From positions 1 to 41,966 of IMG/VR virus record IMGVR_UViG_3300043394_000327: 41,966 bases of DNA, one strand, 5' to 3'. Shown piece by piece: positions 1-41,966 of the stretch; the stretch's first letter is position 1, and each line of letters starts with the position of its first letter. This DNA comes from a virus. Taxonomy: Duplodnaviria; Caudoviricetes. Position numbers and translations under genes: made by a program. The notes under the pieces are model-generated. The model made no database searches, had not been told where the DNA came from, and was given only the letters and a program-made list of their open reading frames with translations.

Positions 1-164
1 ACAATTTTTTCATAAAAATCATCTGGAATAACTTTACGTCCATTTTCAATATTAGATAAATAAGATAATGAAAGACCAAGATTATTAGCCATGTCGTATA
101 GGCGTTCACCTTTTGTAATACGCATAATTTGAAGGTATTCAGATATATTTTTACATTTTGACAT
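1..164 (-). CDS. XRE-family helix-turn-helix transcriptional regulator (3' end runs off the window)
   Basis: Not in the ORF track. Manual translation from ATG at 164 gives MSKCKNISEYLQIMRITKGERLYDMANNLGLSLSYLSNIENGRKVIPDDFYEKI, a typical XRE pattern (MA..LG.S.SYLS.IENG). AGGAG RBS upstream. Confidence 0.85.
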   Translation of the reverse strand, partial: MSKCKNISEYLQIMRITKGERLYDMANNLGLSLSYLSNIENGRKVIPDDFYEKI

Positions 165-320
165 TTTACCAACTCCTAAAGTTTCGGCTTGAGACGGACG
201 TAATTATTAGCAGTTTATTCTGTATTAGAATAAATTAAATCTATTACTTTTATGATAAAGCTAATTACCTTAAAAATAATATTTAAATAGATATTTTATT
301 ATATGTGTGGTTTGGCATGA

Positions 321-740
321 TTAACTTTCTTTTTTTAACTCATCATTTAATAAAAGAAAACGTATATCAATACATAATTGTGCAGAATCTAAGTAACTTA
401 TGTCATTAGAAGTATCACAAATAAAAAATATTAAATTATATTGATTTGTAGATAATTGTGTTTCTTTATCTAAAAAATCTCTAAGTATCTTAGAATTAAA
501 CTTATTAGATAGCAAAGATAACTGTTTTTCTTTAGATAAACTGAAAAACTTATCAACGTAGTGTTTTGCTTTACTTAAATCATCAATACCATTTTTATTT
601 TTACATCTGTAAATATATTTAACAGCATTAGCTAGAAAAAAGTTTAACTCAGTATCAGCAAATAAATCCCATAATTGATATTTATCTGTTGTTTGATAAT
701 GAGTTCCTGCGACTTGATAGTTATTTGGTTCTTGGTTCAT
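321..740 (-). CDS. DUF3310/SaV-like protein (family includes T7 gp1.7-like nucleotide kinases)
   Basis: QVAGTHY ... FFLANAVKYIYRCKNKNGIDDLSKAKHY motif set. Confidence 0.8.
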   Translation of the reverse strand: MNQEPNNYQVAGTHYQTTDKYQLWDLFADTELNFFLANAVKYIYRCKNKNGIDDLSKAKHYVDKFFSLSKEKQLSLLSNKFNSKILRDFLDKETQLSTNQYNLIFFICDTSNDISYLDSAQLCIDIRFLLLNDELKKES

Positions 741-743
741 ATA

Positions 744-1064
744 TTATCTTTCTTCTTTTGGCGTTTCTTTTTTAACTAAATTATTAGCATTTTTTAACCA
801 AACATCATTCTTAAATGAATAGATTATATCATCTTGTATTGCTTTAATCGTAGCATCAGATAATCCGTCTTTAATCATAAATTCTTCACAGATTTCATCG
901 TTAGATTGATTAATGTTTTTAATAGTAATCAATATACCACTGCCCATATATTTATCTTTTGTTGTTTTTTTAATATTTGTATACGCTTGTACTAATCTAT
1001 GTAATGAACCAGCTAAGGACTGTTCTAAATCTTTTTTGATATTTCTTTTAATAGGTTTTTTCAT
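744..1064 (-). CDS. hypothetical phage protein
   Basis: ORF tightly packed in the minus-strand operon. Confidence 0.6.
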   Translation of the reverse strand: MKKPIKRNIKKDLEQSLAGSLHRLVQAYTNIKKTTKDKYMGSGILITIKNINQSNDEICEEFMIKDGLSDATIKAIQDDIIYSFKNDVWLKNANNLVKKETPKEER

Positions 1065-1066
1065 AA

Positions 1067-1666
1067 TTAACTTTTTACTATTTCAAATCTATTTAATATA
1101 TCTTTTAAAAACAAATCTTTATTAAAATCATACTCAGGTAATAAATATTCATCTCGTTTTTTACTATAATACTTATGGTCATCATCATTATTATCATTAC
1201 CATAAGCTGCTTTTGTTTTTTTATTAAATGTGTTCCCATCTGTAGGAATATATAGATTATTTTTATTATTTTGATCTACATAAACAATAAAATTAACAGG
1301 AAATTCTCCATCTCCCCCCATATAACCTGTAATAAAACATAAATCATTATTAATGTACACACAATTATCTAATATTTCTTGCTCAGTAAGATTATCATCA
1401 ACTATTAAAAATTGACCATATTCAGGTTCTTTATTAAGATTAGTTAAACCACTATTTTCACTATCTACATCTATTTTAATTGTATTTTTTTCTATAGCAA
1501 TTTTTAAAACTATTTCTAATTTTTCTTCAAGAGATAAATTTTGAAATTCTATTTTATCTTCGTAAACAATATCTTCAAACTCTTCATCAGATAATTTTAA
1601 AATATTATTAAATAAATTTTCTAAAAACTCTTGTTTATTATTAAATTTTTTCATTTTTCTTTTCAT
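1067..1666 (-). CDS. hypothetical protein, apparent paralog of the split gene at 12566-13160
   Basis: 199 aa. Shares the F/Y-IVY.D..K..YIP...N motif and an N-terminal (E/Q)F...L(F/Y)..I helix with the reconstructed 12566-13160 protein. Confidence 0.65.
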   Translation of the reverse strand: MKRKMKKFNNKQEFLENLFNNILKLSDEEFEDIVYEDKIEFQNLSLEEKLEIVLKIAIEKNTIKIDVDSENSGLTNLNKEPEYGQFLIVDDNLTEQEILDNCVYINNDLCFITGYMGGDGEFPVNFIVYVDQNNKNNLYIPTDGNTFNKKTKAAYGNDNNDDDHKYYSKKRDEYLLPEYDFNKDLFLKDILNRFEIVKS

Positions 1667-1668
1667 AA

Positions 1669-1845
1669 TTAATACTCAAAATCTGGAATATCTTGGTATA
1701 CTGAATTATACCTAGTTTTTAATAATTTTTGTATTTGTCTAAATACAACTCTAATTTCTTCAATAGGCTTTAAATAATCATTCATTCCTATGTGATTAAT
1801 GGTTGTTTCGGCAATAAGATGTACTTTTGGTTTAACAAGTTCCAT
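1669..1845 (-). pseudogene. 58-aa ORF resembling the fused N- and C-termini of a flavin-dependent thymidylate synthase (ThyX) lacking the catalytic core
   Basis: MELVKPKVHLIAETTINHIGMNDYLKPIEEIRVVFRQIQKLLKTRYNSVYQDIPDFEY. It fills the gap between flanking genes exactly. P.V.LIA and EEIR.VF motifs are recalled from ThyX termini; no RHR motif. Confidence 0.5.
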
Positions 1846-1847
1846 AA

Positions 1848-2123
1848 TTACACACTTCCTAATAACTCTGTTAATTTAATTTTAATTAATTCTTCTGGTA
1901 CTTCTTCTTTTACTAAAGGTAAACTAGGTAATTTCTGCCATTCACCAAAATTATATCCTTGTGTGTTTACTTTAGAACTATCTTTCATTAGATAAGGTAA
2001 CACATAAATTCCAGTATCTGTTTGAACCACAATAGCATAATTTGACATTGTTAAATTAAGTGCTTTAGTTTCTTTACTATTTTCTAGTAGACCTAATATT
2101 TTGTCTTGTAATGTACTAGTCAT
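1848..2123 (-). CDS. hypothetical protein
   Basis: 91-aa ORF in operon context. Confidence 0.6.
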   Translation of the reverse strand: MTSTLQDKILGLLENSKETKALNLTMSNYAIVVQTDTGIYVLPYLMKDSSKVNTQGYNFGEWQKLPSLPLVKEEVPEELIKIKLTELLGSV

Positions 2124-2129
2124 ATATTT

Positions 2130-2384
2130 CTATAACCTTCCTTTATATTGTTCTTTACATTGATTATGTTTTATAATTTCATTATACATTTTTATTAATT
2201 CATTAAATTTTTCAATAGGTATAAACATTTCTATATAATTTGCTGCATTAGACTCTTTCAAATATACATTATTATTTTCAACACCTAATGTAAAATCTTC
2301 TATAACACCTTTAATGTCTTTATCGTTAAATTCTTTAATAATAATATCTGTAGGTTTTACAAAAATATAATTTATATTATTCAT
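2130..2384 (-). CDS. hypothetical protein
   Basis: 84-aa ORF in operon context. Confidence 0.6.
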   Translation of the reverse strand: MNNINYIFVKPTDIIIKEFNDKDIKGVIEDFTLGVENNNVYLKESNAANYIEMFIPIEKFNELIKMYNEIIKHNQCKEQYKGRL

Positions 2385-2390
2385 TTATTT

Positions 2391-2624
2391 TTACTCTTCA
2401 TCATAAGTTGTTTGAAATTGGGAATCATCTTGTAAGATGTTTTCTAAATCTTCAACTGTTTCAATAGAGTCTTGGTATGTAAGTAACACACTTAAAACAA
2501 TAGGTCTTTCTACATCATCATATTTTTCTAAAATTTCTTCATGTGTAATAATACTGCCAATGTATTTTTCTTTAGGGTCATAGTTTTTTTGCAATATTTG
2601 TATTAGTTCTTTGATTGTTTTCAT
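2391..2624 (-). CDS. hypothetical acidic protein
   Basis: 77-aa ORF with AAGG RBS upstream. Confidence 0.6.
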   Translation of the reverse strand: MKTIKELIQILQKNYDPKEKYIGSIITHEEILEKYDDVERPIVLSVLLTYQDSIETVEDLENILQDDSQFQTTYDEE

Positions 2625-2647
2625 ATTATACCTTTTTTTTTAAAATA

Positions 2648-2673
2648 TGTACTGTGTAATAAAACACAGTACA
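2648..2673 (-). terminator. perfect 10-bp stem-loop, probable terminator
   Basis: TGTACTGTGT-AATAAA-ACACAGTACA immediately downstream of the 2689-2914 gene. Confidence 0.6.
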
Positions 2674-2688
2674 ATTATTTAAAATGTG

Positions 2689-2914
2689 TTAAGCCAATTT
2701 TTTTAACTTATTACTTTGTTCTTTAGTAACTCTATCTAGTAAATCCTCTGGTAAAAATATTCCAGAAATTAAGAACCAAAATAGAAATGAATCTAGTAAA
2801 CTAATAAGATTAAATTTTTAATATAGATAAGATTAGTGCTATTGCACTAATCCATGTAGATGTTTCAGTTATTCTTAACATAAACTGTCTAAATATATAC
2901 TTTAAGCTATTCAT
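2689..2914 (-). pseudogene. two-TM holin-like membrane protein interrupted by a +1 frameshift
   Basis: Removing one base of the T5 run at 2815-2819 gives a 74-aa ORF MNSLKYIFRQFMLRITETSTWISAIALILSILKFNLISLLDSFLFWFLISGIFLPEDLLDRVTKEQSNKLKKLA. R..E.STW motif followed by hydrophobic helices. Confidence 0.6.
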
Positions 2915-2916
2915 TA

Positions 2917-3448
2917 TTATGCTCTAAGTGCAAGCATATATTCTTGAATTGTATCATTAGCATATTTTAGTTCTGTTTCAAAAGACCATTCATTATTTGT
3001 TTTTTACAAGTGAACCAAACACTAAAGTTTTACCTGTTCCTGTTACTGGTTCAGTAGTTTTAGCAATAATACGTCCTGAAGCTACATCTTTAATTTGAAT
3101 AAATTCACCTTCGACTTCATCAAAATTTTCACCTGAAAAAGATCCAAGTGTAAATGTAATTTTATTAACTTCAGTAGGTACTTTAGATAAATCAATTTCA
3201 ATAAATTCATCAATTCCTTGTCCTTTGCCTGAACGATTATCAGGTCCTGCTACGATTGATCCATTAAGAGGATCTTTTCCTCCAAAATAAGCAATAGCTT
3301 TAGTATTAGTATGTGCAATAAGATCAAGATCAATATTTACATCATTTTTAAAATCCCAACCTGCTCCTACTTGTAATTTAGTAGCCAGTGGTTCATTTTT
3401 TGTTAGATTTAGTGGTTCATTTTTTGTTAAAATTAATATGTCAGACAT
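2917..3448 (-). CDS. terD: TerD-family (tellurite/stress) protein with C-terminus in a shifted frame
   Basis: GAGWD..DLDL, DNRSGKG.G.DE.I.IDL.KVP motifs. The ORF stops at 2993, but deleting one base of the T6 run at 3000-3005 restores LVFGSLVKTNNEWSFETELKYANDTIQEYMLALRA, with the typical TerD EW.F strand. Confidence 0.85.
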
Positions 3449-3488
3449 ATTTTTTCTTTATTGAATTGTTAAAGTGTTACTTAGTCTA

Positions 3489-3529
3489 TAAGCAACACAA
3501 AAAATACACAATACTCTTTGTGTTGCTTA
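3489..3529 (-). terminator. 12-bp inverted repeat, probable terminator
   Basis: TAAGCAACACAA...TTGTGTTGCTTA, intergenic. Confidence 0.5.
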
Positions 3530-3545
3530 CATTTTATTACCTAAT

Positions 3546-3776
3546 TTATTCAAGCTCTAGTTCATAAAAAACATCTTGAAGCTGATTCATTAGCATTTCG
3601 GAAGTTGTATTAAAACCAATTTCTTTATTGATAAAATCTTCAAGATTGATTTTTTCTTTTTGTCCTAAGTTTTCTGAATAACCTTTTGATTTTATTCGTT
3701 TTTGTAATTTTATTTTTAAATTTTTAATTTTATTTTTAACTGTAGTAATTGTATTTTCTGAAACATTACTGAACAT
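3546..3776 (-). CDS. hypothetical protein
   Basis: 76-aa ORF whose start overlaps the RuvC stop codon. Confidence 0.6.
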   Translation of the reverse strand: MFSNVSENTITTVKNKIKNLKIKLQKRIKSKGYSENLGQKEKINLEDFINKEIGFNTTSEMLMNQLQDVFYELELE

Positions 3777-4246
3777 TACTTAACTCCATATAGTACATAA
3801 TCTAAGATAGCTAAAGCATCAGCCTCATTATCATCTTTAGGATTGAATCCTTTTTCTTTAATAGCATCAATAACCATTTGTTTATTTGCGTTACCTTTAC
3901 CTGTTATATGTTTTTTAATAGTTCCGACTGGAACTCCTTGATAAGGAATTTTATTATCTTCACAGAATATCTGTAAAGTAGCTAAAAATCCTCCATAGGT
4001 ATGTGCAACAGCAGTTTGGTTATGAATACCATGTCTTACTACTTCTTCGTACCAAATTTCAGATATTGAACCAGTAGAATTAATATTTATTAACCATTTT
4101 TGAAAGTTATAAAATCTCATTCCTCCGCCAGTAAATCTAGTATCTTTAAATGATTGAGTACCAGATATTATTTGTGATTGAGATTTTATTGCATATCCCA
4201 TTTGAGTACCAAGATCCAAGCATAGTATATTTTTATTTTGGTTCAT
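3776..4246 (-). CDS. ruvC: RuvC-like Holliday junction resolvase (phage type)
   Basis: ILCLDLG, YEEV, TIKKHITGKGNANK, DDNEADALAIL catalytic motifs. Confidence 0.9.
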   Translation of the reverse strand: MNQNKNILCLDLGTQMGYAIKSQSQIISGTQSFKDTRFTGGGMRFYNFQKWLININSTGSISEIWYEEVVRHGIHNQTAVAHTYGGFLATLQIFCEDNKIPYQGVPVGTIKKHITGKGNANKQMVIDAIKEKGFNPKDDNEADALAILDYVLYGVK

Positions 4247-4451
4247 TGTTAAATTTCTTTCTTTTTAATGCACATAAAATAAGAATGTTTTTCTTAATTG
4301 ATTTTAAAAATTTAATACATTCTTTTTTAGCAACAATATCTTTTTCATCTTTATTTAAAAATTCCATTTGTTTATTTAGTTCTCTGCATAGTTCAAGTTC
4401 TGTTATGTTTACATAACTAAGTATAAGTTTTTTAGTTTCAGTTTTATTCAT
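4233..4451 (-). CDS. hypothetical protein
   Basis: 72-aa ORF overlapping the RuvC start. Confidence 0.5.
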   Translation of the reverse strand: MNKTETKKLILSYVNITELELCRELNKQMEFLNKDEKDIVAKKECIKFLKSIKKNILILCALKRKKFNNEPK

Positions 4452-4472
4452 TGTAAGCTCAATAGTTTATAT

Positions 4473-4499
4473 AAAAAAACCAGTAAATTAATACTGGTT
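4473..4499 (-). terminator. rho-independent terminator
   Basis: AACCAGTA-AATTAA-TACTGGTT stem followed by a U-tract on the minus strand. Confidence 0.75.
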
Positions 4500-4517
4500 C
4501 AATCTTAGGGAGGAAAA

Positions 4518-4850
4518 TTATTCTAAATTTTCTCTAAGCAATAGTAGAGATGCTTCGATGTTATCTAGTAAAACTTGATAAAGTTTTTTATTATAACTTT
4601 TTAATACATCATTATTAACTAATAATCCTGCTTGACCTTTTTTACGATTTACTGCAAATTCTAAAACTGTATCAAATTCTTTTGTAGCTTCTTCATCAAT
4701 TTTAGTTTCTTTTTTATTTACACCAAGTGCTTCTTCAATATATTGTTTAATCAAATCTTCAATATGTTTATTTTTATCTACTGACATATAGTAATTATCC
4801 TTTAAATTTAGACTCATTAAGTCCTTTGTTGTTGTTATAATGTCCTTCAT
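4518..4850 (-). CDS. hypothetical protein
   Basis: 110-aa ORF downstream of dcd, ending before the terminator. Confidence 0.6.
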   Translation of the reverse strand: MKDIITTTKDLMSLNLKDNYYMSVDKNKHIEDLIKQYIEEALGVNKKETKIDEEATKEFDTVLEFAVNRKKGQAGLLVNNDVLKSYNKKLYQVLLDNIEASLLLLRENLE

Positions 4851-5361
4851 AAGATTTTGTTAATTTATATAAAGGTTTTATCGGTATCACCTGTGCTATA
4901 GGTGAATTATTAAGAAGTTTGATAACTTTCCAACTATCATTTCTTAATTCTATTGTTAAGTAGTTATTAAATCCTGGATCAATAAATGTTGTTTGTGAAG
5001 CATCAACAAATAATCTAGCTACTGAACTCTTATTGAAAACCAATAACATAATATTATTAGGTACTTTAAAATACTCTACAGATCTAACTAGTCCAGTTTT
5101 AGCGTATATTCCTGTATATCTTGAACCAGTAAACATTAAAAACTTTAATAACTTATGCACCCAGTATCTTGGATCAAATACACTAGGATATAAATATACA
5201 TCTTCATAGAGTGAAATATCATAAGATATTTCATTATCTCCTCCAGTTAAATTATTTTCATGTGTGTATTTTTCTTTATAATGGTAAGGAAATATTTTAT
5301 TCCACAAATTTTTATAATTCATTATCAATACTCGTACATAAATAATATTCGTAAAGTTCAT
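4795..5361 (-). CDS. dcd: dCTP deaminase (N4 gp26-like); true start may be the Met at 5322
   Basis: SYDI, E.F.VP, NKSSVAR, TFIDPGF..YLTIEL, PIAQV, YEGHY motifs; same position as in N4-like phages. Confidence 0.85.
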   Translation of the reverse strand: MNFTNIIYVRVLIMNYKNLWNKIFPYHYKEKYTHENNLTGGDNEISYDISLYEDVYLYPSVFDPRYWVHKLLKFLMFTGSRYTGIYAKTGLVRSVEYFKVPNNIMLLVFNKSSVARLFVDASQTTFIDPGFNNYLTIELRNDSWKVIKLLNNSPIAQVIPIKPLYKLTKSYEGHYNNNKGLNESKFKG

Positions 5362-5629
5362 TAGTGTATTTATGAGATAATACTAAATATATAGAGTTTA
5401 GTAAAATTTTTAATTCTATAAAGTCTATTCTATAACTAGATAAGTCAGTCATTATAGTAAAATATTCACTATGTAGTTTTAAATTAACACTTTCTAAATC
5501 ATTTTGTGTTATTAAATTTCTATATTTTTCTAAATATTTATCAAACTCTAACGTAGCATTTTTATTAAGATCTAAAATAATAAGTGGAGGAATTTCCTCA
5601 TCAGTCATTTGTGATTTAAATTTTAACAT
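5312..5629 (-). CDS. hypothetical protein
   Basis: 105-aa ORF in operon. Confidence 0.55.
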   Translation of the reverse strand: MLKFKSQMTDEEIPPLIILDLNKNATLEFDKYLEKYRNLITQNDLESVNLKLHSEYFTIMTDLSSYRIDFIELKILLNSIYLVLSHKYTNELYEYYLCTSIDNEL

Positions 5630-5899
5630 TTAATTTACCTTATTTTCAAAATCTTTATGATTAATTAGTTTTTTTAATTCTTCAAACATTTGAGGAGTAT
5701 CTTCAAATATTTTATTTAATAAAGCTCCTAAAGCATGATAGTATTCTGGAGATAATTCTTCTGGTGTTGATACGTAAAACTGGTTTTCATGTATAAATAC
5801 AGCAATTACAGGTTCTGCCATAATGTGTTGTGGCTCATCGTTTGTATCTTGTGGTGTTTCATTATTATTCATATTTTCCTGCATTGTAACCTCTTCCAA
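5630..5899 (-). CDS. hypothetical acidic protein
   Basis: 89-aa ORF; likely starts at the internal Met after GAGG. Confidence 0.55.
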   Translation of the reverse strand: MEEVTMQENMNNNETPQDTNDEPQHIMAEPVIAVFIHENQFYVSTPEELSPEYYHALGALLNKIFEDTPQMFEELKKLINHKDFENKVN

Positions 5900-6107
5900 A
5901 AATAGATTTTTTTAACATTTCTTCAATAGAAACTAAATTATTTAAGATAACATCTTTATCTTTAGTAGGTATATTTATATAATCTGATATAATTATGTTT
6001 TTTGAGTTTACCTGGTCAATAAGAAGAATTAGATTTGTAATATTTTCTTTTATATTTTTTAATAGAGTATCTCTATACTCGTTTAAAATGTTTGTCAAAT
6101 TATTCAT
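5865..6107 (-). CDS. hypothetical protein
   Basis: 80-aa ORF overlapping the upstream stop codon. Confidence 0.5.
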   Translation of the reverse strand: MNNLTNILNEYRDTLLKNIKENITNLILLIDQVNSKNIIISDYINIPTKDKDVILNNLVSIEEMLKKSIFGRGYNAGKYE

Positions 6108-7206
6108 AGTTTTTACTTTCTATATTTATAGTTGTTCCGTAGTTTGGAATCAATCCTGATTTTCCTATTCTTAACCAAATTATATTATGATTGCAAGGAG
6201 GAATATAACCTACCTCTAAATCACTTAAAATTACGCTACAGATAGGTTTAGTTTTATTTATATCATCTATTACAGGTATAAGACAAGTTCCTCCTCTACC
6301 AATAATATTTAGTTGTTTATACTCAATAAACTCATCAATAGATACTCTGTTTGTAATTCTAGTATCAAACTGAATAATGTTTAAATTTTTAGGCTTTAAT
6401 GTATCTTTAATACTCTTTAATTCAGTATTAAAAATAATTAACTCTGCTTTAGATATTGAAGCAGATGTGTCCATATAAAAAGATAGATCCAATAGACCTT
6501 CTTCTTTACTATATGTAGGAAGAATTAACTCATTATATCTTCTGTTTTGTCTTCTAAATGATCTTTTTGGTTCAATTAATGCAGATAAATAATTTTGTAG
6601 AATATATCTCCAATGTAATTTAGGTTTTGTAAATTTATTTAATAATTCTTCTATTTCAGGAATAGATTCATTCATATATGATTTAACTGATTCTATCTTA
6701 CTAATTATTTCAGTTTTTGATGTAGAATCGTTTGGATCAGTATATTTAAGATCATTTCCTAAAATATTCTTACTTAGATTAGGAATCTGCTGACTATTTT
6801 GAATTAGATCGTCATAGATCTGTTCAGTTGTCCAACCTATATACTTTCTATCATGTAATGGCTTAATATTATCAAATTTTAATACAGAACCTCCGTAAAT
6901 TAATATATTATTTATAGCAAAATCCCCTGCAATGTTAAATATTTCAGGGTCTCTATTACCTAATCTAATTGGGTGCAAAAAAGCTATATGATATAATTCA
7001 TGGGCTAAAACAAAGAATTTATCATTTTCTGTTAAACTGTTATAGAAATCAATTCCCCAGTTAATAATTTTACCGTCTGTATTAGCTGTTTGTAAGTCTT
7101 TTTTAAAACAGACATCTGTGGAGCAAAGAATTGCTCCAAGAAATCCAAAATTCTTTGTAATAAAAAACTTTGTTTTTATTTTATTAAAATCAGCTTCTGG
7201 AATCAT
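6100..7206 (-). CDS. DUF2201-type metallopeptidase plus vWA domain protein (N4 gp25-like)
   Basis: TANTDG, HELYH (HExxH), FNIAGDFAIN, MIDAS-like DTSASIS, GRGGT, LSD; adjacent to the MoxR ATPase. Confidence 0.9.
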   Translation of the reverse strand: MIPEADFNKIKTKFFITKNFGFLGAILCSTDVCFKKDLQTANTDGKIINWGIDFYNSLTENDKFFVLAHELYHIAFLHPIRLGNRDPEIFNIAGDFAINNILIYGGSVLKFDNIKPLHDRKYIGWTTEQIYDDLIQNSQQIPNLSKNILGNDLKYTDPNDSTSKTEIISKIESVKSYMNESIPEIEELLNKFTKPKLHWRYILQNYLSALIEPKRSFRRQNRRYNELILPTYSKEEGLLDLSFYMDTSASISKAELIIFNTELKSIKDTLKPKNLNIIQFDTRITNRVSIDEFIEYKQLNIIGRGGTCLIPVIDDINKTKPICSVILSDLEVGYIPPCNHNIIWLRIGKSGLIPNYGTTINIESKNYE

Positions 7207-8216
7207 GATTGTAAATCTATATATAATTCTTTAATATTTTTAAATTTTGGTTCTTCAAGTCTTGTTATTAAAGAATTAAATTTACTTGCAATTTTCTTTA
7301 AGAATAGTGCTTTAAACTCACCAGGAAACTTATCAATAAAATAAGCCACATTATCAAGAGTATCTTCTGTAAGTTCTTCAATAATATGCTGAACAATAGC
7401 GTATTTTTTAGCAGATTCATTAGGTATTTCAATATATTCTTTATTGATTATTTGTTGTATCGTAGGTAAATCAAAAAATAAATTAGTAAAAGTAAAAAAG
7501 TCATACATAACTGATTCACCAACAGTACCTGAAATAAGATACTGATAGTTATTTAAATTAGGTAAATTTTTAATAATTTTACTTAACATAATCCACGTTC
7601 TTGGAGAGCTATAAGTCAAATCTTTTGAGTTAGGATCAAAATTTATTAACATATTTTTCTTATAATCAATAAAAGCAATAATTCTTTTATCAATTCCTAT
7701 TGATTGAGCGTATTCTAACCATTCTTCTGGACTAACATCTAATTCAATATGAATTAATCGAGATTTCATAGGAGCAGACATTGGATTACTAAAAGCATTA
7801 TCTTGTTGTCTATTGCCTGCACAAACAATATAACATTTATTATGAATATTTTTATTACCTATTTGACGATCCAAGATTAGTTTATATAGTCCTGCTTGCA
7901 TTTCTTTTGATGCTTTATCGAACTCATCAATAAAAAGCAGGAATCCTTTAGTACCTTCTTCTATTGGATCTCCTTCAAGAGGAAATACATTAAAAGGTAC
8001 ATATTCTGATTTATTATCTTTTATTCTAGCAAATCCTGATAAATCCTCACATAACATTGTTGTTGGTCTAATATCAATTAATTTTAAGTTATGTTTAGTA
8101 GCAATTTCTCTTGCTAAATCTGATTTACCAATTCCTCCTGCACCTACAATGTAAGGAACTAACTTATTTTTTAATAAGTTAGGAATTACTTCTAATATTT
8201 CTTTTCTTTTAGCCAT
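7203..8216 (-). CDS. MoxR-like AAA+ ATPase (N4 gp24-like)
   Basis: Walker A GAGGIGKS, Walker B LFIDE, CAGNR, SPRTW. Confidence 0.9.
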   Translation of the reverse strand: MAKRKEILEVIPNLLKNKLVPYIVGAGGIGKSDLAREIATKHNLKLIDIRPTTMLCEDLSGFARIKDNKSEYVPFNVFPLEGDPIEEGTKGFLLFIDEFDKASKEMQAGLYKLILDRQIGNKNIHNKCYIVCAGNRQQDNAFSNPMSAPMKSRLIHIELDVSPEEWLEYAQSIGIDKRIIAFIDYKKNMLINFDPNSKDLTYSSPRTWIMLSKIIKNLPNLNNYQYLISGTVGESVMYDFFTFTNLFFDLPTIQQIINKEYIEIPNESAKKYAIVQHIIEELTEDTLDNVAYFIDKFPGEFKALFLKKIASKFNSLITRLEEPKFKNIKELYIDLQS

Positions 8217-8431
8217 TAATCTACCTCTAATGTTGTAAAACTTGTTTTAAAAGTTTCTGAGTTTATTACCTCATGTTCTTCTTTTATTAGGATTTTAACG
8301 CAATCAATATATGCGTTTAAATCATGTTCTTTAATTTTTTTAAGTGCTTTTTTTCTAGCTTCTTTTAAAGATCTTGCTTTAACTTCAACTATTATTGATC
8401 CTAAACATATTAATTCTATTTCGTATTTCAT
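8216..8431 (-). CDS. small hypothetical protein
   Basis: VEVKARSLKEARKKA pattern, common in small phage proteins. Confidence 0.6.
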   Translation of the reverse strand: MKYEIELICLGSIIVEVKARSLKEARKKALKKIKEHDLNAYIDCVKILIKEEHEVINSETFKTSFTTLEVD

Positions 8432-8437
8432 AAATAC

Positions 8438-8713
8438 CTATATTATTTTGTAAAATAAGTGTGAATCTATACAGTTTAATTGTGTAAACTTTTGTGAAAC
8501 AACTTCGCAGTCAATAACATTTAATTCATATTTATTTAAAAATTTAAATAACTTTTCTTTTATTTTTTTAATTAAAGAACCTGTTATTACTTTTAAAGAT
8601 AGTTGTTTAATAGTATTTTTATTTGGGTCAATAAATCTTTCATATCTGAAATCATACTGAAATTCTTTTATATTACCATTCTTATCTACTGCTGTTAAAA
8701 CTATTTTGTTCAT
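8438..8713 (-). CDS. hypothetical protein (start corrected to MNKIV at 8713)
   Basis: AAGGA RBS precedes the ATG at 8713; the longer ORF-track start reads through a terminator. Confidence 0.6.
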   Translation of the reverse strand: MNKIVLTAVDKNGNIKEFQYDFRYERFIDPNKNTIKQLSLKVITGSLIKKIKEKLFKFLNKYELNVIDCEVVSQKFTQLNCIDSHLFYKII

Positions 8714-8744
8714 AGTATATTCCTTATAATTGATTAATAATAAT

Positions 8745-8780
8745 AAAAAAAAAAAAAGTACATAAATTAATATGTACTTT
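8745..8780 (-). terminator. rho-independent terminator
   Basis: AAAGTACATA-AATTAA-TATGTACTTT with a 13-nt U-tract on the minus strand. Confidence 0.8.
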
Positions 8781-8833
8781 GCGATTAAAAAGTTTTGTAT
8801 TAAACCAAAAACCAAAAACAACAATAATTATAA

Positions 8834-9076
8834 TTAACGATTAAAATCAAATTCTTGATGTTCTTCCCACCATTTTCTTATCTCTGGATCATCAATAATT
8901 GTTATTAATTTTTTTAGTAATTTACAGTTAATTCTTACTAGTAAATCATTTCTTGCTTTTAAATTTAATATCTCTTTGTTTAAATTAGTTGTTACACAAT
9001 CACTATCTTCTTTGTTACTAGCGTAATATTGTCCTTACGCTTCAGAAGCACGACCTATGTTGTCTGAACAAGGCAT
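8834..9076 (-). pseudogene. phage hypothetical gene interrupted by an in-frame TAA (9035-9037)
   Basis: MPCSDNIGRASEA*GQYYASNKEDSDCVTTNLNKEILNLKARNDLLVRINCKLLKKLITIIDDPEIRKWWEEHQEFDFNR. The MPC...ND.L.R..C...WW..HQ..D pattern is recalled from a phage protein family. Confidence 0.65.
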
Positions 9077-9108
9077 AATATATTTCTTTCTTTTAAGTTG
9101 ATATTTAG

Positions 9109-9426
9109 TTATAAAAAACTATTAAGATACTCCATAGTTAATTCTTTTGTTTCAAAAAATCTTTGTATTGTTGAACCATCAACAGAATAAATTTGTATTC
9201 CGTGTTGGTAAATAGAAGGATTGTTTATATAATCCAGTCTTGTAATACTTGATCTAAACAAGTAAACAGTATCTGGAGTATCTGTTGTTATCATTTTTCT
9301 ATTTGAATCATAAAAAAATGTATCATCAGTATTATTTATAATTACAATTTTTGAACTCATCATATTTTTTTCTCTTAAGTTAATATTTAATTTTATGAAA
9401 CCTGTCTGTAGGTAAATAAATAGCAT
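9109..9426 (-). CDS. hypothetical protein (likely start near 9363)
   Basis: ORF in operon context. Confidence 0.55.
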   Translation of the reverse strand: MLFIYLQTGFIKLNINLREKNMMSSKIVIINNTDDTFFYDSNRKMITTDTPDTVYLFRSSITRLDYINNPSIYQHGIQIYSVDGSTIQRFFETKELTMEYLNSFL

Positions 9427-9703
9427 TATTTAATAAAGGAATACCTTTAAAATAATTAATACCTTGGTTAATTTTTGATAAAACAGCGTTTAATCTATTT
9501 TTAGTAATTTTAGTTGTATATCCTTTAAAATCAATATAAAGAATTTTACTTTTTAAATCATGTTTAGTAATAAGATTTTCAAACAAAAATAAATAACTAT
9601 AATCATCATTATGTTGTATTCTTGTATTAACAGATAATCTTTCTTTTTCTGTTGGATCATAGTTCCAAAACTTTTGTTTTACTAATTCATCAATTTTTCT
9701 CAT
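9380..9703 (-). CDS. conserved phage hypothetical protein
   Basis: MRKI....NT....YL..NLI....GY.T..TK.RLNA pattern seen in many phage early proteins. Confidence 0.65.
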   Translation of the reverse strand: MRKIDELVKQKFWNYDPTEKERLSVNTRIQHNDDYSYLFLFENLITKHDLKSKILYIDFKGYTTKITKNRLNAVLSKINQGINYFKGIPLLNNAIYLPTDRFHKIKY

Positions 9704-9707
9704 ATCT

Positions 9708-9863
9708 TTACCGTAATTTGTTTATAATTTCTTTTATTTTATCAATAACATAAAAAGAATCTACTTTATCAACATAAATTGGATCTTCATATTTATCTGG
9801 TGTATTATCTTTTATGTCATCAATTAACTGTAAAAGTTGTTCTTCAACTTCATCTATATCCAT
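9708..9863 (-). CDS. small hypothetical protein (51 aa)
   Basis: Manual translation MDIDEVEEQLLQLIDDIKDNTPDKYEDPIYVDKVDSFYVIDKIKEIINKLR fills the intergenic gap. Confidence 0.6.
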   Translation of the reverse strand: MDIDEVEEQLLQLIDDIKDNTPDKYEDPIYVDKVDSFYVIDKIKEIINKLR

Positions 9864-9883
9864 AATCTAACTTTCTTTTTAAC

Positions 9884-10945
9884 TTAAACTGCCAACAAAT
9901 CCCAATAATTTACTTGTTTTGGTTCATTTTTTGTTAAAGTAAGTTCATTACCTTCTTCATCAATAAATAACAAATTATTGTTATTGTTAGTCATTGATTT
10001 TAAATCTGTTGGTAAGAATACACACTCACAATCTTCAAGTGTGTCTTTATCTGTAAAATCAATGGATACTCGCTCTAGTAAAGGATTACCTTTCCACTGC
10101 TTATCAGCAGTAACTTCAGATAATATACCATTTTCCATTATTTTAAGATGTACACTATATTTAATTTTGTCTGAGTGTATAGGAGAGATGTTTAGCATCT
10201 CTAGTGCTTCATGAGGAGATTCGTTGTATCTATTCATTTCTTCAACTAATGCTTTTAACATATCGAAATTAAATTGTGAAAAGATTGATGTTAATTGTGT
10301 AATTGAATTAATATGTGCTTTATTTAATAAATTATCAGTACAGTATTGTTCAATAAATTCTTTTGATAAACCTCTATATTCTATATTATAGAATATTCTT
10401 CCAGGTCTGTTATTTAAATACTCATTCAGTGCGTATCTATTATTACAAGTTAAAATAAATAACTTTTTAGTAGGATATACACCATCTAATAATGTTAGTA
10501 TTTGTTCTTGTTCTTTATGGTTATAAGTTTTTTCAAACTCATCAAACAATATAATTATAGGTTGTTCAATAGATTGCATAAAGTTATTAAATTCCTCACC
10601 ACAATGAGGTTCATTAATAATTATTGTAGGTATATCTAGTTTTGCTAACTCTATTGACAAAAGTTTAGCTAATAATGTTTTACCAGATCCTTTTTCTCCA
10701 GTTAGCAGTAATCCTGTAGAGTTTTTTCTTAAAGAAAACGTATTAATAATACGTTCAATATGTTTATTTGTTTCTCCATATATTTTACCATCATGTGTAA
10801 AATTATCTACAGCTTCTAAATAATATTGCTGAGTTATTGTATTAAATTTTGCTGTATAATTACCAGTAGGTAATTTTTCATGCAAATCCATTGCATCTTT
10901 TGGTGTTACAGTAAATTTATTTCCTAATTTTAAAAAGTAAGACAT
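9884..10945 (-). CDS. AAA+ ATPase (phage accessory type)
   Basis: Walker A GEKGSGKT, Walker B ILFDEFEK, LLDG, arginine-finger NRPGRI. Confidence 0.9.
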   Translation of the reverse strand: MSYFLKLGNKFTVTPKDAMDLHEKLPTGNYTAKFNTITQQYYLEAVDNFTHDGKIYGETNKHIERIINTFSLRKNSTGLLLTGEKGSGKTLLAKLLSIELAKLDIPTIIINEPHCGEEFNNFMQSIEQPIIILFDEFEKTYNHKEQEQILTLLDGVYPTKKLFILTCNNRYALNEYLNNRPGRIFYNIEYRGLSKEFIEQYCTDNLLNKAHINSITQLTSIFSQFNFDMLKALVEEMNRYNESPHEALEMLNISPIHSDKIKYSVHLKIMENGILSEVTADKQWKGNPLLERVSIDFTDKDTLEDCECVFLPTDLKSMTNNNNNLLFIDEEGNELTLTKNEPKQVNYWDLLAV

Positions 10946-10965
10946 TTTATTTTCCTTTAATTATG

Positions 10966-11220
10966 TTAATTGTAGTTACAAAGATATTTTACATTTTCAC
11001 AAGTATTTACATTAAAAGCTATGTTTTTATTTTCTAAACATTCTTTTTTAGTTTTATAATAAGATGTGTGAACTACTAGTGGATTTTCAGTATTAAACTG
11101 TGTTAATCTGTAATACACTTTACTTTTACATCTTAAATAATTGTGGTCATTACAACCACACAAAACAAAAACAAAAAATAATATAAGTGTTTTTAATATT
11201 TTCATATTATTTTCCTTCAA
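10966..11220 (-). CDS. putative lipoprotein
   Basis: MKILKTLILFFVFVLCG/C signal peptide with lipobox-like LCGC; several further Cys. Confidence 0.6.
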   Translation of the reverse strand: MKENNMKILKTLILFFVFVLCGCNDHNYLRCKSKVYYRLTQFNTENPLVVHTSYYKTKKECLENKNIAFNVNTCENVKYLCNYN

Positions 11221-11443
11221 TAGGTAATGGAATTATATTTAAAATTATTGCGTTAATTGAACACTTATCATATTCGTCATAATGGTTTGTTAAAATTAAT
11301 TTTTTAATACTTTCTAACTCATTTTCACCTTTAATTTGAGGACAATTAGTTTTAACAACCATATTAGCTATTCCTGTTGTATAAGAATCTAATATTCCAT
11401 AATGATAAGTTATAAAATAGTTATATATTTTTGGTTCAGTCAT
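11207..11443 (-). CDS. hypothetical protein
   Basis: 78-aa ORF with AAGG RBS. Confidence 0.6.
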   Translation of the reverse strand: MTEPKIYNYFITYHYGILDSYTTGIANMVVKTNCPQIKGENELESIKKLILTNHYDEYDKCSINAIILNIIPLPIEGK

Positions 11444-11531
11444 TATAATAACACCTTACTATGTTAATTTATTATATTTATTTGGTATTTCTTCTATAGT
11501 ATTTTAACTTATCTTACTAATTCTTTAATAT

Positions 11532-11963
11532 TCATTTTTCACTCCTATATTCACTTGATGTATAACCTGATGTTGCAATTCTAAATTTATAACCAAATTT
11601 ACAAAGTTTATTAATCATAGCATAATAATTTTTTTCAAAATTAGCTTTAGCTAGATTATCTAATCTTTGTTCTTCAAATCCAAAATCACTTGCCTCATCA
11701 TAAATACATTTTTGCTTAATAACTATTCCGTCATTATTATATGTTGATTCAAAAGAAATTTCATACAGTGCTGTGCAAAGTCCTACATTTTTATCTTCCC
11801 ATTTAACATTTAAAATATTTTTTAATTCACAAAAGATATTAGATATAGAATCTTCATAATCATATTCATCTTCTGGATCAATCTCGAACCAAACTGCTTT
11901 AATAGATTGTTTTTTATTATCTTTATCATAATATTCATTAGTGTAATTACAACCTGCTCCCAT
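11532..11963 (-). CDS. hypothetical phage protein
   Basis: 143-aa ORF with AAGGAAG RBS, C-terminal RIATSGYTS. Confidence 0.65.
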   Translation of the reverse strand: MGAGCNYTNEYYDKDNKKQSIKAVWFEIDPEDEYDYEDSISNIFCELKNILNVKWEDKNVGLCTALYEISFESTYNNDGIVIKQKCIYDEASDFGFEEQRLDNLAKANFEKNYYAMINKLCKFGYKFRIATSGYTSSEYRSEK

Positions 11964-12320
11964 AATATCTTCCTTTTTTTTGTTTACATTATATGTAAAA
12001 ATTTACTAATTAGTTTTGTAAATTTATATTTTGCATTTTTGTCTAAAATATTAAAACTACTTTGTACATTTATATCTATACAGGTATTGAAATAATTCCA
12101 ATTATAAATAATTCATCAGAATTTGCTGAAATTAGTTTAGGTGTAATATTAAAAAATAATATTGTACTTAGCCCTAAAAAAATAATTTTAAAATACATTT
12201 TTCATATTTTAAACTCCGTATTTTATATTAAAAACAAAACCAAAAACAAACACATGAAAATCCACTTTCGTGTGCGTATCAGTACAAACACACACAGAAA
12301 AACCCAATTTCTTGTGTGTA

Positions 12321-12479
12321 TTATAAATGTGCTATTTTTTTGACTATTATAGGAGCTGATACTATTATATAAATTACTGAAACTAACTTTGGTATGACTT
12401 CACTACTACTATTAGAAATAGTAATTGCTGTTATAATTACCATAATAGTCAATAATGCTAATTTTATTATATCTATCAT
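12321..12479 (-). CDS. small two-TM membrane protein (52 aa)
   Basis: Manual translation MIDIIKLALLTIMVIITAITISNSSSEVIPKLVSVIYIIVSAPIIVKKIAHL. Confidence 0.5.
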   Translation of the reverse strand: MIDIIKLALLTIMVIITAITISNSSSEVIPKLVSVIYIIVSAPIIVKKIAHL

Positions 12480-12565
12480 ATTATTTTCTTTCTACTATCT
12501 TGTTAATTTTTTTTTTAATCCAGACATATAATTACATATACCTGGATCTACGTATTAATTTTATT

Positions 12566-13160
12566 TTATATAAATATTAATTGTTCAGTAAATTGATCTA
12601 TAATAGATTGTAAGTTTTTTGGATTTGTTTCATCAGAAGTCCAATCATCAAACCATATTGGTTTATTTTTAGCTTCCATATTATTATTTTCTGAAGGTAT
12701 ATACATTTTTAATTTATCTTTTAAATCAAAGTACACTATATAATAAAAATTAACTACACTATGTTTTGTCATGTGCAGTATCATAAATGTAAAAGTTTTA
12801 TTATCTTTTTCAAAATAAAAAAAGTGTTCATCAAATTTAATATTATTTAGTATGTTTAATTCATTAAAAGATTTTTGACTTAAAAGAGTTTCTTGTAATG
12901 AACTCCCACAACCGTCACAATCATCTAATTCTTCAAATTTTTTTTATTTTTAAAACATTATAAAAATAAATATCTCCTGCATATTCATTTATTTCACAAG
13001 TAATGTCTGAATAATTAGATAAAATATCTTCTGGAGATTTCATATTATCTTTTATTTTTTCAATTTCATTGTTCCAGTGATTTTCTTGATCCCAATTTAT
13101 TATAAGTTCATATAACTTTTTTATAAACTGTTCTTTATTAATTTTTGCGACTTTTATCAT
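12566..13160 (-). pseudogene. single ~197-aa gene split by a +1 frameshift; paralog of 1067-1666
   Basis: Removing one base of the T8 run at 12938-12945 joins ORF 12933-13160 to ORF 12566-12784 through an open frame (KFEELDDCDGCGSSLQETLL...). AAGGA RBS upstream of 13160. Confidence 0.7.
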
Positions 13161-13178
13161 TTATTTTCCTTTTAAATT

Positions 13179-13213
13179 AAAAAACCCAAACACACAAAGA
13201 TATGTGTGTTTGG
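13179..13213 (-). terminator. rho-independent terminator after RNAP2
   Basis: CCAAACACACA-AAGATA-TGTGTGTTTGG followed by a U-tract on the minus strand. Confidence 0.8.
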
Positions 13214-13222
13214 ATCTATTTA

Positions 13223-14422
13223 TTAACTTAAAGCATATTCTGCATTAAGTATCTCATTTTCAATTTTATCAATCTTATGTATCTTAATTGTTTTATCTCC
13301 TGTTAATTGTTGAAATATATCTTGAAGTAAATTACTTTGTGTAATTTCATTCATCAGATTATTGTATTGTTGTCTAGTATCATTACCATAATTAGGTAAA
13401 GATCTAAAGTTATCATGAACTGTTAGCATCTGATAAGATCTAACTGGAAGTGTGTTAATAAGTTCAGCTAAAGGTAATGTATTTATATTTCCAATGTTAC
13501 ATTGGTCAATATAATCTATTATTCTTAAACTTAACATATTAGTTCTGAGATAATGATCCCATAATGTCATTAACATTTGATCTTTATCTCTATTATAAGA
13601 TTGATTACCTGAATTATGATTAATTAACTCAGATATTGATATAATTTGATTTATATTATAATTAGTTCTCCGCTGTATTTCTCTAACTATGTAGGAGTCA
13701 CAAGAATGTATAACGTTGGGACTTAAACTTCTGTAATTATCACTACATTTATTTAGTTCTTTAATTATCTCATACTTAGTATCTAAATAATTAAATCTAA
13801 TTGTTTCTTTCTGTAAAACTGGAATAATTACATGAAAATTATCTGGCATGACATAATCATTAGATAATTTTTTGTTATTCCAAATAGATCCAATTAATTC
13901 ATTTAATAACCAAGCTCCTGGAGTTCTATCATGTAAAACTTCATAGAATTTATTTAATAATTCTCCTTTACCAAACAATAATCTTGGCTGAGCTTCACTA
14001 TTATAATATGCCGTCATTATACAATTTTTAACTTGTTCTCTAGTATATCTTTTACTTGGATCAATTTCTTCATATAATGTTGTATAAGCATCAACTCTAT
14101 TTGATCCAATAAGACCACATACAGACATTGATTTTTTGCAACTTACTAATGATGCTAATAATTGTAAGCCCGATGAACACGAATCTAATGATATTAAATA
14201 TCCTGATTTTTCTTTTTTTAAATACTTTTTATAAGCAAATACTCCTGCTTGATATAAATTAGTATTACTAGCTTCTTTAATTAAAGCTATATTATCTAGT
14301 TTTGGTTCATTTTCATTAAACCAATTAATTCTGTCTTCAAAATTAAGTTTCTCTAATTTTGATGAAAAGTTACTTGCAATATCAATTTTTAGATACTCCA
14401 ATCCTGTGTATTGTGTAATCAT
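13223..14422 (-). CDS. N4-like RNA polymerase II subunit 2 (gp16-like)
   Basis: T7-type motif A LDSCSSGLQ, motif B REQVKNCIMTAYY, PNVIHSCDSY, motif C VHDNF; N-terminal GLEYLKIDIA and C-terminal YALS. Confidence 0.95.
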   Translation of the reverse strand: MITQYTGLEYLKIDIASNFSSKLEKLNFEDRINWFNENEPKLDNIALIKEASNTNLYQAGVFAYKKYLKKEKSGYLISLDSCSSGLQLLASLVSCKKSMSVCGLIGSNRVDAYTTLYEEIDPSKRYTREQVKNCIMTAYYNSEAQPRLLFGKGELLNKFYEVLHDRTPGAWLLNELIGSIWNNKKLSNDYVMPDNFHVIIPVLQKETIRFNYLDTKYEIIKELNKCSDNYRSLSPNVIHSCDSYIVREIQRRTNYNINQIISISELINHNSGNQSYNRDKDQMLMTLWDHYLRTNMLSLRIIDYIDQCNIGNINTLPLAELINTLPVRSYQMLTVHDNFRSLPNYGNDTRQQYNNLMNEITQSNLLQDIFQQLTGDKTIKIHKIDKIENEILNAEYALS

Positions 14423-14475
14423 ATAAGCGTCCTTGTAATGATTATTGTTGAACCAAGCTAAATAATATAACTTGT

Positions 14476-14498
14476 AAAAGTAGTAATTGCTTACTACT
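14476..14498 (-). terminator. terminator-like hairpin directly upstream of RNAP2
   Basis: AGTAGTAA-TTGC-TTACTACT; GCAA tetraloop and short U-tract on the minus strand. Confidence 0.6.
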
Positions 14499-14511
14499 AA
14501 TAAAAGTTATA

Positions 14512-14775
14512 TTATTTTAACCAATTGAGTATTTTAGATACTAATGTATCATTTTTTGGTACTTCTTGTTTAAACATGAAATTTAACAGCTCCTCTTCTG
14601 TAAATTCATTTTTCATATGATAGTACATAATTGTAATTAACACCTGTGCAGTGATATTTTGGCATTCTCTGTACACTGTTATTTCGATTCCTTGCTCTAA
14701 TAACTCTTTTACTTTTTTAAGAGTAATTATTTTCTTTTGATAGAAATAATTTCTTTTAATTTTTTGTATAATCAT
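14512..14775 (-). CDS. PhaR (PHA synthesis repressor) N-terminal DNA-binding domain-like protein
   Basis: ITLKKVKELLEQGIEITV...NITAQVLITIM resembles the recalled PhaR pattern ITLEDV..L...G.E..V....DIT..VL.QII. Confidence 0.55.
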   Translation of the reverse strand: MIIQKIKRNYFYQKKIITLKKVKELLEQGIEITVYRECQNITAQVLITIMYYHMKNEFTEEELLNFMFKQEVPKNDTLVSKILNWLK

Positions 14776-14893
14776 ATATTAACTCACAGTTATAAAATAT
14801 TGGTTGATTATCAATAACTCTAATACATTGATTAGAATTATATTCTTGGTTCGATAAACACAAACCACAAACAAACAATAAACTTTTAATCAT
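14756..14893 (-). CDS. small Cys-containing, possibly exported peptide (45 aa)
   Basis: MIKSLLFVCGLCLSNQEYNSNQCIRVIDNQPIFYNCELIYDYTKN with GAGGA RBS upstream. Confidence 0.5.
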   Translation of the reverse strand: MIKSLLFVCGLCLSNQEYNSNQCIRVIDNQPIFYNCELIYDYTKN

Positions 14894-14910
14894 TATTTAA
14901 TTCCTCTTGT

Positions 14911-15174
14911 TTAATATAAAATATCATAGTTACTGGCATCATAATCTCTATTATAACTTCTCCAGCAATTTCTACTGTAACTTGCACTACTGTAATCATA
15001 AGGAACTCTCTTTCGTTTAACCTGTAATTTATGAAATAAAGCCATATTACTGTCATTTACATATTTAGCTTTTTCTCCCTTAGTTATATAAAATCCGTCT
15101 TTATTCCACTCATCATAAGTTTTATAAAGATAATCTATAGGATCACCTTTAAATTCAGATGAAAATTTAATCAT
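14911..15174 (-). CDS. small protein with ArdC N-terminal-like (ssDNA-binding) motif
   Basis: TYDEWNKDGFYITKGEKA...LFH..QV matches the T..QW...G..V.KGEK....F...Q pattern. Confidence 0.5.
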   Translation of the reverse strand: MIKFSSEFKGDPIDYLYKTYDEWNKDGFYITKGEKAKYVNDSNMALFHKLQVKRKRVPYDYSSASYSRNCWRSYNRDYDASNYDILY

Positions 15175-15949
15175 TGATTAACTCTCCTTGTTCTAATTCT
15201 ATTAATGATTTTTGATATTCATTTCCCATAGGATTTAGAAAATACCCTCTGCAATATGTTCTACCTCTCTTGTCATATCCATGATTAAAATAAAACTTAT
15301 TACCTATAATTAACATTGCGTTAATTACATCTTGTTCTTTTTTAGTAAACTCTTTTAAAGATTTATAAGTATCTTTATTAGTATCACTTGTTTTCCATTT
15401 ATTTTTAGCTACAGATCTCATATCTATATTAATTTTTAATGGAATCTTATTAATTCTGTTAATGTGATCTAAACAGACATCTTTATCATGTCTATTTGCT
15501 GTTGATCCAAGAATAGTATTATTATTGTAAGTCAAGTATGGACTTTCCCAATTATTGTGAACTTCTTTTGGTTCAATTATATGTGGAAGTGGATACATTG
15601 CATTATTGATCCAATCTAGTTCTTCACTATCTGGTTCTAATTTTGAGTACACAATTCCTTCTAAATCTATATCAATTAAGTCTAATTTTGACATAGTTAG
15701 TATTAAGTCTGCACACTCCGATATACTTGAATCTTCTCTAAAAATCATACCTAAAATGGTAGTAATTTTACATGATTGAAATATCATCATTTGACTTAAA
15801 ACAAACATTGCAGTATCTTTAAAATCTTCAATAGTATCAAGTACTTCTTTAATACTATCTATTTTTAAGATATTATTTTGTAATTTTTTATGTAACGTAT
15901 TTTTATCAAACATCATTTCTAATTCTGATTGTGACTGTTTTGTTAACAT
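15167..15949 (-). CDS. N4-like RNA polymerase II subunit 1 (gp15-like)
   Basis: YPLP.I.EP, H..DVCLDHIN, YDKRGRTYCRGY (DxRGRxY), NPMGN. Confidence 0.95.
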   Translation of the reverse strand: MLTKQSQSELEMMFDKNTLHKKLQNNILKIDSIKEVLDTIEDFKDTAMFVLSQMMIFQSCKITTILGMIFREDSSISECADLILTMSKLDLIDIDLEGIVYSKLEPDSEELDWINNAMYPLPHIIEPKEVHNNWESPYLTYNNNTILGSTANRHDKDVCLDHINRINKIPLKINIDMRSVAKNKWKTSDTNKDTYKSLKEFTKKEQDVINAMLIIGNKFYFNHGYDKRGRTYCRGYFLNPMGNEYQKSLIELEQGELIND

Positions 15950-15976
15950 TTTGTAACTATCCTTTTATTAAACATC

Positions 15977-16055
15977 AAAAAAACCAACCATAATAATTTA
16001 TGATTGGTTATAATTTTATATAAGATTGATCCAGTAAAAGTAAATTGCTGGATCA
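15977..16055 (-). terminator. two tandem hairpins upstream of RNAP1
   Basis: AACCAACCATA/TATGATTGGTT stem (15982-16009) with U-tract, and TGATCCAG/CTGGATCA stem (16027-16055). Confidence 0.6.
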
Positions 16056-16061
16056 GTAGTT

Positions 16062-16262
16062 TTATTCAGATACATAAAAACTTATGTATTTGTTTGGTAA
16101 ATTCTCACAGTTATAATGTGGATTAGAATGATTGATAACTTTTACACATTCTCCTTGAGTAGTAATATGTACTTCAGGTAAACTCCAATAGTTTATAACT
16201 GAATAAGTTACAATAGATAATAATGATAACATAATTAGTAAATTTAATGTTAGTGATTTCAT
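16062..16262 (-). CDS. small membrane-anchored protein
   Basis: N-terminal TM helix, then SLPEVH..GECVKVIN...YNCENLP. Confidence 0.65.
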   Translation of the reverse strand: MKSLTLNLLIMLSLLSIVTYSVINYWSLPEVHITTQGECVKVINHSNPHYNCENLPNKYISFYVSE

Positions 16263-16382
16263 ATTTTTAAGCCTTATAAATTTGAGTTTCTAGGTACTAT
16301 TAATAATTTACATAGTATGACTATATAAATTTAATTTAAGCTCTATATGAGCATATTTATTAACTATCTATCAATAATTAAT

Positions 16383-16407
16383 AAAAACCTAAGATTGCTC
16401 TTAGGTT
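16383..16407 (-). terminator. rho-independent terminator
   Basis: AACCTAAGA-TTGC-TCTTAGGTT; GCAA tetraloop and U-tract on the minus strand. Confidence 0.8.
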
Positions 16408-16415
16408 ATTTATAA

Positions 16416-16628
16416 TTAACAAGGTAAATACAAATCATCAGTGATAAACATTGATAAAAATGTAAGTAACTTGATTCTTAAACTTTCAACAAAGTCACGA
16501 TTAAAATCAGTGATTAAATGTTTACGAATTATATCAATTTTACCTTCACATTCTTTATAATTACCATAAGTGGTAATATTATTAATATCGTGAGATAAAT
16601 CAATTAACTCTTTATTTAAGTTTGACAT
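16416..16628 (-). CDS. early hypothetical protein
   Basis: 70-aa ORF with AAGGA RBS. Confidence 0.6.
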   Translation of the reverse strand: MSNLNKELIDLSHDINNITTYGNYKECEGKIDIIRKHLITDFNRDFVESLRIKLLTFLSMFITDDLYLPC

Positions 16629-16697
16629 AGTGGAAATCCTTTAAGGTTAAGTTAATAAATTATTGAACCAATGAGATAACCCATTGATTCAATTATA

Positions 16698-17114
16698 TTA
16701 TTTAGATGACAATGCTTTTAATTGATTTAAAAATTCTAATTTCTTAGAACTTGGCTCAACTGCAACAGGTTCATCATTACTAGCTCTAAACAACTGGATT
16801 TCGATACAATTAAATAACATTTCTGGTATTAATGTACTATTTCCTTGGTTCAATGAATCCATTTGATCTTTTAAATACTCTACAAAAGTATTAGCAAAAT
16901 CAATTTCTTCATTACCTGAAGTATTCTTAATTTCAGTGATATTATCAATACTAATAGTAATTCCACCAAATTTATAAAATACTTCAGAACCATCATCTTT
17001 AACAATGGTTTTACCTAAATTGAGGTAAAATTCATTCTTAACACTATTAGATTTATTACGAAGTGATGAAGTCATAATATTATCTTTAGTAAAATTACCT
17101 TTAATAGTAGCCAT
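16698..17114 (-). CDS. N4 gp2-like ssDNA-binding activator of RNAP II
   Basis: EFYLNLG and IEIQLFR resemble recalled N4 gp2 segments QFWLNIG and LQVQLRR; second gene of the early arm; similar size. Confidence 0.75.
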   Translation of the reverse strand: MATIKGNFTKDNIMTSSLRNKSNSVKNEFYLNLGKTIVKDDGSEVFYKFGGITISIDNITEIKNTSGNEEIDFANTFVEYLKDQMDSLNQGNSTLIPEMLFNCIEIQLFRASNDEPVAVEPSSKKLEFLNQLKALSSK

Positions 17115-17315
17115 AATGTATTTCCTTATACAAATTGAGTAAGTTAATTCTTACCCACTTAAAACAAAAACAATTCGATGCAAAGCAGAGAATTGTATAA
17201 CACTTAAAGCATTGTAAAATGTTGTTAATTGTAACGAGTAGTCATAAAAGAGACATAATCTTAAGGTAACGAACTATCTTAACGTGTAACGTGTGTATTT
17301 ATTAATAATAAATAA

Positions 17316-17343
17316 CCTAGCCTAAGATTTCTCTTAGACTAGG
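17316..17343 (-). terminator. rho-independent terminator after the gp1-like gene
   Basis: CCTAGCCTAAGA-TTTC-TCTTAGACTAGG; GAAA tetraloop on the minus strand. Confidence 0.75.
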
Positions 17344-17353
17344 ATTGAATATG

Positions 17354-17698
17354 TTATTTAGACTTGAGTATAGTCTCAAGTTTTGTAATTTCTGCTTCGA
17401 GAAATACTGGAACAGGTTTATTTTTACGAATGTAATAACTTTTTACAGCTATTTTAGCATCATAAAGAGCTTGATCTCCAAGTTTCTCAAGTTCTTCTCT
17501 AGTCTTGAGTAATGACTCAGAGATTTCTTTTGATTTAGATTCAATCATATCTTGAGTTCTTTTCTCTTCTAATGAGATAATAGACTCTGACCATGAATCT
17601 GCCATTGATGCTAATGCATCTGTTGCAGTGGTAGTTGAATTGAATACTGAAGTGACTGAGCTAGTTAAGGCTCTGATCATTGAAGGAATACCAAACAT
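17354..17698 (-). CDS. N4 gp1-like early protein
   Basis: Ser/Thr/Ala-rich N-terminal helix (SSVTSVFNSTTTATDALASMA); first gene of the early arm; GGAG RBS. Confidence 0.6.
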   Translation of the reverse strand: MFGIPSMIRALTSSVTSVFNSTTTATDALASMADSWSESIISLEEKRTQDMIESKSKEISESLLKTREELEKLGDQALYDAKIAVKSYYIRKNKPVPVFLEAEITKLETILKSK

Positions 17699-17699
17699 A

Positions 17700-18080
17700 A
17701 TAATAACTCCATAAGTTATATCAATAGCTTAATTGCTATCTATTAAAACATACGTGTGAACTCTTATATGTTTGATAGGGGGGGTATAACTTATTTATGG
17801 TAAATATGTATATGGTATAAAAACACTGAAATCGTACATATCTATAAATATTTTATAACCAAAATATGAAATACATTAGGCTTAGACATCAAAATTAATA
17901 ATTCTCAGTAAATTTTATGAGGTTTACTTGTAAATTTATATTTCTCATAAACAAAATAATATTATAAAAATGTATAATAAGTTTTATAACTGTAACAATT
18001 TCTTTATATATGAACTAAATATTATATATTACCGAGGAATTAAAATTGTCATATATAAAAATAATTTAACAGAAATAGTT
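17700..18080. other. non-coding divergence region, probable genome terminus or terminal-repeat junction
   Basis: Lies between the gp1-like gene and the terminase module, which are at opposite ends of linear N4-like genomes. Contains hairpins and an isolated G7 run (17778-17784). Confidence 0.55.
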
Positions 18081-18395
18081 TTACAATAATTTGCAATGAT
18101 TAATAAATTGATTAGTGATTCTTCCACTGTTATCTAATACTTTTATTGTACCGCAGAATAAATAACCTTCTCTTATTTGGTTCAATTTACTGTATAGTTT
18201 TATTTCTTGGTTCTTATAGAAGAATGTGTATTTATTATCTGTTATTATATCAGATATGTTTAGCTTTATTGGTTCATTGACTGTTTCATACTTTAGTTCT
18301 GATAATTCAGGAATATATTGAAGATCTATTATAAAGTGGGAGATATTAATAAAATGTAATGAGTTATTGTATAGTTCTAAAACTTTTTCTTGCAT
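18081..18395 (-). CDS. hypothetical protein
   Basis: 104-aa ORF divergent from the late operon. Confidence 0.5.
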   Translation of the reverse strand: MQEKVLELYNNSLHFINISHFIIDLQYIPELSELKYETVNEPIKLNISDIITDNKYTFFYKNQEIKLYSKLNQIREGYLFCGTIKVLDNSGRITNQFINHCKLL

Positions 18396-18442
18396 ATATT
18401 ACCTAATTAGTTATTATATTAGTAAACTATGATGGATTATAT

Positions 18443-19123
18443 ATGATAAGTGAGAAAGAAGTAAAACTATTTCTTCCAGGTGAAATAAATTTAGTTATTA
18501 CTCAAGAATTTATTGATGAATGTAATAGTATTCCACAGATTGAGCCAGAATTTGTTAGTGTTATAAAAGAGAACTTTATAACCTATACTTCTGTGTTAAA
18601 GAAAGGTAAGTTTAAGTTAGTTGACTATTTAATGGCAGTTAAGTATGTTAGTTTTCAGGCAATGGGAATGACTAATAGAGATAGTTATATTAGAACTTTT
18701 CCTAAGAGTTATACTGACTGGGTTAGTAGAAATTTATCTAAGGAGGATATTAGTTCTAGAATAACAGCTTATAATAGAGGTAAGTTAGTTAATTTGATTA
18801 AGGAACAGGCACATATTCCTATGTGGATATTAAATCAAGATGCTTACCAGAAAGCTATTAATTGTCAGTTAGATATTATGGCTAATAGTAAAAGTGATAT
18901 AGCAAGATGTAATGCTAGTAATAGTTTATTGACTCATTTAAAGAAACCAGAGGGATTAGGGATTGATATTAATATTAATACAGAGGATAATACTGGTTTG
19001 AAAGCACTAAGAGAAAGTATGAAGAATTTAGCTGAAATGCAGATACAAAAAATTAAAGAGGGTGTATCTACAAAAGATATATCTGAACAGCCTATTATTG
19101 ATATTACTCCGAGGAATGTATGA
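18443..19123 (+). CDS. N4 gp69-like protein (putative terminase small subunit)
   Basis: KFKLVDYL.AVKYVS, YNRGKLVN.I.EQ, NSLLTHLK.PE; upstream of TerL. Confidence 0.8.
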   Translation: MISEKEVKLFLPGEINLVITQEFIDECNSIPQIEPEFVSVIKENFITYTSVLKKGKFKLVDYLMAVKYVSFQAMGMTNRDSYIRTFPKSYTDWVSRNLSKEDISSRITAYNRGKLVNLIKEQAHIPMWILNQDAYQKAINCQLDIMANSKSDIARCNASNSLLTHLKKPEGLGIDININTEDNTGLKALRESMKNLAEMQIQKIKEGVSTKDISEQPIIDITPRNV

Positions 19124-19284
19124 TTTTCTTACGTGTTGGTTCAAATGATAATAAAGAAAGATGGTCTATTAAATGTTACTGTGGTTGTGGATCGTGGTAT
19201 GTTGATACAGAATTTTTATTTCAGTGTCGTAATTGTAGTAATAGAGTTGAAATAGAAAAGATAAAATGGGAAAATAATTTATGA
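19120..19284 (+). CDS. small zinc-ribbon protein (54 aa)
   Basis: MIFLRVGSNDNKERWSIKCYCGCGSWYVDTEFLFQCRNCSNRVEIEKIKWENNL; ATGA overlaps at both ends. Confidence 0.65.
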   Translation: MIFLRVGSNDNKERWSIKCYCGCGSWYVDTEFLFQCRNCSNRVEIEKIKWENNL

Positions 19285-20879
19285 GTGTGTTAGAAAAAAA
19301 GTCTGTTGATCAGTGGTTAGATAGCGTTGATTATAATTATTTAAATCATGGTGGGTATATTCCATCACAATTTGCTTTAGAATTTGTTAATATGGTTAAG
19401 ATGATTAATCTTAATACAAGCGGTGAAAGTAACAAAACTCCTGTGTTTCATTTAAAGATGTTAGATGAATTAGTTGGAGATACAGAAAATATTGCTAATC
19501 TGTGTTTTCGAGGAAGTGGGAAGACTTCTATTAATATGGAGTATCTTGTATTTTACATCGCAATATTTGGAGAGATTCCTGGTTTTGGTTCAATTAACGG
19601 AATGATTTATGTTTCAGATAGTATGGAAAATGGTGTTAAATCAGCAAGAAAGAATATAGAAACTAGGTATTATAACTCTGAGTGGCTCAAAGAATGGATA
19701 CCTAAAGTTCATTTTACAGACTCTTATATTGAGTTTGAAAACAAGTTAGGTAACAAACTTGGTGTGAAAATGTATGGTGCAAAAACTGGTATTCGTGGTG
19801 TTAAAATATTTGGTAAAAGACCTGTATTAGCTATATTAGATGATTTAGTAAGTGATGATGATGCAAGATCAAAAGTATCTATGGAAGCAATTAAAGATAC
19901 TGTTAATAAGGGAATTACTCATGCTTTAGATCCAACAAGAAGAAAGATTATTTTTAATGGTACTCCTTTTAATAAGACAGATGTGTTATATTCTGCTGTT
20001 GAAAGCGGAGCTTGGAAGGTAAATGTTTATCCAGTATGTGAAAGATTTCCTTGTAGTAAAGAAGATTTTGTTGGTGCATGGGAAGATAGATTTAGCTATG
20101 AGTTTATTTTAAATCAATATGAAAAATCCAAGTTACAAGGGTGTTTATCAGCTTTTAATCAAGAGTTAATGTTAAGAATTTCAAGTGAAGAAGAAAGATT
20201 GATCCAAGATAATGAAATTAACTGGTATGCTAGAAAGACTGTATTAGATAGTTTAAGTAATTTTAATATTTATATCACAACTGATGCTAGTTTTAGTGAT
20301 AAGAATACAGCAGATAATGGTGTTATATCTGTATGGGCATTAAATAACAATGGAGATTATTTTTGGATTGACGGTATTTGTAAAAAGCAAATTATTTCAG
20401 GATTTATAGATGATTTATTTACTTTGGTTCAAAAATATAAACCACAGACTGTTGGTATTGAGATAAGTGGACAACAGGTAGCTTTAATAAGTTATTTACA
20501 GGCAGAAATGATTTCAAGAAATGTATTTTTTAATATAGCTAGAGATAAAGTTAATAACCAGTTAGGATTAAGACCTGTTAAATCTAAGTTTGAAAGATTT
20601 AATATGGTAGTTCCTTTATTTTCACAGGGTAAGTTTTATTTTCCTAAAGAAATGGAAAATACACAAATAATGAAGCAATTTACTGGAGAGTTAAAATTAG
20701 TTACATATAGCGGAATAAAAGGTAGTGATGATTGTCTTGACACAGTATCTATGTTAATGTATATGAATACTATAAAGCCTTCGGTAACTACTGAAATAAC
20801 TAAAAAAAATGACAATGTTTACCATTTTTATGAACCAGTAGAAGAAAATAGAGCAATAAATTCTTATTTAGTGGATTAA
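19281..20879 (+). CDS. terL: terminase large subunit (N4 gp68-like)
   Basis: FRGSGKT Walker A, GIRG, AILDD Walker B, GTPF; nuclease residues TTD.S, D, DD.LD. Confidence 0.95.
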   Translation: MSVLEKKSVDQWLDSVDYNYLNHGGYIPSQFALEFVNMVKMINLNTSGESNKTPVFHLKMLDELVGDTENIANLCFRGSGKTSINMEYLVFYIAIFGEIPGFGSINGMIYVSDSMENGVKSARKNIETRYYNSEWLKEWIPKVHFTDSYIEFENKLGNKLGVKMYGAKTGIRGVKIFGKRPVLAILDDLVSDDDARSKVSMEAIKDTVNKGITHALDPTRRKIIFNGTPFNKTDVLYSAVESGAWKVNVYPVCERFPCSKEDFVGAWEDRFSYEFILNQYEKSKLQGCLSAFNQELMLRISSEEERLIQDNEINWYARKTVLDSLSNFNIYITTDASFSDKNTADNGVISVWALNNNGDYFWIDGICKKQIISGFIDDLFTLVQKYKPQTVGIEISGQQVALISYLQAEMISRNVFFNIARDKVNNQLGLRPVKSKFERFNMVVPLFSQGKFYFPKEMENTQIMKQFTGELKLVTYSGIKGSDDCLDTVSMLMYMNTIKPSVTTEITKKNDNVYHFYEPVEENRAINSYLVD

Positions 20880-20880
20880 T

Positions 20881-21615
20881 ATGATACTTCTTTCAGATTT
20901 TATAAAAAATTTAGTATTAACTTCACTAAGTAAAACTAATTTAGCTGTTTATACAGGAGATATAAATAGTTCTCCAATCTATACACATATAGATAAGATT
21001 ATTCATTATATTAATTTAAGTTTGACGCATTTACATACTAAGTTTTTATTATTACAGAAACAATGTTTAATTGAGGTAGTTGTTCCTCATACTGAATATG
21101 TATTAGATTATATGTACGCAGATAGTAATGTTAATTCAACAGCTCCTCATAGATATATAAAAGATTCTAGATATAATCCTTATTATCCTCATTTAATTAA
21201 GATACTTTTCTGTACAGATCAAGATGGGAATAATAACACCTTAAATGACAATAATGATTCTAACTCTGTGCATATAATGAGTTATAACACATTACAAGTT
21301 TCACATAGTGGAGTTAGTAATGTTTTATCAGGTAGTTCTAACTATATTAACGTAGTTTACCAAGCTAACCATGTTCCACTAACTTCATTAAATCTTAATA
21401 CACAAAATATTAATATTGCTCCATTTTTAGAAGAATGTTTGAAGTTATATATTAGTTATCTTTATTTTAGTGACGAATTAGGACAAAAAAATATACAAAA
21501 ATCTCAAGAAGCATATAATAATTATATTATAAAAATTAATGAGCTTATTTCTAGTAGTATGGTTCAAGACTATACTTATACAAATTTAAAATTAGAACAA
21601 AAAGGGTATGTATAA
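20881..21615 (+). CDS. N4 gp67-like head-tail adaptor/virion protein
   Basis: IN..LT.LHTKF.L, VVYQANH, terminal KLEQKGYV; directly follows TerL. Confidence 0.75.
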   Translation: MILLSDFIKNLVLTSLSKTNLAVYTGDINSSPIYTHIDKIIHYINLSLTHLHTKFLLLQKQCLIEVVVPHTEYVLDYMYADSNVNSTAPHRYIKDSRYNPYYPHLIKILFCTDQDGNNNTLNDNNDSNSVHIMSYNTLQVSHSGVSNVLSGSSNYINVVYQANHVPLTSLNLNTQNINIAPFLEECLKLYISYLYFSDELGQKNIQKSQEAYNNYIIKINELISSSMVQDYTYTNLKLEQKGYV

Positions 21616-21872
21616 TGGTTATGATGGACGTAACAATGGTTACAAAAATATTAAAAACAGTTATATCAAAAGATTTTAACTCTTTGTCTATTACAAAATG
21701 CACTGATGTTATTATTGATGGGGCTACTTATAAAGGAACTCCAACACAAACTACTATTAATAAAAGAGTTAGAAATGAGTCTAATGAGTTAACCACAAAT
21801 ACTAATTTTAATACAGAAGTTGATGCCTATACAGGTGTTACTAATTTTATTACAACACGTTTACCAGTATAG
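21615..21872 (+). CDS. hypothetical late protein
   Basis: 85-aa ORF in the late operon. Confidence 0.55.
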   Translation: MVMMDVTMVTKILKTVISKDFNSLSITKCTDVIIDGATYKGTPTQTTINKRVRNESNELTTNTNFNTEVDAYTGVTNFITTRLPV

Positions 21873-21881
21873 GAATTAAAT

Positions 21882-22154
21882 ATGCAATACCCAGATTTAT
21901 TAAATGAACTTTCTTATGATTTAGCAGATGGTGTGGATCAAACTTTAACCAGTAACGGTAAAATCTATATTAGAGCTAATACAAATCAAGTCGTAGTAAC
22001 TTTTAAACATCAACAAGATACTAACTCAACTTACGCTACAATAGGTACAGTTCCTGCAAATACTGGACAAGTTCTTGATTCGGTTTTTCCTACTAAACAC
22101 GGTAAAATTAAAGTTACAGGTGGTACAGCTTTTATGGTAGTGTTTAAAGATTAG
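21882..22154 (+). CDS. putative small beta-rich virion protein
   Basis: 90-aa ORF with AGGA RBS. Confidence 0.6.
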   Translation: MQYPDLLNELSYDLADGVDQTLTSNGKIYIRANTNQVVVTFKHQQDTNSTYATIGTVPANTGQVLDSVFPTKHGKIKVTGGTAFMVVFKD

Positions 22155-22234
22155 TTATAAACGTAGTTTAATAAATATTAAGAAAGATAAGTTAATGGTA
22201 TACAAATGTAATGATGTCTTAGTAGATAGAACTT

Positions 22235-22891
22235 TTGGTGAGGCGTACTATGCTTAAGTCTATATTATCACCAATTCTTAAGAACACTCTAAGGTCTACA
22301 CTGGGTATTGACCAAAATACTGGTTTATTATTTGATACGTTTACAAATACTAATGGAACTCTAATAACTAACCATGTAGGAGAGAGTACCTATAACTGGG
22401 TTGCTCAATCTGGTATTACAATAACAAATCATGCACAAATATTTAATAATCGTGTTTATCCTTTAGCATCGAATAACCTTTATAGACTTAATTACACAAT
22501 GCCTGTTGCTGATTATGAAGTTGAGGGAATATTTCAAGTATTAACTAATACAGGTAATGCAGGCGTAAGTGCAAGATGTTCAAGTACTGCAAATACTTTT
22601 TATCTTTGGAGATATAATGGTGGTACTGCATGGCAATTATTCAAATTTGTTAATGGCACTGCAACTGCTTTAGGATCACCGTTTACAATAAGTCACACAG
22701 CAGGTGAAGAAATTACAGCTAAAATTGTATGCAATGGTACAACAATTGAGGGGTGGATTAATGGTGTTCAACAAGCTACTGCTGTTGATTCAAGTATAGT
22801 AAATGCAGGCAGTGCAGGCTTTAGATATGGTTTCTCTGAAACAACTATGACAGGTTTACATTTGAATAAATTAACGGTAAGGAATTTATGA
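22235..22891 (+). CDS. putative virion protein with a ConA/lectin-like beta-sandwich (start possibly 22250)
   Basis: DTFT..NGT....H, DYEVE, G..I...ING...D...AG..G pattern; Thr/Gly/Asn-rich. Confidence 0.6.
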   Translation: MVRRTMLKSILSPILKNTLRSTLGIDQNTGLLFDTFTNTNGTLITNHVGESTYNWVAQSGITITNHAQIFNNRVYPLASNNLYRLNYTMPVADYEVEGIFQVLTNTGNAGVSARCSSTANTFYLWRYNGGTAWQLFKFVNGTATALGSPFTISHTAGEEITAKIVCNGTTIEGWINGVQQATAVDSSIVNAGSAGFRYGFSETTMTGLHLNKLTVRNL

Positions 22892-23064
22892 TGTTAGAGT
22901 TATTAAATCTTGAAAACATTGTCAGTATTGGAACTGCAGTTGTAACGATTGCATCTAGTATAACGGCTTTAACAAATACACCAAAAGATGATGGTGTTGT
23001 TAAAAAACTATATAAAATTATCGAAGTTTTAGCTATTGTAAATAATAAGGTTAAACAAAAATGA
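22888..23064 (+). CDS. small holin-like membrane protein (58 aa, dual Met start)
   Basis: MMLELLNLENIVSIGTAVVTIASSITALTNTPKDDGVVKKLYKIIEVLAIVNNKVKQK; ATGA overlaps with both neighbours; precedes the endolysin. Confidence 0.65.
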   Translation: MMLELLNLENIVSIGTAVVTIASSITALTNTPKDDGVVKKLYKIIEVLAIVNNKVKQK

Positions 23065-23498
23065 CAACACAAATATTAATATACAATACTGCTCTTAAAG
23101 AGTATAAAACTGCTGAGATTGTTGGAGGAATCCATAATCCAAGAATTATTGAATATCATAGTTCTACAACACTTAAAGCAAATAATGATGAAACAGCTTG
23201 GTGTTCTTCATTTGTAAATTGGTGCTGTAAGCAAGTAAATGTTAAAGGCACTGGATCTGCTTTAGCTCGTTCATGGCTTAAATGGGGTAAAAAAGTTGAT
23301 GAACCTTACTTAGGGTGTATTGTTATTTTAAAACGTGGTAATAATCCTACACAAGGTCATGTTGGATTTTATGCAGGCAAAGAGAGCGGTAATAATATTT
23401 TGGTTTATGGGGGTAATCAAAAAAATAAAGTATGTTATCTTTGGTTAAAAAAAGAAAATGTGATTGGTTACAGAGAGATAGGAGATACCCTTGAATGA
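23061..23498 (+). CDS. endolysin, TIGR02594/NlpC-P60-like cysteine peptidase
   Basis: NPRI..Y, DETAWCSSFVNW, ARSW..WG, GHVGF, GGNQ. Confidence 0.9.
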   Translation: MTTQILIYNTALKEYKTAEIVGGIHNPRIIEYHSSTTLKANNDETAWCSSFVNWCCKQVNVKGTGSALARSWLKWGKKVDEPYLGCIVILKRGNNPTQGHVGFYAGKESGNNILVYGGNQKNKVCYLWLKKENVIGYREIGDTLE

Positions 23499-23862
23499 GT
23501 ATGTTGTTCAAATACAAGAAACTTTATCAGATGCTTATGTATACTTTACTGTACATTACTATTACTATATTGGAGTGTTAATTCGTATGTGTTTTTCTCC
23601 GCTTAATTTTAGACAACTTATTAGATATTTTTTTGCAAGTTTACTTTTAGTACAAGCAACCAAATACCTACTAGAACTTAATGGAAGTCCTGTAGTTATC
23701 ACAATGTTTATTTGTATGGTTCTCGGATTTATAGGACACACTGGATTACAATATGCTATTGATGAAGCTATTCCACAAATATTAAAAGTATTTACTGAAA
23801 AAAGTATTGAAATGTTAAAAGCAGTGGCTGATAAAATTATTGATAAAGTGAAGAATAAATAA
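23491..23862 (+). CDS. putative holin (about 3 TM segments, TTG start)
   Basis: Hydrophobic segments ending GFIG, basic C-terminus, adjacent to the endolysin; AGGAG RBS. Confidence 0.6.
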   Translation: MNEYVVQIQETLSDAYVYFTVHYYYYIGVLIRMCFSPLNFRQLIRYFFASLLLVQATKYLLELNGSPVVITMFICMVLGFIGHTGLQYAIDEAIPQILKVFTEKSIEMLKAVADKIIDKVKNK

Positions 23863-23919
23863 ATTATTAGTTAAATTTAAATAGGTATGCTATATAAGAA
23901 TATAAAATGGAGAGTATAA

Positions 23920-26703
23920 ATGGTTCATACAAATATTGGTGGTAATGGTCAAAACGACATTCTTACTAATAACACTTTTAGCGAGTCGTACCACACAGTA
24001 CGGACTGTTTATAATAACTTGTCTGACTTAGAAACAGTTGTAGATAATATTACAGAAATTAATAGTATCCTTAGTAATATTACTAATATTAATGTTGTTG
24101 GGAATAATATAACAAATGTTAATGCTGTAGGTAATAACATTAATAATTTAAACACTGTTAAAGACAATCTCACAAACATTAATACTGTAAGTACAAATAT
24201 TACAGATGTTAATACAGTAAATGATAATATTACTGATTTATTATTAATTAAAAATAATTTAACAGATATTAACACTATATCTGATAATATAAGTAACGTT
24301 AATAATGTAGGCGGTAATATTAATACGTTATTATCTAATATGGGTGCAATTAATCTGGTAAATAGTAATTTAAACACAATTCAAGGAATTGCTGATGTTA
24401 TAAATGAGCTTAATGGTAGATACATTAACAATATCACTACTTTGCGTGCAACAGAACCAACATATAGTAATCAGTTTGTTTACTTAATAGGGCATACAAC
24501 CTCAGGAATTGGGGGAGGACTGTTTTATTATGACATTACTGACACAACTTCACTTGATAATAATGGCACTGTTGTTGTAACGAATTTAGGTAAGCGGTGG
24601 AAAAGGATTTTAGAAAATAATGAAACAACTGTAGAACATTTTGGTATACCTAAAGATAAAAATTCTACCATGACTCTTTATAATTTAATTTTAACAGGAC
24701 ATAAGTTTAAAGTACCAAAAGTACTATATACTTTAGCAGGCGTTGCGTCTCAATGGGCTTCAAAAAATAAATTTCCTATTTGTTTTATGGGAGATAGCAC
24801 AACAGATGGTAGGGTTTCTACTACTAACGGTGTAACTGCAGTTCCAAACTCAGCGTATAATGAATATCGTCTTGTTAATGGCGCAGTACCTGATAATATT
24901 GTATATGATCATGATGAGTTAGAAGTTCCTAATGCGTACACATCAATTCTTCAAAGAATGGCAAGAAATTTTTACGATAGTACTACTTTAAGAGTATATA
25001 ATGCAGGATATAGAGGTAAAGCATTACAAGATGGTTGGGCTTCTACTAATATACATAACGCTATATTTGGTAATACAGCGTATGCTGATGTGAAAATGGT
25101 TATTCTAAACTTTGGAATTAATGATGCAGGATATGCTAGTGTAGAAACTTTACGTTCTCGTGTATATAACCACACTAAAGCTATTATATTAGATTGCTAC
25201 TATAGAGGTATTCAGCCTGTGTTAATGGGAACAAATACAACAGCTGTTCCAACAGAAGCTGGTTCAGGACATAATAAAGAACAAGTAATAATCGTAGATC
25301 AAGTAAAGAAACATTTGGCTCAAGAATTTGGTATAGATTTTATTGACATGAACAATGAGTTTATGAAATTTCTTACAAATAGTACATTTCCTTATTCGAC
25401 AGATTTTTTATTACCTGATAATTACCATGGAAATGATATTTATCACATGAAACAAGCTGAAATTGTTTTTTGTAAATATATTGCAAAAGATTTAATAGTT
25501 ATGTTGGATAAAGGTGATAAATTTGTAGATGTTTCGATGCCTATGAAAAAATCTAATATACTAGAGTCTCAAATGAGTACAGCCACATATACAAGAGGAC
25601 AAAATCAACTTCGCAGAAATATTGTTATAAGTCCTGCAGAACACGATAGTTATGAAAATACATCTGTAATAGAGTTTTGGGTATGGAATGAATGTCCTAA
25701 AATGTCTTTTATATATTCAGGAGTTACACAACCAAATGTGAATACAGCTTTAATCACAGATGTTACTAAATTACCTCAGTTAAGGGCGATATCTCAACCA
25801 TTCACAGCATTAGATTATAGTTTAAAAAATATCTACAGCGGTGTTCTACCTTCTTTTGTAGGAACAAATACTGTTATAAGAACTGATACAAACTACTTTA
25901 TAGGAAATTTGGATTATGGGTTAAATATTATTTCAGTAAATATTCCACAAGGAGCTTCTGCTCACAGAGTAGCTACAAATTTTTTAACAAGTGTAGGCAT
26001 GTACGTTGGTTCATTTGAATTTATAGAAAATCATGCAAACAGTGTTCCTAAAATTGCATTAAATACTGATAATGGTGTTTCTCAAACTGTAGGACATATT
26101 AAAAATGCTTTAGAAAAGACAGGACCATTATTCGCATTTTCTCAAGCTCCGTCAGCAACAAACTATTTTAAAGTGATTTCAAAAGAAGATATAAAAGGTT
26201 CAAATACTTATGGTTTACGAAGAATAGGTGATTCTGTAGAAATGCTTGTTTCATTTAATACTTCAGTTGATGGTTGGGGAGTTATATTATCAACAACTAA
26301 AGTAGACAATTCATCTACAAACGCAGGCACAGGATTTAATAAATACTCCGATATTATGGCAGGAAATAGTCTTGTTGCTTTTTTAAATTCAGGTACTTTA
26401 AGAATAGCAAGCGTTACTACTGCTGGTTCTGTATCATCAGCAGGTTCTATCGATACAGGTATTACTTCTTCGACAATTTCTAACAAAGTGATAACTTTTA
26501 AATTCACTTTAACATCTCTTACCGAAATGACATGGGAAATTCTTTCAGAAACAGGTAGTAGTCTCGCTAATGGAACTCTCTCTTCAACTTTGGTGAGTGA
26601 TTACGCATCAGGATTTGTAGGAGGAATCTTTAATAACAGGTCTATTTCAACAACAGGTAATTTAAAGATAGATGTGTTTCAGATAAGAGAAGTATATGTG
26701 TAA
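23920..26703 (+). CDS. tailspike/tail fibre with SGNH (GDSL) esterase domain
   Basis: Blocks GDST, NAGYRG, NFGIND, DNYH; preceded by a GGGLFYYD...DNNGTV......RWKR tailspike module and an N-terminal repeat stalk. Confidence 0.85.
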   Translation: MVHTNIGGNGQNDILTNNTFSESYHTVRTVYNNLSDLETVVDNITEINSILSNITNINVVGNNITNVNAVGNNINNLNTVKDNLTNINTVSTNITDVNTVNDNITDLLLIKNNLTDINTISDNISNVNNVGGNINTLLSNMGAINLVNSNLNTIQGIADVINELNGRYINNITTLRATEPTYSNQFVYLIGHTTSGIGGGLFYYDITDTTSLDNNGTVVVTNLGKRWKRILENNETTVEHFGIPKDKNSTMTLYNLILTGHKFKVPKVLYTLAGVASQWASKNKFPICFMGDSTTDGRVSTTNGVTAVPNSAYNEYRLVNGAVPDNIVYDHDELEVPNAYTSILQRMARNFYDSTTLRVYNAGYRGKALQDGWASTNIHNAIFGNTAYADVKMVILNFGINDAGYASVETLRSRVYNHTKAIILDCYYRGIQPVLMGTNTTAVPTEAGSGHNKEQVIIVDQVKKHLAQEFGIDFIDMNNEFMKFLTNSTFPYSTDFLLPDNYHGNDIYHMKQAEIVFCKYIAKDLIVMLDKGDKFVDVSMPMKKSNILESQMSTATYTRGQNQLRRNIVISPAEHDSYENTSVIEFWVWNECPKMSFIYSGVTQPNVNTALITDVTKLPQLRAISQPFTALDYSLKNIYSGVLPSFVGTNTVIRTDTNYFIGNLDYGLNIISVNIPQGASAHRVATNFLTSVGMYVGSFEFIENHANSVPKIALNTDNGVSQTVGHIKNALEKTGPLFAFSQAPSATNYFKVISKEDIKGSNTYGLRRIGDSVEMLVSFNTSVDGWGVILSTTKVDNSSTNAGTGFNKYSDIMAGNSLVAFLNSGTLRIASVTTAGSVSSAGSIDTGITSSTISNKVITFKFTLTSLTEMTWEILSETGSSLANGTLSSTLVSDYASGFVGGIFNNRSISTTGNLKIDVFQIREVYV
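24016..24315 (+). repeat. about 10 degenerate 30-bp (10-aa) coding repeats
   Basis: N(I/L)T(D/N)(I/V)NTV.D units, e.g. NITNINVVGN NITNVNAVGN NLTNINTVST NITDVNTVND. Confidence 0.8.
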
Positions 26704-26757
26704 TGGATTTATAAGATTTCATAATAATGCAGTGATTAAAAAAGGTTAAATATAGCA

Positions 26758-28875
26758 ATGGAACTGGAAACACTTAGTAAATTAACTGATTGGAAAAATG
26801 AACCAACAATTCAAGATCTTAAGTCTGATTTTGACGGTGCATCTATTCATCAACAAAAGTATATTACTAAAATTAAAGAATGGGAAAATTCTAAAAACTT
26901 AGAAGGTGATTATAAACCTAAAAAAGTTCCAGGAAAATCTTCTCTTCAGCCTAAAGTAATTAGAAAACAAAATGAATGGAGGTATCCTTCATTAAGTGAA
27001 CCATTTTTATCTATTGATAATATGTTTAAATGTAAACCTGTTACTTTTGAAGATGTTAAGTCTGCTAGAAAAAATGAACTTATCTTAAATCATCAATTTA
27101 ATAATGTTATAGATAAAGTAGATTTTATTGACGAATACGTTAGAAGAAACGTAGATCAAGGACTATGTATTATTAAACCTTATTGGATCAGAATAACTGA
27201 ACAAGTTAATAAAGTTATTCCAGTATATCAATATAGAGAGCCAAACAGTCAAGAAGAGTTAGATAGATTACAACAATTAATAGAACTAAGTAACTCTAAT
27301 CCTAATGAGTTTATGAATTTACCTGATGAGTTACAAGAATCAGTTAAATATTACTTAGAAACACAAGTTCCTGTTATTGCAGAGCAATACGGAGAAGAAA
27401 CTGTTAAAGAAGAACTTATTATAGAAAATAAACCTGCAATAGATATTATATCTCCTTATAATTTTTATATAGATCCAACTTGTAAAGGTAAATATGAAAA
27501 TGCTAACTTTATTGTTATAACCTTTGAATCTTCTAAAGCAGATTTATTAAAAACAGGTTTATATAGTAACTTAGATCAAATAGATTTTAATAGTTCTAAC
27601 GTTAATGTAGATTTATATCATGAACAAGGGTATGACACACATACTTTTAACTTTAAAGATGAAAGCAGAAAAAGAGTTGTTGTTTATGAATACTGGGGTA
27701 AATATGATATTAACGGTGACGGTAAATTAGTATCTATTGTTGCTTCTTGGATCAATAATACGTTAATTCGTATGGAATTAAGTCCTATGCCTACAGGACA
27801 GTTACCATTTGTCATTAGTAAATATAATCCGATTATGGATAGTGTATTTGGAGATAGTGATGCAGAGTTACTGTTAGATAATCAAAAAACTATTGGTGCT
27901 ATTACGAGAGCTAATATTGATTTAATTGCTAAGTCTGCTAACTCACAGCAAGGATTTGCTACAGGATTCTTTGATGCTGTTAATAAACGTAGATTTATGA
28001 ATGGTGAAGACTATGAATTTAATGGTAATATGTTACCTAACAATGCTATATTTATGCATCAAAGCCCTGAAGTTAGTCAAACTTCTCTTGTTTTATTGGA
28101 TCAACAATCAAAAGAAGCTGAACAATTAACAGGAGTTATTACTAATACAGACAGTAATCAGTTAGGTGCTACAGCAGGAGGAATTAGATCTGTATTAGCT
28201 AGTACAGACTTGAGAAAAGCCAGTATTCTTAGAAGAATGATTAGTGGTATTATTAAATTAGCTAAGCAAGTGGCATTATTAAATAATGAATTTCTTTCTG
28301 AAGAAGAAGAAATTAGAATTACAAATGAAAAGTTTGAAAAAATTCGTAGAGAAGATTTAAAAGGTAATTTTGATGTAAGTACACATATATCTTCACCTGA
28401 AGAGAACCAGAAGAAAGTACAAGATCTTACTTTTGTGTTACAGACAGCTAGTTCAGTATTAGGTCCTGAATTAACAGTTATGATGCTTGCAGATATAGCA
28501 TATTTACTAGGTATGCCTGAGTTAGAAAATAAGTTTAAAACTTATTCTCCCCCTCCTCCATCTCCAGAAGAACAAGCACTAAAACAATTAGAGATTCGTA
28601 AAATGGAAGCAGAAGTAGCTAAAATAGAGAGTGAAGTAGCAATGAACCAAGCTAAAGCTCAAGAGATTATGGCTAAAGCTAATCAAATTAATTTAGATGT
28701 AGAAGAAACTGTTACTGGTGTTAAAGATCAAAAAGAAGTTGCTAGACAGCAAGCACAAGCTAAAGGTAATCAAGATTTAGAAATTACCAAAGCAATAGTT
28801 AAAGGAGAAACCGATCCTACAAATATAGAAGCAGGAATTGGATTTAATAAAATGAATGAAGCAGGACTAATATGA
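26758..28875 (+). CDS. portal protein (N4 gp59-like)
   Basis: KLTDWKNEP...LK.D, QPK.IRKQ.EWRY.SLSEPFL, YEYWG.YDI.GDG, SANSQ.G. Confidence 0.95.
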   Translation: MELETLSKLTDWKNEPTIQDLKSDFDGASIHQQKYITKIKEWENSKNLEGDYKPKKVPGKSSLQPKVIRKQNEWRYPSLSEPFLSIDNMFKCKPVTFEDVKSARKNELILNHQFNNVIDKVDFIDEYVRRNVDQGLCIIKPYWIRITEQVNKVIPVYQYREPNSQEELDRLQQLIELSNSNPNEFMNLPDELQESVKYYLETQVPVIAEQYGEETVKEELIIENKPAIDIISPYNFYIDPTCKGKYENANFIVITFESSKADLLKTGLYSNLDQIDFNSSNVNVDLYHEQGYDTHTFNFKDESRKRVVVYEYWGKYDINGDGKLVSIVASWINNTLIRMELSPMPTGQLPFVISKYNPIMDSVFGDSDAELLLDNQKTIGAITRANIDLIAKSANSQQGFATGFFDAVNKRRFMNGEDYEFNGNMLPNNAIFMHQSPEVSQTSLVLLDQQSKEAEQLTGVITNTDSNQLGATAGGIRSVLASTDLRKASILRRMISGIIKLAKQVALLNNEFLSEEEEIRITNEKFEKIRREDLKGNFDVSTHISSPEENQKKVQDLTFVLQTASSVLGPELTVMMLADIAYLLGMPELENKFKTYSPPPPSPEEQALKQLEIRKMEAEVAKIESEVAMNQAKAQEIMAKANQINLDVEETVTGVKDQKEVARQQAQAKGNQDLEITKAIVKGETDPTNIEAGIGFNKMNEAGLI

Positions 28876-29195
28876 CACATGATTTAGAAAAAGATTTAGA
28901 AATTAATAAACATAAGTTAAGTGTTGTAGAAAGTTTACAAAGACTTTCTTATAACACTGACTATAAGAATGTATTTAATAATTATGTGTTTAATTCACTA
29001 TTACTTAGTTATAACAGAGATTTAGCTAATTTTAATCTCACAAATGAGCAAAGAAACACGATAATATTAAAATTAACTGCTATTTCTACTTTACAACAAG
29101 AATTAGAGAGCTTATTATCTAATAAAGAAACTTTAGTACAACTTATTAAAGATACTAACGACACAATTAATAAAGAGAGATATTACCATGATTGA
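28872..29195 (+). CDS. N4 gp58-like small protein
   Basis: L.RL..N.DYK.V pattern; located between the portal and the gp57-like gene. Confidence 0.7.
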   Translation: MTHDLEKDLEINKHKLSVVESLQRLSYNTDYKNVFNNYVFNSLLLSYNRDLANFNLTNEQRNTIILKLTAISTLQQELESLLSNKETLVQLIKDTNDTINKERYYHD

Positions 29196-30354
29196 TGAAA
29201 CTAATACAGAATATAGTGATGAAGATAAATTGTTAGATGAGCTTGCTTCATTAAGTGATGAAGATTTTGAAAAAAAATATGAAGAAATGCAATTAGCTTT
29301 ATTAGATCAAAATAGATCTGAACAGATTGAAGAAGTAACAACAACTAATGAAATTAGTGAAGAAAATACAAATAAAGAAGAACCAAAAGAAGAAATAAAT
29401 AGTGATGATACTACAGATATTCAAATTAGTGATGTTGATTCTAAATCTATTGAAGAAACTCAAGAAATAGAAGATAGTTCTCAAGAAAAAACATTAGAAG
29501 AGAAATATACTGAGTTAGAGAATAAATATAAAGATTTAATGAAACCATTTAAAGCAAATGGTACAACAATAGAGATTAAAGATCCAAATGAGTTAATTAG
29601 TTTGGCTCAAAAAGGAATTAATTATACTCAAAAGATGCAAAAGTTAAATCCTCATCTTAAAATTGTAGAGTCATTGAAGAAAGCTAATATATTAGACGAA
29701 AATATTATAAATACATTAATTGATATTAATAATGGAGATAAAGACGCAATATCCGCTCATTTAAAGAAATTAAATATCAATGTGTTTAATGATATTGACG
29801 TAGAAAAAGAAACTACATATCAACCTAAAAATCATATTATATCTGATACTGTTTATAATAGCGAACAGTTAATTAAAGATATTAGTGATGATCAGGAATA
29901 TGGAAAACCTTTTCTTAATAATATAACTGATTGGGATCAACAATCTCAAATAAAATTATCTAATAATAGTCTAGACTTACAACAACTATATGAACACAAG
30001 AAATCAGGATTGTTCGATATAGTTAATGCTGAAGCAACTAGACAAAAAGTATTAGGAAACTTTACAGGTATAAGTATGCTTGATACATACGCAACTGTAG
30101 GGAAACAAATGCAAGAACAAGGGTTATTAAACAATCCTAAACTTGCACCAAAAGAAAATAAAATTATTGATATTAAGCCTGCTTTGAACAAGGTAAATAC
30201 ACCATTCAAACAAGAAAGTAACAATAAAATAAAAAGTTTATCTCCTGTTAAAGCAGTAAATACTCAAGTAACTGGCGAACCAGACTTAGACGCACTTGCT
30301 AAACTAGATGATAATGCTTTCTTAGAATTATGTAAAAAATACAACATTAAATAA
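29188..30354 (+). CDS. N4 gp57-like protein (often annotated tape measure; scaffold-like)
   Basis: Acidic N-terminus, PFKANG..I, Q.G.NYT.KMQ.L.P; upstream of the MCP. Confidence 0.8.
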   Translation: MIDETNTEYSDEDKLLDELASLSDEDFEKKYEEMQLALLDQNRSEQIEEVTTTNEISEENTNKEEPKEEINSDDTTDIQISDVDSKSIEETQEIEDSSQEKTLEEKYTELENKYKDLMKPFKANGTTIEIKDPNELISLAQKGINYTQKMQKLNPHLKIVESLKKANILDENIINTLIDINNGDKDAISAHLKKLNINVFNDIDVEKETTYQPKNHIISDTVYNSEQLIKDISDDQEYGKPFLNNITDWDQQSQIKLSNNSLDLQQLYEHKKSGLFDIVNAEATRQKVLGNFTGISMLDTYATVGKQMQEQGLLNNPKLAPKENKIIDIKPALNKVNTPFKQESNNKIKSLSPVKAVNTQVTGEPDLDALAKLDDNAFLELCKKYNIK

Positions 30355-30372
30355 TTTAAAAGGAAATTATAT

Positions 30373-31578
30373 ATGGTTAGTCCAGTAACAGCACCACAAA
30401 AGTATAACACTAATCCGTCTGCTCCAATGCAGACATTCATGCGTAGGCGTAAATCCATTATTGAAATGGCTGATGAGCAGTTTTATACTCCTCTTGCTAA
30501 ATTAGAGAATATGCCTAAACATTACGGTAAAACAATTAAAGTGTATGAATACGTACCTTTGATTGATGCACGAAATCTAAATAACCAAGGTATTGATGCT
30601 ACTGGCACTCCTTATGATGATGGTAATATTTATGGTGGCTCTAAAGATATTGGAGTTATTACAACTAAGTTTCCTGCTATTACTGAAGATGGTGGACGAG
30701 TCAACAGAGTTGGTTTTACTCGTGTTGAACGTCAAGCTAGTTTATCTCAAATGGGCTTCTTCTTTGAATATACAGAAGATTTGTATAACTTTGATGATGA
30801 TGAAATGCTTGAATCACATATTGAGCGTGAAGCTCTTAAAGGTGCAATGAGTTTATCAGAAAAAAGATTACAAGTTGATCTTATTAATGGTGCAGGAACT
30901 GTATATTACTCAGGAACTGCTTCATCTAATGCAACTATGACTGGTGAAGCCTCAGCTACTGTTAAATCTATTGTAGATTATGACGATTTTAAAAGATTAT
31001 CTATCAGATTAGATACTAATAAAACACCTCGTGATACAAAAATGATTAAAGGAAGTAATCTTACTGATACTAAAACTATTCCTAATTCAAGATTTGCATA
31101 TATTCACCCTGATTTAAGCAATCATCTTGAAAATCTTCAAGATTATCATGGTCGTCCTGCCTTAATTCCTGTACAACACTATGCTGATAAAACCAATATT
31201 CGTAACGGAGAGCTTGGATCTATTGGTAATTTCCGTATTATTGTTGATCCAGAAGCAGTTGTGTGGGAATCAGTAGGTGTTACTGTTGGTTCAAACGGCG
31301 GCAACGCAGGCTATAAGTCAACAACTAAATCTTCAGTAAACAAATATGATGTTTACCCTATTTTAGTTATTGGTTCAGAATCATTTACTACTATTGGATT
31401 TGGTTCAAGTGGAAAAGAACAAAAGTTTAAAATTCATTCTATTAAACCTGGTTCTCCTGCCTCACTTGCTTCAGATCCTTTTGGTAAAAAAGGTATGCAA
31501 TCAATTCAGTGGTGGTATTCTACATTGATTTTACGTCCTGAACGGATTGCAATGATTAGAACACTTGCTCCGCTCTAA
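30373..31578 (+). CDS. major capsid protein (N4 gp56-like)
   Basis: MPKHYGKTIKVYEYVPL.D.RN.N.QGIDA.G, E.GGRVNRVGF.R, DPFG..G..SI.W.Y..LILRPER. Confidence 0.97.
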   Translation: MVSPVTAPQKYNTNPSAPMQTFMRRRKSIIEMADEQFYTPLAKLENMPKHYGKTIKVYEYVPLIDARNLNNQGIDATGTPYDDGNIYGGSKDIGVITTKFPAITEDGGRVNRVGFTRVERQASLSQMGFFFEYTEDLYNFDDDEMLESHIEREALKGAMSLSEKRLQVDLINGAGTVYYSGTASSNATMTGEASATVKSIVDYDDFKRLSIRLDTNKTPRDTKMIKGSNLTDTKTIPNSRFAYIHPDLSNHLENLQDYHGRPALIPVQHYADKTNIRNGELGSIGNFRIIVDPEAVVWESVGVTVGSNGGNAGYKSTTKSSVNKYDVYPILVIGSESFTTIGFGSSGKEQKFKIHSIKPGSPASLASDPFGKKGMQSIQWWYSTLILRPERIAMIRTLAPL

Positions 31579-31590
31579 ATTTTAAACTAG

Positions 31591-31620
31591 AATAAGTGTA
31601 CTAGAAATAGTACACTTATT
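31591..31620 (+). terminator. terminator after the MCP
   Basis: AATAAGTGTACTA-GAAA-TAGTACACTTATT perfect 13-bp stem. Confidence 0.85.
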
Positions 31621-31650
31621 TCATAAAATATTAATCAATAAGGAATTACT

Positions 31651-32205
31651 ATGTCATTACAGACAACAACAGACACAAAAGTTACTACTCCTTCTGCTGA
31701 TGAAGTAGAAATTAAAATACTAAGACAATATCTTGACGCATTAGGGGTTCAGTATAAAAAATCACATGGGTTAGAAACTTTAAAAGAATTATTTGCAGAC
31801 AACACTATAAAAGTGTCAGAAGTTAAAACAAAAAATGAAGATATCCAAGAAGCAGTAAAAAAAGCGTTAAAGTTAGTAAGATGTATTGTTACATCTAATT
31901 TGGCACAAGATACGAATAAATATGGAGATATCTTTTCTGTAGAAAATAAATTTTTTTCTGTAATGCGTTGTGTTCCTTTTCAATCACCAACTCATGTTGA
32001 ATCATCTTTACTAGAATTTATTAAAGAAAAGCAGATAATTAACAGTAAAGTTGAGAAAGGACTCGCAGGACGAGATATTATTATTGAACAAAAAGGACAA
32101 ATGTATAATATTCAAGTTCTTCCTCCACTTACTGAAGAAGAGTTTAATGATCTTAGGACAATGCAGTTAAAAGATCCTGAATTTTTAAATAAAGACGGTG
32201 AATAA
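31651..32205 (+). CDS. N4 gp55-like protein
   Basis: ALKLVRC.V, VPF...HV, VLPPLTEEE..DL..Q. Confidence 0.8.
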   Translation: MSLQTTTDTKVTTPSADEVEIKILRQYLDALGVQYKKSHGLETLKELFADNTIKVSEVKTKNEDIQEAVKKALKLVRCIVTSNLAQDTNKYGDIFSVENKFFSVMRCVPFQSPTHVESSLLEFIKEKQIINSKVEKGLAGRDIIIEQKGQMYNIQVLPPLTEEEFNDLRTMQLKDPEFLNKDGE

Positions 32206-32207
32206 CA

Positions 32208-33245
32208 ATGAGTAGTACATTAAATAATGATATATTAATACAAAGTGATTTAAATTATGATGCTTTAAAAGATACCGTATCAATACCTAGTGTTGATTTA
32301 TCTTTATTTCCTGTACCTAATTTTACTTCTAATCCTGTACCAATTCCTACAACAGTTACTAATACGTTATTAACTGATAAAAATGTTGATGGTACAGGCT
32401 GTTTTGACAACTTAATGACTTCTATATCAAAACACTTAACTAATGAATTTGAAGAAGGTAGAATTGAACAAGATAAATTTGGAGATATATATTCTCAAAA
32501 TATGATCCAAGCAATGAGTATTGCTAGTCAGTTTGTGTTAAATACAGTAACAACAAATTATCAAAATCAATTATTAAAAAAACAATTAGAACAACAAGAA
32601 ATTAATAATGTAACTGCTAAAGTTCAATTAGAAATAACTAAATTAAACGCTAGTAGAGCTAGATATGAAGCACTAACTGCTAATACTAATTATGCTATAT
32701 CTAAACAACAATTAGCTAATAGTAATGCAGATTATTTACTTAAAATTAAACAATTAACTTTAAGTGATAAGGATATTGAATTAAAGACACAACAAATAAG
32801 ATTAGCTACTGAACAAGTAGATACTGAAGTTTTAAACCAAACTACTATTACTAAAAATAATTTAATGTTAGATAAGAATTTGCTAAAACTAGACGAAGAG
32901 ATTAATTTACTACAAACACAGGATTTAATACAAGTACAACAAGTAGAACTTGCTAAACAGCAAGTTGACACTGAAAGAGCTAAAACTAAAAATACTACCT
33001 CTACTGGTTCAACAATTACTGGTGTATTAGGTAAAGAAAAAGATTTAAAAGATGCACAAATAGTTTTATATGAGCGTCAACAAGATGCTTATGATATAGA
33101 CGGTAAATCTAAAATAGTTATGATGTATAAAGATGTTTATGCTATTAATAAAACTGCTGATGCAGGCACAACTGTGCCGAGTTCGTTAAGTGATAGTAAT
33201 ATTAATGCAGTATTTACGGCAATGAGAAATGCAGTAGGTATTTAA
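32208..33245 (+). CDS. N4 gp54-like structural protein
   Basis: LT...VDGTG.FD.LM....HL..EF..GRI, coiled coil, E.AKT...G.LGK.K.L..Q. Confidence 0.85.
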   Translation: MSSTLNNDILIQSDLNYDALKDTVSIPSVDLSLFPVPNFTSNPVPIPTTVTNTLLTDKNVDGTGCFDNLMTSISKHLTNEFEEGRIEQDKFGDIYSQNMIQAMSIASQFVLNTVTTNYQNQLLKKQLEQQEINNVTAKVQLEITKLNASRARYEALTANTNYAISKQQLANSNADYLLKIKQLTLSDKDIELKTQQIRLATEQVDTEVLNQTTITKNNLMLDKNLLKLDEEINLLQTQDLIQVQQVELAKQQVDTERAKTKNTTSTGSTITGVLGKEKDLKDAQIVLYERQQDAYDIDGKSKIVMMYKDVYAINKTADAGTTVPSSLSDSNINAVFTAMRNAVGI

Positions 33246-33263
33246 TAATTAAGGGTAGTTATA

Positions 33264-35978
33264 ATGGGTTTATTTGGTTCAACAAAGACAATTATAACTG
33301 TCGCTTCTACTGTTTATAATATGTCTGGAGATTACAATGCTGATGACAAATATTTTAAAGCTATTGTGATTTCAGGTATTTTACAAAATATTTCTGTTGC
33401 TGATACTATTATAGGAAATTTATATAACTGTCCTAAATCAAGATTTACTAAGTTTTTTAATTACGCTTTAAATAATAACTATAAAGGTAATTTAATTACA
33501 AAAATTAATAACCGTAAAAAAGTAGATATAGATGTTATTATAGATTACTTAAATCCAGATTTGGGTACATATGTTGTTATAGAAAAAGCATTTATTGACT
33601 ATGGAGATATAACTTACTGGGCTAATAAACATATATTATTAAATTATCCTAATTTAGTATTAACAGATTGGGTAGCTGAATTAGCTCCTTTAAATCAGAT
33701 ATTAATCACTTATGAAGATACGTCTACTGAACTAATCAATCTTCCTACTAATTATTTATACTCTAACGAGTATTTAATTGCTTATGTAAAATACTATAAC
33801 GAGTCTTATAATGAACCAGAAGAAGAAGGAGCAATAATTGAAGTTGATTTTGAAGATTTACCTGATACTTCTGATTACACTACGATAGATAACGATATAA
33901 CTAATAACTCTGAAAGTTTAACAGAAACTACGACTGTATTAAGAGAATATAGTAATACTACTCCTTCATCTACAACAACTTCATCTACATCTAGTACAGA
34001 AGTATTTACTTCTCATATTAAAACTAAAGAAAAGACAACATATCTTGGTATTATCTCTGGAGAAATAAGACATAATTTAAAAGAAACTTATATAGAGTAT
34101 TTAAATTACAATATAATTGAATCTACTGATGTTGATATAGAAGTAATTAATCATGGGTCATACACAGAAACAATAACAACCACTGTTGTTACAGAAATCT
34201 TTGAACCAGTATATACATATCAAATTAACTCACAGATTACTGTATTATCTGAGTTAATAAATGAAGATATGTTGATTTATAAACTTGGTTCAGGAATTAC
34301 AATATTAGATGCTTTACAAAGCACAAGTACAGACATTACAGAAGATTTATATCCTATTATTCCTTTAAGAATTTATAATACTTCTGTAAAAGATATTCCT
34401 GATTGGTATAACGAAGCTAAACAAGCATATTCAGTAGTAATGGATAAAAACTTTGATAAATTACTAGATAATATCGAAGATAACTCTTCTATTGGAGATA
34501 TTGACTACGCATATATCCACTTTGGATTTCCGTTAAATACAGAAAGTAAAGATGAAAAGTTATACATATATGAGTTTTTTAAAAATTTAATTAATTATCA
34601 AGAAAGCACAAGAGAAGAATACTTAGATTGGTTAAATGAGATTTATGCAAATAAAGTCTTTATAGATGATTATGTAGAGTGGTTTACAGCACAATCAAAC
34701 CCTTCTGATCCTTTGTTTGGTTCAAGTCCACCATTATTAAATGGAACTTTAGGAAGTAAAGTTGTAAAACCTTCTGAATCCGTATTAGAGTTTAGAACTA
34801 ATAACTTAGATATTGAAGATATTACTACTGATAACTTTGATATAAGAATTTCTTGGAGTAACATACAAGAAGATATTTACACTGGTCTGGGTAAAATCGG
34901 AGCTACTAAAGGAGATATTTGGTTTAGCACGACTCCTCCTCCTGAAAATATTGACTTTACTACTTTACATGCAAGTTCTGTCGAAACATTCACAGAAATA
35001 GTAAGACTAGGGTTATTTATTTATGATCCAGTAAATATGTTAAAAGACGGTCATATTTACTTGTATCACCAAATAGAAAACTTCTCTTATAAGGTTTTAT
35101 CAATAGCAGGGCTAGCACATAGAAATTATATATACAGAAGTTATTATAATGTAGGTATTACAGGCAAAGAAGCTATTGAAGATACCGAACCAAGTGGTTT
35201 TATTATACCATTAAGTAAGTACGTTTTAAATCAAGTGTCTTGGGTCGTAGGTAATGAAATATGTATAAGAGCAGGGAATTTAATATTTAACTCATGGCAA
35301 TCAAGAAAAACAAGATGGTATCCAGGTTCAGTATTTAAAGTACTTGTTATTGTTATTTCAATAATTATAGCTGTTATTGTAACTATTGTTACTGGTGGAG
35401 CAGGATCAGGACCAGTAGGAGGACTTTCAGCAAGTATTGTCGCCGCTTTAGGAGTTGCAGGAACTACAGCGTTAATCTTAACAGCAATATTAACAGTAGC
35501 TATTAATATGGTTATAGGAATGATTATTTCTGCTATATTAACGAGAATATTTACACCTATTATTGGAGCAAGATATGCAAAATTAGTATCAGCAGTTGCT
35601 ACAATGATTATTATGGGAGGAATAAACACAGGTTTTGATGCAACTGCAATGGAAGGATTACTTTTAAGAGCAGATAGTTTAATATTACTAGGTTTATCTG
35701 TTACTAATACAGTTATTGAAGAGGTAGACAATGTTCAAGAACTTTCTAGTGAAGTTAAAGCATTAGAAGATAGAAATAAAAAACAAGAAAAACTTATTAG
35801 AGAGAACAATGAATTATTAGGGATAGATAGAGCAGATGATTTAATTAATAAGGTATTAGAGCAACTTACATTAGAAGAAACCCCTGGTGAGTTCTTATCT
35901 AGGACATTAATGAGAAGTGATGACATTATACGCTTATCTATGGACGCAATAAATAGATTTACAGAGATAGTTTTGTAA
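33264..35978 (+). CDS. N4 gp53-like large virion protein
   Basis: MGLF....VASTVYN..G, IPLR, DN.S.GDIDYAYI.FG..LN, hydrophobic C-terminal region, ETP.EFL.RTLM. Confidence 0.85.
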   Translation: MGLFGSTKTIITVASTVYNMSGDYNADDKYFKAIVISGILQNISVADTIIGNLYNCPKSRFTKFFNYALNNNYKGNLITKINNRKKVDIDVIIDYLNPDLGTYVVIEKAFIDYGDITYWANKHILLNYPNLVLTDWVAELAPLNQILITYEDTSTELINLPTNYLYSNEYLIAYVKYYNESYNEPEEEGAIIEVDFEDLPDTSDYTTIDNDITNNSESLTETTTVLREYSNTTPSSTTTSSTSSTEVFTSHIKTKEKTTYLGIISGEIRHNLKETYIEYLNYNIIESTDVDIEVINHGSYTETITTTVVTEIFEPVYTYQINSQITVLSELINEDMLIYKLGSGITILDALQSTSTDITEDLYPIIPLRIYNTSVKDIPDWYNEAKQAYSVVMDKNFDKLLDNIEDNSSIGDIDYAYIHFGFPLNTESKDEKLYIYEFFKNLINYQESTREEYLDWLNEIYANKVFIDDYVEWFTAQSNPSDPLFGSSPPLLNGTLGSKVVKPSESVLEFRTNNLDIEDITTDNFDIRISWSNIQEDIYTGLGKIGATKGDIWFSTTPPPENIDFTTLHASSVETFTEIVRLGLFIYDPVNMLKDGHIYLYHQIENFSYKVLSIAGLAHRNYIYRSYYNVGITGKEAIEDTEPSGFIIPLSKYVLNQVSWVVGNEICIRAGNLIFNSWQSRKTRWYPGSVFKVLVIVISIIIAVIVTIVTGGAGSGPVGGLSASIVAALGVAGTTALILTAILTVAINMVIGMIISAILTRIFTPIIGARYAKLVSAVATMIIMGGINTGFDATAMEGLLLRADSLILLGLSVTNTVIEEVDNVQELSSEVKALEDRNKKQEKLIRENNELLGIDRADDLINKVLEQLTLEETPGEFLSRTLMRSDDIIRLSMDAINRFTEIVL

Positions 35979-36012
35979 TGTATATATTAATAATAAATAT
36001 TGGAGATAAATT

Positions 36013-36498
36013 ATGGATTTTATGAGTTGGTTTGATAGTTTTTTGAGTAGTAACCCTAACTCAACTAATTATAATTTTGGTGGTTCAGGTCCTACAGGTA
36101 ATTTATCTTTAAATGGTTTTATACCAAACAGTAATCAAGGAAGTACTATACAAACCTACAACACTGGTTTATCAGGTATTCCTAATGTAAATACAGGAGC
36201 TTCTAATTCTTGGTTTTCAGGTTCTGGTGTGTTCAGTGGAGATAAAGGTGGAGGTTTAGAAGGTCTTGGAGGTATTGGAGGTATTGCTGATATTCTTGCA
36301 GGATTAGGTAATGCTTGGAATGGATTTCAACAACAAAAATTAGCTAAAAAAGATTTAAACTTTCAAAAAGATGCTTTTAACAGAACTTTTGCTAATAATA
36401 ATAAAGTTTATAATCAAAATATGGAAGATGTCTTAAGAGCAAGATCAGCTCAAACAGGACAAAATTATGATAAAGTTATAGCAGAAAGAAGATTATAA
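36013..36498 (+). CDS. N4 gp52-like glycine-rich virion/ejection protein
   Basis: Gly-rich N-terminus, then Q.KLAK..LNFQK..F...YN..MED..RAR. Confidence 0.75.
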   Translation: MDFMSWFDSFLSSNPNSTNYNFGGSGPTGNLSLNGFIPNSNQGSTIQTYNTGLSGIPNVNTGASNSWFSGSGVFSGDKGGGLEGLGGIGGIADILAGLGNAWNGFQQQKLAKKDLNFQKDAFNRTFANNNKVYNQNMEDVLRARSAQTGQNYDKVIAERRL

Positions 36499-36499
36499 T

Positions 36500-38179
36500 A
36501 TGGCAACATTTCCTACGTATAAAAATGTAACTGCTCCAGATTTATCTAATTTAATTACTTTACAATCTCAAGGAACTCGTAATGCTTTTAATAGTTTAGC
36601 TGATATTGGTAATACTATTCAAAATATTCAACAAAAGAATATAGATAGAGATAATAGAAATTTATTAGCTCAAGGAATGTTAGCTAAACTAAATCAAGAT
36701 ACAAATGCAGTAAAAAATGTATTTGATCAGGCAGTAAATGATCCAAAAGTTCCTGTTAATTTATTAACAACTTTAGGTAATAATGTTCAAAAAAATATTG
36801 ATAATGATAGGCTTATTAACGAACAAAAGTTAGCACGTCAATTAACTCAAGGTCCTAATGCATATGACAACATTGTTTTGGATAAGTATTTATCAGAGAA
36901 TAATTTACCAGTTCCTAAAAATCTTTTTGAAAACTATCTTAATGAAAGTACTGAAATAAGTAATGCTCTGGCAAATTATCAGGATCAAAGAAAAGTTAGT
37001 CAAGCAACTGATACTAATGATCCTGAGGAATCTCAAAGAAATCTTAATTCATTAGATGTGCGTGGCTTTAATACTCCTAATATAATTAAATTGTTTGGTA
37101 AAAAACAGGAAGAAGTAGATGAAAAAGTACGAACACAAAATACAAAGTTAAAAACTACTGAGTTAGATTCTAATAAAGATGCGTACTTTAACAGTAACTC
37201 TCCTGTATTTAAACCTCTAGTACTTAATTCTGGGAATGAACAAGATGCTATAGGTCAAATAACAACTGATTTTAAAGAAAGAGAAAATAAAGCAGTAGCG
37301 GAAATAAATAACGCTGATATTTCTCTTGTAGATAGACAAAAACGTCTTATGGATTTAAAAGAAACAAGTGCTAAATATAGAAAAGAACAGCTTACAGATT
37401 ATGTTAGTAAAGGTATTATCGATCCGACAAATACTAAAAATTTAGATTTATTTAAAGGAGTTTTCAGTTCTGATGAAATACCAAATTTAGTTAATGGGTA
37501 TAATACAAAGAACTTTGATTTTAATCAAAACGTTAAGTCAAGTGATCCTGCGTATGCTCCATTAGCTATCGCTAAAAGTGCTATAGATAAATATAAAGTA
37601 TTTGAGGAAAAAGGTAAAAGTAGTTTTAACTCTGTATTAGGAGAAGCATTAAAAAATAAAACAGCTTTTGAAACTGGTACTGAAGGTGGAGCAATTGAAG
37701 TTTTTAGAAGTAAGTGGATAGGACTTATTGGAAAAGACGAGATTATTGATACCATTGAAAATATAAGAGATGAGTTAGGAGAAAATAACAGAGATTTGTT
37801 AAACACACCTGAAATTTTATCTATTATGGATAGACTGGTAGAATCACAATATTCAGTTCTACCAGGTGAAGCAAGGGTTAGGCTTAGTGATTGGTTTACG
37901 TCAAATAACACACTTAAAAACGGCTTAGCAAACATCACACCTGAAAAAAAAGTAAAAGTTGCTTCAGAATATGAAACTAAACAATTAACAAATGTTACTA
38001 TACAAAAGAAAACACAACTTTTACAAAATTTACGAAAACAATACTTAGATCCAACTAATCCTATCAACAAAGAAGTTATTTTAAATAGAATAAGAGAAGT
38101 AAGCGATACATTAAATGAAATACTTTTAACATATAACAGTAGAAAAGAATTATCAGTAAATGAGATAGGAAATAACTAA
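36500..38179 (+). CDS. N4 gp51-position virion/ejection protein
   Basis: MA..T(Y/W).NV.APD N-terminus; located between the gp52-like gene and vRNAP. Confidence 0.7.
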   Translation: MATFPTYKNVTAPDLSNLITLQSQGTRNAFNSLADIGNTIQNIQQKNIDRDNRNLLAQGMLAKLNQDTNAVKNVFDQAVNDPKVPVNLLTTLGNNVQKNIDNDRLINEQKLARQLTQGPNAYDNIVLDKYLSENNLPVPKNLFENYLNESTEISNALANYQDQRKVSQATDTNDPEESQRNLNSLDVRGFNTPNIIKLFGKKQEEVDEKVRTQNTKLKTTELDSNKDAYFNSNSPVFKPLVLNSGNEQDAIGQITTDFKERENKAVAEINNADISLVDRQKRLMDLKETSAKYRKEQLTDYVSKGIIDPTNTKNLDLFKGVFSSDEIPNLVNGYNTKNFDFNQNVKSSDPAYAPLAIAKSAIDKYKVFEEKGKSSFNSVLGEALKNKTAFETGTEGGAIEVFRSKWIGLIGKDEIIDTIENIRDELGENNRDLLNTPEILSIMDRLVESQYSVLPGEARVRLSDWFTSNNTLKNGLANITPEKKVKVASEYETKQLTNVTIQKKTQLLQNLRKQYLDPTNPINKEVILNRIREVSDTLNEILLTYNSRKELSVNEIGNN

Positions 38180-38181
38180 TA

Positions 38182-41100
38182 ATGGTTGATAATAATAATA
38201 ATTTAATTAAAAAAGTTCTTAGTGAAAAAGAAATTTCAGAAAAAGTTGCATTAAATAGAAAAGCAAATGTTTCTTTAGATACTGATGTTCCTAATGACTT
38301 ATACGATCCTAAAGTTTTTTTTGAACAAACAGGGCTTAATCTTACTGATGTTTTAGGAGGAAATCCTAAAGTAGAACGTGATTATAATAATCCTAGAAGT
38401 TCATTAGAATTTGCGGAAGATTCTACTAACCTTGTTGGACAAACACTTGCTAATATGTTTTTAGGTACATTAAATTTTGGTACAAAAACACTGTATGATC
38501 CAAAAGGAACTCTTGAAAATGTAGTAACAGGAGCATATAATTTACTGCCAGGAAAAGAGGTTAATTTACCAGAATCTTCAATTCCTAACTTAGGTTTAAA
38601 GATTTTAGATCCTAACTATGAATTACCTACTTTTTTAAATAATGCTAAAGAAAAAGTTAATAATTTTTTTGATAGTAATTACTCTAGTAAGACAGGTGCT
38701 AGAAAAGCTATAACAGAAGATATTCTTAATCAAAGACTGATTTATAATAATGATCAGTACCAAAAAGATATAGAATCAGGAACTAACCCTACGTATGCGA
38801 AAATATCTCTGAAAGGTAAAAATTTGATAGCTGGAGCTAAATATATGATAGAAGATCCAGATAATTTAATTGATACAGCAATATCAGGAGTTTCTTCTAT
38901 AGTAGGTGCTAATATTTTAGTTAAAGGTGCTAATAAACTTGCACAAAAAACAACTCAAACTGTTGCTGATAAACTTAAAAATACTACGATTGCGTCAGCA
39001 ATAACAGAAGCTGGACTTACTGGAGAAGAAATACAAAGAGAGATATTAAACACATTTGATTTCTCTAACTCAAAAAGATTTAAAGAATTATTAGAAAATA
39101 ATAAAACTCCTGAACAAGCAAAAAAGATATTAGCTAGTGAAGTGTCAGTATTATCTGCATTCACAAATATTCCAATCAACCTAGTCATACAAAAGTTTAG
39201 TAAAAACGTTGATGCTCTTTTACCTCAAAAATATTTAGTAGATATGACTAAAGAAGGTATTGAAGAAGCAGTACAAAATACTCTAAATCAATTTACAAAA
39301 AACACAGCTATACAAAAAAATGTAAATCCAGACGTTAATTTATTTAGTAATTTAGATGTAAGTGCTGGACAGGGATTAGCAGGAGGTGTTGTAACAGCAG
39401 GTGGATTAGGACTTCCTAGTGCAACTGGTAGAGCTTTTGAGTCAGCAGCTACAGCACAAGCAAACCTTAGTGATGCTAGAGATCCTAATGGAGAAAAAGC
39501 AACTAATAATGCTATTAACTCTTTAAATACTTTAGCTACTACATCTGTTGAACCAACACAAAATAAGACTTATACTGGTAGTGAATTTTCTAAATCCTTG
39601 TTTGGTAGTGAAGGTGGTAAACCTGACTCAGATAATAACTTAAAAGGGTATTCTCGTGGTATTGGATCAATACAGTTTATTGCTAATAGATTACAAGCAT
39701 TAAAACCTAAGTTAAATGGTTTAGTAACTGATGATGATTTTATTAAAGTTAAAGAAGAAAATGGTAAAGACGGTTATCGTTATACAGATCAATTTATTAA
39801 AAGATTTAAAAATAATGAAGATGGAATACAAGATTTAGCTAATGAAGTTCAGTATAAAACATTAGATGAAGAAACTAAACCTTATGAAAAATATATAGGT
39901 CAAACTATTCAAGGAGTTAAAGTAACTAAGTCTGGATTAATGGCTTCTGCACATTTAGGTGGAGTTGGAGGATTAAAAAACTTTTTAACTGGTAAAAGTA
40001 ATGCTAAAGATGCTAATAATACATCTATTGCAGAATATATGCAAAAACATGGTAATAAAGATATATATAACGGTAGTTCTTTACAGACTATTATAAATCC
40101 ACAAACTAATGAAGTTAGCGGAGATATAACTACATCTAATGAACCAATAGCTCAATCTACAAAACAAACTGAAAAAACTGTATTAACTCCTGTAGAAAAA
40201 CAACAAAATGTGCTACAAGTTACATCAAAAGAAGATAAAGATGATCAATTTATTGTTAATTTACCTGAAAAAATAAAAACTACAGTTAATTCTTCACAGA
40301 GTAAACCAGAAGTAGTTAAAAAGTTAGTTACAGACATTAAATCTAATGTTTACACAGATGTAAAAGAATCTAACTCTGCTAAATTATTAGCAGTATCAGA
40401 ATATGATAATTTAGTTAATTATGTTGCAGAAGCAGAAGATAATGAAACTACTAATGCAATTAAAACTGTTATAGCAAATACATCTAAAGATATTAAAACA
40501 ATACGAGAATCTATTGAATTTCCAGATGATTTTTCATTAAATCATGCAGATTTTGATACAACATTTAAATTTGCTAAAGTTAGTCCAAGTAAAGTAAGTA
40601 TTAACTATCTTAATAAACTATTTGATGGTTCAAACGAATCTAATGAGTTTTTAGGAACAATGAAAACTAAAAAAGTTGAAACATTAAAAAATTTACATGA
40701 ACAAAATACAATTATTAACGATAACTTATTAATTCCAAGTAAAGGTACTGATCCAAAAAATACTGCTAGAGTTTCTCAAGAAATAAGAGATACTGGATTT
40801 AATGACGATCAGTTTGTTAAAAAGTCTTTAAATAAACATTTAAATGATTTTAATATTATTAATTCTGGCGGTGTAGTTTTAAATGAACAAAATCAACCAA
40901 TTAATTTTGAAGAAACAGTACAAGGAATACAAAACTTTGCACAACACATGAAAGGTAAAGCAGAAGCTATAATTGAATCAGGACAAAAGTATTTAAAATA
41001 TAAAGAACAAAACCCTAATCAAGAACCAACAGATGATGAAATGAGAGTAAAATATCCTGTTTGGACAGGAAAAGAGTGGTACAGTGCAGAAGAAACAAAA

Positions 41101-41966
41101 AATAAAGGTATTTTTCATAAACAAGGTAAAAGTAAAGACTTTTTAGAAGGTTTAGTAAACAATACAATGGTGTTTTCTGATGCTTATAGAACAATTAGAA
41201 CATACAATTCTATAGCTAAAAAATATAATAAAACTAATAAAGAAAATCAATTAGAATACATAACATTACCTGATGCACCTAAAGATATTAAAAATTATTC
41301 TAACAAATTAAATAAATCATTTTCTGAACAACAAAAAGATGAAGTAAATTACTATTCTGGTTCAGACAGCAATATCCGTAAAACTCAAAAATTCATTGAT
41401 CCAACACTTAAAAAAGAATCTGGAGAGAAAGATACTAAAAAAGAAACTAAGCCTGTAGAAGCTAAAAAAACAAGTGTTAAAAAAGATTCTAAACCTAAAG
41501 ATACTGAACCAACAAAACAAAAAGAAGTTGTTGAAGATGTTATTGATGAAAGTAGTTCTGTCCCTACTACAAAAGAAGATTTAACAGATAAATCTGATCT
41601 AGAAAAAGAAGTTACTGTTCCTGATGTAGTTGACTCTAATGTTAATGATGTTAAGCAAGAAACAAAATTAGTAGCTAAAGTAGATGAAGATACTACTAAA
41701 TTAGATACTAATTTTGATGTTTTAAATCCTAGTTTTAAAAGAAAAATTACATATAAAGATGTAGTTTATGAAAGTATTTATGACATTTATAGAACTTATT
41801 TATTAGGAAATGGTAAATTTAATAAAAAATACTATGGTTTAGAATCTAACACAAAAGAAATTAATAAAAAATTTAAAGATTCAAATAAAAAAATTGATGC
41901 TAAAGATCCTAATTTATCTGAAAAAAATAAAGAATTATTATCTCGTAGATCAGATATTTTATTTAA
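38182..41966 (+). CDS. virion-encapsidated RNA polymerase (N4 gp50-like), N-terminal ~1260 aa, truncated by the window end
   Basis: ATG at 38182; no terminated ORF is listed for this frame and the sampled segments read open. EEAVQ...Q...N.AIQ.NV and NFAQHMKGK resemble recalled N4 vRNAP segments; synteny fits. Catalytic motifs are not visible in the window. Confidence 0.85.
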   Translation, partial: MVDNNNNLIKKVLSEKEISEKVALNRKANVSLDTDVPNDLYDPKVFFEQTGLNLTDVLGGNPKVERDYNNPRSSLEFAEDSTNLVGQTLANMFLGTLNFGTKTLYDPKGTLENVVTGAYNLLPGKEVNLPESSIPNLGLKILDPNYELPTFLNNAKEKVNNFFDSNYSSKTGARKAITEDILNQRLIYNNDQYQKDIESGTNPTYAKISLKGKNLIAGAKYMIEDPDNLIDTAISGVSSIVGANILVKGANKLAQKTTQTVADKLKNTTIASAITEAGLTGEEIQREILNTFDFSNSKRFKELLENNKTPEQAKKILASEVSVLSAFTNIPINLVIQKFSKNVDALLPQKYLVDMTKEGIEEAVQNTLNQFTKNTAIQKNVNPDVNLFSNLDVSAGQGLAGGVVTAGGLGLPSATGRAFESAATAQANLSDARDPNGEKATNNAINSLNTLATTSVEPTQNKTYTGSEFSKSLFGSEGGKPDSDNNLKGYSRGIGSIQFIANRLQALKPKLNGLVTDDDFIKVKEENGKDGYRYTDQFIKRFKNNEDGIQDLANEVQYKTLDEETKPYEKYIGQTIQGVKVTKSGLMASAHLGGVGGLKNFLTGKSNAKDANNTSIAEYMQKHGNKDIYNGSSLQTIINPQTNEVSGDITTSNEPIAQSTKQTEKTVLTPVEKQQNVLQVTSKEDKDDQFIVNLPEKIKTTVNSSQSKPEVVKKLVTDIKSNVYTDVKESNSAKLLAVSEYDNLVNYVAEAEDNETTNAIKTVIANTSKDIKTIRESIEFPDDFSLNHADFDTTFKFAKVSPSKVSINYLNKLFDGSNESNEFLGTMKTKKVETLKNLHEQNTIINDNLLIPSKGTDPKNTARVSQEIRDTGFNDDQFVKKSLNKHLNDFNIINSGGVVLNEQNQPINFEETVQGIQNFAQHMKGKAEAIIESGQKYLKYKEQNPNQEPTDDEMRVKYPVWTGKEWYSAEETKNKGIFHKQGKSKDFLEGLVNNTMVFSDAYRTIRTYNSIAKKYNKTNKENQLEYITLPDAPKDIKNYSNKLNKSFSEQQKDEVNYYSGSDSNIRKTQKFIDPTLKKESGEKDTKKETKPVEAKKTSVKKDSKPKDTEPTKQKEVVEDVIDESSSVPTTKEDLTDKSDLEKEVTVPDVVDSNVNDVKQETKLVAKVDEDTTKLDTNFDVLNPSFKRKITYKDVVYESIYDIYRTYLLGNGKFNKKYYGLESNTKEINKKFKDSNKKIDAKDPNLSEKNKELLSRRSDILF

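What the first reader, a model, noticed from the sequence alone, without database searches (positions are those of the whole stretch)
39580..40065. Lysozyme/lytic-transglycosylase-like domain built into the virion RNA polymerase
Seen in sequence: in frame with the vRNAP ORF (about residues 467-627), flanked by low-complexity linkers, is FSKSLFGSEGGKPDSDNNLKGYSRGIGSIQF...RFKNNEDGIQD...YEKYIGQTIQGVKVTKSGLMASAHLGGVGGLKNFLTGKSNAKDANNTSIAEYMQKH. Established knowledge: the order SE-GG, G..QF, AH.G.G parallels motifs I-III of the lysozyme-like/SLT superfamily (ES, GLMQ, AYNAG), and N4 vRNAP is ejected into the cell with its N-terminal region involved in DNA entry. Inference: this phage may use one polyprotein both to open the peptidoglycan and to transcribe the incoming genome, analogous to the transglycosylase on T7 gp16. 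I do not recall this domain in coliphage N4 gp50.
Basis: partly seen in the sequence, partly recalled or inferred. Interest (0 to 1): 0.8.

Follow-up and report, generated by a model that had tools for sequence, protein, structure and literature searches.

The report
Wall-cutting domain inside injected phage polymerase
The giant RNA polymerase protein of this N4-like phage carries, spliced into its front region, a lysozyme-fold domain that likely cuts the bacterial cell wall while the phage injects its DNA; this kind of fusion was described in 2017, and most relatives carry such a domain on the neighbouring tunnel protein instead.

Summary
Observation confirmed. Residues ~467-627 of the vRNAP reading frame (38182 to the contig end, no stop) form a lysozyme-fold domain. 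The model is confident (pLDDT 88), its six best structural matches are lytic transglycosylase-type wall enzymes (Z 7.1-8.6), and Glu477 is kept in 98% of 138 aligned rows. The polymerase core lies beyond the contig, but two full-length relatives join a 90-93% identical domain to the N4 core. The domain adds ~150 residues between the two N-terminal subdomains. The fusion is not new: Iyer et al. 2017 report a lysozyme/transglycosylase on an N4-like vRNAP, and this scan noted it on two other genomes. It is uncommon: 2 of 72 other Schitoviridae clusters carry one on vRNAP (pYD6-A, Vibrio phage 1.025.O, both at the tip). In contrast, 49 of 69 have a wall-enzyme-like domain in the gp51 tunnel protein, four of them from this very family; the window's own gp51 shows none. 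Most likely a movable wall-cutting cassette, relocated from gp51 to vRNAP. Activity and membrane side are untested. Side lead: N4 gp51 itself holds a lambda-lysozyme-like domain with an invariant C-terminal Glu392.

The parts
38182..41966 (+). N-terminal 1261 residues of an N4-type virion RNA polymerase (gp50 orthologue); the frame is open at the contig end and the polymerase core is outside the window
   Evidence: (phrog_2206); no cysteine in 1261 aa
39580..40065 (+). Lysozyme-fold, lytic-transglycosylase-like domain (residues ~467-627), inserted between the two N-terminal subdomains
   Evidence: anchor spacing 520 residues against median 366 (238-448) in 69 relatives
39610..39612 (+). Glu477, predicted catalytic acid at the end of helix 1
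   Evidence: 98% conserved in 138 rows; the family profile aligns this position on the ES motif of solved lytic transglycosylases (each match individually non-significant)
39664..39678 (+). G-x-x-Q-F motif (Gly495-Phe499), equivalent of GLMQ
39949..39963 (+). AHLGG motif (Ala590-Gly594), likely equivalent of motif III
   Evidence: His591 and Gly594 invariant; aligns with AYNLG of a Pfam-SLT gp51 domain (L071)
40009..40038 (+). Invariant Asp610 to Tyr619; Asp610 is a second conserved acid of unknown role
38635..39531 (+). Conserved first vRNAP N-terminal subdomain (residues 152-450); its hydrophobic stretch at residues 228-251 maps near N4's predicted membrane helices 224-278
   Evidence: PMC13434306 passage
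36500..38179 (+). 559-aa gene at the gp51 (periplasmic tunnel) position; no wall-enzyme domain detected
   Evidence: identity by position and lack of cysteine only; no Pfam or PHROG family; no hit with three custom lysozyme-type profiles
36013..36498 (+). 161-aa gene at the gp52 (outer-membrane channel) position
   Evidence: phrog_2646, synteny with N4, no cysteine
33264..35978 (+). 904-aa gene at the gp53 position (tail plug in N4)
   Evidence: phrog_2220, synteny with N4

Best explanation
The ejected virion RNA polymerase of this N4-like phage carries an inserted lysozyme-fold domain that likely cuts peptidoglycan locally, so that the ejection channel can pass the cell wall. Shown: the fold, the conserved Glu477, the in-frame link to the N4 polymerase core in two relatives, the ~150-residue insertion in the N-terminal domain, and the same domain family sitting in the gp51 tunnel protein of four other N4-like viruses. 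Inferred steps: (1) gp52, gp51 and vRNAP are ejected in that order, as modelled for N4; (2) the vRNAP N-terminal domain follows gp51 into the periplasm, the small domain folds there, and Glu477 acts as the acid that cleaves the glycan backbone, most likely by lytic transglycosylation; (3) the hydrophobic segments anchor in the inner membrane and the polymerase refolds in the cytoplasm; (4) the domain is a mobile cassette that normally occupies a slot in gp51 and in this lineage took over from there.
For: Fold and motifs. Of 34 weak PDB sequence matches to the family profile, 25 are lytic transglycosylases or Rpf domains. Of 67 family members, 26 touch PF06737 and 20 touch PF01464 at E<=0.1 (best 7.8e-9). 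Family members travel with wall or entry modules: LysM, PG-binding and M23 domains in 3 of 53 scanned, baseplate hubs of Rhizobium phages and large proteins of two podovirus-size phages. Residues 501-600 are 92-98% identical between the window and both full-length relatives, among the best-kept blocks. Survey of 72 clusters (hand tally): 26 of 69 gp51-position proteins have an intact-looking wall enzyme (7 SLT, 4 this family, 6 related ES-type, 5 lambda-type, one each of GH108, GH73, VanY, SleB-type) and 23 more have an N4-type lambda-like domain. None of these 49 has such a domain in the vRNAP N-terminus; 2 of the remaining 20 do, and the window fits the same pattern. The tree puts the window's domain in a 23-row set (96/88) with all four gp51-borne copies, apart from pYD6-A's. 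PMC13434306 states that wall hydrolysis is required for entry.
Against: No activity data. The best structural Z (8.6) is only just above the range the tool calls common, and Foldseek on the PDB found nothing significant. The domain lies C-terminal of the hydrophobic segments, between them and the cytoplasmic polymerase, so its final side of the inner membrane is not settled. In the N4 model gp51 spans the periplasm before vRNAP leaves the capsid, so a cutter on vRNAP arrives late. 18 of 69 clusters show no wall enzyme on either protein, so detection is incomplete or the function can come from elsewhere, and the window's gp51 could hide a divergent domain. The complementary pattern rests on three lineages, one being the window and one found by searching with it. 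The window's branch in the tree is long (1.7), the bootstrap had not settled, and the one-clade test did not finish.
Confidence: 0.72

Rival explanations
1. The domain is a hydrolytic muramidase with two acids (Glu477 and Asp610), not a lytic transglycosylase. The role in entry would be the same; this is a variant within the best explanation.
For: Asp610 is invariant in 138 rows. Goose-type lysozyme, chitosanases and T4-type lysozymes also match the model at Z 5-6.
Against: The six best structural matches and 25 of 34 weak sequence matches are lytic transglycosylase-type. Asp610 sits just before the T-x(4)-Y stretch and may be structural.
Confidence: 0.25
2. The domain is polyvalent cargo: it is cut off the polyprotein by the vRNAP's own HEXXH metallopeptidase-like domain and works as a free enzyme.
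For: Iyer et al. propose that the MPTase processes polyvalent proteins into units. HELLH is present in P0151 and P0152. The domain is flanked by variable linkers, 130-150 residues longer in P0151.
Against: N4 vRNAP is handled as a single chain in the 2026 structure. Release from an internal position needs two cuts. No cleavage site was identified.
Confidence: 0.08
3. The domain binds peptidoglycan without cutting it, anchoring the ejection channel to the wall.
For: The N4-type gp51 domain lacks the N-terminal glutamate helix, so non-catalytic use of such folds may exist in this family. The window's copy is divergent within its family (about 30-37% identity).
Against: Glu477 and all other family-invariant residues are intact here and in P0152 and P0151.
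Confidence: 0.1
4. The substrate is another surface glycan (capsule or chitin-like polymer), or the domain is a passenger that ends in the cytoplasm without a role.
For: A chitinase and chitosanases match at Z 6.0-6.8. The position downstream of the hydrophobic segments is compatible with a cytoplasmic end state.
Against: High conservation within the lineage, wall-binding partner domains in homologues, and the same family in the gp51 slot where SLT, GH108, GH73 and VanY domains alternate.
Confidence: 0.1

Closest known systems
Polyvalent N4-like vRNAPs fused to a lysozyme/transglycosylase domain (Iyer et al. 2017, PMC5512222; Moraxella prophage DR90_1081, WP_038519592.1)
   Same: N4-type vRNAP with an MPTase (HEXXH) motif and a lysozyme-fold domain in one chain; same proposed role of breaching the wall at invasion.
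   Different: Here the domain is internal to the N-terminal domain and of a family without a Pfam model.
Pseudoalteromonas phage pYD6-A vRNAP (NC_020849, YP_007674286)
   Same: Same domain family (profile E 2.4e-46) on a vRNAP; its gp51-position protein shows no wall enzyme.
   Different: The domain is at the extreme N-terminus (residues 21-165), not internal, and falls elsewhere in the tree, so probably a separate acquisition. It is not annotated in the record.
gp51-position tunnel proteins with wall enzymes (Presley gp80 'contains SLT domain', C121, Zuri, ZX86; ZC03_016 in PMC11619397)
   Same: Wall-cutting domain on an ejection protein of the same three-gene operon. Four uncultured clusters (L028, L046, L073, L116) have this very family there.
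   Different: Carrier is the tunnel protein, present in about 10-12 copies, not the polymerase.
T7 gp16 peptidoglycan transglycosylase
   Same: Largest ejection protein carries a transglycosylase-fold domain; weak structural and profile matches (6yt5_G, Z 4.8; E 0.12). That it eases entry through cross-linked walls is recalled, not read here.
   Different: N-terminal in gp16, different family, and gp16 is not a polymerase.
Coliphage N4 gp50 and DEV gp71
   Same: Orthologous N-terminal domain, operon order and lack of cysteine.
   Different: No lysozyme-type hit in N4 gp50 or LIT1 gp71; anchor spacing 378 and 310 residues against 520 here.

Membership tests
Schitoviridae virion RNA polymerase (N4 gp50 family) | N4-type polymerase core in the same chain | tested here: inconclusive
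   The window ends at residue 1261, before the core. Met in relatives P0151 and P0152 (PF21769, PF21894), which match the window over residues 462-1115 (84%) and 95-1157 (59%).
Schitoviridae virion RNA polymerase (N4 gp50 family) | Homologous N-terminal ejection domain | tested here: met
   phrog_2206, E 3.5e-37; tblastn hits to N4 and relatives.
Schitoviridae virion RNA polymerase (N4 gp50 family) | Last gene of the gp53-gp52-gp51-gp50 cluster after portal and capsid genes; no cysteines | tested here: met
   Gene order; zero cysteines in the three ejection-position proteins and in P0151 and P0152.
Lysozyme-like superfamily | Lysozyme fold | tested here: met
   By their titles, all 50 listed VIA-align rows are lysozyme-fold enzymes or chains that appear to be T4-lysozyme fusions; best Z 8.6. 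BFVD neighbours are annotated SLT, LT_GEWL or tail lysozyme.
Lysozyme-like superfamily | Catalytic glutamate at the end of the first helix | tested here: met
   Glu477 follows helix 8-16 of the model, is 98% conserved and aligns with the ES motif of solved enzymes.
Lytic transglycosylases family 1 / SLT (PF01464) | Score above the Pfam cut-off | tested here: not met
   No Pfam hit for the window's domain. Twenty of 67 relatives touch PF01464 at E<=0.1.
Lytic transglycosylases family 1 / SLT (PF01464) | Motifs ES, GLMQ, AYNAG in order (motif names recalled; ES and GLMQ also seen) | tested here: inconclusive
   EG, GSIQF and AHLGG occur in that order; the third has His-Leu in place of Tyr-Asn.
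Lytic transglycosylases family 1 / SLT (PF01464) | Single catalytic acid and 1,6-anhydro products | not testable with these tools
   A second invariant acid (Asp610) exists; needs product analysis.
Polyvalent vRNAP-lysozyme fusion of Iyer et al. 2017 | N4-like RNAP, MPTase and lysozyme domain in one polypeptide | tested here: met
   Met in P0151 and P0152; in the window only the lysozyme and N-terminal parts are visible.
Polyvalent vRNAP-lysozyme fusion of Iyer et al. 2017 | Same domain family and position as in Moraxella DR90_1081 | not tested
   Protein not fetched; the genome-contig scan returned no Moraxella locus.

The most novel reading that the evidence does not exclude
Every N4-like ejection machine needs one wall-cutting cassette, and the cassette can jump between proteins. 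It usually sits in a slot of the gp51 tunnel, filled by at least eight unrelated or distantly related enzyme types. In this lineage it moved from gp51 into the middle of the polymerase's N-terminal domain. In coliphage N4 itself the 'missing' hydrolase is the lambda-lysozyme-like domain at gp51 residues ~265-395, working with a glutamate relocated to its C-terminal helix (invariant Glu392).
Probability: 0.3. Interest if true: 0.68.

Novelty: new member of a known kind. Interest (0 to 1): 0.4.

Why it matters
The 2026 structural study of N4 says wall hydrolysis is needed for entry but that N4's ejection proteins appear to lack it (PMC13434306). This finding and the survey around it say where to look: usually a slot in gp51, and occasionally, as here, the polymerase itself. 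An internal enzyme domain at a known position also constrains vRNAP topology, because it must see the periplasm to work. The domain family has no Pfam model of its own that covers this copy, yet has at least 1,326 representatives at 50% identity, so it is an unannotated pool of candidate wall enzymes. The fusion as such is prior art, which caps the interest.

Tried and rejected
Pfam, PHROGs and PDB-sequence searches with the window's domain alone found nothing. Foldseek on the PDB gave no match at E<=0.001 for either model. Searches for more full-length relatives by the N-terminal region or the core returned only 1 and 4 proteins. Single-protein locus searches found only near-identical contigs; the contig behind L002/L003 is identical to the window and ends earlier, so it does not extend the gene. 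TacPo2 and PJNS034 were first suspected to be N4-like and rejected: the domain ends a 1547-aa or 1610-aa protein and no vRNAP-sized gene lies in the fetched stretches. L021 (Nepra, wrong side fetched) and L025 (R22Y) gave no complete vRNAP and are not counted. No Moraxella prophage locus was recovered, so the 2017 example was not compared. Small-share sequencing runs gave only short pieces and say nothing on habitat or variation. The circular-permutation idea for the N4-type gp51 domain got no significant support: the alternative hhalign placement of its C-terminal helix on the N-terminal glutamate helix has E 0.33-0.38, and model coordinates could not be inspected. The test of whether all vRNAP-borne copies form one clade did not finish. 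Artefact explanations (frameshift, chance motif, chimeric assembly) were rejected.

Full report
Setting. The window is a 42-kb, 27% G+C piece of an N4-like phage (Schitoviridae). It has both middle-RNAP subunits, terminase, portal, capsid and the gp55-gp50 cluster in N4 order. The genome held is the window alone. The last frame starts at 38182 and runs 1261 codons without a stop off the contig end. Residues 152-450 match the virion RNA polymerase family (phrog_2206, E 3.5e-37). The polymerase core is not in the window. Two full-length relatives close the gap: P0151 (3908 aa) and P0152 (3979 aa) hold the domain at 93% and 90% identity and carry PF21769, PF21894 and a HELLH motif in the same chain.

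The domain. A full phmmer scan found 1,326 representatives at E<=0.001. I aligned the window with 137 of the best 150 (13 gave segments under 120 residues). Glu477 (98%), Gly495, Gln498, Gln550, His591, Gly594, Asp610 and Tyr619 are nearly or fully invariant. AlphaFold2 on a 67-sequence alignment gave pLDDT 88.2. VIA-align ranked MltC (Z 8.6, rmsd 3.4, 126 aligned), MltE, Cj0843, phiKZ gp144, phi6 lysin and another lytic transglycosylase first. The family profile's 34 weak PDB matches include 25 transglycosylase or Rpf chains, with the glutamate and G-x-x-Q positions on ES and GLMQ. The negatives are no Pfam or PHROG hit for this copy, no significant Foldseek PDB match, and moderate Z values. 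The fold is therefore well supported by converging weak signals; the reaction type is not decided, since Asp610 is a second invariant acid.

It is an insertion. Two conserved anchors of the vRNAP N-terminal domain lie 520 residues apart in the window, against a median of 366 (range 238-448) in 69 of 72 relatives where both were found. The domain sits after the hydrophobic stretch at 228-251, which maps near N4's predicted membrane helices 224-278. Residues 501-600 are 92-98% identical to both full-length relatives, while residues 1-400 are far more divergent.

How common is it? I fetched vRNAP regions from named phages and from viral, genome and metagenome contigs (the viral scan kept the best 80 of 404, ranked by likeness to P0152, so the sample leans to N4-like lineages). 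Of the loci held, 134 had a polymerase core, 29 were dropped for an incomplete N-terminus, and 105 fell into 72 clusters at 80% core identity: 19 named and 53 uncultured. All 72 N-terminal regions were scanned with Pfam and the whole proteins with custom profiles. Two carry a wall enzyme. One is pYD6-A (this family, residues 21-165). The other is Vibrio phage 1.025.O (P22/T4-type lysozyme near residues 30-125; PF00959 E 0.0016, P22 lysozyme E 1.3e-4). N4 and LIT1 have none.

Where the others keep it. Three clusters lacked a usable upstream gene, which left 69 gp51-position proteins. By hand tally have an intact-looking wall enzyme. These are 7 SLT, 4 of the window's own family (L028, L046, L073, L116; E<1e-38), 6 related ES-type, 5 lambda-type with an N-terminal glutamate helix, and one each of GH108, GH73, VanY and SleB-type. 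Another 23, including N4, have a lambda-like domain without that helix, and 20 show nothing (L114 was scanned with custom profiles only). None of the 49 has a wall enzyme on vRNAP; 2 of the 20 do; the window's 559-aa gp51-position protein also shows none. This complementarity is suggestive only: it rests on three lineages, two of them selected, with no phylogenetic correction. A tree of 65 of 144 usable domain sequences (10 named plus 55 random) places the window lineage, on a long branch, in a supported 23-row set with all four gp51-borne copies and away from pYD6-A. The bootstrap had not settled and the one-clade test was lost.

Mechanism. The N4 model has gp52 forming the outer-membrane pore, gp51 the tunnel, and vRNAP following through a gp51-NTD contact and anchoring in the inner membrane (PMC13434306, Discussion part 1 of 2). 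Most likely the inserted domain folds in the periplasm during this passage and opens the peptidoglycan locally through Glu477, doing the job that the gp51 cassette does in relatives. That step, the transglycosylase chemistry and the move from gp51 are inferred. The main weaknesses are timing (vRNAP comes last) and topology (the domain lies between the membrane segments and the cytoplasmic core). T7 gp16 shows that the last and largest ejection protein can carry such an enzyme (chain titles; functional details recalled).

Prior art. Iyer et al. 2017 (PMC5512222; passages and section 5 read) state that N4-like RNAPs can be fused to a lysozyme/transglycosylase domain, give a Moraxella prophage as the example, and propose wall breaching. 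Their figure and supplementary architecture files were not seen and may list this family or pYD6-A. PMC11619397 (passages) notes a transglycosylase on ZC03_016, the gene next to vRNAP. PMC9569702 (passages) notes distant similarity of vRNAPs to T7 gp16-like proteins. PMC11445570 (passages) has no occurrence of 'lysozyme' or 'transglycosylase' in its main text. PMC4496689 and PMC3915230 (passages) added nothing on this point. Six searches listed no paper whose title or abstract start reports a family-wide survey of these cassettes; most listed papers were not opened. The scan's own notes hold two earlier fusions of this kind on other genomes and one note on the N4-type gp51 domain.

Side lead. 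N4 gp51 residues ~265-395 form a domain shared by 23 of 69 clusters, with invariant Gly314, Gln317, Trp365 and Glu392. A model of a close homologue is confident (pLDDT 89.6). Its best match is lambda lysozyme from residue 27 onward (Z 5.9, rmsd 4.4, 98 aligned), and 8 of 20 members hit an endolysin PHROG. It is homologous to the five lambda-type gp51 domains that keep the N-terminal glutamate helix (hhalign 98%). The published gp51 construct ended at 359 with residues beyond 255 unresolved. Whether Glu392 replaces the lost glutamate is untested.

Verdict. The feature is real and correctly read as a lysozyme-fold domain on a vRNAP. It is a new member of a kind described in 2017, uncommon in the family, with an internal position and a likely origin in the gp51 slot. 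Interest 0.4.

Noticed in passing
L007:12826-13269 (-), coliphage N4 gp51 residues ~265-412: Lambda-lysozyme-like domain in N4's tunnel protein, shared by 23 of 69 clusters. It lacks the N-terminal glutamate helix but has an invariant Glu392 in its last helix; a candidate for the wall enzyme that PMC13434306 could not find.
   Followed up: partly
L009:22016-22525 (+), Vibrio phage 1.025.O vRNAP N-terminus: A P22/T4-type lysozyme domain, unannotated, at the tip of the vRNAP: a second enzyme family in this fusion.
   Followed up: partly
L066:856-3006, L092:6165-8927, L110:6775-9195, L139:4205-6109 (all +): gp51-position proteins with GH108, VanY peptidase, SleB-type hydrolase and GH73 domains: the slot accepts unrelated wall enzymes.
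   Followed up: no
window 41500-41966; P0152 residues 1155-1271; P0151 residues 1395-1497: The linker between the N-terminal domain and the core carries variable cargo: DUF7831 in P0152, a sub-threshold NADAR-like stretch in P0151 (E 0.097). The window's last ~60 residues resemble a P0152 segment near 1490-1580.
   Followed up: no
window 38182-39380: vRNAP residues 1-400 are only 10-26% identical to P0152 in a MAFFT alignment and 26-66% to P0151, while 451-1100 are mostly 64-98%: possible exchange or fast change of the membrane-inserting front.
   Followed up: no
L005:9846-14489 and L006:9657-14489 (+): The same domain family ends a 1547-aa and a 1610-aa hypothetical protein of phages TacPo2 and PJNS034; it is also in baseplate hubs of T4-like Rhizobium phages and in crAss-like phage cr118_1.
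   Followed up: partly
window 23061-23498 and 23920-26703 (+): A CHAP-domain protein (likely the endolysin) and a tail fibre with a GDSL/SGNH esterase domain lie between the terminase and portal genes.
   Followed up: no
L073:11594-15793 (+): Weak Peptidase_M90 match (E 2.6e-4) at vRNAP residues 1017-1123, upstream of the core.
   Followed up: no
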